64,000 nt of DNA from a virus. Lineage: Duplodnaviria > Caudoviricetes. The position numbers and the translations under genes were made by a program. The stretch is from IMG/VR virus record IMGVR_UViG_3300031851_000001; one strand, written 5' to 3'. Numbering within the stretch: position 1 is the stretch's first letter; every line of letters starts with the position of its first letter. Below are positions 1 through 64,000 of the stretch, piece by piece. Under the pieces are notes generated by a model. The model was given only the letters and a program-made list of their open reading frames with translations, made no database searches and had not been told where the DNA came from.

Positions 1-883
1 TCGAAACTCCACCGCCTGCACCATAGTCTACACTAAACTCTGTTATCATAGAACTTTTATATTTAATAAAGTGATCGCTATTAACACCGAGTAAATATAC
101 ATCAACAACGGAAGGATATTGTAAAAATGCTTTTGGTATCCCAGATAAGTTTGTTACTTCAGGTAATGATTTTCTCTTAATCATATTAACGATATTTTTA
201 ATTCTTTCAGAGTCAGCTGCACTGTTTGGAAACAAATCCCAAGAAAATTGGTGAGTTCTTAGATTAACGCCTTCGAATGAAAGAGTTTCACGAGGGTTAA
301 TTGTTTGGCCAGTTACTAAATCAATAGCTCTGCCAACACCGTTACCTGATAGGAGAGGACTGTTTCTTAATAAATATTGCGATGCAGATGCAACATCTTT
401 AACGTCTGTTCCAAGTACTTCTTTTGCCATACCTCTGGCAGCTTTCATTAAATCTCCGCCACCAATCCCACTAAGCCCAGCACCCATTGATTGTAACATT
501 TGCGGAATTTGCTCAGCGGTCATTGAACCTTTACCATCAATAAAGTCATTAACTTTACTAGCAATACTTTCAACAAACGGATCTCTCTCGTTGCCATTTA
601 TTCTTAGGCCTGTATTATCCAATAATGCTTTTGGGAATGGCAATTCAATAGTATCGACCCCTCTTAATCGAGCTCCTGATGCACGGTTATTGAACGCTTG
701 TTGGAACGGAGTTCTTCTTAAACCATTGTTATTTCCAACTTTAATATCCTCATACGTAAAGTCTTTAAAACTTAATAAACAACTATGTGCGTGCGGTTGT
801 TCGGGAAAACATTGATAACCTTGCGAAAATCTCTGTTCTTTTCTATTTCGGTATGTCTCAACGCGTCTCAGCAAATTTACCAT
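1..883 (-). CDS. gp48: Baseplate tail-tube cap protein, gp48-like (runs off window edge)
   Basis: Hand-translated from ATG at 883 (MVNLLRRVETYRNRKEQRFSQGYQCFPEQPHAH...). Divergent from gp4 and preceded by a late promoter, as in T4-like gene order. Confidence 0.6.
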   Translation of the reverse strand, partial: MVNLLRRVETYRNRKEQRFSQGYQCFPEQPHAHSCLLSFKDFTYEDIKVGNNNGLRRTPFQQAFNNRASGARLRGVDTIELPFPKALLDNTGLRINGNERDPFVESIASKVNDFIDGKGSMTAEQIPQMLQSMGAGLSGIGGGDLMKAARGMAKEVLGTDVKDVASASQYLLRNSPLLSGNGVGRAIDLVTGQTINPRETLSFEGVNLRTHQFSWDLFPNSAADSERIKNIVNMIKRKSLPEVTNLSGIPKAFLQYPSVVDVYLLGVNSDHFIKYKSSMITEFSVDYGAGGGVS

Positions 884-904
884 AGATTTTTCCTGTCGTT
901 TGAT

Positions 905-931
905 TATAAATAGTTTATTGTTCTATTTATA
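905..931. promoter_or_regulatory. Crossing pair of T4-type late promoters
   Basis: TATAAATA on + at 905-912 and on - at 924-931, between divergent gp48 and gp4. Confidence 0.75.
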
Positions 932-938
932 CTAAATT

Positions 939-1406
939 ATGAGGCACGAATTGGCATATAGCGGAAGGTTTCGACCAAAGAACCCAACTAAATACAAGGG
1001 TGACCCTACAAAGATTATTTATCGTTCCATGTGGGAATTTAAGTTTTTTCGTTATGTAGATGAACATCCTGATGTTGTATGGTGGCAAAGTGAAGAGGTA
1101 GTAATACCATATATGTCTCCTATTGACGGAAGAAGGCACAGGTATTTTCCTGATGTTATTGTTCATAGGAAAATAGCGAGTGGCGAACAGAAAACTTTGA
1201 TGATTGAAATTAAACCGGCTGCACAGACAAAGCCACCTGATAGAAGTAAAATGAAAACGAGTAAAGGTCGGGTATCCCGCAGATATCTAAACGAGGTAAA
1301 GACATATGGCGTCAACGAAGCGAAATGGAAAGCAGCTAGAAAATTCTGCGCTGACCGTGGTTGGGCATTTGAAATTTACACAGAACACGAACTGGGATTA
1401 AAGTAA
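939..1406 (+). CDS. gp4: Head completion nuclease gp4
   Basis: YSGRFRPKNPTKYKGD, YRSMWE, YFPD and IEIKP motifs typical of gp4 (TnsA-like). Confidence 0.92.
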   Translation: MRHELAYSGRFRPKNPTKYKGDPTKIIYRSMWEFKFFRYVDEHPDVVWWQSEEVVIPYMSPIDGRRHRYFPDVIVHRKIASGEQKTLMIEIKPAAQTKPPDRSKMKTSKGRVSRRYLNEVKTYGVNEAKWKAARKFCADRGWAFEIYTEHELGLK

Positions 1407-2011
1407 TGGTAGCAAAAGTATTCGATGATATTTTATTAAAAGGTGTTCGCAGCGGTCAGATACCAGCTCGGACAGACGCTGCCAGAGAATGGTATCGCCA
1501 GCAAGCCAAAGATACTACAAAGGCGAAGTCTCGTCCAGAAAAAATGATTAAAGAAATGGGTAAAGAACGCGCAAAAAGCAGATTTGAATTAGGCAATATG
1601 TATATGTTTAATTATTTAGCTAAGCATGCAGATACTTTACCATATTATGATAGATTTCCGCTCATATTTCCAATAAATAGAGCTAAAGGTGGCTTCATGG
1701 GAATTAATATGCATTACTTACCTCCTGTCTTAAGAGCTAAGTTAATGGATGCGCTTTATGATACTGCTAACAATAAATACTATGACGAAACAACTAAATT
1801 AAAATTAAGCTATCAGACTTTGGCAAGTGCGACTAAATTTAAAGAATTTAAACCATGTATAAAACATTACTTAACTGGTCAGCTAAGATCGCGATTAATA
1901 TATATCTCACCTTCAGAATGGGATGTAGCGTTATTTTTACCAACGGCACGCTTTGTAGGTGCCACACAAGCACAGGTCTTTAAAGACTCAAGAAAGATAA
2001 TCAGAGGATAA
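1406..2011 (+). CDS. gp2: DNA end protector protein gp2
   Basis: LPYYDRFPLIFP, GINMHYLPP, CIKHYL and EWDVALFLPTARF motifs. Confidence 0.92.
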   Translation: MVAKVFDDILLKGVRSGQIPARTDAAREWYRQQAKDTTKAKSRPEKMIKEMGKERAKSRFELGNMYMFNYLAKHADTLPYYDRFPLIFPINRAKGGFMGINMHYLPPVLRAKLMDALYDTANNKYYDETTKLKLSYQTLASATKFKEFKPCIKHYLTGQLRSRLIYISPSEWDVALFLPTARFVGATQAQVFKDSRKIIRG

Positions 2012-2012
2012 C

Positions 2013-2786
2013 ATGGCGTTTAGTATAAAAGATTTTAAATCGCAAATGGATCGCTTCGGCGGACCACAACGGCAGTCGTTATTTGAAGTTACTATTAATA
2101 ACTTTCCAGTTAATGTTTCTGCCATGGACACAAGGGATTTAACATTCTTTTGTAAAAACGTAGCAATCCCTGGGTTAAGTATGGCATTAACTTCATACGA
2201 AGCTGTTGGACAACAACGTAGAATGTATCCAACAATGATGAACCCAGAACCAGTACAAGCTATCTTTATGTTAGACTCAGACCATCAAGTATTAACATTT
2301 TTCCATTCATGGATGCAGCGAATAGTAAATTATTCTACTTCAGGTGGAAACTTTTCTGAGGTTGGTGGTGCGTTACCATTTGAAATTGGATATAAAAACG
2401 AATACGGATGCCGCTTAACAATTAAAGCATATTCAAATGATTTTTTAGAAACAGGCAAGTATTACGAAACAATATTAGATGGTGCATTCCCTGGGTTACT
2501 AGGAGATGTTGATTTGGCGTGGGAATCAAATGATAGTTACGGTACTTTACCAATAAGTTTCCAATATGATAGAATTGAATTTTCAGGCGAGCGCCAAGGA
2601 ATAACAACAGGAAGATTTAATAGAGGCAACGGCTTACTTGGTCTTATCGAGTCAGTTGGTGACTTTGGTCAGTTAATTGGACAAAACATTGTGCCAAGAT
2701 CAATACAAGATAGTGTAGACAAATTTACACGAATTACAAATAACTTTGACAATATATCAAACCGCGTTGGCGGTATTTTTAGATAA
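2013..2786 (+). CDS. gp54: Baseplate tail-tube initiator (gp54/gp19-like)
   Basis: Tail-tube fold signature (FEVTI, FFCKNVAIPG, FHSWMQRI, AFPGLLGDVDLAW) and position. Confidence 0.7.
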   Translation: MAFSIKDFKSQMDRFGGPQRQSLFEVTINNFPVNVSAMDTRDLTFFCKNVAIPGLSMALTSYEAVGQQRRMYPTMMNPEPVQAIFMLDSDHQVLTFFHSWMQRIVNYSTSGGNFSEVGGALPFEIGYKNEYGCRLTIKAYSNDFLETGKYYETILDGAFPGLLGDVDLAWESNDSYGTLPISFQYDRIEFSGERQGITTGRFNRGNGLLGLIESVGDFGQLIGQNIVPRSIQDSVDKFTRITNNFDNISNRVGGIFR

Positions 2787-2801
2787 TAGGAGAATTAGAT
2801 T

Positions 2802-3503
2802 ATGGGACTACCAAAAATTGATTTACCAATTTATGAGCTTGAATTGCCATCAACCGGTGAGACTATTAAGTACAGACCATTTACTGTAAAAGAAGAAAAG
2901 ATTTTATTAGTTGCACAAGAAGCCGATGATCCAATGCAAGAATTGTTGGCAGCTAAACAAGTTGTTAATAACTGTGTCGTTGACATAGATATTTCTAAGC
3001 TTGCGATGTTTGATTTAGAATTTATTATTTTGAATTTAAGATCTAAATCAGTCAACAACGAAACTAAATTTGGTTTAAAAGATCCTGACACGTTAGAAAC
3101 GGTTGAGCTTGTTATGGATTTAAACACAGTAAGTTTAGAAACATCAGAAGAACATTCAAATAAGGTTAAGATTAACGAAGAATTTAGTTTATTTTTAAAG
3201 TACCCTACTATTGATGAATACATTAAGATTAGGGACAGAGATCCAGAGGATCCTTTATTGAATTACTTTATTTTAACATCGTGTTTAGATAAAGTGGCAT
3301 CTGAAGATGAAGTTCATGAATTTAGAAACTACAGTACAAAAGAAATTGACGATTTCATGGAAAATATTTCTTCTGATATTGTTAAAGGAATACAAAGCTT
3401 TTTTGAAACAATGCCGAAGCTAAGGCATACTTTAAATTATACAAACAAAGACGGCGTAGACAAAACATTTGCAGTGGAGGGTATGAACTCTTTTTTTATC
3501 TAA
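2802..3503 (+). CDS. gp26: Baseplate hub subunit gp26
   Basis: LPKIDLPIYELELPSTGETIKYRPFTVKEEKILL, FFETMPKL, EGMNSFF. Confidence 0.9.
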   Translation: MGLPKIDLPIYELELPSTGETIKYRPFTVKEEKILLVAQEADDPMQELLAAKQVVNNCVVDIDISKLAMFDLEFIILNLRSKSVNNETKFGLKDPDTLETVELVMDLNTVSLETSEEHSNKVKINEEFSLFLKYPTIDEYIKIRDRDPEDPLLNYFILTSCLDKVASEDEVHEFRNYSTKEIDDFMENISSDIVKGIQSFFETMPKLRHTLNYTNKDGVDKTFAVEGMNSFFI

Positions 3504-3670
3504 TGCTGAGTCATACGACTTTAGCGGATTATTATCAAACGATATTCACTTTGGCTCAGCACCATAAATATTCCATAGATGAAATTGAAGGTATGGTACC
3601 ATATGAAAGAGATTTATATTTTGGCATGTTAGTTGATTATGTACAGAAACAAAACGAAAATAGGCAGTAA
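3503..3670 (+). CDS. gp51: Baseplate hub assembly protein gp51-like (55 aa, not in ORF track)
   Basis: MLSHTTLADYYQTIFTLAQHHKYSIDEIEGMVPYERDLYFGML. Its ATG overlaps the gp26 stop. Confidence 0.85.
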   Translation: MLSHTTLADYYQTIFTLAQHHKYSIDEIEGMVPYERDLYFGMLVDYVQKQNENRQ

Positions 3671-3676
3671 TTAAAA

Positions 3677-5728
3677 ATGGCAATTTCAGAAGATACCAAA
3701 GCAATCATTTCGCAGCTAGAAATGCAAGGCGAACTTATACGAAATACCGGTGCTAACTCTTTAAGAGAAGTCAATGTTAAACTTGATAAGTTTAGCGACG
3801 CATTTGTATCTATTGCAGCAAACATTTCAAGCAATAACCAAATGCTACAAAATTCTCAAAAGATGATGAGGGAACAAGCTGAATATGATCGCCAACAACG
3901 AGACTTCGATGATTTAAAAAGAGATAAAGAAGTTAAGGTAAAAGAAAAAAGCGATTTAGGAGTTAAAGAAGGCCTTAAAGATATTAAAGATAGTTTATCT
4001 GGTTTTAGTATGACAGGTTTACTTGGTGGTATCGGTAAAGCTATTGGTATTGGTTTAGGTGCGGCTGTTGCAGGTAATATATTAAAAGGATTTGTCGACG
4101 AAAAATATGACGGAGCCTTTACTAATTTTCAAAACAATCTTGCCAACTTAGACTTTGGATTAATTAACCAGTCTATAAAAGATATGCAATTAGCAACAGA
4201 AAAATTAGTTACACAAATGGAACAAATAAACGAAACAGTAAAAAAAATTACTGATAGCCTTTTATTTAAACTTGCAACAACTGTTGGCATTCTTACCACT
4301 ATTCAACAAACCTTTAAGCGCATTATTGGTCCGTACTTTGCAGATGTTTTTGATGCAAGGAGAGTAAAAAGAAGACAACAAATGGATATGTTTAGAAATG
4401 CTGATAAATTATCCATGGAAAACCTAGAAGAATTTAACAAAACTCGTAACAGACCTCCACTAGGCACAGATTTTATGCCAGAAAATTTAACTTCACCAGA
4501 ACTTGATGGAACCAGCAGCGGTGGAAAAGGTCTTATTGGTGGAAGTAATGCTATCGACACAAACAACCCAAACCGTATAATACCACCCAATGGGCCTAAT
4601 GCATTTAATGCACCAAACGATATTTATGAACCTGTTAGAGACCGTGGTGGTCGAGCGTTTGGTTCTTTTGGAGCTTCAGGTCAAGGTAATTTTATAACTA
4701 GAGGAAAAGGAAATCAAGCGTTAGTTGATTCTAGTATGGGACCAAATGGCGAACGCGGAGTTGGACGTTCGCCGGGTGCACAAGCTGGATTTAAAAAACC
4801 TAAAGGCGCATTTATGTCTCAAGCTGAATTAGATCTCGCGTTTAAAGAATTAGGACAATTAAAACTGTTTAAAGAAGTTGTAAAAGGGTTAGTATTTGTT
4901 GGTATTGCTTGGACCATATATGATTCAATAAATTTATATTATGCATGGAAAGCAACACCTGAAGGCCCTGCAGGAGACGAAGCCAGAAAAATGATACTTA
5001 TAAACGAGTTTGGCTCGTTGGTTACTGGCGCTGGTGGCGCTGCGGTTGGTGCTTTTATTGGAACTTTTGGTGGACCTTGGGGAATATTACTTTTTTCAGT
5101 TATTGGTGGAGTCGCGGGATCACTTGCAGGTCCAACTATAGTAGGAATGATTTATGACTGGGCTAATGAAAAACCATTAACCGAACAACAAGCAGAGCAA
5201 GCTATAGCAGCAATTGATGGAAAGATTGAAACACTTACAGCAAATATGAATAACGCTATGACATCTGGCAGCCCATTCGCTGGTGCAGCTGCTATGGGTG
5301 CTCAGGAAGGAATAAGAGCGTTAGTTGACGAAAGAAATGTTCTTTCAGCACGAGTAGCAAGTATTAGAAGAGCGAGAGGCCCAGCAGTTCGCGAAGGAAT
5401 GAATTACTTACAATCAGGAATGGAAGCAGCCGCATACGGTTCTGGTGGTAGACGTATGTTTGAAATATCACGCAGTGGAACTCCTCAACAAAAAGCAGTA
5501 TTACTTGATGCATTACTTGAAGTAGAATCTAGATACCAAAAAGGTATGACTGATATAGAAGCATTCCTTTCTCAAGGTGCTGCACCAACTATTATTAATG
5601 CTCCAACTAATGTTAATCCAGTTATTACCAATACACACGGTGGTAATAGTAAATCTGAAGTTAATGTTGTAGGCGGTGGTTTTGCTGGCGATACGTTTGT
5701 AAATGGTTTACCATACTTAGCTCAATAA
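3677..5728 (+). CDS. Tape-measure / gp29-like baseplate hub protein
   Basis: 683 aa, coiled-coil N-terminus, Gly/Ala-rich hydrophobic segments, position after gp26-gp51. Confidence 0.55.
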   Translation: MAISEDTKAIISQLEMQGELIRNTGANSLREVNVKLDKFSDAFVSIAANISSNNQMLQNSQKMMREQAEYDRQQRDFDDLKRDKEVKVKEKSDLGVKEGLKDIKDSLSGFSMTGLLGGIGKAIGIGLGAAVAGNILKGFVDEKYDGAFTNFQNNLANLDFGLINQSIKDMQLATEKLVTQMEQINETVKKITDSLLFKLATTVGILTTIQQTFKRIIGPYFADVFDARRVKRRQQMDMFRNADKLSMENLEEFNKTRNRPPLGTDFMPENLTSPELDGTSSGGKGLIGGSNAIDTNNPNRIIPPNGPNAFNAPNDIYEPVRDRGGRAFGSFGASGQGNFITRGKGNQALVDSSMGPNGERGVGRSPGAQAGFKKPKGAFMSQAELDLAFKELGQLKLFKEVVKGLVFVGIAWTIYDSINLYYAWKATPEGPAGDEARKMILINEFGSLVTGAGGAAVGAFIGTFGGPWGILLFSVIGGVAGSLAGPTIVGMIYDWANEKPLTEQQAEQAIAAIDGKIETLTANMNNAMTSGSPFAGAAAMGAQEGIRALVDERNVLSARVASIRRARGPAVREGMNYLQSGMEAAAYGSGGRRMFEISRSGTPQQKAVLLDALLEVESRYQKGMTDIEAFLSQGAAPTIINAPTNVNPVITNTHGGNSKSEVNVVGGGFAGDTFVNGLPYLAQ

Positions 5729-5752
5729 AAAAGGGAGCGTTTGCTCCCTTTC
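5726..5752. terminator. Bidirectional intrinsic terminator
   Basis: AAGGGAGC-gttt-GCTCCCTT stem flanked by A/T runs between convergent genes. Confidence 0.85.
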
Positions 5753-5753
5753 T

Positions 5754-5978
5754 CTAACCTCCGCCAATCCACGTTTTACTCGGATGATACCAATTCTTTT
5801 GGTTATGAATACGTCCAAGTAATTCATGCATTTCTCGCATTTCAGTACGAAGTTGGTCTGATGTTTCTCCTAAAGCAATTGCCATAGCCCTACGACCAAT
5901 TTTTGCTTGAAGGGCATGCTCAATAATTTCAATATCTCGTACGCCAAGTTTAAAGTTTTTGTTAGGTTTAACAGCCAT
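5754..5978 (-). CDS. Hypothetical protein
   Basis: 74-aa ORF abutting the upstream ORF. Confidence 0.7.
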   Translation of the reverse strand: MAVKPNKNFKLGVRDIEIIEHALQAKIGRRAMAIALGETSDQLRTEMREMHELLGRIHNQKNWYHPSKTWIGGG

Positions 5979-6146
5979 TTAAAATACTAATCCAAAACTG
6001 TAATCATATACAAAACGCAGGCTTGTGCCAACATAATATCCAAATGAGTTGGCAACGTCCATAACGTATCCTTCTTTATTTCCTAATGGCATAAAGATTG
6101 CTAACAAAAAACATGCTGATAAATATAATTTAATAAGGTTCCACAT
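5979..6146 (-). CDS. Small membrane protein (55 aa, not in track)
   Basis: MWNLIKLYLSACFLLAIFMPLGNKEGYVMDVANSFGYYVGTSLRFVYDYSFGLVF, tightly packed with neighbours. Confidence 0.6.
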   Translation of the reverse strand: MWNLIKLYLSACFLLAIFMPLGNKEGYVMDVANSFGYYVGTSLRFVYDYSFGLVF

Positions 6147-6148
6147 GT

Positions 6149-6289
6149 TTATAGTCCTAGAATTCCAAACAGGTTAAACCAACCCATCGATGTTCCAATA
6201 ATAATTGGTGTACCAACCATCATAAGAGCTATGATTAAAAATGCTGCTATAGCACCTTTAGTATCTCCAGCTTCGTTTGGGTTACTCAT
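6149..6289 (-). CDS. Small membrane protein (46 aa, not in track)
   Basis: MSNPNEAGDTKGAIAAFLIIALMMVGTPIIIGTSMGWFNLFGILGL. ATGA overlap with the upstream gene. Confidence 0.65.
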   Translation of the reverse strand: MSNPNEAGDTKGAIAAFLIIALMMVGTPIIIGTSMGWFNLFGILGL

Positions 6290-6498
6290 ACGTTCCACTC
6301 CAATTCATCTTCAATAGCGGCTTGTACCGCTTGGTAGTAATCTCTATTTTCATCATCCATTTGCGCAAAGTATAATCCTGCGCATGATAGTAAATAATGA
6401 ACATTGCTGTTTTCTTCAAGGTGTGCACGTGGATTACTTTCCATTAATTCTTGGAGCTGATCCATGTATCCTTTAACAGCAGCTTGTTGTTTATTCAT
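6286..6498 (-). CDS. Hypothetical protein (start likely 6498, MNKQQAA)
   Basis: Track ORF 6286..6594 overlaps the upstream gene. The internal ATG at 6498 gives normal packing. Confidence 0.6.
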   Translation of the reverse strand: MNKQQAAVKGYMDQLQELMESNPRAHLEENSNVHYLLSCAGLYFAQMDDENRDYYQAVQAAIEDELEWNV

Positions 6499-6787
6499 GT
6501 TCTCCGCCTTGTGCTCGACCGTTATATTGGCCAAATAGTTGTGGTGTACGCTTAGCAGCTTCAAATGTTGCGACAGTAATAAATACCGCGCCAAGTAGAA
6601 TTACGTGAAGTACCATACTAAAGATACCTGCCCACATACTGCCGACGATGATACCAAATACAATACACCACATCCATGCTAATACTTGCATTATCATATG
6701 ACGTACAGCCAAGTTTGTTATATTACTTAGTGGGTTATAATCGGAATCCATTACTACATTCCAACTGCTTACTACAAAATCTCTCAT
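6491..6787 (-). CDS. Membrane protein of unknown function
   Basis: Two hydrophobic helices, SD upstream. Confidence 0.7.
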   Translation of the reverse strand: MRDFVVSSWNVVMDSDYNPLSNITNLAVRHMIMQVLAWMWCIVFGIIVGSMWAGIFSMVLHVILLGAVFITVATFEAAKRTPQLFGQYNGRAQGGEHE

Positions 6788-6821
6788 ATTATTTTCCTAT
6801 TATGCGTTGTGTTATGTTTCT

Positions 6822-6850
6822 ATTATATACTATATTTATATGTATGTCAA
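6822..6850 (-). promoter_or_regulatory. sigma70-type promoter
   Basis: TTGACA-17nt-TATAAT on minus strand. Confidence 0.8.
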
Positions 6851-6852
6851 TA

Positions 6853-6878
6853 GAAAAATGGAGGGGCTTTCACCCTCC
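6853..6878 (-). terminator. Intrinsic terminator after hsp20
   Basis: GGAGGG-tgaaagc-CCCTCC followed by ATTTTTCT on minus strand. Confidence 0.75.
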
Positions 6879-6886
6879 TGCTTTTA

Positions 6887-7336
6887 CTAACCTTTAAGGA
6901 ATTCTTTTTCACCGCGGTTGATTTTAATCTTTTGCGGTTTCTTTTCCTCTGGGATAACATTTTCTAAATGCACTGTTAAAATACCTGCATTTAATTCAGC
7001 TCCATGGATTTCAATAGTATCCATTAATGTAAATTCTCTTTTGAAGCTTCGTGCTGAAATACCTTTATGAAGATAGTTTTTATCATCATCAGTATCTTTA
7101 TTACCAGCAATGGTTAGTACACCCAACTTACGTGAAATATCCAAATCATCATAATCAAAACCAGCAATCGCTAACTGAAGTTCGTAGCGATCATCGTCTA
7201 GTTTGACAACATTATAAGGTGGATATTTTGGGGATGTAGTTGGTAGTGTTGTTGATGTCATTCTATCTAACATTCGGTCAAAGCCGATAAAGAATGGATC
7301 ATTAAGCATATTCGCATTAAATGTGCGTGTGTTCAT
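6887..7336 (-). CDS. hsp20: Small heat-shock protein Hsp20/IbpA
   Basis: FFIGFDRML, YPPYNV, LAIAGF, YLHKGISARSF, GILTVHL: alpha-crystallin domain. Confidence 0.95.
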   Translation of the reverse strand: MNTRTFNANMLNDPFFIGFDRMLDRMTSTTLPTTSPKYPPYNVVKLDDDRYELQLAIAGFDYDDLDISRKLGVLTIAGNKDTDDDKNYLHKGISARSFKREFTLMDTIEIHGAELNAGILTVHLENVIPEEKKPQKIKINRGEKEFLKG

Positions 7337-7395
7337 TTTAGTTCTCCTTATTAAGCGAGTTTAATGTAAGGAACCCGTTATGGCATTCCTAATAC
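7334..7395 (-). promoter_or_regulatory. ROSE-like RNA thermometer in hsp20 5' UTR
   Basis: CUCGCUU-AAU-AAGGAG hairpin pairs UCGCU with the SD leaving a bulged G. An upstream AGGAA...UUCCU hairpin is also present. Confidence 0.6.
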
Positions 7396-7439
7396 TATAT
7401 ATAATACTTTTTATTTAAATGTCAATAGTTTTTTTAAAA

Positions 7440-7757
7440 TTAATCAACATATGGCTCAAATTCAGTACCACTTGCTACAAGGCAAGCAATATTTCCTGGG
7501 TAAAGAGCCAATAAAGACCACGTTCCCGTGTCTTGGTTTGTCGTGAATACCATTTTAGCAGGAACTATTTGGTCACTGATATGGCGTTGGATAACGTCGC
7601 CTTTAAAAAGCATCTCTTCGTCTTTTTGTCTGATAACATTAGCAACGATTGGAAATTCAGAGCAAGGTTGAGATGCCATAAAAGGCGCGTTAAAAGGCTG
7701 TTCTTGAGCTGCTATTGGACTTGCAAGCAGAGTTAGTGGTATTAGATATTTAAACAT
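7440..7757 (-). CDS. Secreted hypothetical protein
   Basis: Signal peptide MFKYLIPLTLLASPIAA, two Cys. Confidence 0.7.
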   Translation of the reverse strand: MFKYLIPLTLLASPIAAQEQPFNAPFMASQPCSEFPIVANVIRQKDEEMLFKGDVIQRHISDQIVPAKMVFTTNQDTGTWSLLALYPGNIACLVASGTEFEPYVD

Positions 7758-7765
7758 ATCATTTC

Positions 7766-8281
7766 CTATTCTCCAGTGCTTCCAAACCCTCCGTCTCTAT
7801 CAGTTTTTTGCTCTGGCGCTGTTTTGGTTTCTGTTAACTTAATTTTATTTACTTTTTCAACAATACATTGTGCTAGACGTTCACCGCTGGTAATTGATAC
7901 TAAACTATCTGTTTCGTTTAATAACATAATGTATGTTGGATCTATATAATCTGAGTCAATAATTCCAGTGCCATTTGCCAAGCTTAAACCTTTTTTCAAG
8001 GCAACACTTGATCTAATAAACATTTTCATTACATGTTTTTCTGGTATATCAAAAATTAAACCAGTTGGAATAAGTACACGAGTGTCAGGCGGTAATTGAA
8101 AACAATGCTCTTCTTTCCCTACTCCTTTTACTGCAATTTGTACTGCCTTATTCCAGTTATTATATGCCTGTAAACGATCGCCTCGTTTAAAACAAGCTTT
8201 TAAGTCAAATGCAGCTGATCCCTCTGTAGCGTATTCAGGTAATTCAGCATTTTCGTTCATTCTATAAATTTTCATTATCAC
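7766..8281 (-). CDS. dut: Trimeric dUTPase
   Basis: GSAAFDL, RSS, GIIDSDY, RLAQ and RDGGFGSTG motifs. Confidence 0.95.
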   Translation of the reverse strand: MIMKIYRMNENAELPEYATEGSAAFDLKACFKRGDRLQAYNNWNKAVQIAVKGVGKEEHCFQLPPDTRVLIPTGLIFDIPEKHVMKMFIRSSVALKKGLSLANGTGIIDSDYIDPTYIMLLNETDSLVSITSGERLAQCIVEKVNKIKLTETKTAPEQKTDRDGGFGSTGE

Positions 8282-8688
8282 TTCTTTCCAATGTTATATT
8301 TTGCTTCTAATGTCCAGTTTGATTTTTCTTTATGCGATATAATTTTAATTTGGTTTAATTGAGCAACAGGTTCTTTACTATTGTCAGGGTTGACTATAGC
8401 AACTAATTCCCATTCTTCTAATAAGTTAACAATAGTATTTCTACGAGCTTCGTCTTCTTCTGCAAACGTATCTTTTTTACCATCAAGAATAAACAATTCT
8501 TTAAAATGCAATATAGAATATCTACCTTGCTTGTGTAAAATATGACATGTTTGATAAAGCTTTTTCTCTTTACGAGACGAAATACCAATTCGTGTTAGAG
8601 TTTCTTTTACTTTAAGGAAACTATCAGGGGAAGGAAGAGTAACCTCGATTCCTACGCCTTTAAAAATATCTTCTGAGTTCATAACCAC
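8278..8688 (-). CDS. regA: Translational repressor RegA
   Basis: FLKVKETLTRIGI, LYQTCHILHKQGRYSILHFKELF. Confidence 0.95.
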   Translation of the reverse strand: MVMNSEDIFKGVGIEVTLPSPDSFLKVKETLTRIGISSRKEKKLYQTCHILHKQGRYSILHFKELFILDGKKDTFAEEDEARRNTIVNLLEEWELVAIVNPDNSKEPVAQLNQIKIISHKEKSNWTLEAKYNIGKK

Positions 8689-8765
8689 AGCACCTTTTTT
8701 TATTATTAATTATATGGTGTGGTCTCACACTGTGACCAACGAATATATTTATTGTTTTGAATATT

Positions 8766-9170
8766 TTACCTAGTAACACCGCCAGTCGTTAACCTCGCTC
8801 GAATGCTTTTCATATCCTCAGCAGAAAGTGCTTTAAGGTATAGTTTTGCTATTGTTCTGTTGCATTGATATACTTCTTGTATAGTATCGAGATCATCGCT
8901 CTTGGCTGCCTTTGGCCATTTGCTAAATCGTTTACGTTTTCTAAACGCACCACGATAATAATCAAATTGAGCTTTATGTGGTAAATGGGCACGCATATTC
9001 ATTTCGTTAGCATGTAGTATTGTATCCTCAAAGTTTACGAACCCGCGGTTAATAATATATGGCACATATAGATTTTCTGCCATTTCTGGATTTTCATGGT
9101 TACCAATTAGATCTTCCTTAGAGAAAGATGCGGCATTCATAAAATCAAAAGGTGTTATTTCTTTCGGCAA
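8766..9170 (-). CDS. gp62: Clamp loader small subunit gp62
   Basis: PFDFMNA, YVPYIINRG, ANEMN, RKRKRFSKW. Confidence 0.9.
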   Translation of the reverse strand: MPKEITPFDFMNAASFSKEDLIGNHENPEMAENLYVPYIINRGFVNFEDTILHANEMNMRAHLPHKAQFDYYRGAFRKRKRFSKWPKAAKSDDLDTIQEVYQCNRTIAKLYLKALSAEDMKSIRARLTTGGVTR

Positions 9171-9351
9171 TTGTTTCCTCCAAATCTTTTAACATATCAT
9201 CAAACTCTTCAGCACAGGTTTTACACATTTTAAAATTTAATGGTCCATCCGCAGTGTCGACGTCAACGCTGTATATTTCTTTCTTATTCATCAACGTCTG
9301 ACAGTGCCAACACTTATGCATTCCTACAAGTCTGTTAATCCACTCACTCAT
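9145..9351 (-). CDS. Zinc-ribbon hypothetical protein
   Basis: CxxC...CxxC. Confidence 0.7.
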   Translation of the reverse strand: MSEWINRLVGMHKCWHCQTLMNKKEIYSVDVDTADGPLNFKMCKTCAEEFDDMLKDLEETIAERNNTF

Positions 9352-10301
9352 TTATATTCAGCCTCAATCATTACTTCTGTAAGGAAAGCAACCATGTTAA
9401 CTTCGAGATCAGCAACAAAATTAGCCTTATACATATAGTCAGCCATCGTTACTACAAATCCGGGAAGTGAACGCATTTCAACTTTATCAGCTGCCATATC
9501 ATAGATCCGACGGAACATTTCATTCATATCCTGATCTGAGTTATTAGCAACCCATTTGCGCATGTTAGTAAAGTCTTTAGATTTCAATAAACGGAATACT
9601 TCATCAAGTGACTCTTGTTTTAGATTAACAAAGATACCTTCATCAATTCTACCTGAGGCAGCGTATGATTGTAACTCAGTTAGTACGCGACGGAAATCTG
9701 GAAAGTGTTTTTGGATTACCTTAGCCACTACAGCTTTATCGTAATCAATGTTTTCCATACCTAGGATTGTTTCAACTCTTTTCATAAACTGCATAGCTAG
9801 CTTAGGACGGTCGCTGGTTTCAATACTAAAATCAACTTCTGATAATCGAGATCGCAGAGGTTGAATGATACGGTTTTTAAAGTTACATGTGAATATAAAT
9901 CCACAGTTAGAGGAATATTCTTCAATAAAGTTACGTAAAGCTGGTTGGACATTTGCAGCGTTTAGGTAATCAGCTTCATCAAAGATAACATATTTACGAC
10001 CACCACTAAGGGATACAGCCGAGGCATATGTAGAAATATCATAACGAAGAGTATCAATGTTAACGTTCAATGAACCATTCTTTACAATATAATCACAACC
10101 CATTTCTTCAAGCATAGCTTTTGCGATGGTTGTTTTGCCTACACCGGGACCACCAGACAACAATAAGTTTGGTACACTATCATCAGTGACAAACTTTTTA
10201 AACATTGCTTTGGTTTTTTCAGGTAGGATAGTCTCGTCAATTTTCTGAGGACGATATCGTTCAACCCAGAGGACTTCGTTTGCTTTAGCATCAATAGACA
10301 T
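9348..10301 (-). CDS. gp44: Clamp loader large subunit gp44
   Basis: LWVERYRP, Walker A GGPGVGKT, DEAD, FPDFRR. Confidence 0.96.
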   Translation of the reverse strand: MSIDAKANEVLWVERYRPQKIDETILPEKTKAMFKKFVTDDSVPNLLLSGGPGVGKTTIAKAMLEEMGCDYIVKNGSLNVNIDTLRYDISTYASAVSLSGGRKYVIFDEADYLNAANVQPALRNFIEEYSSNCGFIFTCNFKNRIIQPLRSRLSEVDFSIETSDRPKLAMQFMKRVETILGMENIDYDKAVVAKVIQKHFPDFRRVLTELQSYAASGRIDEGIFVNLKQESLDEVFRLLKSKDFTNMRKWVANNSDQDMNEMFRRIYDMAADKVEMRSLPGFVVTMADYMYKANFVADLEVNMVAFLTEVMIEAEYK

Positions 10302-10362
10302 ATTGTCTCCATAATATAAAAATAAAGTGCAGGTTTATAACGAGAGCCTGCGTCGTTTACTA

Positions 10363-10620
10363 TTACTGAACTTTGTCAGCTAGTGGCGCATCTTCTGGTA
10401 CATTAGCAGGTGCTTCAACCGGCATATTACCTTGAGGTGCTTCACCTTGTGGTGCATTTTGTTGTAGGAACATTTCAAATTTATTTCGTAACATTCCGAT
10501 GCCTGCGAGTTCGTTACCCGCAATGCCACCACGACGACTGACTACGTCAATCATTTGAACTACTGTCGCAATGTCTTGCAACGATAGGTTGATTTGTTCT
10601 TGTTCTTGTTGTTCGCTCAT
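10363..10620 (-). CDS. Hypothetical protein
   Basis: 85-aa ORF between gp45 and gp44. Confidence 0.7.
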   Translation of the reverse strand: MSEQQEQEQINLSLQDIATVVQMIDVVSRRGGIAGNELAGIGMLRNKFEMFLQQNAPQGEAPQGNMPVEAPANVPEDAPLADKVQ

Positions 10621-10626
10621 GTTATA

Positions 10627-11289
10627 TTATCCTTTTTTATAAGTCGACTTAGTATCAATCGCTACATAATAAGTAGCGTCGGTTCCCTTAAACTCAGAGA
10701 TACCCTTTGCGCAAAGAGTAACATGGTAATCCTGAGCCAAGAGTTTAAGATTATCTGTTTTGATAATAACCTTAAATTCATCTGAGGTTGCGCCAATCTC
10801 TACGCCATAATCATCAGCACCTTGGTCAGCGCTGTCAATAGCTTTGAGATAAACTTTACCCTCACTACCAACGAATGCAATTTCTTTGAATTGAAGTACG
10901 CCGGCAGCTTTAATTACTGATTGCATATCATCCCAAGATACATCAACAACCACATCCTTCGTAGGAAGGTCAATCTCTTTTTCTGGGGCTGCGTGGATCA
11001 TTGAAATGTCGGCGAACGCGTATTTGGTGCGCTGTTTGCCTTCTGCAATTGTAAAGTATTTATCATGGAATTCTACGTCAGGATCTTTATAAAGACCTAG
11101 AATTGATAGAAAACGTGATAGATCATAGATACATGCCTGTGACGGAATGCTATCTGTAATCGTGGCTTTTGCCACAAGTGTTTTTTCTGGTGTAATAGTC
11201 TTTAGTACATTGCCTTCCTTCATAAGGATAGACTTGTTGATTGTGGAAAAACTCTTAAGAATAGTAAGAGTGCGTTCAGAAAATTTCAT
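10627..11289 (-). CDS. gp45: Sliding clamp gp45 (start 11289)
   Basis: MKFSERTLTILKSFSTINKSIL, IYDLSRFL. GGAG SD before ATG 11289. Confidence 0.93.
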   Translation of the reverse strand: MKFSERTLTILKSFSTINKSILMKEGNVLKTITPEKTLVAKATITDSIPSQACIYDLSRFLSILGLYKDPDVEFHDKYFTIAEGKQRTKYAFADISMIHAAPEKEIDLPTKDVVVDVSWDDMQSVIKAAGVLQFKEIAFVGSEGKVYLKAIDSADQGADDYGVEIGATSDEFKVIIKTDNLKLLAQDYHVTLCAKGISEFKGTDATYYVAIDTKSTYKKG

Positions 11290-11321
11290 TATGTAAGTGC
11301 TCCATTGTTTATATAATATTA

Positions 11322-11350
11322 ATAATATCACAACTATCGTTGTATGTCAA
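11322..11350 (-). promoter_or_regulatory. sigma70 promoter, TGTG-extended class
   Basis: TTGACA-tacaacgatagttgtga-TATTAT. Confidence 0.75.
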
Positions 11351-12211
11351 CTATTTTTTACCTTTGTATGTTTTTTGGTTTGAAGATTTATCCGCTGTTG
11401 CTGATAAACCCAGTGATCCAATTGCTCCCATGTTACCTTTAAAGATATACGAACCAATATGGTTGATTTGCATCCAAGGACACATCCATACCTTCATACC
11501 AGCTTCACGCGCTTTTTGACAAAAGAAGTAATCTTCACTCAAATAACGTTTGGTTCTGGGATCAATAATACAATCAAAGTAAGCCATAATTTCGTTAGAT
11601 CCGTCAAACTTTTCAGTTCTTGCATGATCTGGTTTATAACTATACTCTGGGTATGCTGCTTTGTATGTTTCAAATGTTTTTCGTGGAATACACATAAAGC
11701 CTGTACCACCTTCGCCAATTTCTAATGGCTGTGATAGTTGAAAGCTTGACATTTTATCAACTGGATTAAAAACATAATCAGCAGTGTATTGGTCTAATAG
11801 GAACGGGTTTTCATCGGCTTTACCTAGTTCAGCAGCTCGAGCAACCTTTTCCCATGCGATTGTTTTCTTAGGGTATGGACCTGTAACGATATTGTATTTT
11901 TCTGGATCTGATACTTGTACTGCAATCATACCAAAAATATCTCTTGGATCAAAAGCAATATCCGAATCAATAAACACTAAGTGAGTACAATCCGATCTCA
12001 TAAACTCATCGGCAACATAGTTACGTGCTCGTTGAATTAAACTTTCATTAAACAAATAGTAAAACTTTACAGTAATACCATTAGCTGCGCACATCATTGC
12101 AAGATCGGTACATGATTTAGTAAACGATCCACTGCAATTCCCTCCATACATTGGCGTCCCAATAAAGATTTTATATTGTTTTAGTTCGTCAACGCTGATT
12201 TCAATTTTCAT
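11351..12211 (-). CDS. GT-A fold (GT2-like) glycosyltransferase
   Basis: IGTPMYGG, RARN, FIDSD (DxD), LSEDYFFC, HIG. Confidence 0.75.
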   Translation of the reverse strand: MKIEISVDELKQYKIFIGTPMYGGNCSGSFTKSCTDLAMMCAANGITVKFYYLFNESLIQRARNYVADEFMRSDCTHLVFIDSDIAFDPRDIFGMIAVQVSDPEKYNIVTGPYPKKTIAWEKVARAAELGKADENPFLLDQYTADYVFNPVDKMSSFQLSQPLEIGEGGTGFMCIPRKTFETYKAAYPEYSYKPDHARTEKFDGSNEIMAYFDCIIDPRTKRYLSEDYFFCQKAREAGMKVWMCPWMQINHIGSYIFKGNMGAIGSLGLSATADKSSNQKTYKGKK

Positions 12212-12843
12212 ATTTCAATTTGCTCCAAATCGTTTTCTGCACGTGTAATGGCTTGAAGTCGCAGAATGTCTGCAGCCACGTCGTGTTTACTATCATGTGC
12301 TTTAAAATTATATTCCCATTTAGCAGTATTAGATACAGGAACAAAACCATTTATTTTAGGGAAATCAAACTTGGCATCAATAAATGTACGAGTATCACGT
12401 ACAGCCCAATACTTAAGGTAATCATTCATAAGTGAAGTCTTATTTGCGTATTGTGCTAATCTCTCTAGTATTACTGGATCAAAAGAATTAGATCTTGACC
12501 ACCATCGCTCAACCTTATTAGATGATCTTAAATAGTCAATTAACTTTTCCATAAATTGAACTGGTGTAAGATCGTTTTCTGATGGTTTTAGATTAACTCT
12601 TAATGCAGGTGGTTGGTCAAGCCACCATTGTAAATCACGATCGTTATATTTACATCCGTGGTTTTGTACTTGGTCTTTAATATTAAACTTAGCTTGTTGC
12701 ATGCCAAGTACCAACTCTTTAAAAGAATATGGATTTTCTGTAAATCGACTCCAATCAAAGGTCGTGTACGAGCAATCAATCGCTGGTACCTCGCGTGAGT
12801 TTTGACCAATGGTTTCGAAGTCAATAATAAAGTGTGTGCTCAT
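12208..12843 (-). CDS. dexA: DexA-like DEDDh 3'-5' exonuclease
   Basis: FIIDFETIG, WSRSNSFDPVIL, YWAVRDTRT, HDSKHDVAADIL. Confidence 0.85.
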   Translation of the reverse strand: MSTHFIIDFETIGQNSREVPAIDCSYTTFDWSRFTENPYSFKELVLGMQQAKFNIKDQVQNHGCKYNDRDLQWWLDQPPALRVNLKPSENDLTPVQFMEKLIDYLRSSNKVERWWSRSNSFDPVILERLAQYANKTSLMNDYLKYWAVRDTRTFIDAKFDFPKINGFVPVSNTAKWEYNFKAHDSKHDVAADILRLQAITRAENDLEQIEI

Positions 12844-14045
12844 TATATAAATGCCTCTAGTGTATCTGCTTTAGTAATATAGTCGGCCTTCTGACTATGA
12901 TTATACTGCATAATGTAGTCCGTGTCAACCATTTTTGCGTTACCTTCAATATATTTTTTCACTTCGCCTGCCATGTCTTTTGCAGTTTGAACTGGAACGT
13001 TTTGGCAAATATGGTTAGATGATTGCTTTGGATTAAGCAATTCAAAGTCTTGTGGCAATCCCATAATAGTCATAGCTTCTCTATATGTAATGAAACGATC
13101 TTCATCTGGGTGTGTTAACATTTTAGGATAATGTCCAACAAAAGCACCAATATAATCTTTAGGAATAGTTACACCACGTTTCATAATGTTACCACCTGAT
13201 TTTAGCTTTTCATATTTACGCATAGATTTTTCAGCTTCGTTATCATAGCCATGCTTAGCCATCCATTCAGAAACCTGTTTAAAGTTATATCCATTACGTT
13301 CAATATATGTAAATACACATAAACCAGATTTAGTAAACTGATTGTCAACTAATTCAGAATGTTCTTTGTGTGTTCTACCACCATGTATCTCTTCTAAAAC
13401 AAACTTATAGTAAGGATTATCTGATGGAGTCTTATTACTGATTGGTTCCATTTGAAAGTTTGATGTTACCTCACGTATTACTTCTTCAATAGGTTTGTGT
13501 GGTCTATTGAAATATCCAAGCAATGGTGTTTGTGTATCTTTCCAAAAGAAATAAAACGAACGCTCACGTACTTGTGGTGCGCCATGTAATAGAGATCTTG
13601 TTCTATATACAGACATGGTGTAACCGTTTTTCTTACCAATTTCTCTTAATTGGGCTCTAACGTTTGTACCAATTTTACCTGCAAATGCTGGAGCATTCTC
13701 ACCCCAGAACACTTTTGGTTTATATTCGCCTAAGATATATTCTGCAGTCTTTCCCATCCACTGGTTATTTGGATTATGATCGCCATAACCGTGAGACATC
13801 ATAGATAAACCAGCACACGGACAAACAGATGATACCACATCAGCTCTTTCATTTACAGGTGGTGCTTCGCCTTGGTCCAACAGATAATAATTAATTCTAT
13901 TATCATAATAATTTAAAATGTGGCTATCGTTTGCTTGAAAACCATCGTACGACATAAAGTGTAGTGGTTCAGTTCCAAATGCTTGTTGTGATCCAATAGT
14001 TTCGCCACCAATTAATGGAACAATAGATGCGTGTGTAATACTCAT
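12843..14045 (-). CDS. C5-cytosine methyltransferase homolog with atypical motif I
   Basis: Motif IV CPCAGLS, VI GENAP, VIII PQVRER, IX/X REAMTIMGLP and QNVPV. Motif I reads VPLIGG rather than FxGxGG. Confidence 0.75.
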   Translation of the reverse strand: MSITHASIVPLIGGETIGSQQAFGTEPLHFMSYDGFQANDSHILNYYDNRINYYLLDQGEAPPVNERADVVSSVCPCAGLSMMSHGYGDHNPNNQWMGKTAEYILGEYKPKVFWGENAPAFAGKIGTNVRAQLREIGKKNGYTMSVYRTRSLLHGAPQVRERSFYFFWKDTQTPLLGYFNRPHKPIEEVIREVTSNFQMEPISNKTPSDNPYYKFVLEEIHGGRTHKEHSELVDNQFTKSGLCVFTYIERNGYNFKQVSEWMAKHGYDNEAEKSMRKYEKLKSGGNIMKRGVTIPKDYIGAFVGHYPKMLTHPDEDRFITYREAMTIMGLPQDFELLNPKQSSNHICQNVPVQTAKDMAGEVKKYIEGNAKMVDTDYIMQYNHSQKADYITKADTLEAFI

Positions 14046-14062
14046 TATTTACCTTTCTGATA

Positions 14063-15316
14063 TTAGAAGAATGACTCTAAGCCAATCGTTGGCTTTTCTG
14101 GAATTGGAAATTCTTCTAAGTTTGGCGCAACATAATTTGGATTTATGCTGGTCATAATCTTATTATTGAGGAATGTACCGTCATAATATTCTGGTTTTAA
14201 AATTGTTTTTTGTAGTAGTTCTAACAAATGATTATATTTTGCTGGATCGTCCTTTAACATTTGAATACGCTCAGCTAATTGTTCTGGAGATTTAACTCTT
14301 AGAAAATCAGGAATATTTGTATGTCTTTGCTCGTCGTAAGTTGGATGTAAAAATGGAATTACACCAGCGTGGATCATTTCAATATATTTTGAAGTTACCC
14401 AACCTTTTTTAATTGGAATGATAAAAGTAAATTTAACATCTTGTAGTTTTTCTTGCAGCGCGTCAATTTTAAGCGATCCTTTAAACCGCGTATCACCTTC
14501 CATAATTTCTTCTGACCATTTGCCATAAATGTCAACATCCTCATTATGGTCGAGGATCCATTCTTTTAACAATTTATAACGCGATGGTTTGCCTTCGTTT
14601 AATACAATCATAAAGTCTGTATTACGATTTCTATTTATGTCCGTTCCATGTTCGTAATCTAAACAAAAAGCTGTTTCCATACCTGCATATACAGATTTAA
14701 CTGATATTGGTGTACGTGTTTGGTCTTCATACGAATTAATTTTATTTGAAATATATTCATAATCGTATTGACCAAGTGACATTGTTGGTGGATGCATCAT
14801 ATCTCTGGCTTGATTCATAACATACCGTGGATCATTTACAATTTCAACATAGTTTGGTCTACAATCATTTAACCACGATGTAATACCAGTCGTATAACCT
14901 TTTGTCATATCAAGTACTGTTGATATTTGAGTTGCGTCGTTTACTTTAACAATTCTATCGGGTATCGTAACAGAACCAACTTGACCAACCATTAGTACAG
15001 TATAATCAAGTTCAATATTATTATTTTTGAGATAGTTTTTTACATGGTCATAATAATCTTGGTTGTAATGCTCAGGTCCAATAGACCTTTTGTTCCAAAC
15101 ATCTACTACGTTGTTATATGGAAATAATTCGTATTGCTCTGCTTCATTTAAATAACCATAATCAGTACGTCCAATAATATGGAATGTAATATCTGGGTTA
15201 AGGTTTGCTAATGCGCGTAGCGTACAGCTTGCCTCGTTGTCGCCACCAATTGGCGAATATTTATTTCTCTGGAACTTTACCGATTTGCCAAGTTTTCCAA
15301 ATCCAATGTGTTTCAT
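14063..15316 (-). CDS. GT-B DNA glycosyltransferase, T4 beta-glucosyltransferase-like
   Basis: C-terminal domain (DIYGKW, FKG, VTSKYIEMIHAGVIPF, LRVKSPEQLAERIQML) parallels the T4 BGT C-domain as I recall it. Confidence 0.7.
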   Translation of the reverse strand: MKHIGFGKLGKSVKFQRNKYSPIGGDNEASCTLRALANLNPDITFHIIGRTDYGYLNEAEQYELFPYNNVVDVWNKRSIGPEHYNQDYYDHVKNYLKNNNIELDYTVLMVGQVGSVTIPDRIVKVNDATQISTVLDMTKGYTTGITSWLNDCRPNYVEIVNDPRYVMNQARDMMHPPTMSLGQYDYEYISNKINSYEDQTRTPISVKSVYAGMETAFCLDYEHGTDINRNRNTDFMIVLNEGKPSRYKLLKEWILDHNEDVDIYGKWSEEIMEGDTRFKGSLKIDALQEKLQDVKFTFIIPIKKGWVTSKYIEMIHAGVIPFLHPTYDEQRHTNIPDFLRVKSPEQLAERIQMLKDDPAKYNHLLELLQKTILKPEYYDGTFLNNKIMTSINPNYVAPNLEEFPIPEKPTIGLESFF

Positions 15317-15319
15317 AAT

Positions 15320-15679
15320 CTAATCCTTCATCAATTCTATAAACGTATAGGGAAGCATGGCCTTGTCATCAATATAGTAAACACCATATGGTTTACCGTA
15401 TTGTATTTCATCGTAAGGTACTTTATGCTCATTTAACCACGTTGTAGTAATATCACCAACATCCTCTATGACTTTATTTATGTCTCCACGATGAGTCAAC
15501 ATTCTTCGCGCAGTACTAATAACAATTTTATATTCAAGCTTTTTTGCTTTAGTAAGTGCTTCTATCATTTCAGGGATTGGCTGTGCTAATCCATATTTTC
15601 TATATGTATCCTTTTCGTCATGATTAGGAATACATATAGTATCGTCTAAATCAACGACTAATGTTTTTTGCGTAGTCAT
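15320..15679 (-). CDS. HAD phosphatase (EcbF/BcbF-like)
   Basis: VVDLDDTI (DxDxT), TAR, GKP, YIDDKA. Confidence 0.85.
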   Translation of the reverse strand: MTTQKTLVVDLDDTICIPNHDEKDTYRKYGLAQPIPEMIEALTKAKKLEYKIVISTARRMLTHRGDINKVIEDVGDITTTWLNEHKVPYDEIQYGKPYGVYYIDDKAMLPYTFIELMKD

Positions 15680-17120
15680 TTACGTAATCTTTCATTCTTT
15701 GTTGTCTGTCTGGACAATCATAGTGTAATTTAATGCAGGTAGCAATCAATAAAGCACCACCATCAATTATTTCATTATATACCGTCGGATAGTATTTGTC
15801 AACTAGTTTACTAAATGACCAGGAAACATAATCAGGATATTTGTTTCCTGTAACTAATTCAGAATAGCCATGATATAAGTCATGTGATAGTTTACACATA
15901 TCATATAAGTAATCACCACCGCAGCCAACATGGTCTCCGTACGAACCGCGAGGATCAAGCAATGTGATACTATCATTATATGGATTATATAGAATATTAC
16001 CAAAGTGTAAATCGCCATGCATTGCCGAAACAGGTTCAGCTTTATCAAGGCAGCGTTGTGCGACACCGTTATAAAAATCTTTAGAACATGTTAGACGTTC
16101 CGATGTTTTATTGACCCACATCTTTTCAGCATTATCATGGAAGTCAGCAGTAAATTCTAATGTGGCTTTACCATGGAAGTGAGTACGCATAGCCAGAATA
16201 ACTTTTTCAATTAAGTAATCAATAGTACTATTAGAAATCTCTTCGTGTGCAAACAAATCAGATAATAGAATTCCTGACTCGTATGACATTGACAATGCGT
16301 AATCGTCTTTAAGAATTTTAGGAACAAACATACTCTGAACTGGATTGAGAGTTTCAAACCAATTCTTTTCGTTCATAATTGTTCTTACAGCAAATGTATT
16401 GTTATGAGATGGTATTTTAGTAATGGCGTTGATGTCTGATCTATATTCAAACGAATTAAACTCACGTGCCTTAAATGTAAGGAACTCTGCACAAGTTTTA
16501 TGGTACGATGCGATATCGCCAATGTCATACCAACGATCAGTGTTTATATTATTAAAGGCACCATATAATTCAAGCGCATCGGATATTTCATAACCATCAG
16601 TATCATAAAAACAATCTGAAGCTTTTATCCCATCACTAAAACTATATAAACCGACAAGCGCGTCAGCATTTGGAACTGTGTTTTTTGGTTTATTAAAATA
16701 GTTGTTACCATCCCACATGCACCAAGCAAAGTGATCATCGACTTGTTTAGTTAATAGAAAATCAGAACCAAGTGGCAGCTCATCCTCAAGGATAATAGCA
16801 TCACCTAACCAAACAACAAGTGGCAATGATTTATCATCTAAGCTTTCAATACCAACTGATATAGCATCACGGGGACCATTAAGAGATCCCTGCTTTACGC
16901 ATTTAACTACATCGTATTTTTTAGCCCATTCTCTGATGTCATTATGTTTACCATCAACGACAACGATTTGGTTTATTCCTGTCGTATTATTATAAATGGA
17001 TTCAATAATATACTCGATAGTTGGTTTGCCGTGTACACGTACCATTGCCTTTGAACAGTTTGATGTTAACGGTTTAAGACGTGTGGCTTCACCTGCTGCC
17101 GGTATTACTATGTTTATCAT
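15651..17120 (-). CDS. Sugar nucleotidyltransferase fused to APH/choline-kinase-like domain
   Basis: IPAAGEATRL..K N-domain and HGDLHFGNIL / LLDPRG C-domain. Confidence 0.85.
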   Translation of the reverse strand: MINIVIPAAGEATRLKPLTSNCSKAMVRVHGKPTIEYIIESIYNNTTGINQIVVVDGKHNDIREWAKKYDVVKCVKQGSLNGPRDAISVGIESLDDKSLPLVVWLGDAIILEDELPLGSDFLLTKQVDDHFAWCMWDGNNYFNKPKNTVPNADALVGLYSFSDGIKASDCFYDTDGYEISDALELYGAFNNINTDRWYDIGDIASYHKTCAEFLTFKAREFNSFEYRSDINAITKIPSHNNTFAVRTIMNEKNWFETLNPVQSMFVPKILKDDYALSMSYESGILLSDLFAHEEISNSTIDYLIEKVILAMRTHFHGKATLEFTADFHDNAEKMWVNKTSERLTCSKDFYNGVAQRCLDKAEPVSAMHGDLHFGNILYNPYNDSITLLDPRGSYGDHVGCGGDYLYDMCKLSHDLYHGYSELVTGNKYPDYVSWSFSKLVDKYYPTVYNEIIDGGALLIATCIKLHYDCPDRQQRMKDYVNDYAKNISR

Positions 17121-17751
17121 AATTTAATTTCCATTCACTATATTCATCTTCTAACATTGCCCACTGGCAACGAGTGTATTTATGTTCCGCTGTCTTATCC
17201 CATATGATCCACATATAGGCAATCATACCACCAATTTGGTCTTTTTTATCAACAGGTTCTAATATGTTAGAATCAAATCTTACTCTGTCTGATAGATATA
17301 TTATATCACTAGGTGGGTTAGATGTAAACAGTTTATTTCGCTTCTTACCTTCAAGAAACGTTAAACGTAAAAACATTGCAGTGTAATCGTATTCGTCTGT
17401 CCATTTTTCTGCTAGTTTGCGTGGCAAATCTTTATGGTATGGAGGGTTAGTGATTACACCTTTAACGTCTTTATCTTTTGGTAACTCTAATGCGTCGTAT
17501 GGTGTATTTATGTTAGTGAGAGTATTAGGATATACGTTAAGGTCGTAGGATATAACATCGTGGCCATTACGTAAAAGCTCTGATGAAATATGCCCACGAC
17601 CAGCGCATGGCTCTATAACTTTATGCGGTACATTACCGTATTTACATAGAATATATGTTGCTAAGGGAGGAGTAGGATAAAAATCATTCACCGTTCTATT
17701 TGGATCATTCTTTTTAACGCCAACATATATGTCCGTTAAGTTATTCGCCAA
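17089..17751 (-). CDS. DNA amino-methyltransferase (N6-adenine type)
   Basis: DFYPTP, EPCAGRG (SAM motif), ITNPPY. Confidence 0.8.
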   Translation of the reverse strand: MANNLTDIYVGVKKNDPNRTVNDFYPTPPLATYILCKYGNVPHKVIEPCAGRGHISSELLRNGHDVISYDLNVYPNTLTNINTPYDALELPKDKDVKGVITNPPYHKDLPRKLAEKWTDEYDYTAMFLRLTFLEGKKRNKLFTSNPPSDIIYLSDRVRFDSNILEPVDKKDQIGGMIAYMWIIWDKTAEHKYTRCQWAMLEDEYSEWKLNYDKHSNTGSR

Positions 17752-18253
17752 GTGAAGTTACCCGTACATTTGCTTCTTTAAACATAGGTAAACTCTTTTC
17801 TTCCCATACCTTTTGCCAATCACCTTTAACACTTTTATCTGATGATATGACTACACGTTTAATACCCGCTTGAATAACAAGTTTGGTACAATCAGAACAT
17901 ATAGGTAATCCATATACGTATAAAGTAGAGTCTTTTAGTGATACACCGGCATATAACGCATTCATAAGTGCATTCATTTCAGCATGTACTACAAGACTAT
18001 GTTTGGTAGGACGATCGTTTAAACGATCTTCAGTATCTTCAATACCTTTTGGAAACCCATTATAGCCTGTAGCCAATATGCGTCTATCATCATTAACAGC
18101 AACACAACCAATTTTACTTGAAGGGTCTTTGCTCCAATCAGCGATCATAGTCGCTAATGACATAAAACGGTTATCCCATTTAAGGCGGTTTGTATCGTCT
18201 TCTTTCATTCGTCTTCCCATATAAGCATAATAGCTTTCCCTACTTGCACTCAT
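17741..18253 (-). CDS. cd: dCMP deaminase
   Basis: SKDPSSKIGCV, GYNGFP, HAEMNA, PICSDC. Confidence 0.92.
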   Translation of the reverse strand: MSASRESYYAYMGRRMKEDDTNRLKWDNRFMSLATMIADWSKDPSSKIGCVAVNDDRRILATGYNGFPKGIEDTEDRLNDRPTKHSLVVHAEMNALMNALYAGVSLKDSTLYVYGLPICSDCTKLVIQAGIKRVVISSDKSVKGDWQKVWEEKSLPMFKEANVRVTSLGE

Positions 18254-18948
18254 TGTTTTACCAAATCAAAGTGACGTTCATAGGTATGTAAGTTCATTAC
18301 CTGCCACGTAAGCATACCCTTTTGAATAGTAAAGTGCTTATTGCCGGGAAGTTTACATTGTTCATTCCATTGAGCAACAAACTTATCCATAAGATATTGT
18401 GCCCACGCATAATCATTCTTGTAGCCAAACACAACATCATTAGAACGCATTTGAGATACCATATGTAAGATACCATCACGAATATAGAATGTTTGTGCAT
18501 TAGTACAGATGAAATCAGACTTACCACCTTCGTCAAACTCAACCCAAATAGATGGACGATTATAAATCATTTGAGCACGACGGCTATCAGGGTTACTCCA
18601 TAGTTCATCAAAAGCATTTTGGAATTGGTTATGATATTTTTTAGAGAATACTAAATGGCCATAGTTGGAATTAATATTACCGTGCGGATCTGCTGAATAT
18701 TGCCATGCGGCAGGAGCAGGTTTGGATGGTCCATAGATATCATTAATGTTTGTTGATTGCGACTCATACCATGCCAACTCCGCATTAATATATTCTTGTA
18801 CAGGTTTACCAAAGATAGCAGGTTCATCAGCGACAAACGATGCACCAAGTAGCTCGATTGTTTTTGCACCAGTTTTATCTGTAGTAAATCGTTCAGCTTT
18901 TAGTTCGTCAATAAAATAATTACGAATGTCACTTACGCTATTCATCAT
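18250..18948 (-). CDS. gp42: dCMP hydroxymethyltransferase gp42
   Basis: DKTGAKTIELLGASFVADEP, INSNYG, DSRR, DFICT (catalytic Cys), RSNDVVFGYKND (Asp specifying dCMP). Start taken at the SD-preceded ATG. Confidence 0.9.
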   Translation of the reverse strand: MMNSVSDIRNYFIDELKAERFTTDKTGAKTIELLGASFVADEPAIFGKPVQEYINAELAWYESQSTNINDIYGPSKPAPAAWQYSADPHGNINSNYGHLVFSKKYHNQFQNAFDELWSNPDSRRAQMIYNRPSIWVEFDEGGKSDFICTNAQTFYIRDGILHMVSQMRSNDVVFGYKNDYAWAQYLMDKFVAQWNEQCKLPGNKHFTIQKGMLTWQVMNLHTYERHFDLVKQ

Positions 18949-19261
18949 CTTCTCCTTTAAATCTATCATCGGTATCAATTGGATCAGACTCAAGTGTTGT
19001 CATACAAAGGATCATCATTTGAGTTAATGCGTGTGATACGTGTGGTAAGCCAGACTCTGGGTCAATATCTTCACCAGAAATATACGCCAAAAGGTGACGT
19101 TGAATAGAAGAGTAATGACGAGATACTGGAAATTTATTTATGTCATGCCGCCAATTGTTTTCACCATACTTTTCAGCACCAAAACCAAATACCTTAGCAG
19201 CTTCAATGATAGCTTCTGGCGGAACTAAATGGATTTTTGGTTTGTCATTATCAAATTTCAT
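18938..19261 (-). CDS. dATP/dGTP diphosphohydrolase-like (DUF5664)
   Basis: KFDNDKPKIHLVP, GAEKYGENNW, RH, DPESGLPHVSHA. Confidence 0.85.
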   Translation of the reverse strand: MKFDNDKPKIHLVPPEAIIEAAKVFGFGAEKYGENNWRHDINKFPVSRHYSSIQRHLLAYISGEDIDPESGLPHVSHALTQMMILCMTTLESDPIDTDDRFKGEDDE

Positions 19262-19273
19262 ATACTTGTTTCC

Positions 19274-19900
19274 TTAAACATTGTGGTTATATATTGTGCG
19301 ATCATCACCGCGTGTATTGTAGAAATACTTTATACGTCGTACACCATCGTGGTCAGTTGTCCAGTTATTAGAGAACTTTTCTTGACATGGTCTGAGGTTT
19401 TGGCGTATCGTATCAAAAGGTACAACAGCGCGCCAACGAACGTCGTAAGTGTTTTCAGATAGTTTATTATAACAGCCAAAGATGATAATGTCAACACATT
19501 TTGGGTACAATCTGCGATTTCTTGCTAATTTATTTGCCATATAGTTTGGTATAGTCAACCATTTCTTTTCCATATGGTTTGGTAATGTTCCGGGATCTTG
19601 TGAGTTTTTAACCTCAGCTCTCCAACGGTTCCACTCAACATCCCAATTATGAGTTTCAGGTTTGGTGTAGTCAAATTCAGCAGGGTTCATAACAGCACCT
19701 TGACGTACTAAAGCAAACTCTAGTATAACGCCTGCATAAGTATGTGCTAAGACGGTTGAATGACTTCTTCCACGTCGACGGGTTGGACACTCAAACATTT
19801 CTTGTGCCATAGTTTGAATGTGAGAAACCTCACCCTCGTTTAACTCGAGGATAAGGGGTTCTGGGAGTTTTAGCGGGAGTTGTAAAGAAGACTCAGACAC
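19274..19900 (-). CDS. Hypothetical, possible PD-(D/E)xK nuclease
   Basis: E...WDV...AEVK spacing. Confidence 0.4.
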   Translation of the reverse strand: MSESSLQLPLKLPEPLILELNEGEVSHIQTMAQEMFECPTRRRGRSHSTVLAHTYAGVILEFALVRQGAVMNPAEFDYTKPETHNWDVEWNRWRAEVKNSQDPGTLPNHMEKKWLTIPNYMANKLARNRRLYPKCVDIIIFGCYNKLSENTYDVRWRAVVPFDTIRQNLRPCQEKFSNNWTTDHDGVRRIKYFYNTRGDDRTIYNHNV

Positions 19901-20132
19901 TGTTATAGTGCTTTTTCCAAGTTGAACCTATGGTACCATAACCGGAACCAGACATATAAACTTGCCACATAATACGTGATACCTCACGTGAACTATTGGC
20001 TTTATCTAAATCGTAGATAAGTCTATTGTGTACAACTTTTTTAGTTTTCTTTACATCAATAAGATTATTTGCAGCTTCTCGAGCTTCAGTCAATTCCATC
20101 TTATCTAATTTTTGAAGTATTTCTAAATCCAT
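19893..20132 (-). CDS. Hypothetical protein
   Basis: 79-aa packed ORF. Confidence 0.7.
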   Translation of the reverse strand: MDLEILQKLDKMELTEAREAANNLIDVKKTKKVVHNRLIYDLDKANSSREVSRIMWQVYMSGSGYGTIGSTWKKHYNSV

Positions 20133-20428
20133 TATCTATCCCATACATTGTTATAACGATTGCGCTCATATACATATACATCAGCATGTGTAGCATATGG
20201 TAAAGGCAAACCTTGGTTATACATACGACCATTATGTCCTCTTGGACCACGACCTTGAAGTTTTACATACTTTTTTGTTTCATCAGGATATGCAGTGTTA
20301 GCAAGTTTAACAACAGTTCTTAGACCGTCTACTGCAGCCTGATCTTCAGCAACTGGTTTACCATCAAGCATTTTTACGGTAAAACGGTATGCAGTTGAAT
20401 TGCGATTTTTTGTAGTATATGTAGTCAT
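20132..20428 (-). CDS. Hypothetical protein (early)
   Basis: 98 aa, SD, directly after an early promoter. Confidence 0.75.
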   Translation of the reverse strand: MTTYTTKNRNSTAYRFTVKMLDGKPVAEDQAAVDGLRTVVKLANTAYPDETKKYVKLQGRGPRGHNGRMYNQGLPLPYATHADVYVYERNRYNNVWDR

Positions 20429-20455
20429 GATATAGTTTCCTTATTTGTTGATTCT

Positions 20456-20490
20456 AATATAACTGATTCTATTGAGAATGTCAATAGTTA
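20456..20490 (-). promoter_or_regulatory. Early promoter, GANTC class (copy 1)
   Basis: TTGACA-ttctcaaTAGAATCAGT-TATATT. Confidence 0.9.
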
Positions 20491-20856
20491 ATTTAATATC
20501 ATATCAACTTTTTTCTTAAATACGATTTCAGCTTCATCCCATGAAGCGAATGAATTACTTGACAATCCATCTAATGTTTTTACATCTTTTACGAAGTTTG
20601 TTCCATTAGCATATACCATTTCGCCATACATATATGAGTTTTTATTAAAGCCTTCATCATCTTCGTATAATTCGTTTACACAAACATAACCGTTATGCTG
20701 ACAAATGAATTCGTCAAAGCTATTAAGACTTCTTATGTTATCTACATGATTGCCTACTTCGTCGCCAACTTTAGTACACATGGCAAGAGCGTCTTCTAAT
20801 CGAGATGCCATTCCAACCGTATTTGATGGAAAGGTATTTGATTTAATTGTAAACAT
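20488..20856 (-). CDS. Hypothetical protein (early)
   Basis: 122 aa, SD, after an early promoter. Confidence 0.75.
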   Translation of the reverse strand: MFTIKSNTFPSNTVGMASRLEDALAMCTKVGDEVGNHVDNIRSLNSFDEFICQHNGYVCVNELYEDDEGFNKNSYMYGEMVYANGTNFVKDVKTLDGLSSNSFASWDEAEIVFKKKVDMILN

Positions 20857-20883
20857 ACTATTTTCCTTTTGTTGTTATATACT

Positions 20884-20919
20884 ATTATAACTGATTCTAA
20901 AAGGAATGTCAATAGTTAA
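20884..20919 (-). promoter_or_regulatory. Early promoter, GANTC class (copy 2)
   Basis: TTGACA-ttcctttTAGAATCAGT-TATAAT. Confidence 0.9.
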
Positions 20920-21161
20920 TCGTAGCCGAGTCGAGCCACGCTTTTCATTTCTAATGTAAGGAGTTCTTGTACACGATTTTCATATGCTACTTCAAAACCT
21001 TCAAGTGCATATTGGGATCTTTCGTGGTTTCCCCATAGTCTTTTAAAATAACTATCATAAAGGTATTCAACAACTGAGTCTGGTTCTGACTTATCAATCA
21101 GTTGACCTTTCACCATCCAATTCAAACGGTTGGCTTCTTTACGTACTTCTGGTGAGCACAT
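20916..21161 (-). CDS. Hypothetical protein
   Basis: 81 aa with GGAGG SD. Confidence 0.75.
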   Translation of the reverse strand: MCSPEVRKEANRLNWMVKGQLIDKSEPDSVVEYLYDSYFKRLWGNHERSQYALEGFEVAYENRVQELLTLEMKSVARLGYD

Positions 21162-21234
21162 AGTGGGACCTCCTATATAAACAATGTAATATTATTTATG
21201 TTTTGGAGGTACCCACCAGCCGCTGTGTTAGCGG
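21159..21234 (-). promoter_or_regulatory. SD-sequestering leader with internal late-type promoter
   Basis: GUGGGUACCUCC (21216-21205) pairs with GGAGGUCCCAC (21173-21163). CATAAATA (21200-21193) lies in the loop. Confidence 0.55.
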
Positions 21235-21255
21235 TAACATTTAAATTTATTTTAA

Positions 21256-22221
21256 TTAAATTGGATTAATTACATAATGAATAAGTAATACCAACGCTAC
21301 TGAGGCGCCAAGACCAACCATCATTTTACCAAAGTCTTTAGCAACTAATGGAAATACTGATTTGGTTTTTCTTTTACCAAAGTATGTTGCCATAGCCAAC
21401 TCACGTCCTGCTAATAGCCCAACGAAAACCCATGTTGTACTCATAGGAATATCATTTAGTTCTTTAAAGAAATATAAACATAGCCAGTAAAACAAGTCAA
21501 TCAATGTCGCTGATCTTACATATCGAGTATTATGTTTCTCTAATACAATTTGTTGGATTTTACCACCACGTTCTCTAAACATAAAGAACAATCCACCAAC
21601 AAATACAAATGATATAAGTATCATTAAATCTACTGGTACTTGACGTGGTAAGAACACCGCAATGTTAGCAATGTCATGCGATAACCAAGTATACCATAAA
21701 CCACCAGTAGCAAGCCACTGAGCAATACGCCAAAACTTTTTATTGCCTTCACTTATAGGTGCCGTTTCATCATACCATCTACCAAAGTATTTGTGAATTA
21801 TAAACCATACTGCATAAGCAAACCCTGCAGCTACACCATAACCCATAATGGATTTCATTAGCATCTTTTCTAATACAAAGGTGCTAGCAAATACTGATAA
21901 GACTAAGAATGATGTTGAAACTGGTACACCTAATCGAGTCAATGCAACTAGAATTGCAGGTGCTGCAGCATGGTACCATTGTACTTCTTGCCACGGGATT
22001 TTATTCAAACGACCATAACTAATGTCACCGCCATTCATCATCCAACCATACCAAAGTGTGGCTAAAAGAACAGAGGACGCTGCTATCCATAATGTTTTAT
22101 AACTAAATCTCTCATTGTTTGATGCCATCCAAGTACCGAGAGTTTGTACTGAATCATTTGCTATAACTGCGTAAGCAGCAAGCAGGAATCCGATTAGACT
22201 CCACATTGTGAGTAGTTCCAT
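21256..22221 (-). CDS. PiT/PHO4-family inorganic phosphate (or sulfate) transporter
   Basis: Multi-TM with duplicated signatures ANDSVQTLG / SHDIAN and GVPVSTS / IPMSTT. Confidence 0.65.
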   Translation of the reverse strand: MELLTMWSLIGFLLAAYAVIANDSVQTLGTWMASNNERFSYKTLWIAASSVLLATLWYGWMMNGGDISYGRLNKIPWQEVQWYHAAAPAILVALTRLGVPVSTSFLVLSVFASTFVLEKMLMKSIMGYGVAAGFAYAVWFIIHKYFGRWYDETAPISEGNKKFWRIAQWLATGGLWYTWLSHDIANIAVFLPRQVPVDLMILISFVFVGGLFFMFRERGGKIQQIVLEKHNTRYVRSATLIDLFYWLCLYFFKELNDIPMSTTWVFVGLLAGRELAMATYFGKRKTKSVFPLVAKDFGKMMVGLGASVALVLLIHYVINPI

Positions 22222-22241
22222 AAATTTCTCCTTTATTGTTT

Positions 22242-22298
22242 GACGTTTTTACCACGTCGCTCACATTAAAAAAGGCAAGGTATTTACCACCTCACCTT
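22242..22298 (-). promoter_or_regulatory. Tandem hairpins with GGUAAAW loops, the first terminator-like
   Basis: AAGGUGAGGU-GGUAAAU-ACCUUGCCUU followed by a U-run, then GACGU-GGUAAAA-ACGUC, upstream of the transporter SD. Confidence 0.55.
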
Positions 22299-22305
22299 AA
22301 TCTAT

Positions 22306-22461
22306 TTATTCTTCACCTAACCAAATATTAATACTTAATAGGTTTTTATCTCTTTTACTTATTGCGTATTCTATATTGAGATCATGTAATGCTTTTCTTA
22401 ACGCTACTAATTTAGTAGGTTCTTTGGGTCTTACCCAGGTTTTTGATGGTTCATCATCCAT
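22306..22461 (-). CDS. Small hypothetical protein (51 aa, not in track)
   Basis: MDDEPSKTWVRPKEPTKLVALRKALHDLNIEYAISKRDKNLLSINIWLGEE. ATG overlaps the upstream stop. Confidence 0.6.
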   Translation of the reverse strand: MDDEPSKTWVRPKEPTKLVALRKALHDLNIEYAISKRDKNLLSINIWLGEE

Positions 22462-22871
22462 TATAGAGCTTTCTTTAAATCGCCGTGGTTACCTTCATGG
22501 CTTGGAGCAGTCCAACCCTCTGGTTTAATCAAGTCAGGTAATCCAAACGGATTTGGCCGACCTTCTTTAACACCAACATCTTTAGCAGCGTTTGCCTCGT
22601 AAACTTTATTCCAAGCCATATTTGCATCAACTCCAAATACATCAAGTGTACCAATAGCGAATACGCACATATCAATTAAACCATCAACAATTTCTTCAGG
22701 ATCTTTGGCTTCAATAGCATCCATCGTTTCCATGAGTTCTTCCTCACACATTGATAAACGAAACTTTAGGTATTTGTCCATCAAGTCTTTATTATCTTTA
22801 TTGGCTTCAAACCATTCTCTGACGCCAAACTTGTTGTGCATCATATACATATCGTTAGCAAAATCGCTCAT
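22461..22871 (-). CDS. MazG-like / PRA-PH NTP pyrophosphohydrolase
   Basis: EELMET, EIVDGLID, VYEANAAK, DLIKPEGWTAP. Confidence 0.85.
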   Translation of the reverse strand: MSDFANDMYMMHNKFGVREWFEANKDNKDLMDKYLKFRLSMCEEELMETMDAIEAKDPEEIVDGLIDMCVFAIGTLDVFGVDANMAWNKVYEANAAKDVGVKEGRPNPFGLPDLIKPEGWTAPSHEGNHGDLKKAL

Positions 22872-22896
22872 ATTATAATCCTTTGTTGTTTATTAG

Positions 22897-22925
22897 ATAG
22901 TACCACACTATCACATATATGTCAA
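22897..22925 (-). promoter_or_regulatory. sigma70 promoter, TGTG-extended class
   Basis: TTGACA-tatatgtgatagtgtgg-TACTAT. Confidence 0.75.
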
Positions 22926-23125
22926 TCAATATTTAAGTTAGATAAGTACATCATCTCATCTTTTAGTTTAAGCTTTTTAACCTTGGCAGCTTTGATAGAT
23001 TTGTCAGGTGCCTTTTCTGCTTCAAGCGCTTCAATCATTTTATGTTGGTTGGCATGTTCTTTAGTTACCAACTCAAGTCTGTACTTTATATCTTCTGCAG
23101 TTTTCATTATGTTCCCCTTATACAA
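22922..23125 (-). CDS. DUF465/YdcH-like small coiled-coil protein
   Basis: H..L...I...E...LKxxKLKLKDE pattern. Confidence 0.65.
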
Positions 23126-25661
23126 AGAAGCTGTCTACGGTGTTTACTTTTTCAGCGGACCAACCGACAGCATCGAGGATCGCCTCTAACGGAGTTAGGA
23201 ATACTTTTTCAAATTGCTTTTCATAGTCAATGTATTTAGCCAATTCCATTTCAGGTGGTAGTACACCCGGAAACGATATGATGTTTTCTTTGATTGGATT
23301 TGGCGTCTTAAGGTATACGAACTTGATTTTGTCGCCACCATTAATTTCGTTATAACGTTTTTGCAGCTTGGCTTGTTTCATATAATGATTATATAGAATA
23401 GCACCACGTACGTGCATAGGACAACCTTTTTTGTATAGGGATCCACTTTCACGATACTTGTCGATGTTATCAGTACCAGAGTTTTTAGCAATATCCTCTG
23501 CGCCAAGATTAAAGAATTTAGATTTAAAATCTGCAATGAATTGTTGAGTTGCTTCTTCACCTTCGTTCATAATAATTTTAAACGATTTCTTTAACTCTTC
23601 ACGACATACTTCTGGCGTTGATGAACGAACTGATTCCAAACCAGTTACTGATACCTTAGGCTCGTCATAGTGAACACCTTCAGAGTTAAGCGTATTCATA
23701 ATGTAACGTTTCTTGGCAATGAACACAGACTTATCAGTAATCTTTTCTCGTTTCATTCCCATCGCTTGGCGATAAGCACCCATCTTTTTAGCAAGCTCTT
23801 CGTAACCAGCTTCAAGTACTGGCTCAATTTTCATTTGGCAAACTTTATCAAGGAACTCCTCGCCTTTCTTACGGTCAACATCGACAGTACCAAAAGCGTT
23901 TTCAACGATAGGAGCCATATCAACATAGATAGAGTCAGTATCAATATAAACAATATAATCTTTATCGGTTTTCAATATTTTATTGAGATAATCGTTTACT
24001 GATTTCTGAGCATATCGGATTGATAATTGACCAGATGTAGTAATCGCTTCAGCCATATCGTTAATATAGTATAGGAAGTAAATGTTTGCCATAGCGCCAT
24101 ACAATGAGTTCATACTAATTTTGATAGCCATCTGAGCATTATGTAATTGGTTTGCTTCACGTTTCAAACGTTTGATTTCGCTTGGATCAGTTGCATCCTC
24201 AAGTTGTTGCTCGACCTTTAACATATTCTTTTTAATCACGGTACGATTACCATAGTATTCATCAATGATAGATGGAATAATACCTTTAAACTCGTTGGTA
24301 AAGCATGCACCATTTGCTGCTACTGACATTTTCTTATGCTCAGATTGATACGTACCTTTCAATACCATATCTTGGTTTACGAAATCTCGTTCATCAGATA
24401 GGTACGTTTCTGGCGACATATTATATTGTAGCATAAGGTGTGGATACAGAGAGTTCAAATCAAAAGATACAATCCAAGGATGCATACCAACTTTTGGATC
24501 TTTAACATAACCGCCGACAAGTTCGCCAGCACGTTGCCCAGGACCGCCTTTGATTGGTGGTACACGACCATCAAGTATTAGTTTACGATATAAAGTTGTT
24601 TCCCATATACCAACCGTACCAAATGCATCATTATAGTTCACACCGCCGCCATAAGCAACAGTCATAACCAACTGAAGCAGCGAGGTTTCATCCTCAAATC
24701 TTTGAATAAGCCACGTATCTTTAAGGTTATAGTCGAGATATAGTTGAGGGTTTTGTTCGTACAAAGCATTAAGGTTACCATACTCAGAGTAATCTAATTT
24801 CTTTTCACCAAGTACAACATATGCGATGTGGTCAAGTTTCCACGACTCTTGTGGTCCATACTTATAACCAAACTTTTTGAAGCAGTCCATATAATCAACA
24901 ACCGCCATACCACCAATCTGATATGTGTTTTGCATCTTACCAAAGAACTCGCGACCAGTTTGTCGAATATTACGCCAAGGAGATAAATCTTTAATCCAAT
25001 CTTCACCAAACATATTTTTCATACGTGTAATAATATATTGAATGTCAAAATACTCTACGTTCCAACCTGTAACAATATCAGGATAGTCATTAATCCATAA
25101 CTCTTTAAAGCGTTTGAGCAAAGCTTGCTCTGTATCAAACTTCATAAAGTGAATGTTATCTGGATCAATGTCAAGTAAAGTTTTACTTTTATCATAATCT
25201 TTACGACCAAGCAAATGGTAGTCTGAAGACTTTGAAGATTTATAAGCGATAGATGTAATTTCTTTATCAGCAAAGTCAACATCAGGATAACCATCCGCAA
25301 TGTCAACCTCGATGTCAAATGATACGATATTGATTTTAGATGGATCAAAGTTGATGTTGTTTGGATATTCTTGTTGAATAAACTGAGCTACATAATTTGA
25401 ACTACCTGCGATAGTCATGCCATGTACGTCTTTGTAACGTTCAATAAATTCTTTGGCTTCTCTCATGCCATCTTGTTTCATTGGCATCAAAGGTATGTCA
25501 CCTTGGAGCGAACGAAAATTGGATGGGGCTCCATCTTTGGTGTTACAATATAACGTAGGCTCAAATTGAACCTTCTTAGAAAACCGTTTACCATTGGCGT
25601 CATAACCACGCCACAGAATGTTTTGGCCGAAGCGTTCGACCGATGTATAAAATTTAGACAT
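23118..25661 (-). CDS. gp43: Family B DNA polymerase gp43
   Basis: SFDIEV exonuclease motif, [29 protein letters not shown]. Uninterrupted. Confidence 0.97.
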
Positions 25662-25688
25662 GTGTATCCTTAAACATAATATAAAATA

Positions 25689-25717
25689 ATACTAACACAG
25701 TTTGTTAGCAATGTCAA
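25689..25717 (-). promoter_or_regulatory. sigma70 promoter of gp43, TGTG class
   Basis: TTGACA-ttgctaacaaactgtgt-TAGTAT. Confidence 0.75.
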
Positions 25718-25944
25718 TCTTTTTCTTTCCAAGAATCCATTTCAGTAATAATTTCATCGCCATCCTTGTCATTAGCAATACCCAGCGCCATTGCTTGTAT
25801 ATCGTCAATAAGATTTTGGCAGGCAGCCTTGTCATATTGTTTATAAGAGATTTCAGAAAACTCGTTACGAACTCTATGTAACAAGATTGCTTTATCTTTC
25901 ATTACGCTTATTCTTTTGATTAAATCTTCTATACTATGGCGCAT
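25714..25944 (-). CDS. Hypothetical protein
   Basis: 76-aa packed ORF. Confidence 0.7.
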   Translation of the reverse strand: MRHSIEDLIKRISVMKDKAILLHRVRNEFSEISYKQYDKAACQNLIDDIQAMALGIANDKDGDEIITEMDSWKEKD

Positions 25945-25953
25945 CTGCTACTC

Positions 25954-27666
25954 CTACGCTGTTATTTCGCTAAAGTTCTTTACCTTTTTAAAGCGAATAT
26001 GATTATCAAATTTATCACCAAACTGGTGACCACGGTGTGAGATAACAAAGATGTTATCATCTGCGTTAAGATTATGTAACGTATCAATCAAACTTTCAAT
26101 GCCAACACCATCAAGTGCTCCATCTAACGTTTCGTCAAGCAATAATAAATTAGTTGATACTGAGTTACGAAGTTTGGCAACTGAACGCCAAGCCAACATA
26201 ATCGCTAAGGTAATTCTAAGCTTTTCGCCTTCTGAAAACGAAGCATAAGAAAAAGCATCACGGAAACGAGATTTGATTACTTCATTAAAGTTTTCATCTA
26301 ATTGAAAGTCAACGAACAACTCAAACGATCCAAGGTACTTATTAATTAATTTATTCATTATTGGAATATATTGTCTGATAATACGAGTTTTAATACCACC
26401 ATCACGTAACATAGCTTGAACAACAGTAAGTACTTCTCTATCATCAAACAGGTCTTGCTGTTCAACTTCTGTACTCTTAAGTCTATCACTAATCTCTTGC
26501 AGCTTTGTAGTATCAACAGCTTCAACTTGTTCTTCAGCAGATACCAATTCATTCTTATATGATACTAACGCATTCTTTGCCACCTTAATAGTAGCACGTT
26601 GGTCGCCAATACTAAGATTAATATCTCTCATTTGATCTTCAAGTACTGATATAGCCTCTAAACGATCTTCGTAAGCCTTTGCCTTTTCGGCTAGTTGTTT
26701 TAAACCAGTTTCCAATTCAGCAAGCTTAGTATCCTTTTCACTTATAATACCGGCTTTAAATTCGTGTTCAATGCCTTGCTTACATGTTGGACAATCATCA
26801 TGGTCTTGATAAAAAGATAACTCTTGTTGATGCGAACGTACTTGGCTTTCAATATCTCGTCGTAATGACTTAGCCTTTTCAGACTTTGTTTTCATTTCAG
26901 GTTTATCTTTAACATCATCTAAAACTGTTTGTAAAACATCTTCTTGTCCACTTATTACTTGTTTAGCATCTTCAATTTCTTTGATGTGGACAGCCATCTT
27001 TTCACGGATTTTTTCAACCTCGTCTTCGCGTATTTTACGAATAGAGGCGTTATGTTCTTTAGCAGAGCTTAACTTTGATTCCATTAAATCCATCTGATAA
27101 CTGTTTTCAGTAATTGATTCTTTATTACCAGATACACGATCCTTAAGCAACGTATTCATAGTACTAAATACTTGAATATCTAATAGATCCTCGATGATTT
27201 CTCTACGTGAGTGAGCAGGTAATTCCATAAACGGAACATATGTTGCGCTACCAAGAATAACAATCTGGTTAAAAGATTTATAATTTAGATTAAGAATGTT
27301 TTGCTCAAGATAAGCTTGATAATCTTTTGAGGCAGCATCTTGGTTTATCATTACGTTATCTTTCCAAATTTCAAATATATTTGGTTTGATACCACGACGT
27401 ATTAGATAATTAACAGTACCAACAGAAAACGTAATCTCAACTTGAGCCTCACGTGCGTTGATAGTATTAATCAATTGGTTTTTATTGACTTTGCGAAATG
27501 CTCTACCATATAAAGCAAAAACAATAGCATCAAGTAATGTAGACTTTCCGCTGCCGTTTGTGCCACTGATAAGAGTAGTTCGGTCTTGATCTAAACGTAC
27601 TTCAGACCAAGCGTTACCTGATGATAGCAGGTTTTTATATTTTATTGTCTTAAATGTTATTTTCAT
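25954..27666 (-). CDS. gp46: Recombination endonuclease subunit gp46 (Rad50-like)
   Basis: GTNGSGKST, CPTC hook, SFSEGEK, LLLLDE. Confidence 0.96.
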   Translation of the reverse strand: MKITFKTIKYKNLLSSGNAWSEVRLDQDRTTLISGTNGSGKSTLLDAIVFALYGRAFRKVNKNQLINTINAREAQVEITFSVGTVNYLIRRGIKPNIFEIWKDNVMINQDAASKDYQAYLEQNILNLNYKSFNQIVILGSATYVPFMELPAHSRREIIEDLLDIQVFSTMNTLLKDRVSGNKESITENSYQMDLMESKLSSAKEHNASIRKIREDEVEKIREKMAVHIKEIEDAKQVISGQEDVLQTVLDDVKDKPEMKTKSEKAKSLRRDIESQVRSHQQELSFYQDHDDCPTCKQGIEHEFKAGIISEKDTKLAELETGLKQLAEKAKAYEDRLEAISVLEDQMRDINLSIGDQRATIKVAKNALVSYKNELVSAEEQVEAVDTTKLQEISDRLKSTEVEQQDLFDDREVLTVVQAMLRDGGIKTRIIRQYIPIMNKLINKYLGSFELFVDFQLDENFNEVIKSRFRDAFSYASFSEGEKLRITLAIMLAWRSVAKLRNSVSTNLLLLDETLDGALDGVGIESLIDTLHNLNADDNIFVISHRGHQFGDKFDNHIRFKKVKNFSEITA

Positions 27667-28727
27667 TAAATGCTCTGCGCTTCCAAATATAGTTCATCAA
27701 TCAATTCTTTAATCTTTTGCTTATTAGATTTCGTATCAATAGATTCAATATAATCATGTAAAATATCTTTAGTATCTTTTGTTTCATCAAGTATTTCATC
27801 AACACCAGCATCACCTAAGTTAAGTGAGTCTTCTATCGACTTAACGTCGCTTGCGCCAGCATCAGTAAGTTTATTTAAAAACAAATCATATATGTATGGA
27901 TTAGTTCTATTCTTAACAATAACCTTAATGTACGAGTCTTTAATATTAGTCAAATCTAAATGAGCAATATCTTCAATAGTCATATCAGCATCATCATAGT
28001 CAATTTTATGGTAAATACAGAAAGGATTTAAAATCCATTCCAACTCACGCGTTTCAGTATCTAAAATGCGGAAGCCACGTTTACCTTGATAATCAGACCA
28101 TGTCATTTCATATGGAGCACCAAGATAGTTAATGTTACCATATTCAGATGGATGGTGGAAATGACCAGAATAAACTTGTTCATAACTACCAAACAATTCT
28201 TTAGTTAGACCATGATCACAAATCGCACCCTTCAGCATTTCAAAACCAATAATATCAAAGTGACCCATACATATATGAGCACTTGATTTACGTATGGCGT
28301 CTAAACATACTTCAGAATTTGTTTTCGTAATCCATGGTACCATTATAACATTAGTTGACCCAAATGTCAACTCAACAGGTTCTTCACGATATATGTTGAA
28401 GTTTGTATACTCTTGGAGTAACAAGTTCATTGAGTTAACTTCATTTGTGTTTGTATAATATACGGAGTGATTACCTACAACTGCATGGTATTCAATGTCA
28501 CGCTTTTGTAGTTCATCAAAGAAAAACTTTTTAGCCCTATCAAGTGTAACATAATTGATGTACTTACGACGGTCAAAGGTATCGCCTAGATCCAATACTG
28601 TTTTAATGTTATGTTCATCTAAATGTGGAAAGAACACTTCATTAAAAAACTTTTCTTGATGATCCAGAAATACCTTAGAATCGCCACGCACACCGAGATG
28701 CATGTCTGTAATTATAGCAACCTTCAC
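27666..28727 (-). CDS. gp47: Recombination endonuclease subunit gp47 (Mre11-like)
   Basis: DMHLG, GDTFD, GNH, SGHFH. Confidence 0.96.
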   Translation of the reverse strand: MKVAIITDMHLGVRGDSKVFLDHQEKFFNEVFFPHLDEHNIKTVLDLGDTFDRRKYINYVTLDRAKKFFFDELQKRDIEYHAVVGNHSVYYTNTNEVNSMNLLLQEYTNFNIYREEPVELTFGSTNVIMVPWITKTNSEVCLDAIRKSSAHICMGHFDIIGFEMLKGAICDHGLTKELFGSYEQVYSGHFHHPSEYGNINYLGAPYEMTWSDYQGKRGFRILDTETRELEWILNPFCIYHKIDYDDADMTIEDIAHLDLTNIKDSYIKVIVKNRTNPYIYDLFLNKLTDAGASDVKSIEDSLNLGDAGVDEILDETKDTKDILHDYIESIDTKSNKQKIKELIDELYLEAQSI

Positions 28728-29281
28728 TCTTTAGATTCCTCTTCATTAGCCGCTGCTTCGATTGATTCTTTCTTTTTCGCTTTATCTTTTGCAATCTTAT
28801 CTTCGTAATCTTGAACAAACGAATTCATATAATCAACATTGGTATTAAGATTTAAATTTACTTCATCACCAGAATATGTACCGCCTGATGCAACCATAAC
28901 TTGTGACGATTTAAAACGAATATACATTTGCTTTTTCTCTTTTTGAATACGTCTTAAGAATGCGTACCAAATAATTTGAGTAAAGTATGCAAATGGATTA
29001 GAAGACTTTTCAGAATTAAAGTTACCCATATATAATAGACAATTTTCAATACCATCTGAAATCATATCATCTTTATATGAATATCCACTAAAGTTTGGTT
29101 TTGTCGCAAGTCTTGTTGCGATTTGATAGATGCACTTACCGATATAGTCTGGACACCTTGGTTTTTCGTCACCGGCATCTTCTGCTTCGGTACACGCTTT
29201 TTTATATGCAATTAATGCTTCTAAAAAGTCTGCATTGTTAACATAGTTTCTTTTAGCTCTTTTTGCCATATGGTCAGCCAA
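28724..29281 (-). CDS. gp55: Late-transcription sigma factor gp55
   Basis: YVNNADFL, NFSGYSY..DMISDGIENC, NPFAYFTQI. Confidence 0.96.
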   Translation of the reverse strand: MADHMAKRAKRNYVNNADFLEALIAYKKACTEAEDAGDEKPRCPDYIGKCIYQIATRLATKPNFSGYSYKDDMISDGIENCLLYMGNFNSEKSSNPFAYFTQIIWYAFLRRIQKEKKQMYIRFKSSQVMVASGGTYSGDEVNLNLNTNVDYMNSFVQDYEDKIAKDKAKKKESIEAAANEEESKE

Positions 29282-29477
29282 CCTCCTTATTAATTAATGT
29301 AACTTGTGTTCCATAAGCCCAGTGACCATTATCAAAGTCAAATACACACCAGTCTTTTAAATCGTCTGAAATAGATAACACATCTTCACCATACTTACCA
29401 CCATCTTTTGTAATTTCCATCGATGTAATTCTAGCAAGACCATGCCGAGAATAAGCCAAGTCACCTACTTTAATCAT
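29274..29477 (-). CDS. Hypothetical protein
   Basis: 67 aa, SD, promoter upstream. Confidence 0.7.
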   Translation of the reverse strand: MIKVGDLAYSRHGLARITSMEITKDGGKYGEDVLSISDDLKDWCVFDFDNGHWAYGTQVTLINKEVG

Positions 29478-29504
29478 TCTATTATTCCTATCTGATTCTA
29501 TATA

Positions 29505-29533
29505 ATAATAACATAGTAATCGCGTGGTGTCAA
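29505..29533 (-). promoter_or_regulatory. sigma70 promoter for the gp55-47-46 block
   Basis: TTGACA-17nt-TATTAT, with a TGATTCT site just downstream (29493-29499). Confidence 0.75.
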
Positions 29534-29567
29534 CTAAAACTTTTTTCAGTACTACTACATTTTTCTA

Positions 29568-29596
29568 TTGACATCACTATTTAGGTATGGTATAAT
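29568..29596 (+). promoter_or_regulatory. Consensus sigma70 promoter firing antisense into uvsW
   Basis: TTGACA-tcactatttaggtatgg-TATAAT, no plus-strand gene downstream. Confidence 0.6.
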
Positions 29597-29619
29597 AGAC
29601 TTATGTCTTATAAACAATA

Positions 29620-31113
29620 TTATATGTTCACCGTATAAATCTTTACATTAAACTGCTCGGACCCATATATTTCAATCCGTTTCCTAAAATGTTGTAAAGT
29701 ATAATTCTGGTAGGCACCAACACTCAAATCATCAGCAATATCGTAAAGCGTAGCTTTATCGGCATCGTTGCCCTTTCTTAGGGCACGGCCGATTGATTGG
29801 AGTACTTTCACTTCCGATTTAGATCCAGATGCGAATATAACATTATCAAGTTTCTTTAAATTAATTCCAGTTGAGAATGTACCAAACGACGCAAGGATAT
29901 CATGTTGTTTAATAGGATCGTTCTCAATCATATGGCGAATTCTTTCACGTTCTGTGCCTTTTGTTGCACCATAAATGAAATGTAATTCTCTACCTTCTGT
30001 TCTTAACATTGGCTCTAATATTTTACCATGTTTTTCAACTAAGTCAAATAGAACCAAATTGTTTTGATCTTTGAGTGACCACAATAGATTTCGTATGAAT
30101 ATATTTCGCTTCTCGTGGTTCGTTATGTATTCTCTTTCAGCAGGATACTTTTGACTTGTATTTTGTACTTTACTTATTGCCTTTTTAAACGCTTTTCTAT
30201 TTTCAACGCTATGAGACAATACAATTGCTTTTATATTAAAGTCAGCAATAGTACCGTCATCCATAAGATCTTTAGTAGATACATGCTTACGAACAGAACC
30301 AAAGCAGCCTTCAAGGACCAGTCTATGCGTTTTGCTCTCTTCCGATTTTAACGTACCGGTAAATCCATGTCGATAATAACATTCGTCAAGCCCTCCCATA
30401 ATTTTTTGTAATGATTTCGCTTGGAATAAATGTGCTTCATCTCCAAGTACTACTTTAAATTGACTAAACCAATCTTTCCTTAATTTAATAAGAGACTGCC
30501 AAGTCGATATAACAATAGGTGCATCTGTGTTTTTATCAATACCACCTTGGATTTTATATATGTGAGATGGATCACAACCATAATCAATAAAATCGCCAGC
30601 CATCTGATGTACTAATGATATCGTTGGAACAATAATCAAAGTACGATGTTCAAACGCTCTATAATAATGCTGCTGAATTAAATAAATGATAAGTGATTTA
30701 CCAGATGATGTTGGTGATAAAGATAAAGAACGACTATCACGTATGGCATCAACGATATATTGATTCTGATAATCACGAGGCTCAAACTTACAGTTTACTT
30801 CCTTAGCAATCTCATATCCATAATCGTCAGGAACTTTTTCGCCTTCCATCAAATGTGCAGGAGCATTTAACTCATATCCACGATCTTCACAAAACTTCCG
30901 CAGCTTACTAAATAACCCTACATAAAGTACAGGTTTGAGTGGTTGGAAAATACGAATCCATCCGTCCCAAATTCTATTCTTATATGAAGGGTTAAACTGG
31001 AATCCGGCGGGTTGAAATTTGAAGTAAGCTTCTAATTCAAACTTAACGCTTGACTCTGTATTGATTTTCAAATACACTGCGTTGATTTGCTCAACGTTAA
31101 TCACATCAGACAT
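29620..31113 (-). CDS. uvsW: UvsW DNA helicase
   Basis: PRDYQ, SPTSSGKS, GDEAH, GFTGT, QSIGR. Confidence 0.95.
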   Translation of the reverse strand: MSDVINVEQINAVYLKINTESSVKFELEAYFKFQPAGFQFNPSYKNRIWDGWIRIFQPLKPVLYVGLFSKLRKFCEDRGYELNAPAHLMEGEKVPDDYGYEIAKEVNCKFEPRDYQNQYIVDAIRDSRSLSLSPTSSGKSLIIYLIQQHYYRAFEHRTLIIVPTISLVHQMAGDFIDYGCDPSHIYKIQGGIDKNTDAPIVISTWQSLIKLRKDWFSQFKVVLGDEAHLFQAKSLQKIMGGLDECYYRHGFTGTLKSEESKTHRLVLEGCFGSVRKHVSTKDLMDDGTIADFNIKAIVLSHSVENRKAFKKAISKVQNTSQKYPAEREYITNHEKRNIFIRNLLWSLKDQNNLVLFDLVEKHGKILEPMLRTEGRELHFIYGATKGTERERIRHMIENDPIKQHDILASFGTFSTGINLKKLDNVIFASGSKSEVKVLQSIGRALRKGNDADKATLYDIADDLSVGAYQNYTLQHFRKRIEIYGSEQFNVKIYTVNI

Positions 31114-31149
31114 AATATAACCTTACACTTTAATCAGTTTTCTTAATAC

Positions 31150-31157
31150 TATTTATA
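31150..31157 (-). promoter_or_regulatory. Late promoter of uvsW
   Basis: TATAAATA on minus strand. Confidence 0.7.
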
Positions 31158-31241
31158 TAGTCTATCCGGTCCTCGATTTCTTTACGTTTGTCGAGTAGAA
31201 TAACTGGTTTATAAACTGGTGTGATAGGCTTAATAAGAATC

Positions 31242-31679
31242 TTAGTAATCTCCGGCTTGGAACTTCATCACTGCTATAATATTATTAATAATGAAGTTAC
31301 GACTATGAATTGTTTTAACAATATCTTCAAGGTAATTTGCCCTGCAGCTATGATAATCAATTTTTAAACTTAATTTGATAATATCAGGATCAGCTTGGAT
31401 ATACTTATCCATATCTTGACGTATGACTTTTTTCTGAAAAGGTTTCCATCCAAACTCACGTAAATCTTCTTCAGCCATAGATCCGTCAATCCATTCTCGT
31501 TTGTTCATTTCAAGTATTTTATAATCATACCTAAGCTTCTTAACTTTAAGCGCTTCTTTATAGTACATGTTATAGTATTTAGAATGGAGCTGCGGAATCT
31601 TTTTTGCTTCTTGTGCCAATTGAGTTTCATCAATTTTGGCATCACCAGCCCAGATTTCACTAATGTCTTCAGTACTCAT
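31242..31679 (-). CDS. uvsY: UvsY recombination mediator
   Basis: DAKIDETQL, IPQLHSKY, YIQADPDI, KFQAG. Confidence 0.92.
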   Translation of the reverse strand: MSTEDISEIWAGDAKIDETQLAQEAKKIPQLHSKYYNMYYKEALKVKKLRYDYKILEMNKREWIDGSMAEEDLREFGWKPFQKKVIRQDMDKYIQADPDIIKLSLKIDYHSCRANYLEDIVKTIHSRNFIINNIIAVMKFQAGDY

Positions 31680-31708
31680 GTTAACCTCTCATAATGTATA
31701 TAGTTATA

Positions 31709-31737
31709 ATTCTATCACAGTTTTGTTAGAATGTCAA
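31709..31737 (-). promoter_or_regulatory. sigma70 promoter of uvsY, TGTG class
   Basis: TTGACA-ttctaacaaaactgtga-TAGAAT. Confidence 0.78.
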
Positions 31738-32222
31738 CCAATTTTTGTATGAGTAAACCTGTCGTATCTGAATACCATCGACGCTTCTGGGTATACGATA
31801 TCCTGTTGTGTTACGTCTAAAGTAATCTGACTTAACGATACTGGAAAGCAGTTTAAAAACGTAAATGATATGTTAGGATTTTTGTGGCTATTTAATATAG
31901 TGATAGAAATATCAGAAACAATTCCATCGTCTGTTTTACCTAATTTAGCAAACTGAGCAAGTTCTACTGGAGACGTAATAGATTCTATCCAATCTAAACA
32001 TTCAAAATAATTTGCCATGTTTTCGTCTACGATAAAGCTTAGATCTAATTCTTGGTACAATAACTTATCAGGAGTATTATATAAAGTACTTAGAGGGTTT
32101 GGCGTTTCCGCTGCACCAGCACTTACACCCGGAACTTGCATCCTTTGAGTAAAGAATTCTACGTTAGGTAATCGTTTGACATTGACTGTAAAACCAATAG
32201 GAGATAAAAAATTAGTGTTCAT
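31734..32222 (-). CDS. gp3: Tail completion / sheath stabilizer gp3
   Basis: NFLSPIGF, LPNVEFF, FIVDENMANY, SDISITIL, CFPVSLS. Confidence 0.9.
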   Translation of the reverse strand: MNTNFLSPIGFTVNVKRLPNVEFFTQRMQVPGVSAGAAETPNPLSTLYNTPDKLLYQELDLSFIVDENMANYFECLDWIESITSPVELAQFAKLGKTDDGIVSDISITILNSHKNPNISFTFLNCFPVSLSQITLDVTQQDIVYPEASMVFRYDRFTHTKIG

Positions 32223-32331
32223 TGGATCATTTTCCTGTTTACATTTGTTTAGAACTGTGGTAGTATTTATCTAAATAGGGTTTACTGATTCTAAATAAAT
32301 AGTATTCCCAGCAATAACAAAGGAAGATTGC

Positions 32332-32379
32332 ATGGATGATCCTTGCGATGATAGCACACACTGGATAGGTTATATATAA
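32332..32379 (+). CDS. Putative 15-aa micro-ORF
   Basis: MDDPCDDSTHWIGYI with AAGGAAG SD-like sequence, upstream of topoisomerase. Confidence 0.3.
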   Translation: MDDPCDDSTHWIGYI

Positions 32380-32404
32380 TATAGCGAAATAATGGAGCTT
32401 TTGA

Positions 32405-34228
32405 ATGAGTAATGACTTTAGAATTTTAACAGCACGTCAACACGTTAGAGAACGTATTGGTATGTACCTTGGTTCAAGTTCTCAAGAATCGGTTGAACGT
32501 TTTGTGAAAGGCGAATGGAAAACATCAAAGTATGTACCTGCGCTTTCTAAAATGATTGACGAAATACTTGATAACTCGATTGACGAGGCAATTCGTACTA
32601 ACTTTAAACATGCGAATAAAATTGATGTATCTATTAATATGGATATGGTAACCGTTACTGATAACGGTCGTGGTATTCCACAAGATGAGATATACGACGA
32701 AACCAGTAAGGAACAAATCCTTCGACCAGTGGCTGCTTGGACTCGAGTAAATGCCGGTACATCGTTTGATGATGAACGTGTAACAATCGGTACTAACGGT
32801 GTCGGTTCAGCTGCTACCAACTTTCTTTCATCAAAGTTTACTGGTAAAACGTGGTCAAAAGGTAATCAGATTATGGTTACTTGTAAAAATGGCGGCGAAG
32901 ATGTTAAAGTTACTACACGAGATAAGAATGGTTCTGGTACTGAAGTATCGTTCGTTGCAGACTTCGATTGTTTTGAAACTGATTGTCTTGCCAACTTGGA
33001 TACTATTGAATTACTCGAAGATCGTTTAATGAGTCTACAAATGGCTTTTCCTGAAATCAAGTTCTCTTTCAATAAGAAAAAGATTTCAGTATCCGATATG
33101 AAAAAGTATTCAGCATTGTTTAATCCAAATGTTGTAATTGAAAAGTCTGAAAACGTTTCATTCTTCTTTACTACATCAGAGGATGGTTTCCGAACTAACT
33201 CTTTTATTAATGGTGTGAATACTCGAATGGGTGGTACATATGTTGATTTCGTAGTGAATGGTATTGTTGACGAATTGGTAACAATGGTCAAACGTAAATA
33301 TAAAGTTGAAGTCGCAAAGAATACTATTAAAGGTGGATTAACCTTTGTACTATTCGCTCGTAATTTCGTTAATCCAAAGTTTGACTCACAAACTAAAGAA
33401 CGTCTAACAAATCCAATGACTAACGTTCGTGAGCACTTTCAAGGTGCTGATTGTAAAGACTTCCAATTCTATGCTCGTAAGATTATTAATAATCCAGATA
33501 TTATTGATCCAATCATTGAGGCTCAGTTGGCTAAAAAGATAGCAGCCGACAAACGAGCAGCCACGATGGCTCAGAAAAAACTTCAACGAGTTAAGGTTGC
33601 TAAACATATCTCAGCAAATCGAAACGATGCTACATTAAAAATCGTTGAAGGTGACTCAGCGATGGGCTTCTTGTTAAAAGTAAGAGATGCCGATAAAGTT
33701 GGTGCTTACCCTCTCCGAGGTGTGATTATGAATACGTGGGATATGAAACCTGCTGATGTACTTAAAAACAAAGAGTTGTCAGAATTGGTTAATGTTCTTG
33801 GATTAAATATCAATGATCCAAATAGTGTTGATGATATGACATATGAGAATATTGCTACACTAACTGATGCTGACCACGATGGTATTGGTCATATTAGTCC
33901 GCTGCTTATTGCTTTCTTCTATAAGTTTTGGCCACGTTTGTTAACTGAAAAACATGTAAAGATTACTCGTACACCAATTATGATTTCATCTAAAGGTGAT
34001 AAAGTCGAGTGGTTTTATAACTATGAAACAGCATCTAAGTTTAAGACTGACAATCAAGCAGGTTGGAAACATCGTTACATTAAAGGTCTCGGATCACTTA
34101 CCGAAGAAGAATATGACGTGATTATTAATAAACCACAATATGATACTGTAACAGTTGATGATGCTTCCATATTCCAAATGATGTTTGGGAAAGATAGTTC
34201 TTTACGCAAAGAATATATGTTTGCATAA
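32405..34228 (+). CDS. gp39: DNA topoisomerase II large subunit (gp39+gp60 fused)
   Basis: EILDNSID, DNGRGIP, GTNGVG, EGDSA, PLRG, DADHDG, YIKGLG. Confidence 0.96.
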   Translation: MSNDFRILTARQHVRERIGMYLGSSSQESVERFVKGEWKTSKYVPALSKMIDEILDNSIDEAIRTNFKHANKIDVSINMDMVTVTDNGRGIPQDEIYDETSKEQILRPVAAWTRVNAGTSFDDERVTIGTNGVGSAATNFLSSKFTGKTWSKGNQIMVTCKNGGEDVKVTTRDKNGSGTEVSFVADFDCFETDCLANLDTIELLEDRLMSLQMAFPEIKFSFNKKKISVSDMKKYSALFNPNVVIEKSENVSFFFTTSEDGFRTNSFINGVNTRMGGTYVDFVVNGIVDELVTMVKRKYKVEVAKNTIKGGLTFVLFARNFVNPKFDSQTKERLTNPMTNVREHFQGADCKDFQFYARKIINNPDIIDPIIEAQLAKKIAADKRAATMAQKKLQRVKVAKHISANRNDATLKIVEGDSAMGFLLKVRDADKVGAYPLRGVIMNTWDMKPADVLKNKELSELVNVLGLNINDPNSVDDMTYENIATLTDADHDGIGHISPLLIAFFYKFWPRLLTEKHVKITRTPIMISSKGDKVEWFYNYETASKFKTDNQAGWKHRYIKGLGSLTEEEYDVIINKPQYDTVTVDDASIFQMMFGKDSSLRKEYMFA

Positions 34229-34234
34229 TGTTTA

Positions 34235-34263
34235 TTGACATTACGTTAAAAGTGTGATAGAAT
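34235..34263 (+). promoter_or_regulatory. sigma70 promoter of gp52, TGTG class
   Basis: TTGACA-ttacgttaaaagtgtga-TAGAAT. Confidence 0.78.
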
Positions 34264-34291
34264 ACTATAGAATCAAAAAGGACAATACTTT

Positions 34292-35641
34292 ATGAGTATA
34301 TTAGAATTTACTAAGGATGACGTTAATACTAATGATTATCCAATCAGCCACGTAGCTAAAAACGAATGGCTTTCATTTGCCATGTACACGGTTGAATCAC
34401 GTGCCATTCCAAATATGATTGATGGTTTAAAACCAGTTCAACGTTTTTATCTTTATAGTTCTCTATTGAATTCCAAAAGAGATTTTAAAAAGGTATCAGC
34501 AGTTGCTGGTATCATTTCAGATTATGGATATAACCACGGTGAAGCATCGGCTGCAGGTGCCGGTCAACTTATGGCAGCTACATGGAACAACAATGTTTGT
34601 TTGGTTGAAGGTAGAGGTTCTTTTGGTACTCGATTAGTACAGGAACCCGGAGCTGCACGTTATGTTTATACTCGAGTTCATAATAACTTTGAAAAATACG
34701 TTAAAGATATGGATCTATCACCAGTACACGATGATCCTGAGCATGAGCCTCCTTCATACTATCTACCAGTAATCCCTCTAGTATTGGCTAACGGAACTAA
34801 GGGTATTGCTACTGGATTTGCTACCAACATCCTTCCACGGTCCCCTAATGATCTCTCTCGTGCAGTTCGTGAATATTTGCTGAACGGTAATATAGCGAAC
34901 AGGCTTCCAGTGTCATTCCCTGAATTTGGTGGTTCTGTCACGTATGATATTGAAAACAAACGCTTTATTGTGAATGGCACCTTTGTACGTAACAGTAAGA
35001 CAGTACTAACCATTACTGAAGTACCATATGGGTATGATCGTGAGTCATACGTTAAAGTATTGAATAGATTGGAAGATGACAACGATATCGTCTCTTATGA
35101 GGACAAATGCGATAAGCAAGGTTTTAAGTTTGAAATCAAGTTAAAACTGGCTTCAGCAAATGCTTGGACAGATGAACGTATTATTCGTAAGTTTAAACTG
35201 ACTAAACCGTTATCTGAAAACCTTACGGTAATTGATGAGAATGGTAGACTACGTGAGTACGAAGATGAACGTGATTTAATTAAAGACTTTTGTGAATTCC
35301 GTATTGGTGTATTACAAAAGAGAATTGAATTGCGATTGGTTGAAGCTGCCGAGGAAATTCGTTGGTTAAAAATTAAAATGCAGTTTATTCAAGCTGTTCT
35401 TGATGATAAGATTAAGTTTAAAAACCAAAAGAAAAAAGCTGTTGGCGTACAAATCCTAGCTAACACTGAAGCAACTGATGCCGATGTAGACCGGCTGCTT
35501 CGTATTAACATTATGAGTTTGACTGACGAGATGGTCAAAGAACTTGCTAAAGAAATCGCAAAGGCTGAAAAGGATGTTCGTTACTGGACAAATACAACGC
35601 CAAAGAAACAGTTTATTTTAGATTTAGAAGGAATTGAGTAA
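34292..35641 (+). CDS. gp52: DNA topoisomerase II medium subunit gp52
   Basis: RAIPNMIDGLKPVQR, YNHGE, AARY (catalytic Tyr), GIATGF. Confidence 0.96.
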   Translation: MSILEFTKDDVNTNDYPISHVAKNEWLSFAMYTVESRAIPNMIDGLKPVQRFYLYSSLLNSKRDFKKVSAVAGIISDYGYNHGEASAAGAGQLMAATWNNNVCLVEGRGSFGTRLVQEPGAARYVYTRVHNNFEKYVKDMDLSPVHDDPEHEPPSYYLPVIPLVLANGTKGIATGFATNILPRSPNDLSRAVREYLLNGNIANRLPVSFPEFGGSVTYDIENKRFIVNGTFVRNSKTVLTITEVPYGYDRESYVKVLNRLEDDNDIVSYEDKCDKQGFKFEIKLKLASANAWTDERIIRKFKLTKPLSENLTVIDENGRLREYEDERDLIKDFCEFRIGVLQKRIELRLVEAAEEIRWLKIKMQFIQAVLDDKIKFKNQKKKAVGVQILANTEATDADVDRLLRINIMSLTDEMVKELAKEIAKAEKDVRYWTNTTPKKQFILDLEGIE

Positions 35642-35825
35642 TATGTTTAATATGTTTAAAAAACCACTTGCCGAAGAACCCATGGAAATGGATATGGACT
35701 TTGTAACTGGTTTAACACAAAACCCAGTTCAACCTGAGTTAACATTAGAAGAATCATTTGACCTTGTCTTAGACAGATTAGATTCTATTGAGTCAAAACT
35801 TGACATACTGATTGAAAAGAACTAA
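35634..35825 (+). CDS. Hypothetical coiled-coil protein
   Basis: 63 aa, overlaps the gp52 end. Confidence 0.65.
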   Translation: MSNMFNMFKKPLAEEPMEMDMDFVTGLTQNPVQPELTLEESFDLVLDRLDSIESKLDILIEKN

Positions 35826-36244
35826 TGTATTACTCAACCTACGGTAAACCAAAAAAAGTATCAAATCCTTTAATGGATAAGATGGTAGTATTTGCAGCCG
35901 ACTTTTTAGAGATTGATGAAACAATTGAGATTGACTTTGAGGACGACTTTGACGAAGAGTGTGGTTACTGTAATTACAATGAGGAAGGTATTACCATAGG
36001 TATTAAACCAACATTAAGTAGAACTGAAATATGTAAAACTCTATTCCACGAAATGGTACATGCCAAACAATATATTAAAGGCGAACTTATTTCTGGCGTA
36101 GGAAAGAAACCGTCGCGTTGGTTTGGTAAACCAATTAAAGGAGATAACTATTGGGATTTACCGTGGGAACGTGAAGCATATGAAACTGAAGCTGCCATGT
36201 GGGCAATTTTTTCAACTGAAATACTAAAGAAAAGACTTAGATGA
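35825..36244 (+). CDS. HEXXH zinc metallopeptidase-like protein (paralog 1)
   Basis: TLFHEMVHAKQY ... PWEREAY. Confidence 0.75.
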   Translation: MYYSTYGKPKKVSNPLMDKMVVFAADFLEIDETIEIDFEDDFDEECGYCNYNEEGITIGIKPTLSRTEICKTLFHEMVHAKQYIKGELISGVGKKPSRWFGKPIKGDNYWDLPWEREAYETEAAMWAIFSTEILKKRLR

Positions 36245-36624
36245 TTATTGACGTATACATTTCTGAAGACTCTGCTCTAAATGATCTTGCAGCTCGGTTC
36301 GTTAAATGGATATGCAAAGAGTATGGAATATTACCAAGAAAAGTTTCTGTTGAGGCACATGATTTAGTTGGAAACAATGGTATGTGCTTTGACGAGCCTG
36401 ATGGTAAGTTTACTATATTAGTAAAAGACAATAGAGATCTTGGTCATATGTTTACAACGATTGCTCACGAAATGATCCATGTCAAACAATATATGACTCA
36501 AAACCTTGGACGTTTACTAGACGAAAACGTTGATATGCCATATGCAGATCGTTGGTGGGAAGAAGAAGCTTTTTCAAATGCAATTCCGTTAGTGACAAGA
36601 TTTACTAATTTAATTGCACTTTAA
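36241..36624 (+). CDS. HEXXH zinc metallopeptidase-like protein (paralog 2)
   Basis: TIAHEMIHVKQY ... WWEEEAF. Confidence 0.75.
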   Translation: MIIDVYISEDSALNDLAARFVKWICKEYGILPRKVSVEAHDLVGNNGMCFDEPDGKFTILVKDNRDLGHMFTTIAHEMIHVKQYMTQNLGRLLDENVDMPYADRWWEEEAFSNAIPLVTRFTNLIAL

Positions 36625-36656
36625 CTATTGACATTTGATATAGAATCAGTTATATT
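36622..36656 (+). promoter_or_regulatory. Early promoter, GANTC class (copy 3)
   Basis: TTGACA-tttgataTAGAATCAGT-TATATT, second GAATC at 36658. Confidence 0.9.
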
Positions 36657-36682
36657 AGAATCAACAAATAAAGGAATTACAC

Positions 36683-36847
36683 ATGTTTTTTGCAACGATA
36701 ATTATAGGGTCAACTCTTGGAATGTTAATTGGAGCACAATTCATTAGTGATACTAAAACTCCTGAAGGAGAACTTGGTATGCTTGCTTGGGCCCTAGTTG
36801 GTGTTATCGCAGGTTGTTTAGGTGCAGCTTTTTTAGGATTTGTGTAA
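36683..36847 (+). CDS. Small 2-TM protein (54 aa, not in track)
   Basis: MFFATIIIGSTLGMLIGAQFISDTKTPEGELGMLAWALVGVIAGCLGAAFLGFV, AAGGA SD. Confidence 0.7.
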   Translation: MFFATIIIGSTLGMLIGAQFISDTKTPEGELGMLAWALVGVIAGCLGAAFLGFV

Positions 36848-36849
36848 AT

Positions 36850-36884
36850 TAACTGTTGACATTCTTTATAGAATCAGTTATATT
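36850..36884 (+). promoter_or_regulatory. Early promoter, GANTC class (copy 4)
   Basis: TTGACA-ttctttaTAGAATCAGT-TATATT. Confidence 0.9.
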
Positions 36885-36915
36885 AATTAAATAAACAAAC
36901 AGAAAGAGAATCAAT

Positions 36916-37146
36916 ATGGCTTCAATTAATCTAACATTCTTCGAGCAAACTGCAAGACAAAGACGTATCGCTGCATTTGGTCGTAAGATGATGAGTTTTT
37001 CGGAAGATGGATTGAATATGAATGTACCTTTAGAAATTCTAAATGCTTTCTCACGTATCGGTGAGGAAATGGCTGAAACAGGCTCAATGAAAAATCTACT
37101 ACCTGTAGATATTCAAGTTATTAAGTATGCACGGAAGGTTTTATAA
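36916..37146 (+). CDS. Hypothetical protein (early)
   Basis: 76 aa after a promoter. Confidence 0.75.
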   Translation: MASINLTFFEQTARQRRIAAFGRKMMSFSEDGLNMNVPLEILNAFSRIGEEMAETGSMKNLLPVDIQVIKYARKVL

Positions 37147-37382
37147 TGAATATTGATTACTCACCATCTTTTGAAGATATGCTAATCTCTGATATTAGAG
37201 ACTGGGGTATAGATAACATTGAGGATAGCTTCTCTATGTCGTTAACTGATTTAACAGATAAATATTGGGATAACAAAACTTCCGTTTGGGAAGGTAATGA
37301 ACTTGACCTTATTTTAGAAGCTGAAGGGTCAGAACCAATCGTTGATTTAGAAACTACATATGGAGAACAACCTTATGAATAA
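37146..37382 (+). CDS. Acidic hypothetical protein
   Basis: 78 aa, very D/E-rich. Confidence 0.7.
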   Translation: MNIDYSPSFEDMLISDIRDWGIDNIEDSFSMSLTDLTDKYWDNKTSVWEGNELDLILEAEGSEPIVDLETTYGEQPYE

Positions 37383-37866
37383 TAGTTTAAAGAATACTAG
37401 TGCGGCAATTGCTTCACTAGTTCTAGTGACCGCACTGGCGGCGCCTACCATATCTATGGCTGAACAACCAAGCAAAGTGCGAGTTGTTGATTACAATAAG
37501 ACCATAGTAACATCAGTACCAAGTACACAAGAGGTCTGTGAAAACGTTAAAGTACCTATCTACTCATCTGTGACTACACAAGGTGATGCAGGTGGTGGCG
37601 CCTTACTCGGTATGATCCTCGGAGGTATCCTTGGCAAAGGGGTAACCGGAGATGATGGAGGGGCAGCCGCCGGTGCGGTCTTAGGAGGAGTTATTGGCGC
37701 GAATGAAGGTCAAACTCGAACAGAGCAACGCATTGTTGGATATGAAACCGAACGTCAATGTGGAACGCGCACTACATATGTTAACAAAGAACGCGAAGTA
37801 TATAGTCATTCTATTATTCACTTCCGATCTGGTGGACAAGAATACGCTCTAAGGTTTCAACGTTAA
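37360..37866 (+). CDS. Glycine-zipper 2TM secreted/membrane protein (YcfJ-like)
   Basis: Signal peptide, GALLGMILGGILGKG / GAVLGGVIGA. Confidence 0.8.
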   Translation: MENNLMNNSLKNTSAAIASLVLVTALAAPTISMAEQPSKVRVVDYNKTIVTSVPSTQEVCENVKVPIYSSVTTQGDAGGGALLGMILGGILGKGVTGDDGGAAAGAVLGGVIGANEGQTRTEQRIVGYETERQCGTRTTYVNKEREVYSHSIIHFRSGGQEYALRFQR

Positions 37867-37961
37867 TGGAAATATTAATCTATAACATTATCTTTTGGAC
37901 AATATATATTACAGTAGGATCAATTCCTTACATGATAATACAAAAGGAAATAGACAAATAA

Positions 37962-38129
37962 ATGCCATACATATTACTTCGCAACAAGAGTGTGGTTCAG
38001 CATATTATAATGGTTGGACCAACAAACGATAACTTTAGAGAGTCAAAAGTAGTTGACTTAAAGTTTGAAACATTAGAGGCAGCCAATGAGGTTGCTGAAG
38101 TTTTGAAAGCTAAAGTAAAAGCAGCATAG
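37962..38129 (+). CDS. Small hypothetical protein (55 aa, not in track)
   Basis: MPYILLRNKSVVQHIIMVGPTNDNFRESKVVDLKFETLEAANEVAEVLKAKVKAA. Confidence 0.55.
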   Translation: MPYILLRNKSVVQHIIMVGPTNDNFRESKVVDLKFETLEAANEVAEVLKAKVKAA

Positions 38130-38206
38130 GTTCCTTAGCTCAGCCGGATTAGAGCAAGTGCCTTCTAAGCACTAGGTCGTAGGTTCGAGTCCTACAGGAA
38201 TCACCA
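38129..38206 (+). tRNA. tRNA-Arg(TCT)
   Basis: Cloverleaf, anticodon arm AGTGC-CTTCTAA-GCACT, GGTTCGAGTCC, encoded CCA. Confidence 0.95.
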
Positions 38207-38215
38207 AATCAATAA

Positions 38216-38290
38216 TGGAACGTAGCATAATGGTAATGCATCGCTTTTTGGTAGCGCAGAGTATAGGTTCGAGTCCTATCGTTCCAGCCA
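38216..38290 (+). tRNA. tRNA-Gln(TTG)
   Basis: U1-A72 acceptor TGGAACG/CGTTCCA, loop TTTTGGT, CCA end. Confidence 0.9.
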
Positions 38291-38306
38291 AATAATAGGA
38301 AACAAA

Positions 38307-38489
38307 ATGTGGGTATTAGTCTTTATATATTTTTATGACTCAACACCATACGTAGAAACATATGACGTATATACTTCAATGACTGAATGCTTTAGAGGTA
38401 GAGAAGCATTGGCTGATGAAGTTGGAAAAGGCGCTGGGTATTTTAAACCCGGACAACAAGCAGTTTGCATAAACCTTCAGTCTACATAG
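38307..38489 (+). CDS. Hypothetical protein
   Basis: 60 aa between tRNAs, SD present. Confidence 0.65.
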   Translation: MWVLVFIYFYDSTPYVETYDVYTSMTECFRGREALADEVGKGAGYFKPGQQAVCINLQST

Positions 38490-38498
38490 AGACTGTTA

Positions 38499-38575
38499 GC
38501 CCGCGTGATGGAATTGGTATACATATTTGACTTAAAATCAAAGTTTTGCCGGTTCGAGTCCGGCCGCGGGTACCA
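38499..38575 (+). tRNA. tRNA-Leu(TAA), short variable loop
   Basis: GCCCGCG/CGCGGGT-ACCA, anticodon arm TTTGA-CTTAAAA-TCAAA. Confidence 0.9.
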
Positions 38576-39086
38576 ATACAGGAGAACGACGAATGCCAAT
38601 TAAATTTGATACTGGGTACTGTTTAATAGAAACGGCGTCGTCTTGATTCCCTCCGAGCACGGAATAATGTGGTTGGCCATTCACAATCTTGGTACTTACA
38701 TAGAATCCGACATGCCCTTGCCACCCACTATTCCCACGTGTAAAAATGACTACATCGCCTTGCTGAGGTTTATTAACTGGGTTTCCCCACTCTAAAAACG
38801 AACGAGCCATTAACGGATATTGGCTTACTTCAGAAGAAGTAGGGTGTCCGTTTTGCTCTAAAATCATATTGACAAACGCTGCACACCACTCAGTTGTTAC
38901 AGGATCTACACCAAGTAATTGGTAAATAATATTACGATCTTTTACTTCTTCGAGTTTATGGTATGCAAAGGCTTTGTGAGTTAATGTATGTTTAGTAGGG
39001 ATGTGTACGTGTTGTATAGGAACATTCTCACCTACACATCCTGACAAAAATAATAGTGTCGTAATTATAATAAATACATTTTTCAT
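38538..39086 (-). CDS. NlpC/P60 (TIGR02594-like) peptidoglycan hydrolase, predicted lipoprotein
   Basis: Lipobox LSGC, WCAAFVN, GHVGFY, LGGNQ. Confidence 0.85.
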   Translation of the reverse strand: MKNVFIIITTLLFLSGCVGENVPIQHVHIPTKHTLTHKAFAYHKLEEVKDRNIIYQLLGVDPVTTEWCAAFVNMILEQNGHPTSSEVSQYPLMARSFLEWGNPVNKPQQGDVVIFTRGNSGWQGHVGFYVSTKIVNGQPHYSVLGGNQDDAVSIKQYPVSNLIGIRRSPVLVPAAGLEPAKL

Positions 39087-39101
39087 ACAAGGTTATTTAT
39101 A
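39069..39101. promoter_or_regulatory. Crossing late-type promoters
   Basis: AATAAATA on + (39069-39076) and TATAAATA on - (39094-39101). Confidence 0.55.
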
Positions 39102-39956
39102 ATGAAAGTTTTAGTTACAGGCGCAACGGGTTATATCGGATCACATGTTTGTTACAAACTGAAACAAAATGGACACTATGTTGAAGGCTGGGATATTAAT
39201 TTCCATGGTGAGTATAACGACGTATCTTTTATTGACTTGTTTGAAAAGGTAGACATTACAAACATAATGTATAATGAACAAAAGTTTGATGCCGTTGTTC
39301 ATCTTGCTGGTAGAAGTATAGTACCACAAAGTCTTAAAGAGCCATCTGAATATTATAGAGTAAATGCAATGGGTACTGACCATTTACTTAAAAAAGTTAA
39401 AACACCAAACTTTATATTCGCCAGTACTAGCTCGGCATTTGAAATGGCATCGCCATATGCTCGTAGCAAAGTAGCAGCTGAGGATATAATTAAGGAGAAA
39501 GCCAATGGGCACACTATTTTTCGCTTTTATAATGTTTCTGGCACTAATGGGACATTACGGCAGCTCGGTGTTCCAAGTCATCTTATTCGCGTGGCTAGTT
39601 TGGTTGCTCACGGACAATTACCCGATATTAAAATCTTTGGCACAGACTACCCTACTCGTGATGGGACTTGCATACGTGATTATATACATGTTAGTGATCT
39701 TTGTAGCGCTATCGTAAAAGCAGTAGAAACCGGTCCAACAAATACACCATATGAATGCCTTGGTTCTGCGCAAGGGTATTCGGTATTAGATGTAATTGAT
39801 TCAATGGAAAGAGTTACTGGTAAAAAACTTAAAAAGGTTTTAACAGATAGAAGAGCAGGTGATGCAACTTCATGTATTGTTGATAATTTATCGGAATTGT
39901 GTGAGCTTACTAAAACACTTGATGATATGTGCCTAGACCAATATAATCTAGCTTAG
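39102..39956 (+). CDS. galE: UDP-glucose 4-epimerase (extended SDR)
   Basis: VTGATGYIGSH, HLAG, YARSK (YxxxK), RDYIHV. Confidence 0.9.
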   Translation: MKVLVTGATGYIGSHVCYKLKQNGHYVEGWDINFHGEYNDVSFIDLFEKVDITNIMYNEQKFDAVVHLAGRSIVPQSLKEPSEYYRVNAMGTDHLLKKVKTPNFIFASTSSAFEMASPYARSKVAAEDIIKEKANGHTIFRFYNVSGTNGTLRQLGVPSHLIRVASLVAHGQLPDIKIFGTDYPTRDGTCIRDYIHVSDLCSAIVKAVETGPTNTPYECLGSAQGYSVLDVIDSMERVTGKKLKKVLTDRRAGDATSCIVDNLSELCELTKTLDDMCLDQYNLA

Positions 39957-39985
39957 TGTACGACTCCCAATGGGAGCCATACTTT

Positions 39986-40270
39986 TTAAACAGCGAAGCT
40001 TTCGCCACAACCACATGATGCAGTTGCGTTAGGGTTTACCACCTTCAAATAAGATCCGCCAAGTTCCTCGATGTAATCAACTGTACATCCAAAAACAAAC
40101 ATTTCTGCCATTGGGTCAAGCCATAAGTTATCAACGGTCGCTTCCTTATCGGTAACTCCCCACTCATACTGAAATCCAGAACAGCCACCACCTTTTACAT
40201 TAAGTGATACATTTGGCTTACCGACTTTCTTTAAATAGTCTTTTGCTCTATCAGTGACATTTAAAATCAT
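39986..40270 (-). CDS. iscA: IscA/HesB Fe-S cluster carrier
   Basis: VKGGGCSGFQY, NPNATASCGCGESF. Confidence 0.92.
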   Translation of the reverse strand: MILNVTDRAKDYLKKVGKPNVSLNVKGGGCSGFQYEWGVTDKEATVDNLWLDPMAEMFVFGCTVDYIEELGGSYLKVVNPNATASCGCGESFAV

Positions 40271-40425
40271 TCAGATTTCCACATAGTCCAAGCACCCCAA
40301 GCAATCGCAACGCCTGCTGCAATTTTAGCCAATGGTGCCATAAATAAAATCATAAGACCAAGCGCAATACACACTCCGCCGTCCCATGTGGTTCTTTCTT
40401 TTAGTCTGTTTTTAATCCAGCTCAT
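40267..40425 (-). CDS. Small 2-TM protein, holin-like (52 aa, not in track)
   Basis: MSWIKNRLKERTTWDGGVCIALGLMILFMAPLAKIAAGVAIAWGAWTMWKSE. Confidence 0.65.
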   Translation of the reverse strand: MSWIKNRLKERTTWDGGVCIALGLMILFMAPLAKIAAGVAIAWGAWTMWKSE

Positions 40426-40739
40426 TTTTTTGTTCCCTTCTGTCTAATAATCTTAGTATTAGATTTGGTTTCTAAGTGTTTTAGACGCATTTCCATATCG
40501 TCAATCTTTTGAGTGATTTTTGGATACTTTTTACGCCAAGCATTTTCCGGCTGCTCTAACCATGTCCAACCCCAACGTTCAACCAAGAAATCCATTCCTC
40601 TATCAAATCGAGCGTATAACCATAAAGCCATTCGCGTGGTGCTGAACCATGTCGAAAACGCGAGTCCAATAATAGACCCGCCTATCGCAGTATAGATCCA
40701 TAAACGATCTCCTGCCATATTAGATAACATTTCCCACAT
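40422..40739 (-). CDS. Membrane-anchored hypothetical protein
   Basis: N-terminal TM, Trp-rich, C-terminal coiled coil. Confidence 0.75.
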   Translation of the reverse strand: MWEMLSNMAGDRLWIYTAIGGSIIGLAFSTWFSTTRMALWLYARFDRGMDFLVERWGWTWLEQPENAWRKKYPKITQKIDDMEMRLKHLETKSNTKIIRQKGTKK

Positions 40740-41470
40740 TATTCATTTCCCTTTGTATATTTACAATAATGGTTCATACCATGATCGTATGCTCCATCAA
40801 AAGGCATTCCTTTTTTCAGTGCCCTCCAACGACCTCTCCATTGGTCTTTAACTCGTTGCCATTTGGAAGCTTTTCTAATTTTTCCGTAGTAATTGATATA
40901 ACGCGGAGCGGTAGTATGTCTATACCCGAGGAATGCGAACGGTACTTTTGGTACGATATCATTATTGTTGACATGCCGATAGTGAGGAATATGATTAAAG
41001 CTTTTAACAAATTTTCGTGTTCCTGCTCTTGGAGATCCATATGTATATAACGCATCACATACGTCAGGCAGTCGGCTCGCTGCAATAGTAGCCATTGCTC
41101 CACCAAGTGAATGCCCAGTTATATAAAACATCTTTCCTTCTAATTTCATTTTTGCCATGGCTGTTCTAATTTCATCCCAGATTTTTTCAATTTCTGTTTG
41201 GAAACCATTATGAACATATCCATAGCCATTTGCTGCTTTATCTGGTAAAGCATTTAAGTCTGCTTTAATATCAGAAAACTCAGAAGGCTCAGTACCTCGG
41301 AAACATAATACTATTTCGCTTTTATTTGAAACGATATGAACTTGAGCTCCATCGTTTTCAATAAATTTGTGCGAAGTGTAACCAACTTTTTTATATGCAG
41401 CCTTGGCTTCTTTTCCATCCATATATGCTATTTGTGCGCATTGCGCCATTAATGAACATTTATTTTCCAT
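40739..41470 (-). CDS. Class 3 lipase / alpha-beta hydrolase
   Basis: FRGT, VHNGF, TGHSLGG (GxSxG), DIVPKVP, H. Confidence 0.9.
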   Translation of the reverse strand: MENKCSLMAQCAQIAYMDGKEAKAAYKKVGYTSHKFIENDGAQVHIVSNKSEIVLCFRGTEPSEFSDIKADLNALPDKAANGYGYVHNGFQTEIEKIWDEIRTAMAKMKLEGKMFYITGHSLGGAMATIAASRLPDVCDALYTYGSPRAGTRKFVKSFNHIPHYRHVNNNDIVPKVPFAFLGYRHTTAPRYINYYGKIRKASKWQRVKDQWRGRWRALKKGMPFDGAYDHGMNHYCKYTKGNE

Positions 41471-41663
41471 TTTGTCTATCCTTTAGAATGTCTTGCATTG
41501 TTTTAGTTGCAGTGTTTATAAACAGACGAGGTGCAATTGCATGTATTAATAATATAGGAACTAATCCTTGTAATTTAATAGCAGCTTTTACCGCGCCTTT
41601 TGCATGTTCTAAACCAGTTTCACCAACATCTTCTAGATGAGCTTTACATTTTTTACTAAACAT
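41460..41663 (-). CDS. DUF6356-like small protein
   Basis: HLEDVGETGLEH ... LLIHAIAP.LF..TA. Confidence 0.6.
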   Translation of the reverse strand: MFSKKCKAHLEDVGETGLEHAKGAVKAAIKLQGLVPILLIHAIAPRLFINTATKTMQDILKDRQNGK

Positions 41664-41824
41664 TAATCTACCTTATCGTTATTGTAATGAGTTGGGTTTA
41701 AGCGCTCATCCATAATAGGTCCAACGTTTTCCCAGTAATTTTTACTCTTCATTACAGTTTCTTGGTATACATGGCAGACAATAGCTCCCATTACAACTCC
41801 TAGTACTAATAAAAACCATTTCAT
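41663..41824 (-). CDS. Small membrane-anchored protein (53 aa, not in track)
   Basis: MKWFLLVLGVVMGAIVCHVYQETVMKSKNYWENVGPIMDERLNPTHYNNDKVD. Confidence 0.6.
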   Translation of the reverse strand: MKWFLLVLGVVMGAIVCHVYQETVMKSKNYWENVGPIMDERLNPTHYNNDKVD

Positions 41825-41973
41825 TTTAAGTATCCATCCCATGATCGTGCGTCTGTTTCTGTTTCTTTACATTTACATTTAGTACAAACATCGTTGTGGC
41901 ATTCATCACAATCTGGTCTATAACAATGACATTTATGTCCGCACGTTTGACATGTTCTTGATGGTCCTTGCAT
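41821..41973 (-). CDS. Metallothionein-like Cys/His-rich peptide (50 aa, not in track)
   Basis: MQGPSRTCQTCGHKCHCYRPDCDECHNDVCTKCKCKETETDARSWDGYLK: 9 Cys, 3 His, GGAG SD, ATGA overlap downstream. Confidence 0.7.
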   Translation of the reverse strand: MQGPSRTCQTCGHKCHCYRPDCDECHNDVCTKCKCKETETDARSWDGYLK

Positions 41974-41982
41974 ATGTTTCTC

Positions 41983-42678
41983 CTAGTTTGCTAACGGGTT
42001 GTCTAATGCTCTCTGTAATTTATTCATTAATGTTGTTTCGAGTTCAGTCATTTCTCTTTTGATTGATGATCTTAAAGCTTCGTTATCGCGTTCAACCTTA
42101 CCTTCCAAATCAGTCATACGACTGTCGTTGGAATCTCTAAGGTTGTTTGCTTTATTGTCGTATTGGTTTTGTAATGCATCACGTTTATTATCAAAACGTT
42201 CTTCAGCATTTTGAATTATTTGTCTTACGTCTGCTTCTAAATCTCGTACTAATTTTTCAACTCTTCTAACTTGCGCGTCCAAATTATTCATTTGGTCTCG
42301 AGTATCAACTTTGCCTTCTCTATTTCGTTTTTCAGCATCATCAATTTGTTTTTGAATTGCAGTTAACTGAATAGTAATTTCTTTATTAACATTTGCTAGT
42401 GATGCTTCTATTTCTTGATTTCTTGTTTCAATAACATCAACATCAATATTTCGCACAATCTCTTTCATGCCCATGTAATCATCATACACTTGGAAAGCGC
42501 CGTATAGTCCACCTAAAATAGAACTGATTAAAGCGAACAACATACCGATCGTTGTGGGAGTCATAGTAATACCTAAGAATTTCATCTTGGTATTTTTTAA
42601 ATTCTCTACCTCAGCTTCAAAATTCTCAATGCCTTCGCCTAAGTCTTTGTCGGCCATGTTGCTCTCCTTAGTTTTCAA
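41983..42678 (-). CDS. Single-TM protein with long coiled coil
   Basis: TM near the N-terminus then heptad repeats. Confidence 0.75.
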   Translation of the reverse strand: MKTKESNMADKDLGEGIENFEAEVENLKNTKMKFLGITMTPTTIGMLFALISSILGGLYGAFQVYDDYMGMKEIVRNIDVDVIETRNQEIEASLANVNKEITIQLTAIQKQIDDAEKRNREGKVDTRDQMNNLDAQVRRVEKLVRDLEADVRQIIQNAEERFDNKRDALQNQYDNKANNLRDSNDSRMTDLEGKVERDNEALRSSIKREMTELETTLMNKLQRALDNPLAN

Positions 42679-43081
42679 ATCCAGAATTGCCGGACTCGTT
42701 TAATTTTCTTAGTTGTTCTAATTCTTGTTGTAGTTTTAAAACTTCTAATCTCTTTTTACGCAATTCTAATTGATATAATGAATTGCAATTAATTCTTTCT
42801 TTTGGTTTATCAAGTGGTATAGTAATTCGTGCATATACACCAACATCTTTTGTATCAGTTCCGCTGCCACTAAAGGGGCTTGAATAATTATCAATAACTC
42901 CAGTAACGCCAAACTCAAAATTCGTTGCACCACCAATAGAGTTTTTACAATCTAAATCTCCAGTACTAATACTATCTTGACCATACGTGGCACCCATCCC
43001 TGGGAGCGATAATCCTATAGAACTACTATCAGCATTCGCCATGCATGGCATCAACAATATACATGTTATAATACGTTTCAT
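42668..43081 (-). CDS. Secreted protein, 2 Cys, C-terminal coiled coil
   Basis: Signal peptide ending ANA, beta-rich core. Confidence 0.75.
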   Translation of the reverse strand: MKRIITCILLMPCMANADSSSIGLSLPGMGATYGQDSISTGDLDCKNSIGGATNFEFGVTGVIDNYSSPFSGSGTDTKDVGVYARITIPLDKPKERINCNSLYQLELRKKRLEVLKLQQELEQLRKLNESGNSGFEN

Positions 43082-43479
43082 TATTCACCAACCTTTTTCA
43101 CTCTAGAACAAATTCTTGAACTTACCGCAGTACGTATCGTATTGTCTTTTTTAAGTTTAGACTGAGAACAAATATATGTTACTATTTTTGCGTCTTGGTC
43201 TCTTATAAAAATATCAAACGAAACAGTACTTAAATAAGGTATCTTCCAAACTTTATATTGCGAAACAAATGGAATAGGTTTCCAATCTTCAGTGAATACA
43301 CCTATTTCATAATATTCAACGTCTGCTCTTTTATTAAACATAGTCATGGTAGTCTTCTGCAGCCCGTCTATATAGGAACCACTAATCTTAGGATAAGTTG
43401 GAACCATTTCGTGAGACGAGGCTGCAGCGGATATTGTAATCAAAACTATACTTATAACGAATATCAATCTTTTTTTCAT
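43081..43479 (-). CDS. Secreted protein, possible PapD-like pilus chaperone domain
   Basis: Signal peptide. The TMTMFN...YYEIGVF..W.PIPF......IP..STVSFDIFIR pattern resembles chaperone domain 1. Confidence 0.45.
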   Translation of the reverse strand: MKKRLIFVISIVLITISAAASSHEMVPTYPKISGSYIDGLQKTTMTMFNKRADVEYYEIGVFTEDWKPIPFVSQYKVWKIPYLSTVSFDIFIRDQDAKIVTYICSQSKLKKDNTIRTAVSSRICSRVKKVGE

Positions 43480-43576
43480 AATCTTTTCCACCTTTATTTA
43501 AGAGCTCCAGTTATGGACACCCAGGCCATCTTCTACAACTTGCACCAGATGAACTTGAACTACTGCTCCCACCATT

Positions 43577-44092
43577 TCATTGAGCGATACACTCCGCTAC
43601 AACGATAGCCGTATAATTACCACCAGCGAAGGCTTTGTTACCACCCATAACTGCTGATGATGAAGTCTTAAACCAAGTTGATCCTGTCGCTGTTAGATCG
43701 TAGCGATCCATCATTCCAATTTCAACCTTGTTAGTTTCATAAGCACTCATACCTGTAGAGTCTGACACTGTTTGCACAACTGTATCACCAGTCCATGTTA
43801 CAACATCAGGTAAACTTGGTGCTGATGAAAAACTGCTTGGCGCAGTGATTTGGGCATAGTACGCATCAGCCAATGAAACATCAAAACGAATTACTGCTAA
43901 TTCACCACCGTCTGATGGTGTTGTAGTAAGAGTATACGCATTAGGGTTACCATATGTACCTGCAGTATCTGTTTGAATAACACAACGTGATTGTACTGTT
44001 CCGTTAATAGGCGTGTCGTTAGCTAAGACCATTGTTGAGGAAATTGTCATAGCTGCTATCGCACCTAATCCAAAAATCTTTTTACTTAACAT
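43577..44092 (-). CDS. Secreted beta-rich protein, Csu/CS1 pilin-like
   Basis: Signal peptide, INGTVQSRCVI N-terminal strand and AGGNYTAIVVAEC C-terminal strand. Confidence 0.5.
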   Translation of the reverse strand: MLSKKIFGLGAIAAMTISSTMVLANDTPINGTVQSRCVIQTDTAGTYGNPNAYTLTTTPSDGGELAVIRFDVSLADAYYAQITAPSSFSSAPSLPDVVTWTGDTVVQTVSDSTGMSAYETNKVEIGMMDRYDLTATGSTWFKTSSSAVMGGNKAFAGGNYTAIVVAECIAQ

Positions 44093-44106
44093 TTTTTGTC
44101 TCCTAA

Positions 44107-45024
44107 TTAATTGTTTAAATTATATTGCATACCAACCATTTGTTGGTGTAATAATTGCTGTGCGAGACCAACCCGTGCGCCGCTATTTGCATCAGGCATT
44201 TTACCATCGGGTATATTAATAACTTCGTTATATGTACCACCCGGTATAGTTACGTTAAGATAAGATCTATTCAATGCAGCTTGCGCAATGTCATTCATTA
44301 TACTAATTCGTTGATTTTCAGCAAAGTAAGTTGCGGTTTCTCCCGCAGCCATTGCATCTTCCAATCTCATTTTTGATCTCTTATCCTCTTTCATCTCAGC
44401 TTCTTTTCTACTATCAGCATCCTCTAAATCATCAGCGTCTTCTTGGACCTCTGCTTGATCGTTGAGTTCAACATCTCCATCTTTTGTCACGTCGTATATA
44501 TCGTCTAAATCATATTCTATTATTTCAGGAACTGGCTTTTTATATCCTGGGCAGTTTGGATCATATTGCGGATCATAACACGGTGTAACTTTATATGTAT
44601 AAACAACACTTGCGCCTTCAACCTTACCTTCTCCAACTACTTCAATACTTCCCATTCCCCATAGTTCTCTTGGTATATTACCTACAGGAACAGCTTTACT
44701 AATTTCCATACCGGATATAGAACCCGGCTTCCAATCATCTCTTTCTCTAAATATATATCCATTTCCATCTATTCTTTCATTCTGAACATAAACGGTTACC
44801 CATTCGCCAGTTTCTTTTTGTATCGTATAGCGGTATATTACGTTTTGTATATCAATCCCAGGAACCCCTTGTGGCAAAAGGTCAGGCATAGACCATTGTA
44901 AAGCTTGGTCTGCTACTGCATTTCCAGTATAACCATAATATGGCGCAATGCTCTTAGTCTCCTCAGAGGAAGAGTAAGAAGGCCAGAATGCCAGCGCCAA
45001 CAGCAGGAGCAACTTTTTCTGCAT
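44107..45024 (-). CDS. Secreted hypothetical protein
   Basis: Signal peptide, CYDPQYDPNCPGY, acidic coiled coil. Confidence 0.75.
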   Translation of the reverse strand: MQKKLLLLLALAFWPSYSSSEETKSIAPYYGYTGNAVADQALQWSMPDLLPQGVPGIDIQNVIYRYTIQKETGEWVTVYVQNERIDGNGYIFRERDDWKPGSISGMEISKAVPVGNIPRELWGMGSIEVVGEGKVEGASVVYTYKVTPCYDPQYDPNCPGYKKPVPEIIEYDLDDIYDVTKDGDVELNDQAEVQEDADDLEDADSRKEAEMKEDKRSKMRLEDAMAAGETATYFAENQRISIMNDIAQAALNRSYLNVTIPGGTYNEVINIPDGKMPDANSGARVGLAQQLLHQQMVGMQYNLNN

Positions 45025-45550
45025 CTATAGGTCCCATTAATTTAAGTTCTTTTTTAGTTTCTGCTACGTGAGTTTCCCAACCAAGTTTGGCAGCCTCACC
45101 AATTTGTCCATCGTACGGGCAGGGTGTTCCGGCTTGCATCATTGCGTCAAAAACACCAGTATCCTGACACATCACGGATACCGCTGCCACCTTCATTCCC
45201 ATATCATATAATGTTTTTGCATTCTTTAATCTCTGACAATTTTCTTCAGTGAATGTACCACCACCAGAAATACCTAGGATCTGCGTTTGAACCGCAGCTG
45301 ATACGCCGATAGTACATAAGTCCGTATTATTGCCTGCTGAAAATTGTGGGGAGATTGCTGTAGGAGGTGGTTGGTTAATTGTAGTTTCCATCGTACCAGT
45401 AGAATTGATATTACTGTCAGTACCTGATTTTGTACATACGTAACCTGTTGGACATTCAACATCTTCTGCTGAAGCTATCGTTCCCATAGTAATGAAAATC
45501 GCGATCAAACATATTGCGTATAACCATACCATTGCTTTTTTAACAAACAT
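44963..45550 (-). CDS. Secreted Cys-rich protein with C-terminal hydrophobic anchor
   Basis: Signal peptide, 6 Cys in the mature part, C-terminal VGAGILAFLLFL. Confidence 0.75.
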   Translation of the reverse strand: MFVKKAMVWLYAICLIAIFITMGTIASAEDVECPTGYVCTKSGTDSNINSTGTMETTINQPPPTAISPQFSAGNNTDLCTIGVSAAVQTQILGISGGGTFTEENCQRLKNAKTLYDMGMKVAAVSVMCQDTGVFDAMMQAGTPCPYDGQIGEAAKLGWETHVAETKKELKLMGPIDAEKVAPAVGAGILAFLLFL

Positions 45551-45616
45551 AATCTTTCTCCAAATTAATACATGCGATTAAGGCACAACCGCGCAGCCAA
45601 ATTTTGCTATTCCTTT

Positions 45617-45628
45617 TATTTATAAATA
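45617..45628. promoter_or_regulatory. Palindromic bidirectional late promoter
   Basis: TATTTATAAATA reads TATAAATA on both strands. Confidence 0.75.
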
Positions 45629-45681
45629 TTAGCGTATTCAACAGAGAATTTAAATGAAATCGAATTGGGAGTGTAACAATT

Positions 45682-46164
45682 ATGTACGAGTATAGAGCAA
45701 ACATTAATAGAGTAGTCGACGGCGACACAGTAGACTGTGATATTGAATTGGGCTTCGGCGTGGTTTTAGCTGATGAAAGAGTGCGAATTATGGGTATTGA
45801 TACACCAGAATCGAGAACATCAGATAAAGTCGAAAAGGTTTTTGGTCTAGCAGCCAAAGAACAGTTAAAGAAATTATTAGGTAAACAATGTATTCTTAAA
45901 ACACAAATTGCGCGTAATGGTGAGGATATGAAAGGTAAATTTGGACGTATCCTTGGCGATTTTATTGCTGAAGATGGTAGAATGATTACCGATATCATGG
46001 CAGAAACTGGACACTGCGTTCCTTATATGGGTGGATCTAAAGAAGATACACAAGCAGGACACGAGGCGAATAGAAAACGTTTATTGAGCGAAGGTGTTGT
46101 ATCAAAAGAAGCATACGACAAAGCAGTAAAAATTATGGAAAAGAAGGCGAAAAAGAATGGATAA
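45682..46164 (+). CDS. SNase-like (thermonuclease) nuclease
   Basis: RVVDGDT, VRIMGIDTPE, KFGRILG. Confidence 0.88.
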   Translation: MYEYRANINRVVDGDTVDCDIELGFGVVLADERVRIMGIDTPESRTSDKVEKVFGLAAKEQLKKLLGKQCILKTQIARNGEDMKGKFGRILGDFIAEDGRMITDIMAETGHCVPYMGGSKEDTQAGHEANRKRLLSEGVVSKEAYDKAVKIMEKKAKKNG

Positions 46165-46474
46165 CTTTACGTTAGCAGAATTACAAGAAATGGTTGACAA
46201 CTTAAGTACTGGTACTATTTTAGCGTCAGCAGTTTACGTACATATGAATGCATCAGGCGAAGGCGTATACGATGCAACAGATACTGACGGCGACAATGGA
46301 CACGTTTATATAACCGATCGCGGGGCTTCTGGATTTACAATTAATATAAATTCATTAATTACTGCGGAAGACGTTGTACATACATACCCTACATATGGTG
46401 AAAACGAAGAAGGTGAAATGATTGTAACTGGTGAATCTGGTAAAAACCAAGTTGCTGAAGACGAATATAATTAA
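46157..46474 (+). CDS. Acidic hypothetical protein
   Basis: 105-aa ORF. Confidence 0.65.
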   Translation: MDNFTLAELQEMVDNLSTGTILASAVYVHMNASGEGVYDATDTDGDNGHVYITDRGASGFTININSLITAEDVVHTYPTYGENEEGEMIVTGESGKNQVAEDEYN

Positions 46475-46493
46475 AATAAACTTAAATTAACTA

Positions 46494-46522
46494 TTGACAT
46501 TCCTGTTCTAATATGGTAAATT
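46494..46522 (+). promoter_or_regulatory. sigma70 promoter
   Basis: TTGACA-17nt-TAAATT, with GAATC at 46525 just downstream. Confidence 0.7.
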
Positions 46523-46548
46523 AGAATCAACAAATAAAGGAATATGTT

Positions 46549-46920
46549 ATGAAAAAGTTTAAACTATATCAAATCCAAATGACAAACGAAATCGTTGATG
46601 CGGTTAATGCTGGTAAAACAGTACCTGCATATTCAGCAAAGATGAAAATGTCAATGGATTTAAGAGGAACTAACATCGGTAACTTAGCCGGTGATGCTTT
46701 TGCTGAAGAGTATTACACACATGTTTCAACTATTACTGCTGAAGACTTTAACCAAGTTTTTGAAATTGGTAACATTGGTCCAGAGTCAAACATCGAAAGA
46801 TTTTCACGTATGGCATCCGTATCAATAGGTGATATAATTGTTGACGACGAAGGTACAATGGTTGTTGTTGCTCCAACAGGTTTTGTAGCTTTTGCGTATT
46901 TTCCAAAATTAGCAGCCTAA
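46549..46920 (+). CDS. Hypothetical protein (early, YodL-like pattern)
   Basis: FKLYQI ... VFEIGN ... SVSIGDIIV. Confidence 0.6.
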   Translation: MKKFKLYQIQMTNEIVDAVNAGKTVPAYSAKMKMSMDLRGTNIGNLAGDAFAEEYYTHVSTITAEDFNQVFEIGNIGPESNIERFSRMASVSIGDIIVDDEGTMVVVAPTGFVAFAYFPKLAA

Positions 46921-46922
46921 TT

Positions 46923-46957
46923 TAACTATTGACATTCTCTTTAGAATCAGTTATATT
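46923..46957 (+). promoter_or_regulatory. Early promoter, GANTC class (copy 5)
   Basis: TTGACA-ttctcttTAGAATCAGT-TATATT. Confidence 0.9.
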
Positions 46958-46984
46958 AGAATTAAATAAACAAAGGAAAATACT

Positions 46985-47224
46985 ATGACAACTTACAATA
47001 TCGAGCTTGACATATCTCACGAACCAACTAACGAAGAGGTTCAGCAATTCGCAAAAGATCACGGGTGTTCGGCAACTCTATTACAAGCTAATGGTCCTGC
47101 TGGTGGTAATCCACTTTACCTATTTCAATCTGATAATTTTGACCATCTTGATGAATTGGCTTCTCAAGTCTTGGGAGTAAATACAGACATTGAATTTATC
47201 AAAACTTCAATATATCAAAATTAA
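46985..47224 (+). CDS. Hypothetical protein (early)
   Basis: 79 aa, AAGGA SD. Confidence 0.75.
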   Translation: MTTYNIELDISHEPTNEEVQQFAKDHGCSATLLQANGPAGGNPLYLFQSDNFDHLDELASQVLGVNTDIEFIKTSIYQN

Positions 47225-47256
47225 CTATTGACATTCTCCTTAGAATCAGTTATATT
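47222..47256 (+). promoter_or_regulatory. Early promoter, GANTC class (copy 6)
   Basis: TTGACA-ttctcctTAGAATCAGT-TATATT. Confidence 0.9.
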
Positions 47257-47287
47257 GATTATATAAACAAATGGAAAGAGAATCAAA

Positions 47288-47446
47288 ATGCGTATCGTAA
47301 TTAAAGACATTATGAAAGTTTGTAAATGCTCAGACAAAGTTGCACTTAACATTGAAGAGCAAATGGAAATTGAAGGTTTTGATTTTTCTCAGGCAACTAA
47401 AAAAGAATTTCGCATTGCTGCTAAATTCGCTATGATGGAAATATAA
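47288..47446 (+). CDS. Small hypothetical protein (52 aa, not in track)
   Basis: MRIVIKDIMKVCKCSDKVALNIEEQMEIEGFDFSQATKKEFRIAAKFAMMEI. Confidence 0.7.
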   Translation: MRIVIKDIMKVCKCSDKVALNIEEQMEIEGFDFSQATKKEFRIAAKFAMMEI

Positions 47447-47464
47447 ATAAAGGAACTCTATATT

Positions 47465-47791
47465 ATGAAAACAGTAATTAAAGCAAGTGACGTTGGAAGC
47501 ACACTAACACATAAGCCAAACAATCGTGCAAAGGCAGTGTTTAAAACACTAGACCAAGGTCAGTATGCTATTGAAGCAAAAAATATTTTGATGGAAAATG
47601 TTAAAACTGGCGAAGTATGGGAACTTGGCTCTTCCACACCAGTATACTCGAAAGAGTTAATTGAATATCAAATGTTAATGCCAAAGGATCGTCTATTAGA
47701 AACATTTCCTGGGATTGTAGGAAAGTTTTTTGAAAGCCGAGGAACGTGGTCCGACAAAGACGAGTGGAACGTAAAGTACACTCGAGCATAA
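47465..47791 (+). CDS. Hypothetical protein
   Basis: 108 aa, SD. Confidence 0.7.
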   Translation: MKTVIKASDVGSTLTHKPNNRAKAVFKTLDQGQYAIEAKNILMENVKTGEVWELGSSTPVYSKELIEYQMLMPKDRLLETFPGIVGKFFESRGTWSDKDEWNVKYTRA

Positions 47792-47796
47792 TTCAG

Positions 47797-47963
47797 AGGC
47801 GGGTATTAGAGAGTAAAGACTAATATCGGCCAATGAAAAGCCTAACAGCCAATGTACAAGGTTTTGTTAGGTGGGTATAATCGCCGGTACCGAAGGAAAC
47901 CCGGACGTTTGCTACTAACGAGATTGTAGATAAGGGGAGAGGCACTGCAGAAAGTCTCTCCCA
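47797..47963 (+). ncRNA. Candidate structured ncRNA A
   Basis: GC-rich gene-free tract with stems GGCG/CGCC, GGTATTAG/CTAATATC, CCTAACA/TGTTAGG, CCGG/CCGG, CTAC/GTAG, GGGAGAG/CTCTCCC. Confidence 0.6.
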
Positions 47964-47967
47964 CGAA

Positions 47968-48061
47968 AACTATATTAACCTGCGTCTTGCAAATGAGGGA
48001 ACCGGACCTAAACTTTGCCAGACAATATCGTCAAAGAACCAAGGCGCAGATTAATATAGTT
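47968..48061 (+). ncRNA. Candidate structured ncRNA B
   Basis: About 20-bp closing stem AACTATATTAA-c-CTGCGTCTT / AAGGCGCAG-a-TTAATATAGTT with inner CTTTG/CAAAG and GAC/GTC. Confidence 0.6.
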
Positions 48062-48064
48062 TAA

Positions 48065-48141
48065 CAGGGTGTAGCTCAGTATGGTAGAGTGTCGCACTTG
48101 GAATGCGAAGGTCGTTGGTTCAAGTCCAGCTACCCTGACCA
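48065..48141 (+). tRNA. tRNA-Pro(TGG)
   Basis: CAGGGTG/TACCCTG-ACCA, anticodon arm TCGCA-CTTGGAA-TGCGA. Confidence 0.95.
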
Positions 48142-48205
48142 ATTGGCAGGATCAGCCTAGGAGAGGTGTAACACACAGCCTAAAGATCACATAGAAGACC
48201 CGAGT

Positions 48206-48241
48206 AATAGGGAGGTTATTAATTTAGCCTCCCTATTTTTG
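48206..48241. terminator. Bidirectional intrinsic terminator
   Basis: AATAGGGAGGTTA/TAGCCTCCCTATT stem plus T run. Confidence 0.85.
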
Positions 48242-48243
48242 TT

Positions 48244-48585
48244 TTATTTTTTGCCTACTGCATCAGCAGCAAAGAATGCTGAAACCAATACCGCAATTGA
48301 TGCAAAGTATGTTGGTGCAATATCAGCAACTAATCCAGCCGCTGTGTCTAAGTTTAACCAAGAAGTTAAAATGATTGCTAATGGATATACTAATAATCCA
48401 ATAAGTGAAAACCAAGCCATTTTACGGATAGCGTCACGCTGAGCGTCTTTATCCTCTAATGCTTTGCGTTTGAATTCTAAATGCATTGCCATTTCTTCAG
48501 CTGAGATATGACCGTCTCCGTTCACGTCAATAGCTGCCGCTGCTTCTGCATCGATAGTTGTCTTGTCTGCCATGTTATTCTCCAT
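48244..48585 (-). CDS. EF-hand + 2-TM protein (holin-like)
   Basis: Canonical loop DVNGDGHISAEE followed by two hydrophobic helices. Confidence 0.7.
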   Translation of the reverse strand: MENNMADKTTIDAEAAAAIDVNGDGHISAEEMAMHLEFKRKALEDKDAQRDAIRKMAWFSLIGLLVYPLAIILTSWLNLDTAAGLVADIAPTYFASIAVLVSAFFAADAVGKK

Positions 48586-48622
48586 TAAATTTATATGCGC
48601 ATTACAAAGACTTCAATACTTT

Positions 48623-48637
48623 TATTTATTATAAATA
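48623..48637. promoter_or_regulatory. Late promoters, divergent
   Basis: TATAAATA + at 48630-48637, AATAAATA - at 48623-48630. Confidence 0.65.
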
Positions 48638-48668
48638 ACTGTAATGCCTAGTCAATTTAGCAAAGGAG

Positions 48669-48857
48669 ATGAACATGGCCATTAAAGTATCGACGACAAC
48701 TGTCATAGATAACGCATTACAAATGCAAAACATCGCAACGATGGATACAGTTACCCAAACCACAATTATTGATTTCATTAAAGCTGTTGACCACAAACTT
48801 ATTATACGTGACTCAGCTGGTAATGAAACTTTTAGAATTTACGGCTTGCCAGCGTAA
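48669..48857 (+). CDS. Hypothetical virion-associated protein
   Basis: 62 aa, late promoter. Confidence 0.65.
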   Translation: MNMAIKVSTTTVIDNALQMQNIATMDTVTQTTIIDFIKAVDHKLIIRDSAGNETFRIYGLPA

Positions 48858-49858
48858 TGGCAGGTTGGATATTACAAGGTGATTTAACGGGAGCTGGCGT
48901 TGGCCTTGATATGCCAAACCCAGCCTTTGACCCGTATGAAGGTCAGGTATTACGAAGAATTGCTTATTTGTATTCTTTAAATACCACCGTTAATTTATCG
49001 GTAGTTAATTCTGGTGGAAATTTAGGTACGATAGGTTCTGACACAAGAATGCAGGCTGGTGCAAGTACATCTACAACTGCAGCTCAAGGTGGCTTTGCTA
49101 CCTCAGGCAATACACCTGACATATCCACCGTCGCAGGCGGTACATACGCTCGTATTAGCCAATCAGTAAGCGGTTCTCCTCCTGCATTACCTACTGATAC
49201 AGACTTGCATAGGTTTCCATTGCTTATGACTCCAACTGCTGGCGATCTTCAGTCTATGGACTTGGCTGATTGCTACGAATTCTTTATTGCACCAGCAATG
49301 GCAATTATTCAAAACGGAACAGTAGATGCCAACTCGGGTGGCATGTATCATATATCTTCATCAAGCAGTGTTTCCGGTTCAACACTAATATCATCAACAC
49401 CGGTATTCATTGATACTAGAGCAAATGCTGCCGCGTACACTGCGGGAGGCATTGGTGAAACTCAGGACCAACCTACGACTGTTAGTAATTATTATTTACA
49501 TAAAGTTACTCCGGCAGCCAACACGCCTAGCTTTATGCCAGTATATTGGAGTTACGCAAATAGCGATATAAGAGAAATGTCTTTATCTATGTTTGACGAT
49601 ATATTTGGACCAATGATACAAAACGCTGCAGTGAACGGAACAGGCATAGCGGGTTTTGATTCAGTTTTAAGATATAACTTAAATGGATCTGGTAATACTA
49701 TGGGTTCAGTAATGGCTGATACAAGATTAAGTGGTTCATCAGCTTCTGGTTATACACAAAGATTTGTAAGTACGTCTGATTATCGAACACAAGAGTTTCC
49801 TAATGGTACTCCCACAACAATCAACTCTTATACATTAAAAGCAACATTAACTAACTAA
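48857..49858 (+). CDS. Putative tail-fibre/virion structural protein
   Basis: S/T/G/A-rich, three internal DTR repeats, late operon. Confidence 0.5.
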   Translation: MAGWILQGDLTGAGVGLDMPNPAFDPYEGQVLRRIAYLYSLNTTVNLSVVNSGGNLGTIGSDTRMQAGASTSTTAAQGGFATSGNTPDISTVAGGTYARISQSVSGSPPALPTDTDLHRFPLLMTPTAGDLQSMDLADCYEFFIAPAMAIIQNGTVDANSGGMYHISSSSSVSGSTLISSTPVFIDTRANAAAYTAGGIGETQDQPTTVSNYYLHKVTPAANTPSFMPVYWSYANSDIREMSLSMFDDIFGPMIQNAAVNGTGIAGFDSVLRYNLNGSGNTMGSVMADTRLSGSSASGYTQRFVSTSDYRTQEFPNGTPTTINSYTLKATLTN

Positions 49859-49869
49859 GGATTTATATT

Positions 49870-50448
49870 ATGGCAGAATTTAGTGGCGCGGTTGACGCGG
49901 CGTATTACATGGATGAAAACTACAGCTTAATTGAAGTTGTATATACAAATCCTAATAACGAAAAAGTTAATTACATGGTTGAAGTAGGAGACAATGCAGA
50001 TTATAATGCGTTAGTTTCAGAAGGTTGGGATCCAGAAAAGCTTGTTGAAACTACTTCAGAATTTAAAAGAGAAAGCGCTCGTGAATTTGGTGAATTAGTT
50101 AATGCGCAAGCGCAAGCCTTGGCAGAGGAAATGCTAGGAATGCGTTTCCTTATGGAACGTAAAGAAATTCTCGAAAAGCAAACAGCTGAGCTAGACCAAC
50201 AGACACAAGAAAAAGAAAATCAACTATTAAGCCTTGACCAAGATGTTAAAGTAAAAACAAACAAAGTTGACCACGCAGTGTATGACTTTATTCGCGACAA
50301 TAACGAAAGCAAAGAAGAACTCTTTAAGTTTAAACTTTGGGCATTAGAACAAGACGTGGTTAAAAAATCTGACAAATCAATTAAGTCTTCTATACGTAAG
50401 TCAACTCGTATTACATCAGCAATGGCGATTTACAACGATCTCTTATAA
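49870..50448 (+). CDS. Coiled-coil protein, possible fibre chaperone
   Basis: Follows the fibre-like gene. Confidence 0.5.
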   Translation: MAEFSGAVDAAYYMDENYSLIEVVYTNPNNEKVNYMVEVGDNADYNALVSEGWDPEKLVETTSEFKRESAREFGELVNAQAQALAEEMLGMRFLMERKEILEKQTAELDQQTQEKENQLLSLDQDVKVKTNKVDHAVYDFIRDNNESKEELFKFKLWALEQDVVKKSDKSIKSSIRKSTRITSAMAIYNDLL

Positions 50449-51165
50449 AAAACTTGTAGGTCTATTGGTTTGAAAAGGATTAAGACACGCTATGATAAAG
50501 TCTACTTCCTTTTTGCTCAATCCTGTTTCTAAAAGTTTTGTCGTAAATTTTGGTACTATATTTTTGTAAGTTGTTTGATAATTTTTCTTGGCTAACTCTG
50601 AATTTTTCTCATCATTTAAATATGGTACACTACCTATCATGCAAGTATATATTACACAGGCATACGCAAAGTAATCATCTGTATAGTGTACGTTAGCTAG
50701 TAAACTTTCATATGGTCTACTAAAATGTCTACCTGATCCTAACAAAGGTGTGAGAATTACATCAAAACGCACTGAAGCATCAAAATCAAAATACCTAAAC
50801 TGGCCTTCGTTATAAGCTATGTTTTTAAGAGTATAGTCTAATAAAATATAATTACTGCTATGAACAATATCAAATAATTCTTTAGTGTATTTTGTGAATT
50901 TTCTTATAAGTTCTTTAGTTGGTGTGATATGAACACAGTCGAGTGGTTCACCTTCAACCCATTCTTTTATAAGTCTGCCATTGTTATAATCTATTATTTC
51001 TGGCAAAGACTCGTGGTTTATATGTAGGAGTGCTTCGTATTCATAATACGCTTGGTCTTTGTAACAGTAAGTTACATTATCTTTTTTAACGCGATATACG
51101 TTGCGCGTTGATTTTGGTTTAACACGCAAATGCTCGTCGAACATGACTTCATAGCCTGTTAACAT
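50443..51165 (-). CDS. Ser/Thr protein kinase-like
   Basis: CYK (VAIK-like Lys), E helix, LLDYTLKNI catalytic loop, DFD, D-x-F/Y-A. Confidence 0.75.
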   Translation of the reverse strand: MLTGYEVMFDEHLRVKPKSTRNVYRVKKDNVTYCYKDQAYYEYEALLHINHESLPEIIDYNNGRLIKEWVEGEPLDCVHITPTKELIRKFTKYTKELFDIVHSSNYILLDYTLKNIAYNEGQFRYFDFDASVRFDVILTPLLGSGRHFSRPYESLLANVHYTDDYFAYACVIYTCMIGSVPYLNDEKNSELAKKNYQTTYKNIVPKFTTKLLETGLSKKEVDFIIACLNPFQTNRPTSFL

Positions 51166-51177
51166 TTTTTAATATCC

Positions 51178-51199
51178 TATAAATACATCTATATTTATA
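51178..51199. promoter_or_regulatory. Crossing late promoters
   Basis: TATAAATA + 51178-51185 and - 51192-51199. Confidence 0.75.
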
Positions 51200-51207
51200 A
51201 TGAAAGT

Positions 51208-52401
51208 ATGACAATGAAATGTATAGTTCCGGAAACCGGGATTACAATTAATCCTATTGGCGAAATGGTTATATGTTGTGCAGGTGACAACGTAGCGCTT
51301 TCGCATATCAAAGATGTGGATAACCTTACCGAGTTTTTTAATGGCGAAGTGTATGATAAACTTCGTTCTGACTTCAAAGAAAAGTCGTTTCCAAAACAAT
51401 GTAACGTATGTTGGAGACATTGGGATGCAGGTCGTATTGCTAGGTTTGACTCATACAACCGATTTAGCTTTCCTACATATGAAGAAGATTTAGCGTCTGA
51501 CGTTATTCCTATTAGATTTCTTGAGATCACAACAAGTAACATATGCAATCAAATGTGTGTCTCTTGTTCTGGTAAGTATTCTTCTAAGTGGTCGCCATAT
51601 GAAAAAATGGCGGTTGAGTCTGGTCTAACATGGCGCAACGAAAACCACAAGTTCCATACCAAAATGTATAAAATGACTAAGGCTGATGTTGATAAGGTAT
51701 TGGATATAGTTCCACACCTGCAGCATTTAACTATTAAGGGTGGTGAACCTTTTGCTGATCCTAATAACATAAAGATACTAAAAAAGTTAGCCGAAACTAA
51801 TCCCGGCTGCAGGGTAGAGATATGCACAAACATGCAACTCGTAACTAACACAGTTATTGAAATATTGCATCAGATAAACGAAGTACATATTCAAGCAAGC
51901 ATTGACGGCATACATGAAATGTATGATTGGATACGTGGAGGTAACTTTAAGAAGACAGTAAACAACATTAAGAGATACCACGAACACTCTGGACGTAAGG
52001 TAGTTATTGTATCAACAGTATCTGTATATAATTGGATGCACCTTCCAGAACTTATCGACTATTGGAAAACTATTGAGGGCGTGGATAGAATTAGCATGGC
52101 TAACCTTGTTACATTCCCTAAATATTGTAGTCCATGTTACCTAGACGAACACCACATAGAAGAAGGCAGAAACAAACTATTTGATTACTTAAAAGATTGG
52201 GATAAAAAGTCAGACACTTATTATACGACAGACAACCTACATTTATCAGGCATGAATAATGTATTGAGTGTGGTACAAGGTGATGATGATATTAAACTAA
52301 TACAAAAACGAATGATACAATGGATCGACTTTTGTTTAGTCGCTCGTGAAAACAATGAAGATATATATGAGTTAGCACCATACTTAGAGGATTACAGATG
52401 A
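51208..52401 (+). CDS. Radical SAM protein with N-terminal SPASM/twitch-like Cys motif
   Basis: CNQMCVSC, IKGGEP, N-terminal C..CC...CxxC. Confidence 0.88.
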   Translation: MTMKCIVPETGITINPIGEMVICCAGDNVALSHIKDVDNLTEFFNGEVYDKLRSDFKEKSFPKQCNVCWRHWDAGRIARFDSYNRFSFPTYEEDLASDVIPIRFLEITTSNICNQMCVSCSGKYSSKWSPYEKMAVESGLTWRNENHKFHTKMYKMTKADVDKVLDIVPHLQHLTIKGGEPFADPNNIKILKKLAETNPGCRVEICTNMQLVTNTVIEILHQINEVHIQASIDGIHEMYDWIRGGNFKKTVNNIKRYHEHSGRKVVIVSTVSVYNWMHLPELIDYWKTIEGVDRISMANLVTFPKYCSPCYLDEHHIEEGRNKLFDYLKDWDKKSDTYYTTDNLHLSGMNNVLSVVQGDDDIKLIQKRMIQWIDFCLVARENNEDIYELAPYLEDYR

Positions 52402-53468
52402 GTTGGGATTTTTTTCAATCCAATAGAACAATACCATCTCAACATAAGATGGTTTCTTGTTATGCTCCATTTAATCATATGCGAATCCGTAGAAACGGAG
52501 AAATGCACCCATGCTGTTTTTCAACACAAAAAACACGTTGGAAAAAAGATGAAGTTAGCCTAAAAGATTATTGGTTTGGAGAGTTAAACCAATCATATCA
52601 AGAAGCATTATTAGAAAATACTCTACACGACGGTTGCCAAAAAGTATGCGGTGCTAGAATAAATTCTAAAATAAAGCCGCCTATCAATGAATACGATCAT
52701 AATGTTGGTGACGATAGACTTAAACACGCATTATCATTATCTTATCCTAGAATTTTTGAGTTCGAAATATCAAATCTTTGCAACATGGCTTGTCCAATGT
52801 GTATGGGTGAGTTAAGTTCAAAGCATATGTTAGGACGCGATAAAAACTTAAAAGTTTATGACCCAAACACATTTGACGATGATGAAAATTTACAATCGTT
52901 ACTAGAAGAATTTAAAGAATTTGTTCCACACCTTGATGAAATAAGATTTGTTGGTGGAGAACCTTTTTCGCACAAAGCGTTATATAAACTATGTAGTATG
53001 ATTGCTAAAATTAATCCTAGTATGCGTATTCAAGTGTGTACTAATGGAAGTGTGTTTAATAAAAAAGTTCTTAAAATATGTAATGAAAATAATTTAAAGT
53101 TAACCATATCTGTTGATACAGTTGTTCCAAAAGAATATAGCCAGATTAGAATTGGTGGTAATTATGAAGAGACTTATAATAATGTGAAGAGATTTGGCGA
53201 ACGTTGCAAAGTTACAGTAAACGCGACTCTTATGTCTATAAACGCATTGAATATAGACAAGTTATTTGAATATGCTATGGAAAATGAATATGGTGTTTTC
53301 ATAAACACTTATGATAGATCAGGCAGAAGTCATACTGAAGATTGGAGCATAAGTACAATGAAAATGGTTGACAGGCAAGCTTCAGTTGACAGGCTTACTG
53401 CTTTATTGGGTGATGAAAATTATAAGAGACACTATGAAGAAATTAGAAAGATTATTAATTTGTTATGA
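52398..53468 (+). CDS. Radical SAM protein with N-terminal SPASM/twitch-like Cys motif (paralog)
   Basis: CNMACPMC, FVGGEP, CYAP...PCC...CQKVC. Confidence 0.88.
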   Translation: MSWDFFQSNRTIPSQHKMVSCYAPFNHMRIRRNGEMHPCCFSTQKTRWKKDEVSLKDYWFGELNQSYQEALLENTLHDGCQKVCGARINSKIKPPINEYDHNVGDDRLKHALSLSYPRIFEFEISNLCNMACPMCMGELSSKHMLGRDKNLKVYDPNTFDDDENLQSLLEEFKEFVPHLDEIRFVGGEPFSHKALYKLCSMIAKINPSMRIQVCTNGSVFNKKVLKICNENNLKLTISVDTVVPKEYSQIRIGGNYEETYNNVKRFGERCKVTVNATLMSINALNIDKLFEYAMENEYGVFINTYDRSGRSHTEDWSISTMKMVDRQASVDRLTALLGDENYKRHYEEIRKIINLL

Positions 53469-54073
53469 AACCAGATAATATAATATTCGTAAAGCATGGT
53501 GATAAGTATACTGCCGAACATGTCAATAGATTAAGAGATCAGCTTAGAGAATATTACCCTAAGGCTCAATACCTGTGTTATACAGAAGATCCGTCTGGCG
53601 TTGAAATCGAAAAAATTCCATGTTTTAAAAAACCAACACTCAGATTTTGGTGGAATAAACTTGCAATGTTTAGTGCAGACTTTCCTGTAGAAGGTAAGTG
53701 TTTATTTTTTGATTTAGATATGGATATTAAAGAAGATCCATCGACATTTTTAAAATGGGACGGATTAACAATACTTAAAGATTATTGGAAAGACGATTTG
53801 TACATGGCCGCGCATGCTTATGATGTTCACATAAATAGTTCTGTGATCACGTGGACTGCTGGAGAACAGACGCACATATGGGATCACTTCTTATCTAACA
53901 AAGATTACTTCATGCGTAAGTATAAAGGTATAGATAGATTTTTAGTCCACGAAGGATTAGAGTTTAATACCTTTGAGCATGGTTTAGTAAACAGTGTCGC
54001 TAATGAATTTAGGAATGCACCAATTGATATGTATAATGGAATGAAATATGAGCTACCTAGAAACAATCTATAA
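53465..54073 (+). CDS. GT-A glycosyltransferase
   Basis: KHGDKY, WWNKL, FFDLDMD, NSSV. Confidence 0.8.
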   Translation: MKPDNIIFVKHGDKYTAEHVNRLRDQLREYYPKAQYLCYTEDPSGVEIEKIPCFKKPTLRFWWNKLAMFSADFPVEGKCLFFDLDMDIKEDPSTFLKWDGLTILKDYWKDDLYMAAHAYDVHINSSVITWTAGEQTHIWDHFLSNKDYFMRKYKGIDRFLVHEGLEFNTFEHGLVNSVANEFRNAPIDMYNGMKYELPRNNL

Positions 54074-54713
54074 AAATGCATTAAACGAATGTGAAAATAT
54101 TTACAGAGAATCACAGTACAATAAAGACGTAGATTTATATAGAAGCTACGACATTATGAACTCTGTCAACGAAACACAGTTGAAAAGCAAGCAATGGCTT
54201 GTTGACACCCTAGTACCTTTTCTTACAGACAAACAATTTAGATGGTGTCCACTGCAAGATATTATTATTCTTGGCGGGTGGTATGGCATGAATGGAATGT
54301 TGCTTCGCCAAAAGATCGACAACGATATTAATATATGGAACGTTGATACAGACCCACTATGTTTAAAATATTCATATGCACTACAGGCTGGCAACGATGA
54401 TTACAAAAACAATCATTCAATTACTGATGATGCTTTAGACTATTTTTTTACTAGGTCCGATGCATATCAACTTATTATTAATACAAGCTGTGAGCATATG
54501 GAACCAGATGATATACGTTTAATCCTTGGTGCTAAGACACGAGAAACTGTGATTTGTTTTCAAAGCAATAATTACCATTCTATCCAAAGTCATATCAATA
54601 CACACAATAGCCTAGATGAGTTTGTTGAGTCGCTAGACTTAGCTGGTGTTTTGTGGAAGGGTGAAATGCAAGTTAATGAGGAATGCACACGTTATATGGT
54701 GATAGGCGTATGA
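54048..54713 (+). CDS. Class I SAM-dependent methyltransferase-like
   Basis: IILGGWYG, NVDTD, INTSCEH, QSNNY. Confidence 0.75.
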   Translation: MSYLETIYKNALNECENIYRESQYNKDVDLYRSYDIMNSVNETQLKSKQWLVDTLVPFLTDKQFRWCPLQDIIILGGWYGMNGMLLRQKIDNDINIWNVDTDPLCLKYSYALQAGNDDYKNNHSITDDALDYFFTRSDAYQLIINTSCEHMEPDDIRLILGAKTRETVICFQSNNYHSIQSHINTHNSLDEFVESLDLAGVLWKGEMQVNEECTRYMVIGV

Positions 54714-56425
54714 AGAGAGTTATTTTCACAACATATGACGATATAAAAAAAGAGAACGACCAGTGGGGAATGAATTATTACGCTACTGAGTCTATTAATG
54801 AATATTTTGATAGGTTAATCTCAAACAAAGAAGAGTATGCCAACAGTCTAATCAATGTTGAGTTTAAGTTTTATCACAATACGATGAAAGACTTTAATGT
54901 TGACACTGAACTAGAGTTTACAAAGGCTAATATATACAAACACCATATTATGGCAGAGTTAGCTGAAGAGTTTGACGAAGTTATGTATGTAGATATGGAT
55001 GTTGTTTTCAATACGGAAAAGAACGTGTTTGATGAATTGGATTTGAGTAAAGGCATTCACATCCAAGTACAGACACACGAAGTTACAAGCAAGGACATTG
55101 AAGGTGTTATGTTTGAAAATATCGGAAACCGTTCTCCTACATTGAAATACCACATCACAAAAGATTTATTAAATGGTAAAGATAACCACGTAATGAATAC
55201 TGGTATTATGATCGCCAAGTCTGAGCATATCAAGAAAATTAAATACATTGAAAGACTTCCTAGCATCATAAAAAGAATACAAGATATGCGAGTTTCTGGA
55301 GTAAGCAATGATGAATACAAATTTCTTAGAATGTATTACTACCCAAACAACGAAAGCATTTTTTCGTATATCATGGAAAGTACAGACATTCCTTATGAGA
55401 TTATGGATGAGAGATGGCACAAGATCATCAAAGATACCCCGCAACCATTGGATTGGGATAACATTGAGATTGCGCATTTCATAGGTAAAAAGTTTAGCAC
55501 GTTCTTCCAAGATAAGACAAAGTTAATATATTCTATTTACATTGAAATACCCGATGAACACTTAGATAATCCAAGAGGACCTAAAGACGATCCTGTAAAC
55601 AAAAGCAAGCGAACTAAAGAAAGGCTGGCTGCATATAAAGATAAGCTGTACGACAACCATCTTGAATATGCACATGCTCAAAAGGCAACTTATATTCACT
55701 TTGGCAGAGATGATAGATACGAAAAGTTTCGTGCTAGGTTTCCCGATTTGTCAGAATATGATATAATCAATTTATATAAGGTATATCTTTTAGATTACAT
55801 GACGCACTATTATGATTTAGTATTGTACGTGGACTTTGATGTTTGGTTTGATAAATTCGAAGTTAACACCTTTGATTGGTTAATGGGTGAGCATCTGCTT
55901 TGTTGTGATGCAGCTAACGCTGAAAATTCTGGCGTAAAACTTTGGGATGCATTATATCTTAAAAACTATGATAAAGACTTTAGGTCACCAGAAGCCAAGT
56001 ATTGGAACTGCCATGCAATGTTATCTGAAGAAGATGTTGAGCCTGACAATTATGTTTTCAATACAGGTATTATGATGGCAAGTAAAAAGGTTATGGAACA
56101 GTTAGATTACTTTTCTGATATAGATGAAACCCTTGCTATGATGAAAGAACTAAAGGAAGACTCCATATATCCACCACAAGTGCAAGAATCATTTGGGTAC
56201 GACAATGAAACAATCATGGCGTACAAAGTTAAAATGAATAATGTGTTTGTGCAAAGATTATCTCAGACGTGGCATCTTAAACATATGAGCGAAAAAATTC
56301 AAGCGTTTGATAAAAATACAAATGAATATGAAATTAGTAAACAAAAACTAAAAGCAGAAATGGCTGAACACAATACAGTAATGGTTCACATGATTTCTAA
56401 GAACTTTGGATTACTGGTCGAGTAA
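54683..56425 (+). CDS. Tandem two-domain GT-A glycosyltransferase
   Basis: Duplicated YVDMDV/YVDFDV, NTGIM and Y.NE motifs. Confidence 0.8.
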   Translation: MHTLYGDRRMKRVIFTTYDDIKKENDQWGMNYYATESINEYFDRLISNKEEYANSLINVEFKFYHNTMKDFNVDTELEFTKANIYKHHIMAELAEEFDEVMYVDMDVVFNTEKNVFDELDLSKGIHIQVQTHEVTSKDIEGVMFENIGNRSPTLKYHITKDLLNGKDNHVMNTGIMIAKSEHIKKIKYIERLPSIIKRIQDMRVSGVSNDEYKFLRMYYYPNNESIFSYIMESTDIPYEIMDERWHKIIKDTPQPLDWDNIEIAHFIGKKFSTFFQDKTKLIYSIYIEIPDEHLDNPRGPKDDPVNKSKRTKERLAAYKDKLYDNHLEYAHAQKATYIHFGRDDRYEKFRARFPDLSEYDIINLYKVYLLDYMTHYYDLVLYVDFDVWFDKFEVNTFDWLMGEHLLCCDAANAENSGVKLWDALYLKNYDKDFRSPEAKYWNCHAMLSEEDVEPDNYVFNTGIMMASKKVMEQLDYFSDIDETLAMMKELKEDSIYPPQVQESFGYDNETIMAYKVKMNNVFVQRLSQTWHLKHMSEKIQAFDKNTNEYEISKQKLKAEMAEHNTVMVHMISKNFGLLVE

Positions 56426-57269
56426 GTGGACTCCAAGGAGTATAATGTCCTTTTATACTATTCTTATAACTATCATCCTGCTTCATAAGATGTAATGTTA
56501 AACCAATCTTAGAACCCTCAAATTCGGTTGGCGCATGCAGCACTGATGTATCTTGTACGATTGCATGGCAATGTTCCCACGGAAATATATTTTCAATACT
56601 TAACCCATCGTATACAGATAAAGGAATATGTTTAGGCATGATTTCTTTCAACTTATGTACGTCTCTATTACCAACATCAATATTATCCACTCCATAATAT
56701 GAGTAGTTCATATGCTTAATCACGTTATGGTAATTTGCAAAGGAAGCTATTTCCCTTCCCTTCATAAACATAGTTGCATGTCCACGATACCTTTGATGGA
56801 ACGTTACATAAGTGCCGGGACCATTAATTTCTAGTGGTATAATAATATCTTTGTATGGTCTGTAACCATCTAAGTGCGTAACGGCGTCGGTATGTAAACC
56901 ATATGGCTTTACAGCTTTAAACATTTGATCGCCAACACTCATAGGATCATCGCCAGCTATATCCGAATAGAATATTGTATCCTCACCAAACTCTTCATAT
57001 ATTTTTGGTCTGATAATATCTGATATTTCTTTGATAAGCATTGGATATACTATTCTATAAATATGTTCGTTAATTATTTCGCCATTTGTATTAAAGTGGT
57101 AATCCCATGCACATAGTAATTGTTCTCTTTCCGTGTCTGTTATGAAATCATGAATTACATAGGAAGGCTCGTTTTGATCTTTGAACATCTTAACGTTTGG
57201 GTTATGTATAATGTCCATAGTTCTGAGTTCATCATCAGAAAAAGGTCTATCAGTTCTGTATATATTCAT
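56397..57269 (-). CDS. 2OG-Fe(II) oxygenase-like
   Basis: LHTD...LHAP. Confidence 0.65.
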   Translation of the reverse strand: MNIYRTDRPFSDDELRTMDIIHNPNVKMFKDQNEPSYVIHDFITDTEREQLLCAWDYHFNTNGEIINEHIYRIVYPMLIKEISDIIRPKIYEEFGEDTIFYSDIAGDDPMSVGDQMFKAVKPYGLHTDAVTHLDGYRPYKDIIIPLEINGPGTYVTFHQRYRGHATMFMKGREIASFANYHNVIKHMNYSYYGVDNIDVGNRDVHKLKEIMPKHIPLSVYDGLSIENIFPWEHCHAIVQDTSVLHAPTEFEGSKIGLTLHLMKQDDSYKNSIKGHYTPWSPLTRPVIQSS

Positions 57270-57729
57270 TAGGTATTGCCTCTATTACTTCTTGCCAAGT
57301 TTCTCTCATTACAAATTTCATCTGCAGCCTTTCATACGGTACTGGGTCAACCCAATGTCTTATATCGCCATTGTTAATTGCCATTGCTTCGTAAGGTACG
57401 TTGCCTACACCTTCAATACCTATAACTGGCGTTTGATCCATTAAGTTTATTTGTATAGATGTAACATGATCTTCATCATAGTGTATAGGTATGTCGTTAT
57501 TAGTTTCTAACCAATAAAACCTTGGTCTATTATCAAACTGTTGAATATTCAAAGCCTCTGCTACTTCATTTATATTAGGGTCCTCACCTTGTTGCGGATA
57601 AGTCTGCCACCATTTATCTACTTGGTCAAACTGTTTCCACTGATACCAGCGTCCGGTATTTCGCCATGCCTCTGCTACTTCTCTAAAGCGCGGTTTATCT
57701 ATTTTAAAGTTAAGATGTAGTAAATTCAT
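57250..57729 (-). CDS. 2OG-Fe(II) oxygenase-like
   Basis: IHYD...RHWV..ER. Confidence 0.7.
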   Translation of the reverse strand: MNLLHLNFKIDKPRFREVAEAWRNTGRWYQWKQFDQVDKWWQTYPQQGEDPNINEVAEALNIQQFDNRPRFYWLETNNDIPIHYDEDHVTSIQINLMDQTPVIGIEGVGNVPYEAMAINNGDIRHWVDPVPYERLQMKFVMRETWQEVIEAIPNEYIQN

Positions 57730-58153
57730 ATTCAGATAATTCGTTAAAAATTTCTATTGCTTCATTAATTGGTTCTTGGAATGATATATTGATACTATAC
57801 CTAGTATGTTCGTTATTAAATACAGCATGCCTAGATTGAGTATTCAACAACATTACACCACTAAACGTTTCATCCTCAAAAGAGCAGGGTGCATAATGGC
57901 CAGATAGCGGATAGCTTAGTGCAGCGTTTCGTTTACCATCAACATGCCAATCCATAACGTCGTGTGGTTCTAACTTTATGAGTGCAACATTACGATTTGC
58001 AAATTTTAATCCTGTTTGATAATAATACATTCCCATACGATTACCTGATACTGTGGATTGATATGGTGTCCACTCTTTAACACTTTCAGCCATGTTTAAA
58101 AAATCGTTGTGACGCTCTTCCGATAAAAACCGTGGCAATTCATAATAATTCAT
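57710..58153 (-). CDS. 2OG-Fe(II) oxygenase-like
   Basis: WHVD...RHAVFN..TR. Confidence 0.7.
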   Translation of the reverse strand: MNYYELPRFLSEERHNDFLNMAESVKEWTPYQSTVSGNRMGMYYYQTGLKFANRNVALIKLEPHDVMDWHVDGKRNAALSYPLSGHYAPCSFEDETFSGVMLLNTQSRHAVFNNEHTRYSINISFQEPINEAIEIFNELSEYEFTTS

Positions 58154-58869
58154 TTGTAAAATCCTTTAAATATTCTAAATATTTCTTGGTGACCTTTTGC
58201 ATTAGGGTGTCTATCTTGTTTGCTAATCATACAATCCCCTTGCATTAATTCTTCAAAACAACAACCGCCATATTGCCAGTGAAAAGGCCAACCAAACATA
58301 TTGCCTTTTCTCTTGTGTATCATATTAAAGTAATTAGAGTCTAACATATCATATACATCTTTGTTTTCAACAAGTGGATATATCATTTGAAACACAATAA
58401 GTTCTATATTTTTGTGTGAACATAAATCCATTAATACATATAATTGAAATAGAGTTTCTTCTACAAGGCATTTTTTAGTATTATCATCAAATGGAATAAT
58501 ATTAAAATAATCGTCGTGTCTATTTGTCCATTTTTGATGTTTGGCTTTTTGTTCTTCAGACACGTCATTATCCCATACAACATTTTTGTTTGTGTTTGGA
58601 TTAAAACGATTGTCACCGGGAGTAGAAAATCTATACCACTGAGATAAGGCTATAATACATCTAGTAGTATTACATGTATATATTTGTTTTATTGCTCTCT
58701 TTATTATTTCTACATTACCGAGAGCATCTCCATAAACGTTAACAACGTCCCAGTCATAATAATCTTGTAATAACTCATCCCACTTTGGATATGATGTGTC
58801 GTAGCTGGGGTGGATCCTTGGAAAATAATTTCTGTTAGACCAACTGCAGCCAGACAGTATTGTTTTCAT
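58150..58869 (-). CDS. SGNH/GDSL hydrolase or acyltransferase-like
   Basis: SGCSWS, GN, DRHPN..GH. Confidence 0.7.
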   Translation of the reverse strand: MKTILSGCSWSNRNYFPRIHPSYDTSYPKWDELLQDYYDWDVVNVYGDALGNVEIIKRAIKQIYTCNTTRCIIALSQWYRFSTPGDNRFNPNTNKNVVWDNDVSEEQKAKHQKWTNRHDDYFNIIPFDDNTKKCLVEETLFQLYVLMDLCSHKNIELIVFQMIYPLVENKDVYDMLDSNYFNMIHKRKGNMFGWPFHWQYGGCCFEELMQGDCMISKQDRHPNAKGHQEIFRIFKGFYK

Positions 58870-59360
58870 AACATAGTGCCGACGATATGAGTTCGAGATG
58901 ATGTAGAAGCATTAACAAATGTGTGAATGTTTGTTGTGTCTACCTCATAAACACTGCCATCTGCCGGCAGCCTAAAGATTTCATCGTTCATAACAAAGAA
59001 GTTATTATCGTTGGTTTCAATTGGTATATGTATTCTTTTAGTAAAGTCTTTGTGATAAGTATAACATGTTTTACCATTCAATATCATAACCCTACTATAT
59101 GCCAGATTGTATTTTCCTAACAAAGAGTTGATATATGGCAATGCAAAATGAAACTCAACCAAGTCTTTGGCTGTTACTTTCGTTTGTCTTTCCCAAGCGT
59201 TAGTTTGGTTTGTTGCAGGTACTATATGTTTAAATACACTATCTTCAACACGTTCACCTTGAAGTGCGTAAGTCGTTTCATGGTGAATAAGAGATAACTC
59301 ACTCTTAATTTTTTCGAGATCAACTGTATCAATTACTCTATAATAAGATTGTCTATCCAT
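58866..59360 (-). CDS. Asp/Asn beta-hydroxylase-like 2OG-Fe(II) oxygenase
   Basis: YHKD, RIHIPI, HTFVN...RTHIV. Confidence 0.8.
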   Translation of the reverse strand: MDRQSYYRVIDTVDLEKIKSELSLIHHETTYALQGERVEDSVFKHIVPATNQTNAWERQTKVTAKDLVEFHFALPYINSLLGKYNLAYSRVMILNGKTCYTYHKDFTKRIHIPIETNDNNFFVMNDEIFRLPADGSVYEVDTTNIHTFVNASTSSRTHIVGTML

Positions 59361-59797
59361 GCTTGTTCGCTCACTGTAAAATCATTTGGATGGTTAATTG
59401 TTATAGCGGTTTGTGTACCCGTAATTCCAGAAACGGAATTTTTAACGTGCGAGTCAATAAGATACCATTCTCCTGCTACCGCTGTAATAGAAGACGTAAC
59501 ATTATCGTCAGCATCGTGAGCATGTAATATTGTGCCTACAGGATCAATAATATATAATATTCTCCAACGCGACTCCGTTGTAAAAATTCTACTATTTTTA
59601 GTCGAGTCTGACTCCTGATAACGAGTGTGTGAGTTATTTAAAATCTCTTCTAATATTTGTTCGTCTACTAAAGTTGATGTTGCGTCTGCAAGAGTCCAAG
59701 CAGTGTAATTGATAATTGAACTATCGTATTCAATTTCTAGTGCGTTGTGGATTGGCGAAGGCATTGTCAACTGTGGTAAGTTTAGTTTTTTAATCAT
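59333..59797 (-). CDS. Degenerate 2OG-Fe(II)/cupin protein
   Basis: HAHD, GEWYLIDSH..NSV. Confidence 0.5.
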   Translation of the reverse strand: MIKKLNLPQLTMPSPIHNALEIEYDSSIINYTAWTLADATSTLVDEQILEEILNNSHTRYQESDSTKNSRIFTTESRWRILYIIDPVGTILHAHDADDNVTSSITAVAGEWYLIDSHVKNSVSGITGTQTAITINHPNDFTVSEQAWIDNLIIE

Positions 59798-60321
59798 TTT
59801 AGTTCTCCGAATGGAATGTCGTGTATCCCCATATGAAAGACGATACGTTCCTTTGTTGGCGATTTTACACCATGTGGTTTTTTTGTATTAAGTACAGTCA
59901 TAGTGTCATATACTATGGAGTCTCTTGTATTCCCATCATCAACATATAATTCGCCAGTATTTTCAGTTACAGGTATCAGTACTGAGCAATGGCTCTTAAC
60001 ATCAACATGAACTGGCAACTCTCCACCTTCTAATACTCTAAAAAAGTTGCAGCGGAATTCTTGTGGTCTTATTTCAAATGTATTCCATATTTTTTTAATC
60101 AACCTAAGAAGTGGTCTATTAAAATTGTGTATCTCTTGGACAAAGAACTTATTCATTTCTTTACCACCTGTTGCATCACTAACATATTCTGAATATAGTT
60201 TATTACTATCAGTCCATTCGCCAGTTATATAATTTTCCCAAAAAATTGGGTCAACCTTATAATCAGTTTTTATAAACGAATCATTTATCCATGTTTTATC
60301 CATGTAAATCTTCCTGACCAT
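59794..60321 (-). CDS. 2OG-Fe(II) oxygenase-like
   Basis: VHVD...PHGV...ERIVF. Confidence 0.75.
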   Translation of the reverse strand: MVRKIYMDKTWINDSFIKTDYKVDPIFWENYITGEWTDSNKLYSEYVSDATGGKEMNKFFVQEIHNFNRPLLRLIKKIWNTFEIRPQEFRCNFFRVLEGGELPVHVDVKSHCSVLIPVTENTGELYVDDGNTRDSIVYDTMTVLNTKKPHGVKSPTKERIVFHMGIHDIPFGELK

Positions 60322-61099
60322 TAACTGATATAATAATATGTGACCGTGTAGTCGTACCTTTGTTCCAAGCCGAATGCCTCATGCCTTGATTTAAAAACCA
60401 TAGTGATCCCGGTTCCATAGTCTGATTTATTTTGCTCCCATCTTTATCTATACAATAAAATCCACAATCATCATTTGTTGTAATCGGAATATGAAACCGA
60501 ATAGAATAATCGGTATTGTAGTCGATATGCTCGGCAACGTAAGCACCCGGCTCCATAATAGCAATTCTTGCTCGTGTAACTTCGCCTTTAAATGTTTTAA
60601 GTATTTCTTCTAGGTAAGTACCCTTTACCCAGTCTTTCATTAAGTTATAGTGTCTTTCGTCAAGTCTGCTTTTAGGTATTTTCTTTTCATAGATCCGATC
60701 TTCTTCATCTGGGTTATATTTAGTCAAAGCAATTTGTTTATATGGCGATCCATTAACTTCAAATTTGCCCTTGCCATCTTCTACAATATAATCTTCAAAT
60801 GGCTTTACATAGTTTCTAAAATCCCAAGCCATACGCTTGCCGCCTAAACCATTACGGAACTCAGACTCTTTTACATCGTTATCTTGTAAGAATTGATAAG
60901 CATCTTCAATCGTATCAAATTTTAAACCAAAAGCTTTTTGTAACTTTGCAGTTTTTCCACCAACCAAATCTCCATAGCCATCTTTTTCTTTTAGATCGTC
61001 ATTTTCTGGTGGCATATTACGAACAACTTCAATGATTTTGTTTACATCAAAATGTGCGTCAAGTTTTTGAAACGGTGGCAGCTCATATCTGGTTTTCAT
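60296..61099 (-). CDS. Asp/Asn beta-hydroxylase-like 2OG-Fe(II) oxygenase
   Basis: EHID, RFHIPI, RHSAWNKG..RSHII. Confidence 0.8.
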   Translation of the reverse strand: MKTRYELPPFQKLDAHFDVNKIIEVVRNMPPENDDLKEKDGYGDLVGGKTAKLQKAFGLKFDTIEDAYQFLQDNDVKESEFRNGLGGKRMAWDFRNYVKPFEDYIVEDGKGKFEVNGSPYKQIALTKYNPDEEDRIYEKKIPKSRLDERHYNLMKDWVKGTYLEEILKTFKGEVTRARIAIMEPGAYVAEHIDYNTDYSIRFHIPITTNDDCGFYCIDKDGSKINQTMEPGSLWFLNQGMRHSAWNKGTTTRSHIIISVNGQEDLHG

Positions 61100-61623
61100 A
61101 ATTTTGTATATCCTTTATATTGTAAACATCCATGACCGTCACAAACCGGTACTTTTTTGTCATGCATATTCCATATTGTATCTGTTGCCATTGCCACTTT
61201 ATTTATAAACTCTCGCAGCATTCTGGGGTTCTTTTCTCTACTTATAAATGCTGAGGTATATCCGAGTTCTTTTGCAAACTTCAATTGGTCTTTGACGGTA
61301 GATATAATATGGCTTCTTGCTAATTCTCTACCGATACGACGCAATTCTTGGTTTTCCCAATAACGATTTAATATTCTAACCTCACCCTTTTCATAATATT
61401 CAGGTCTATGCCATATAGAACTAAATCCTACTATGTCGTCACCATTTTGTAATATAGAAACACAATCAAACTGAAACCAGTCTAAACCATCATAATTAAC
61501 GTGGTCATAAACTGTTTCTGATAATTGCTTTATAATGTCTGGCCTATCCTCTGGAAAAAAGCTAGTGACACTACATTCTGAGTTCAGCAATGTCATTCCA
61601 AAACTCTTTCTTTTTCTTACCAT
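61096..61623 (-). CDS. Hypothetical, possible GNAT-fold protein
   Basis: IVGFSSI, RILNRYW, AKELGY..AFISR. Confidence 0.45.
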   Translation of the reverse strand: MVRKRKSFGMTLLNSECSVTSFFPEDRPDIIKQLSETVYDHVNYDGLDWFQFDCVSILQNGDDIVGFSSIWHRPEYYEKGEVRILNRYWENQELRRIGRELARSHIISTVKDQLKFAKELGYTSAFISREKNPRMLREFINKVAMATDTIWNMHDKKVPVCDGHGCLQYKGYTKL

Positions 61624-62173
61624 GAATTAATAAATGTAATCTGTCTTCGTCAGAATTATTTTCAACCATATGTGGGTAGTGAATGTTTAAAACAAACGAT
61701 GAACCGGGATGATATGGTATTTCCTCGCCGTCCATAACAAACTTACTTCCCTTTGGATATGTAATAGATATATTAAGAGGATCCAGCCAGTTATGTTCTG
61801 GCACATCGATATGTTCAGCAATATAACCACCAGATTTTATAACAAGATATCTGACATCATCTATTCGAGCATATGGTAATGAATTAACAAAATCCATAGT
61901 TGCAGGACATTGCTTTCCAATTTCAGTAATATCCTTTTTAACTTTACGTCCATATTCCCAATGACTATTTGTATTATCAGAAGCAGTGCCGTATAATGTC
62001 ATAGCAAACCAATCCTTATGACCATCCTCTGGTCTATGGATAACTAATGAGTCTTTGACTAATTTATATTCTTTTTCTATATCAGAGCAAGGAACATTAA
62101 AGTTCATCTTTACCCAATGTGCGTCGCTACTTCTTTGCATGATGATCACTGTGGTTTCCTTCAAGTGGAGCAA
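61571..62173 (-). CDS. Asp/Asn beta-hydroxylase-like 2OG-Fe(II) oxygenase
   Basis: EHID, PHMVEN...RLHLLIH. Confidence 0.8.
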   Translation of the reverse strand: MLHLKETTVIIMQRSSDAHWVKMNFNVPCSDIEKEYKLVKDSLVIHRPEDGHKDWFAMTLYGTASDNTNSHWEYGRKVKKDITEIGKQCPATMDFVNSLPYARIDDVRYLVIKSGGYIAEHIDVPEHNWLDPLNISITYPKGSKFVMDGEEIPYHPGSSFVLNIHYPHMVENNSDEDRLHLLIHGKKKKEFWNDIAELRM

Positions 62174-62693
62174 AAAGATTTATCCACCATTTATTAGCAG
62201 CGCCGTCGTCGTCATGGGCTACCAAATTAAGTAATCCGTAAAACATAAATGATGTTGGTAATAATAACAATAAATGCGCAAGAAATATTGGATTTATATA
62301 AAATGCTACAATATAAGTTATAACGAAAACATATAATTTGTTCTTGTGGAAAAACATAACTCTTGGATTATTATAAAGGTCCTTTACAAACTTTCTTGGT
62401 ATATGCTTTACTTTATAAGCCGAAAACAATACTTCATACCATTTTTTATATTTTGGACTATGTGGGTCTAACTCAGTATCAGCATATGCGTGATGCATAC
62501 GATGAACGCCTGCCCAACTTAATGGCGAACATGCGCTAGCCATAGTACCTAAGTAAATTATTATTGTTTCTAATATTGGGTGCAGTTTTATTTGCTTATG
62601 TGATATGCATCTATGATACCCTATCGTCAACCCGACAGCAGCTACTACCCAATAAAATATATAAAAGTGGACTAAAAACATAATTATCCTCAA
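62127..62693 (-). CDS. Membrane acyl (delta-9-like) fatty acid desaturase
   Basis: His boxes GYHRCISH, HRMHH, HSDHH; DLDPHSP-like ELDPHSP. Confidence 0.85.
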   Translation of the reverse strand: MRIIMFLVHFYIFYWVVAAVGLTIGYHRCISHKQIKLHPILETIIIYLGTMASACSPLSWAGVHRMHHAYADTELDPHSPKYKKWYEVLFSAYKVKHIPRKFVKDLYNNPRVMFFHKNKLYVFVITYIVAFYINPIFLAHLLLLLPTSFMFYGLLNLVAHDDDGAANKWWINLFAPLEGNHSDHHAKK

Positions 62694-62708
62694 AAACCTT
62701 CATGTAGT

Positions 62709-62716
62709 TATTTATA
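62709..62716 (-). promoter_or_regulatory. Late promoter of desaturase/oxygenase operon
   Basis: TATAAATA on minus strand. Confidence 0.7.
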
Positions 62717-62720
62717 TCTA

Positions 62721-62861
62721 TTGACATTGTTTGAAAACCGTATATAATAGATTTATCTACTAAACAATAATAATAGTTGTTATAATGGCTGTAACAAAAT
62801 AGTAACAGTATTTTTATTAAAATGGAAATCTATTGACATTTTAGCTCTACTGTATTATATA
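62721..62861 (+). promoter_or_regulatory. Tandem sigma70 promoters for tmRNA/porin
   Basis: TTGACA at 62721 and 62833, each followed by a TATAAT-like -10. Confidence 0.65.
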
Positions 62862-62865
62862 TAAC

Positions 62866-63150
62866 TAGTGAACGTTGAAATGACGTGAATACGGATCGGA
62901 CCTCGGGGCAGTACCGAGCATCTCCACCAAATTTACTCTGTAGGGTAAAAACTGATAATTTACTTTGTAGAGTAAATTTGATGGGGATGAACAAGGATCG
63001 ACGGACGGAATAGCTTAATGGAGTTCATCGGGTGATCGCGTATAGATCAATTAAACTAAATGCAAATGAAAATTTCGCACCATCTGGATTTGCTCTAGCA
63101 GCATAATCACAGGGGGGTTGTCCACTTACCTAGCAACAGAAAAGTGGTAC
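62866..63150 (+). ncRNA. ssrA: Circularly permuted (two-piece) tmRNA
   Basis: Acceptor piece ends CTCGG-GGCAGTA-CCGAG-CATCTCC-ACCA (62929). Coding piece starts GGGGATG (62983) with G3-U70. Tag 63062-63106 reads ANENFAPSGFALAA*. Confidence 0.93.
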
Positions 63151-63181
63151 TTAATAAAACTATTACAAGGAAAAAGGTAAC

Positions 63182-63970
63182 ATGGGTAAATTCTTATTAA
63201 CAACGGCACTAACTTTGGTAGCCGGTGCAGCGATTGCACAGGAAGTAACCGAAGCACCAGTAGGATTAACTGGTAAAATTGAAACAGTAATTGCTGAAGG
63301 TGCTGGTGGAGATTGGGGTGCAACGTCATCTTTTGATCTTGGCGTATCTGCAGGATCTGGCTTAGCATCAGGTTCTATGTCTTTCGTCGTTGACTCAAAT
63401 AACGATTTGGCTTTAGACGAATATTCAATCGGTACATCAATCGGTGGAACTGAATTGTCATTTGGAGACCAAGGCAATATTTGGATTGACACAGAAAACG
63501 GTTCTTCTATTGAAGAAGCAAAGATTGCTGATGAAAGCATTCAAGCAACTATCGCAGGTGTATCAGTAGCAGCCGGCTTAAACATGGATGATTTAACTGA
63601 CATTCAAAACGTACAAGCTGGTTACGGTATTCCATTAGGAATTGCTAACATCAACGCAGTAGGTGACTATAACCTAAACAGTGAATCATGGATTGTAGCA
63701 GGTCGCGCAGACACAGACGGTATGTTGGAAAATGTACGTATCGGTGGTGCAGTATCATACGGTTCAATTTCAGAAAAACTTGGCTTTGAAGCTGACGCTA
63801 CAGTAGGACCATTAACTGGTTATATTGGCGGTGACCAAGATGATCTAATGAAAGATGCAGGCGTTAATGGTGAAGTTGCTGTTGCAGGTATCGATGTAGA
63901 AACTAAATTGAACTATAACTTTGACAGTGAAGAATTAACACCATCAGTTGGTTTAAGTTTCAACTTCTAA
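63182..63970 (+). CDS. Outer-membrane porin-like beta-barrel
   Basis: Signal peptide (AAIA), alternating amphipathic strands, C-terminal VGLSFNF. Confidence 0.8.
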   Translation: MGKFLLTTALTLVAGAAIAQEVTEAPVGLTGKIETVIAEGAGGDWGATSSFDLGVSAGSGLASGSMSFVVDSNNDLALDEYSIGTSIGGTELSFGDQGNIWIDTENGSSIEEAKIADESIQATIAGVSVAAGLNMDDLTDIQNVQAGYGIPLGIANINAVGDYNLNSESWIVAGRADTDGMLENVRIGGAVSYGSISEKLGFEADATVGPLTGYIGGDQDDLMKDAGVNGEVAVAGIDVETKLNYNFDSEELTPSVGLSFNF

Positions 63971-64000
63971 GTTTATAAAAAATCAATACTTTAGAGGGGC

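Follow-up and report, generated by a model that had tools for sequence, protein, structure and literature searches.

A six-gene cassette of exported proteins in large marine phages, with a subunit and a half-chaperone predicted to pair by strand insertion

The closest described systems are the archaic (sigma-type) Csu and CupE pili (CsuA/B-CsuC-CsuD in Acinetobacter and CupE1-CupE4-CupE5 in Pseudomonas), in which the genes for a subunit and a chaperone are adjacent. Their pilins carry SCPU domains, and their exported, two-domain chaperones have the PapD_N fold. Also relevant are the spanins (lambda Rz/Rz1, T4 PseT.3/PseT.2), two-gene systems with a lipoprotein partner in which an N-terminal membrane helix leads into a periplasmic coiled coil, and the MSP/VAP domains, which are stand-alone modules; the MSP domains are cytosolic, eukaryotic, and peptide-binding or self-assembling. 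The phage locus described here shares adjacent subunit and chaperone-like genes with the archaic pili, and its two products resemble their counterparts: the subunit-like C is an exported β-sandwich of ~145 aa, with a short N-terminal segment preceding a conserved Cys and a last strand of the form G-x-Y...V-x-V, and the chaperone-like D, likewise exported and Ig-like, has the PapD_N fold, its last strand being predicted to insert parallel to that of C. It differs in having one chaperone domain instead of two, no usher, and no sequence match of the cassette to the Pfam families SCPU, PapD_N, PapD_C, or Usher; moreover, it is encoded by lytic phages and includes four extra exported proteins that have no chaperone–usher counterpart. 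Because searches turned up neither an usher nor a second chaperone domain nor a sequence-level family match, we rejected its assignment to the chaperone–usher systems.

We analyzed a window of 64,000 nucleotides, the whole stretch of IMG/VR virus record IMGVR_UViG_3300031851_000001 (Caudoviricetes), in which PHROG matches identify a DNA polymerase, a topoisomerase, a helicase, and SbcC. An earlier note on this DNA described six close-packed minus-strand genes running from 45550 to 41983 behind a palindromic late promoter, each with an export signal or anchor, and read them as a pilin/chaperone module. The exported six-gene block is confirmed: all six open reading frames were found there, the longest encoding 305 aa, and in alignments of 26–37 homologues per protein A–E each begin with a cleavable signal peptide and F is anchored in the membrane. 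For the pilin/chaperone reading, support is partial. The features are as follows.

45617-45624, minus strand: T4-type late-promoter motif TATAAATA, 66 nt upstream of A
44963-45550, minus strand: gene A, 195 aa
44107-45024, minus strand: gene B, 305 aa
43577-44092, minus strand: gene C, 171 aa
43081-43491, minus strand: gene D, 136 aa from a GTG at 43491 (longest open reading frame)
43081-43479, minus strand: gene D from the start used by the earlier note, 132 aa from an ATG at 43479
42668-43081, minus strand: gene E, 137 aa
41983-42678, minus strand: gene F, 231 aa from a TTG at 42678 (longest open reading frame)
41983-42657, minus strand: gene F from the ATG start favored by alignment, 224 aa
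40739-41470: lipase
38538-39086: CHAP protein

From A to F the genes overlap or are separated by few bases, except for a 97-nt gap between C and D, in which a search for terminator-like sites and stable folds found none. The last 62 nt of A lie on the start of B, an overlap of at least 62 nt that is present in 89/89 unique modules, and the D stop and the E start overlap by one base. Signal peptides were called from the alignments by a conserved n-h-c pattern and cleavage site; those of A, B, C, D, and E all have conserved A-x-A-type sites, and in B, C, D, and E the alignments contain no conserved lipobox Cys after the signal peptide. The palindromic late promoter that had been placed at 45617 does coincide with a T4-type motif; the palindrome reads TATAAATA on the plus strand too and is shared with a divergent SNase gene. 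Over the whole window the motif is not enriched (14 found vs. 11.8 expected). Within 160 nt upstream of A it recurs in 37/86 related loci, far above a background of ~2% that we estimated by extrapolation from the motif density of the window. RNA-library contigs span the cassette and its flanks equally and therefore do not demonstrate transcription.

We collected 89 distinct full copies of the module. Among 80 C-seeded loci the A–F order is kept in about 77–80 per gene, and in 70 for A, since many of these loci end before A on the upstream side; the whole block is present in all 43 A-seeded loci with enough room, so that the genes do travel together, as the pilin/chaperone proposal had presumed. 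Where the module is interrupted by inserted genes (20/89 modules), they always lie between E and F. In marine metagenomes the block is very abundant. More than a dozen studies of seawater yielded metagenomic copies nearly identical to this stretch, and relatives of the individual proteins are numerous: A on at least 597 IMG/VR stretches, C in at least 1409 clusters at 90% identity, and E in at least 6033 unnamed clusters at 90% identity. Mean pairwise identity within the cassette is 46–61%, with A, C, and E the best-conserved members, while the polymerases of the carrier phages are as little as 28% identical or even of a different family. By this measure the phage backbones are far less conserved than the cassette, so that its role must be important and portable. 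It is also carried by a non-T4 phage and by phages with unrelated capsid genes, and this distribution shows a horizontally mobile cassette, common to unrelated phages.

True homologues of A are encoded by the pelagiphages and roseophages HTVC115P (locus gp54/gp53/gp49), Mosig_00202, CRP-207, and CRP-810, all annotated as hypothetical, with identities of 43–55% in pelagiphages and 34–35% in the roseophages CRP-207 and CRP-810. A 10-kb locus of HTVC115P holds A, a B-like protein, and F in the same order as here; none of C, D, and E was detected there. The order in distant lineage L089 is A-B-F-C-D-E, E accompanies C in both L087 and L089, and the C–D pair recurs in L084, a contig of 56% GC, directly after lysozyme and Rz/Rz1. 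On these arrangements, and on the insertions at the E|F junction, the block is made of two sub-modules, A-B-F and C-D-E.

These data also bear on whether the six products are in truth ordinary parts of the capsid or tail that only look exported, which we consider highly improbable. Such components could lie behind a late-promoter motif, and in HTVC115P the A-B-F genes come after glycine-rich, fibre-like genes; however, five of the six proteins keep a signal peptide with an A-x-A site in all homologues, and none of the six matches a structural Pfam or PHROG family, in keeping with the earlier view that these are not virion proteins. Conserved cysteine pairs, which suggest oxidative folding in the periplasm, and the occurrence of the same cassette in phages whose capsid genes are unrelated likewise speak against it.

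D consists of a signal peptide followed by one Ig-like domain of ~105 aa; its mature form starts at an invariant His (HEMTPTYP) and contains an aligned C108–C128 pair. The top Foldseek matches of the AF2 model (pLDDT 86) are the N-domains of PapD, DraB, FaeE, FimC, SafB, and Caf1M, together with MSP domains, the chaperone N-domains matching at E 6e-4 to 1e-2 (prob 1.0). VIA aligned 96–102 residues over positions 29–136 of D, at Z 8.0–9.0, with FimC, DraB, Caf1M, SfaE, PapD, and CsuC (residues about 4–120) and again with MSP domains, and the TM-score against the FimC clusters of the Atlas is 0.61–0.62. The models thus place D in the PapD-like superfamily (PapD_N/MSP), with a predicted seven-strand s-type Ig fold. 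MSP/VAP domains have the same fold and size (Z 8–9, TM 0.57), but D is exported, disulfide-bearing, and paired with a pilin-like gene. A PapD_C domain and any Pfam match are absent from D, and none of its relatives reaches 246 aa, which is weak evidence for a missing second domain. The chaperone-like character first ascribed to D therefore holds for its fold, and the single domain makes it half a chaperone.

C comprises a signal peptide, a 12-residue mature N-terminal segment, a β-sandwich, and, at the C-terminus, a strand of the form G-x-Y-T-A-x-V. In the alignment the first and last strands of C are near-invariant, including invariant cysteines at 37 and 168; the C37–C168 disulfide links these two strands, whereas the pair reported for CupE1 is C41–C85. 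The 12-residue segment is also near-invariant and is unstructured in the AF2 monomer (pLDDT 80), which otherwise forms a closed sandwich. The nearest named Atlas folds are SCPU/Csu clusters (TM 0.48–0.51 over 118 residues) and DUF4402 (0.56), and the language-model score against an SCPU cluster is 0.95. CsuA/B and Fim subunits are among the weak Foldseek matches (E ~1e-2, TM 0.3–0.4); the best VIA score in the PDB is Z 7, to generic sandwiches, with Ig, CBM, and MSCRAMM folds scoring equally. C has no Pfam match at E≤0.1 and five distant relatives have none at E≤0.01; PF05229 is unmatched in the carrier genomes, but the controls are unmatched as well, so that this search tells little. Distant relatives retain only the signal peptide, a G-T-V-x-x-x-C start, and an F-P-x-G-x-Y-x-A-x-V-x-V-x-C end. 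Of the suggestion that C is a pilin, to be checked by AlphaFold and Foldseek against Csu subunits, the β-sandwich, the conserved end strands, and the Csu/SCPU clusters as nearest named neighbors stand; the match itself is weak, at a TM-score of about 0.5 and with generic Ig and CBM folds equally close.

A predicted complex of C with D, also among the checks first put forward, gave an ipSAE of 0.65 vs. 0.00 for the best control, a score that may partly reflect model memory of solved chaperone–pilin complexes; in a benchmark the ipSAE mark was reached by 58/80 solved complexes and by 2/110 mismatched pairs. The runs were concordant in at least 95% of contacts, with a partner pLDDT of at least 89. 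In the model, residues 122–128 of D pair in register and in parallel with residues 163–170 of C and also touch C 39–41, so the last strand of D is predicted to insert between the first and last strands of C, as in donor-strand complementation. The size of this interface (114–118 contacts, with the invariant mature N-terminus of D included) would suit a stable, non-polymerising C–D heterodimer, a two-chain Ig domain binding a periplasmic or outer-membrane target of the host, with A, B, E, and F as unrelated envelope proteins that happen to lie in its operon. The already closed sandwich of the C monomer is consistent with such a heterodimer, and the invariant first His of D may hint at a binding or metal site. 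Against it, the order of the six genes is kept wherever there is room, with A, C, and E best conserved, which argues for one machine, and the near-invariant free N-terminal segment of C would be left without a role; we regard this explanation as quite unlikely.

The same N-terminal segment is about as long as CupE1's donor strand, which has 13 residues (PMC10104325). It is one reason to consider a surface fibre or coat on the infected cell, along the lines of the earlier note, in which C would leave by way of a host pore or an oligomer of E and serve as an adhesin, receptor mask, or superinfection block; others are the pilin-like character of C, the chaperone-like D in the operon, and the anatomy of E. 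This protein has a signal peptide, a C45–C99 pair, two amphipathic β-strands flanking a loop whose length varies by insertion and deletion, and a C-terminal coiled-coil helix, and it matches phrog_37374 at 5.8e-8; the strands and indel-rich loop are patterned as would be expected if a hairpin crossed the membrane and exposed its loop. The E pore is hypothetical, however, and no usher is at hand. A search at E≤1 for the usher family PF00577 recovered the E. coli control but nothing in the complete genomes of two carriers, of 173.5 kb and 328 kb, and Pfam finds none among nine large or unassigned open reading frames of the window or the six cassette proteins, which bears out the earlier remark that no usher is visible. 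Two module contigs fall in a MAG of one bacterial family, itself a weak host link, and only 3/81 genomes of that family have ushers. A late promoter also suits exclusion functions poorly, because these are usually early. A surface structure of this kind thus seems improbable to us.

The A-B-F unit offers features of a different sort. A has a signal peptide, a Ser/Thr/Pro-rich linker, a very conserved four-cysteine domain of ~100 aa (also present in pelagiphage and roseophage genomes), a charged linker, and a short C-terminal hydrophobic tail, and it matches phrog_20531 at 1.7e-14. B, which has no sequence match in Pfam, PHROG, or the PDB, combines a signal peptide, an N-terminal domain of ~165 aa with a C-x8-C loop that we read as probably β-rich, a variable acidic linker, and a conserved C-terminal segment of ~60 aa ending in MQY, the same segment being found in HTVC115P gp53. 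F, in 27 aligned homologues, starts with a short, acidic segment in the cytoplasm, crosses the membrane in a single helix, continues as a periplasmic coiled coil whose length varies (144–237 aa for the whole protein), and has an invariant C-terminal peptide, LQRALDNPLAN; gp49 of HTVC115P is a homologue (HMM E 6e-32).

The layout of F is that of an i-spanin, a resemblance of architecture in the 27 homologues that does not extend to homology with Rz. The cassette could accordingly be imagined as a device for outer-membrane disruption or lysis control, with F as the i-spanin-like component, E (or B with A) as its outer partner, and C–D tuning or timing the process. The C-terminal coiled coil of E and its coupling to F in most loci would fit, as would the late-promoter motif and the surroundings: in 43/89 loci, which are phylogenetically non-independent, peptidoglycan hydrolases from three families are encoded no more than a few kb away, 39/89 have an EF-hand membrane protein with two helices after F, the C–D pair of L084 comes directly after lysozyme and Rz/Rz1, and podovirus MW202481 has a B-like gene annotated as 'tonB' and an F-like open reading frame just upstream of its lysozyme gene. 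Yet about half of the loci have no hydrolase in their flanks, L084 already holds a canonical embedded Rz/Rz1 pair beside C–D, E has no lipobox, and there are six genes instead of two and no lipoprotein partner. Spanin conservation is expected to be much lower than that of the cassette, whose 46–61% identity persists across phages with polymerases that share 28% or nothing at all, a stability not typical of fast-evolving lysis genes. We consider a lysis function unlikely.

The cassette most likely encodes an assembly of the periplasm or envelope that is made late. We propose, at slightly less than an even chance, that in large marine phages the six genes form one late-expressed, horizontally mobile cassette for the envelope, built from two older units, an usher-less C-D-E chaperone–subunit system and an A-B-F inner-membrane side. 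After Sec export, D would capture C by inserting its last β-strand between the first and last strands of C, and the 12-residue N-terminal segment of C could then replace this strand in a neighboring C, giving a polymer without an usher. E, which is translationally coupled to D, is a candidate partner on the outer-membrane or peptidoglycan side. A-B-F would form the inner-membrane side, with A as a tail-anchored Cys-rich protein, B as a secreted two-domain protein, and F as a bitopic coiled-coil protein; this unit appears to stand alone in pelagiphage podoviruses. Together the two units, encoded in the vicinity of lysis genes, would make a periplasmic or periplasm-spanning structure at the end of infection. 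In the window this vicinity contains the CHAP protein and the lipase; the link to lysis genes is one of gene neighborhood, in about half of the loci. Polymerisation of C, the location of E, the link between the units, and the envelope role are what we infer here. A bolder version, which we hold to be doubtful, is a new envelope machine in which a D-nucleated C polymer, an oligomeric outer-membrane E hairpin, and an A-B-F inner-membrane platform act at release, swapped as a unit by unrelated phages of marine Alphaproteobacteria to breach or remodel the envelope.

In abundance the cassette ranks high among the uncharacterised gene sets of marine phages, which here appear to have turned part of a bacterial pilus-assembly mechanism to an envelope job late in infection. 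If the C–D prediction is true, it would be the first chaperone–subunit pair described outside bacterial chaperone–usher operons, a literature search having found none; half a chaperone would then be enough and an usher dispensable, which bears on the evolution of donor-strand systems. Should the proximity to lysis genes be functional, the cassette may, in our framing, help explain how phages of streamlined marine Alphaproteobacteria handle the outer membrane.

The six minus-strand ORFs described in the earlier note, here called A to F, are confirmed at the positions it gave:

44963-45550, minus strand, ORF A
44107-45024, minus strand, ORF B
43577-44092, minus strand, ORF C
43081-43479 (longest ORF up to 43491), minus strand, ORF D
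42668-43081, minus strand, ORF E
41983-42657 (longest ORF up to 42678), minus strand, ORF F

Protein features were read from alignments of 26-37 homologues per protein. Signal peptides with A-x-A-type sites at their ends are conserved in A-E. Protein A has a four-cysteine core in which 42 columns are invariant, and its C-terminus is a short hydrophobic tail. In B, a variable acidic linker joins the N-terminal domain to a conserved C-terminal segment. The mature N-terminus of C is nearly invariant over 12 residues and is accompanied by two invariant cysteines and a last strand of the form G-x-Y-T-A-x-V; the mature chain of D opens with an invariant His, within HEMTPTYP. E, which has no lipobox, carries an indel-bearing loop flanked by two amphipathic strands and a C-terminal coiled coil, and F combines a membrane helix with a coiled coil that differs in length among homologues and ends in the invariant LQRALDNPLAN. 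No Pfam family was matched by any of the six. We considered the products as virion proteins and rejected this reading, given the conserved signal peptides and the lack of any structural PHROG or Pfam match. The overlap of A and B (44963-45024, minus strand, in the window) spans 62 nt or more in each of the 89 distinct modules, that is, full A-F copies gathered from related loci; the same 62 nt encode, in two frames, the hydrophobic C-terminal tail of A and the signal peptide of B.

The T4-type late-promoter motif TATAAATA is located 66 nt 5' of A. Of 86 related loci, 37 carry it 5' of A at a distance of up to 160 nt, and all modules combined contain only 14 internal copies. No terminator-like site splits the operon; an attenuator between C and D was rejected, there being no terminator-like site and a fold z-score of -0.04. 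The cassette is matched by contigs of four RNA libraries, but its flanks are matched equally and contigs show neither strand nor level; we therefore make no claim about transcription.

That the genes travel together is borne out by very strict synteny across IMG/VR loci. With C as the seed, 80 loci were retrieved that have the same A-F order and a varying flank of lipase, SNase and small ORFs. With A as the seed, the search yielded at least 597 stretches, and among the best 80 loci the order A-B-C-D-E-F is present in all 43 that had room for it. Mean pairwise identities over the 89 modules are 0.61 (A), 0.58 (C), 0.56 (E), 0.48 (B), 0.48 (F) and 0.46 (D). Near-identical DNA is found in seawater metagenomes from more than 12 studies, and metagenomic protein space holds at least 1409 clusters of C and at least 6033 of E at 90% identity, all unnamed. 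Neither the region (blastn) nor C (tblastn) matched any of 50,697 phage records, and relatives in cultured phages were found only for a domain of A. Among 185,579 species representatives, relatives of C occur at four loci only (two contigs of one Rhodobacteraceae-labelled bin, one Polaribacter MAG and one archaeal MAG), which are taken to be mis-binned phage DNA, and none is a chromosomal relative linked to a chaperone-usher system. The cassette is real, very widespread and mobile, and no such phage system is described in the literature searched.

The window phage is a divergent T4-like phage of ~36% G+C whose family-B DNA polymerase shares 43% identity with gp43 of cyanophage S-PM2 and which has gp46-, gp41-, gp39- and gp52-type genes (PHROG matches). 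It carries a full-length permuted tmRNA of the alphaproteobacterial type at 62813-63151, plus strand (Rfam alpha_tmRNA, 104.5 bits; ARAGORN tag ANENFAPSGFALAA), and pelagiphages and roseophages encode relatives of its protein A; together these point to a marine alphaproteobacterial host. A phage-borne tmRNA also hints at manipulation of trans-translation by the phage. Four plus-strand tRNA genes (Arg-tct, Gln-ttg, Leu-taa and Pro-tgg) lie at 38129-38575 and 48065-48141, and at 50443-53468 a minus-strand protein-kinase-domain gene adjoins two radical-SAM/SPASM genes, a combination of accessory genes that is unusual in T4-like phages. Four further carriers were compared with the window:

Carrier genomes and their identity to the window
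G005, 119 kb, 56% complete: polymerase 74%, C 72%
G004, 152.7 kb, complete: polymerase 46%, C 60%
G002, 328 kb, terminal repeats: polymerase 28%, C 66%
G001, 173.5 kb, complete: no family-B polymerase, C 61%

G001 (L113; IMGVR_UViG_3300021958_000023) has a family-A DNA polymerase and neither a family-B polymerase nor a gp23-type capsid gene, and represents a lineage of large marine phages, not of the T4 type, in which the cassette is also present. The cassette is better conserved than its carriers: because C keeps 60-72% identity where the polymerase ranges from 28 to 74% or the family-B enzyme is absent, either the cassette moves among unrelated large phages or unusually strong constraint acts on it, and both may apply.

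The AlphaFold model of D (pLDDT 86) returned a Foldseek list made up mostly of N-terminal domains of PapD, DraB, FaeE, FimC, SafB and Caf1M, together with MSP domains (E 6e-4 to 1e-2, probability 1.0). VIA-align gave Z scores of 8-9 over ~100 aligned residues, from strand A1 through G1, and the closest named Atlas clusters are FimC chaperones (TM 0.61-0.62). On these matches D is a single-domain member of the PapD-like fold class. The chaperone likeness proposed for D thus stands for the fold but not for a two-domain chaperone, since PapD_C is absent; no two-domain or longer relative was found either, which is weak evidence. One Foldseek match is a Cu-only SOD-like subunit, and the invariant N-terminal His of D was considered as a candidate histidine-brace copper site.

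For C, the model is a beta-sandwich (pLDDT 80) with weak, generic matches to PDB structures (best Z 7); Fim, Pap and Csu subunits are matched at E about 1e-2. Its closest named Atlas folds are Csu-type SCPU (PF05229; TM 0.48-0.51) and DUF4402 (0.56), and a protein-language-model search scored an SCPU cluster at 0.95; for E, a language-model search of the Atlas limited to named clusters gave no usable match. Profile searches of the PDB with C, E and B found nothing with E <0.3, and a PF05229 search left the carrier genomes unmatched but its controls as well, so it carries no weight. Only 115 relatives of C emerged from a profile search of 1.84 billion representatives, the most distant retaining just the signal peptide, G-T-V-x-x-x-C and an F-P-x-G-x-Y...C end. 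The pilin likeness noted earlier is plausible but not proven.

A single complex prediction pairs C with D: the best of three controls scored an ipSAE of 0.00 and the pair 0.65, a mark that 58 of 80 solved complexes attain, as do 2 of 110 mismatched pairs, though the model may remember solved chaperone-pilin complexes. At least 95% of contacts agree between runs, with partner pLDDT of at least 89. Residues 122-128 of D run in register with 163-170 of C, C 39-41 are also touched, and the invariant N-terminus of D lies at the interface; as modeled, this arrangement is a donor-strand complementation geometry. Archaic pili such as CupE have a 13-residue N-terminal donor strand beside a conserved disulfide (PMC10104325), and by analogy the 12-residue segment of C before C37 is the obvious donor-strand candidate. 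C as a surface fibre is a live alternative, and so is a C-D binder that does not polymerise. As the earlier note observed, no usher is visible, and we found none in two complete carrier genomes (an E. coli control matched) or among the large ORFs of the window. Of 81 genomes from the bacterial family whose MAG has two cassette contigs, 3 contain ushers, so a generally available host usher is unlikely, as far as that weak host link goes. Lacking an usher and PapD_C, the cassette is not a member of the chaperone-usher pathway; the predicted C-D pair nevertheless appears to work like its first step.

The cassette also has internal structure. The pelagiphage HTVC115P locus has gp54 (A), gp53 (B-like, sharing the C-terminal segment) and gp49 (F; HMM E 6e-32), with C, D and E absent from the locus examined. 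One contig of 43% G+C (L089) has the order A-B-F-C-D-E, another locus (L087) has two C-like paralogues preceded by an E fragment, and a metagenome contig of 56% G+C (L084:100-1572) has a phage lysozyme gene, next an Rz-like gene that encloses an Rz1-like lipoprotein frame, then a distant C-like gene and finally a D-like gene with a mature end that begins with His. Extra genes in the window's group occur only at the E/F junction (20/89 modules). From these arrangements, the cassette is a union of two separable units, A-B-F and C-D-E. B as a hidden pilin or chaperone domain was rejected because hhalign of B with C and D matched signal peptides only; the match of E with F was likewise limited to signal peptides.

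Several neighbours of the cassette are related to lysis or the envelope. In L084 the C-D pair comes last in a classical lysis cassette, and in podovirus MW202481 a lysozyme gene is just preceded by an A-related stretch, a B-like gene annotated 'tonB' and an F-like ORF. An EF-hand membrane protein with two helices, which could be calcium-sensing and holin-like, directly follows F in 39 of 89 modules (L170:10789-11178 and 38 other loci); the window copy lies 2.7 kb off, on the other side of the cassette. A cell-wall hydrolase is present within the 6-7 kb flanks of 43 of the 89 modules, the families near modules being signal-peptide SleB-type (25), GH19 endolysin with a peptidoglycan-binding domain (15) and CHAP (4). 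Varied hydrolase families at one conserved place form the mosaic pattern of lysis regions, a statement about neighbourhood only. The window itself contains:

48250-48528, minus strand, EF-hand two-helix protein
41821-41973 and 41460-41663, minus strand, Cys-rich 50-aa protein and DUF6356 protein, downstream on the cassette strand
40739-41470, minus strand, class-3 lipase, downstream of the cassette on the same strand
38538-39086, minus strand, CHAP-domain hydrolase, farther downstream, preceded by a separate TATAAATA at 39094

The four genes in the last three entries could together be a cluster for lysis or attack on the envelope. On the opposite strand, tRNA-Leu overlaps the CHAP-domain ORF at its 3' end. 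With such neighbours, a spanin-like lysis role for the cassette is a live alternative. The best reading is late envelope assembly, in which D would chaperone C by strand donation, as their predicted binding suggests, E and A-B-F would link this pair to both membranes, and the role of the cassette would concern the envelope at the end of infection.

Follow-up and report, generated by a model that had tools for sequence, protein, structure and literature searches.

Identification of the locus and its carrier

The window, that is, the whole 64,000-nt stretch of DNA analysed here (IMG/VR record IMGVR_UViG_3300031851_000001), carries a complete two-piece ssrA gene of the alphaproteobacterial type and belongs to an uncultured marine T4-like phage. 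With ARAGORN, a permuted tmRNA bearing the tag ANENFAPSGFALAA is predicted at 62837-63197 on the plus strand, and two Rfam models match the same region: RF01849 (alpha_tmRNA) at 62813-63151 with 104.5 bits and an E-value of 1.8e-27 (gathering cut-off 50), and RF04321 (tmRNA_permuted), which scores 100.7 bits (cut-off 47) over 62868-63106. The acceptor signature occurs once in the window, compared with no occurrence in 100 shuffles. Circular permutation is confirmed by the order of the parts: the T arm and the 3′ acceptor strand with its CCA, which ends at 62929, lie upstream of G1 (62983) and the tag frame. The initial annotation, made from the sequence alone, had proposed a phage-encoded permuted two-piece tmRNA with its own tag and had suggested ARAGORN and an Rfam alpha_tmRNA search as a check; both searches bear the proposal out, and each element that it named is found where it had placed it.

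The replication and repair genes of the window are of the T4 type and include a UvsW helicase, Rad50/Mre11-like gp46/47, a family B polymerase (PolB) and a split type II topoisomerase; a cytosine methylase, radical-SAM enzymes and four tRNAs are encoded as well. The polymerase shows 43% identity to those of cyanomyophages, 42% to that of Melnitz and 40% to that of HTVC008M, and on these values we regard the phage as a lineage of its own that splits off deep within the marine T4-like phages. The window stops 830 nt past the tmRNA, and the IMG/VR relative L060, a 47.7-kb contig, was used to view both flanks. In this relative a denV-like glycosylase gene and a dNMP-kinase-like gene lie upstream of ssrA, and on its other side a homologue of the ORF found downstream in the window is followed by csgF and csgG; no curli gene lies within the window. 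The gene neighbourhood in L060 indicates that ssrA is internal to lytic phage DNA and does not mark a prophage-host junction. The activity of tmRNA depends on the protein SmpB, for which no gene was found in the six frames of the window, itself only part of a genome whose remainder could encode one, or in the whole genomes of Melnitz and HTVC008M; three bacterial controls gave 172-192 bits.

Anatomy of the RNA

All elements described here lie on the plus strand. The acceptor piece (62868-62929), supported by sequence reading, ARAGORN and Rfam, comprises the 5′ strands of helix P2, the T arm, the strand CAUCUCC, the discriminator base and an encoded CCA. Sequence reading places the T stem CUCGG/CCGAG at 62902-06 and 62914-18, enclosing the T loop GGCAGUA (62907-13); this loop fits the GGCRGUA consensus of RF01849, as against GGUUCGAUUCC in the general permuted Rfam model, and had rightly been taken as a sign of the alphaproteobacterial form. 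The acceptor stem is formed by GGGGAUG (62983-89) and CAUCUCC (62919-25). Alanine identity is conferred by a G3·U70 pair, and the alanine identity set is complete here, with a 7-bp acceptor stem containing G3 (62985)·U70 (62923), the discriminator A62926 and CCA at 62927-62929, the last two read directly from the sequence.

Between the two pieces lies a 53-nt spacer (62930-62982) that holds two copies of UUUACUYUGUAGRGUAAA and no ORF. It is predicted to fold into a hairpin of about 20 bp stacking on the acceptor stem (-16.6 kcal/mol), and by this model the hairpin should be removed on maturation. No further copy of the repeat unit exists in the window or in the 283 loci searched, and the idea that it represents a dispersed element was rejected on that ground. 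Matches of the spacer hairpin to miRNA families (E 0.006-0.6, far under the cut-offs) are attributed to a general resemblance among hairpins.

The 5′ part of the coding piece (62983-63061) contains the GGGGAUG strand, the D-loop analogue AACAAGGAUCGA, the 3′ strands of P2 (63002-07 and 63023-28) and a covarying hairpin (63033-63049) that precedes the resume codon. The pieces are joined by a 6-bp helix between GUGAAC (62868-73) and GUUCAU (63023-28); the pairing of AGUGAAC with GUUCAU proposed in the initial annotation holds for these six pairs, but not for A62867, which has no partner. In a second inter-piece P2 pairing, between CGG-UCG and CGGACG, five of the six pairs form. The tag frame (63062-63106) opens with the resume codon GCA at 63062, encodes the peptide ANENFAPSGFALAA and ends with UAA at 63104-06. 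It is followed by the 3′ pseudoknot domain (63112-63147), in which GGGU (63115-18), within a run of G, pairs with the loop bases ACCU. The 3′ hairpin of this domain, CCACUU/AAGUGG (63122-27/63142-47), has the loop ACCUAGCAACAGAA, and the motif UAGCAACAGAA lies inside that loop at 63128-63141; the hairpin with its conserved loop ACCUNGCAACAGAA and the pseudoknot (63115-63147) are therefore present in the window. The energy of the two-piece co-fold is no better than that of shuffles (z = -0.7) and is uninformative. At 63112-63117 the window has six G, compared with five in the contigs of all four RNA runs described below (one letter fewer at 63112); the difference is either one between populations or a homopolymer error in the window assembly, and it leaves the pseudoknot, as predicted, undisturbed.

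Promoters and the downstream porin-like ORF

Two early-type sigma-70 promoters precede the tmRNA on the plus strand. The distal one, P1 (62721-62748), has TTGACA, a 16-nt spacer and TATAAT, and agrees with the consensus at 12 of 12 positions. The proximal one, P2 (62833-62861), has TTGACA, a 17-nt spacer and TATATA; it was missed by the consensus scan because its -10 box lacks the final T. Its predicted start, at about 62868, coincides with the first base of the acceptor piece, and its -35 box is conserved in sequence and position in the viral contig L110. Both belong to a promoter class made up of (A/T)CTATTGACATT, 16-17 nt, and then TATAAT, TATATT or TATATA, which occurs at 30 sites in the window (14.2 +/- 3.7 expected), and they are its only two perfect copies. 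Judging from its motif and recurrence, this class is evidently the phage's early sigma-70-type promoter, and it could help to map the early transcription units of the phage. Sites of the class include 7418(-), 20477(-), 20905(-), 29564(+), 36624(+), 46490(+), 46925(+), 47224(+), 62717(+) and 62829(+), and several copies share the spacer sequence ...TAGAATCAGT...

A porin-like outer-membrane beta-barrel ORF of 262 amino acids (63182-63970, plus strand), with a signal peptide and the C-terminal sequence ...SFNF, starts about 35 nt past the 3′ hairpin (63147 to 63182). Its Atlas feature matches are virus-only clusters (0.97-0.98) and Porin_4 clusters (0.94); it has no Pfam or PHROG match, and tblastn gave no match in isolate phages, including Melnitz and HTVC008M. 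The ORF is syntenic behind ssrA in five other contigs (L008, L060, L100, L030 and L064). No intrinsic terminator was found between the 3′ hairpin of the tmRNA and this ORF, and for that reason the two are probably co-transcribed; a U run follows the 3′ hairpin in the relatives L060, L079, L093 and L009.

Conservation among viral copies

A search of IMG/VR with the alphaproteobacterial acceptor pattern returned at least 120 contigs, most of them with 29-42% G+C, and ARAGORN finds permuted tmRNAs in 72 of the contigs listed. The assessment of selection on the structure drew on some 110 different viral homologues. Every one of the 122 viral homologues listed has a fully paired T stem, with 22 different stem sequences among them, and the three free positions of the stem are always paired, each by two to four pair types. 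In 115 of the 122, a 5′ acceptor strand with complete complementarity follows downstream, far more than the roughly 6% expected by chance; this count is partly circular because the best partner was chosen. In a plain MAFFT alignment of the viral copies listed, the inter-piece helix is paired in 81-90%, with AU, UA, CG and GC all common. Covariation is also seen in the hairpin that precedes the resume codon (GAUC/GAUC, GACC/GGUC, GACU/UGGUC). The 3′ hairpin is kept in 102 of the 115 viral coding pieces listed, with 59 distinct stems. The pseudoknot 4-mer and the first four loop bases are fully paired in 75.5%, as against 44.5% in a mismatched control, and the compensatory pairs among homologues are GGGU/ACCU (the window), GAGU/ACUU, GGGC/GCCU and GAGC/GCUU. 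Judged by this covariation, the RNA structure is shown to be under selection across the viral homologues.

The tag differs from that of the viral contig L066 (ANDNFAPSGFALAA) by six synonymous changes and one conservative E/D change, a pattern of substitution that shows the peptide to be under purifying selection and to be read as a peptide. A 14-residue tag class is typical of the viral copies; the 26 cellular tags sampled have mostly 10-13 residues.

RNA and DNA from natural samples

The stretch occurs in near-identical form in marine DNA runs from 14 studies and in six RNA-library runs, and the locus offers a clean, intact example of such a gene from an abundant uncultured phage, with defined promoters. 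Four of the RNA runs, from four studies (X6, X16, X18 and X19), were compared over 62300-64000. The contigs of X16, X18 and X19 begin at 63002/63003, cross the tag frame as well as the 3′ hairpin, enter the porin-like ORF and reach 63619, 63982 and 64000, respectively; apart from a spurious 19-nt piece in X19 (62439-62457), these three runs do not cover 62300-63001. Because the cover is one-sided, RNA is a better explanation for it than DNA contamination. In X6, an oligo-dT library, a single contig spans 62381-63204 and thus the whole tmRNA locus, and the porin-like ORF is covered by RNA contigs in all four runs. The RNA evidence consists of assembled contigs, not raw reads, and neither strand nor abundance nor true ends can be read from such contigs; in X19, the contig adjoins an Illumina adapter at 63003, so that this end is that of a real molecule. 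The 62-nt acceptor piece is too short for ordinary libraries, and its absence from RNA contigs says nothing either way.

The position 63002/3 lies 19-20 nt downstream of G1 (62983), where the single-stranded D-loop analogue meets helix P2a, and no promoter-like sequence precedes it. It could be a true cleavage end, a point at which reverse transcription stopped, or the result of 5′-terminal sequence being lost while the library was made. The contigs are the first natural RNA to hint, if weakly, at a coding part that is separate from the spacer and the acceptor piece and runs on, co-transcribed, into the porin-like gene. In X6 and X19, loose ends at 63113 and 63145-63149 belong to other tmRNAs that share with the window only the 3′ hairpin region and whose tags end in ...SGYALAA* and ...SDFALAA*; from these differing tag ends it follows that several related tmRNAs are present in RNA libraries of the same samples.

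Comparison with known systems

Two-piece tmRNAs have already been published for related marine phages, and the copy in the window is well supported but ordinary. Listings of phage tmRNAs go back to at least 2014 (PMC4131195). A 2022 study that described alpha-type two-piece copies in marine T4-like myophages, Melnitz, HTVC008M and Mosig among them, counted 53 two-piece forms among 133 unique phage tmRNAs and found two-piece ssrA in 17 of the 47 contigs of the Melnitz/pelagimyophage cluster (PMC9004378). The view in the initial annotation that phage tmRNAs are uncommon does not fit these counts or the at least 120 IMG/VR contigs reported above; in this phage group they are common. What sets the window apart is a spacer hairpin of its own, two early promoters in tandem, a porin-like gene as neighbour and the RNA ends seen in natural samples. 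The tmRNAs of marine T4-like phages are widespread and, to our knowledge, none has so far been tested for function.

Like Melnitz, HTVC008M and Mosig, the phage of the window is a marine T4-like myophage with an AT-rich genome and an alpha-type permuted tmRNA, and it shares with Melnitz a 14-residue tag ending in YALAA. In Melnitz (MZ577097, ssrA annotated at 45984-46436) alpha_tmRNA scores 106.7 bits and the tag is ANDNYVPVDYALAA; in HTVC008M (NC_020484, 145103-145414; locus L278) it scores 83.8 bits and the tag is ANFNEYALAA. The RefSeq record of HTVC008M carries no tmRNA feature, and the match overlaps the 3′ end of a hypothetical CDS, gp194 (144891-145181). As in Melnitz and the pelagimyophages, an early promoter lies upstream and curli genes (csgF/csgG) lie nearby, the latter seen in the relative L060. 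Unlike these phages, the window has a 53-nt hairpin of its own as spacer and a porin-like ORF as neighbour, in place of the genes for the gp33 coactivator and gp59, and it shows no extended nucleotide similarity to Melnitz, HTVC008M or Mosig. A glutamine riboswitch in the 3′ domain of ssrA is described for Melnitz and Mosig only and is a common, not a defining, feature (PMC9004378); the window lacks it, as no riboswitch family reaches its gathering threshold or, within 62000-64000, an E-value of 1 or less.

The two-piece tmRNA of the Alphaproteobacteria has the same order of acceptor before coding piece, the GGCRGUA T loop, G3·U70, the encoded CCA, inter-piece P2 helices, a tag of the form ANxNF...AA and the 3′ hairpin loop ACCUNGCAACAGAA, whereas the gene in the window is virus-borne, has phage promoters and belongs to the longer, 14-residue tag class. 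Passages of PMC9004378 and PMC11915505 that cite Keiler et al. 2000 present Caulobacter as the experimental model of a two-piece tmRNA, and the same two sources, the former again citing Keiler 2000, describe processing of a precursor by tRNA enzymes into two base-paired pieces. The ssrA of SAR11 (Pelagibacteraceae), the hosts of pelagimyophages, is likewise of the alpha type, in two pieces and set in AT-rich marine genomes, with tags of nine residues (ANESYALAA, ANESYAIAA, ANDKFALAA and similar) that are shorter than that of the window. The mycobacteriophage Bxz1 group, Bacillus phage G and the RNA of mycobacteriophage DS6A resemble the window in that a phage ssrA is found without a phage SmpB (PMC4131195); unlike the gene in the window, those RNAs are unpermuted or truncated, come from phages of other host phyla and are unrelated in sequence.

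Proposed function and alternatives

We consider it probable that the locus is a functional ssrA of a lytic marine T4-like phage that performs ordinary trans-translation on host factors and sustains ribosome rescue after host shut-off. Host RNA polymerase would transcribe it early from the two tandem sigma-70 promoters into one precursor containing the acceptor piece, the hairpin spacer and the coding piece. Host tRNA-processing enzymes would remove the spacer, RNase P cutting at G1 and trimming exposing the encoded CCA, and the two resulting RNAs would be held together by the acceptor stem and the P2 helices. The RNA would be charged with alanine by host alanyl-tRNA synthetase through G3·U70 and, assuming compatibility with the host, delivered by host SmpB and EF-Tu to ribosomes stalled on broken messages. 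Since no SmpB was found in the window, Melnitz or HTVC008M, host SmpB, alanyl-tRNA synthetase, EF-Tu, RNase P and proteases would have to serve. The nascent chain would gain ANENFAPSGFALAA, whose ALAA end would direct it to host Clp-type proteases; LAA-type ends are the known degron of tmRNA tags. The initial annotation had suggested that a variant tag might reroute proteolysis. This is not what the tag indicates: it ends in the canonical ALAA, as do 46 of the 72 viral tags listed and many of the cellular tags found, and should therefore feed usual Clp-type proteolysis. The likely benefit to the phage is that rescue would continue after host transcription has been shut off and host nucleic acid degraded, when non-stop messages would increase and host tmRNA would not be replenished.

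Several other explanations have to be weighed against this one. It is unlikely that the RNA serves mainly proteolysis, early tagging of the products of degraded host messages feeding amino acids to phage synthesis. Such a role has been put forward as an alternative for Melnitz (PMC9004378) and would suit the early-type promoters, the retained ALAA degron and the purifying selection on the peptide, but tagging reaches only the chains on stalled ribosomes and would yield few amino acids, and sequence data cannot separate this role from rescue. A role in counter-defence, the idea put forward in the initial annotation, in which the phage copy would replace host tmRNA or tRNA-like RNAs cut by a defence nuclease, is decidedly improbable. 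The phage does carry four tRNAs, and the RNA ends at 63002/3, in or next to the single-stranded D-loop analogue, could mark a cleavage site; a cut there, however, would fall in the phage's own copy, which argues against protection, and no nearby gene resembles an anti-defence gene, nor did a literature search bring up a nuclease that targets tmRNA. We judge very unlikely an interference of the phage RNA with host trans-translation through titration of SmpB, the mode of inhibition described for molecules that consist of the tRNA-like domain only, such as that of mycobacteriophage DS6A (PMC4131195). The lack of a detected phage SmpB would agree with it, but the tag frame, resume codon and pseudoknot are intact and selected, and an inhibitor would not need them. 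Least credible of all, and hardly to be believed, is a functionless passenger acquired from a host or a temperate phage, for instance as the remnant of an attachment site. Integration frequently takes place at tmRNA genes, pieces of which are common in phages (PMC9004378); the gene in the window, by contrast, is complete and not a 3′ fragment, lies within a lytic T4-like genome behind phage promoters and shows covariation across some 110 viral homologues, and none of the sampled genomes offers a close cellular donor.

The porin-like ORF calls for separate consideration. That the locus is chiefly a processed leader for this gene, or the source of a "headless" tag RNA without the acceptor strand, maturation of the tmRNA being coupled to expression of the porin, seems to us quite unlikely. 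The absence of a terminator before the ORF, as against the U run in four relatives, the same gene order in five other contigs and the RNA contigs from three studies whose first base lies 19-20 nt within the coding piece and which extend into the ORF all speak for such a leader. Contigs spanning two genes, however, do not prove a single transcript, the porin-like neighbour is found in just 5 of the 120 related loci listed, and every part of the tRNA-like domain is conserved and covarying, which a mere leader would not need. An unlikely variant is that the tmRNA and the porin-like gene form one processing-coupled unit, the coding piece being made as the 5′ part of the porin message and giving a "headless" tag RNA. 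If this were true, much of the RNA in nature would begin where the D-loop analogue joins helix P2, 19-20 nt into the coding piece, and lack the acceptor strand. The tag RNA would double as the porin leader, and the level of porin would depend on how the tmRNA is matured or cleaved, or the dependence would run the other way. Ordinary trans-translation by a functional phage ssrA remains the reading that we prefer.

Origin of the gene and assignment of the host

Across the viral contigs listed, 401 alphaproteobacterial genomes and SAR11, extended relatives of the tmRNA in the window were found only among viral contigs. L110 has 82.7% identity over 196 nt (promoter, acceptor piece and spacer), L008 has 79.7% over 202 nt (coding piece) and L060 has 75.9% over 199 nt. 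A block of about 95 nt (62898-62992) is nearly identical to 806-900 of L110 and contains the T arm, the acceptor strand, the entire spacer (52 of 53 positions identical) and the first bases of the coding piece; its flanks diverge strongly, both in the P2 region upstream and in the tag region downstream, where L110 encodes ANANIALAA. This pattern of identity suggests recombination inside the tmRNA gene, which would make the gene a mosaic. A blastn search of the tmRNA against 50,697 phage records gave no match, the exact 32-nt acceptor sequence is absent from the viral and genome collections, and in the 401 sampled alphaproteobacterial genomes BLAST matched only the universal acceptor core of about 35 nt. 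A genome search with the acceptor pattern returned almost only Pelagibacteraceae, and the 120 mostly SAR11 loci share with the window an acceptor core of 33-37 nt and no similarity outside it.

The type of the tmRNA suggests that the gene was derived from Alphaproteobacteria at some point in the past, and the initial annotation had gone further and read it as identifying the host class. This step does not hold. Melnitz carries an alpha-type two-piece ssrA and infects OM43, which is not an alphaproteobacterium (PMC9004378); the cellular matches are confined to the acceptor core; and the tRNAs of the window are not SAR11-like, their best SAR11 match scoring 71.6 bits, as against up to 98.7 bits in other alphaproteobacteria. 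The best tRNA matches, 88-95% over 58-81 nt, lie in non-SAR11 genomes and are too weak to assign a host. Taken together, these three lines of evidence mean that the tmRNA type cannot assign the host class. It appears that such ssrA genes are passed down and recombine within phages instead of being newly acquired from hosts, and for this reason, too, the tmRNA type should not be taken to name the host.

Two observations from related loci may be added. The contigs L167, L172 and L174, which are labelled Candidatus Saccharimonadales (MAGs), carry the alpha-type acceptor signature and are probably mis-binned alphaproteobacterial or phage DNA. In L060 (7952-12671), csgF and csgG are followed by genes for a FecR-domain protein, a CHASE2 adenylate/guanylate cyclase, a class 3 lipase and a staphylococcal-nuclease homologue, a set of signalling and envelope genes after the curli genes that is unusual for a phage.
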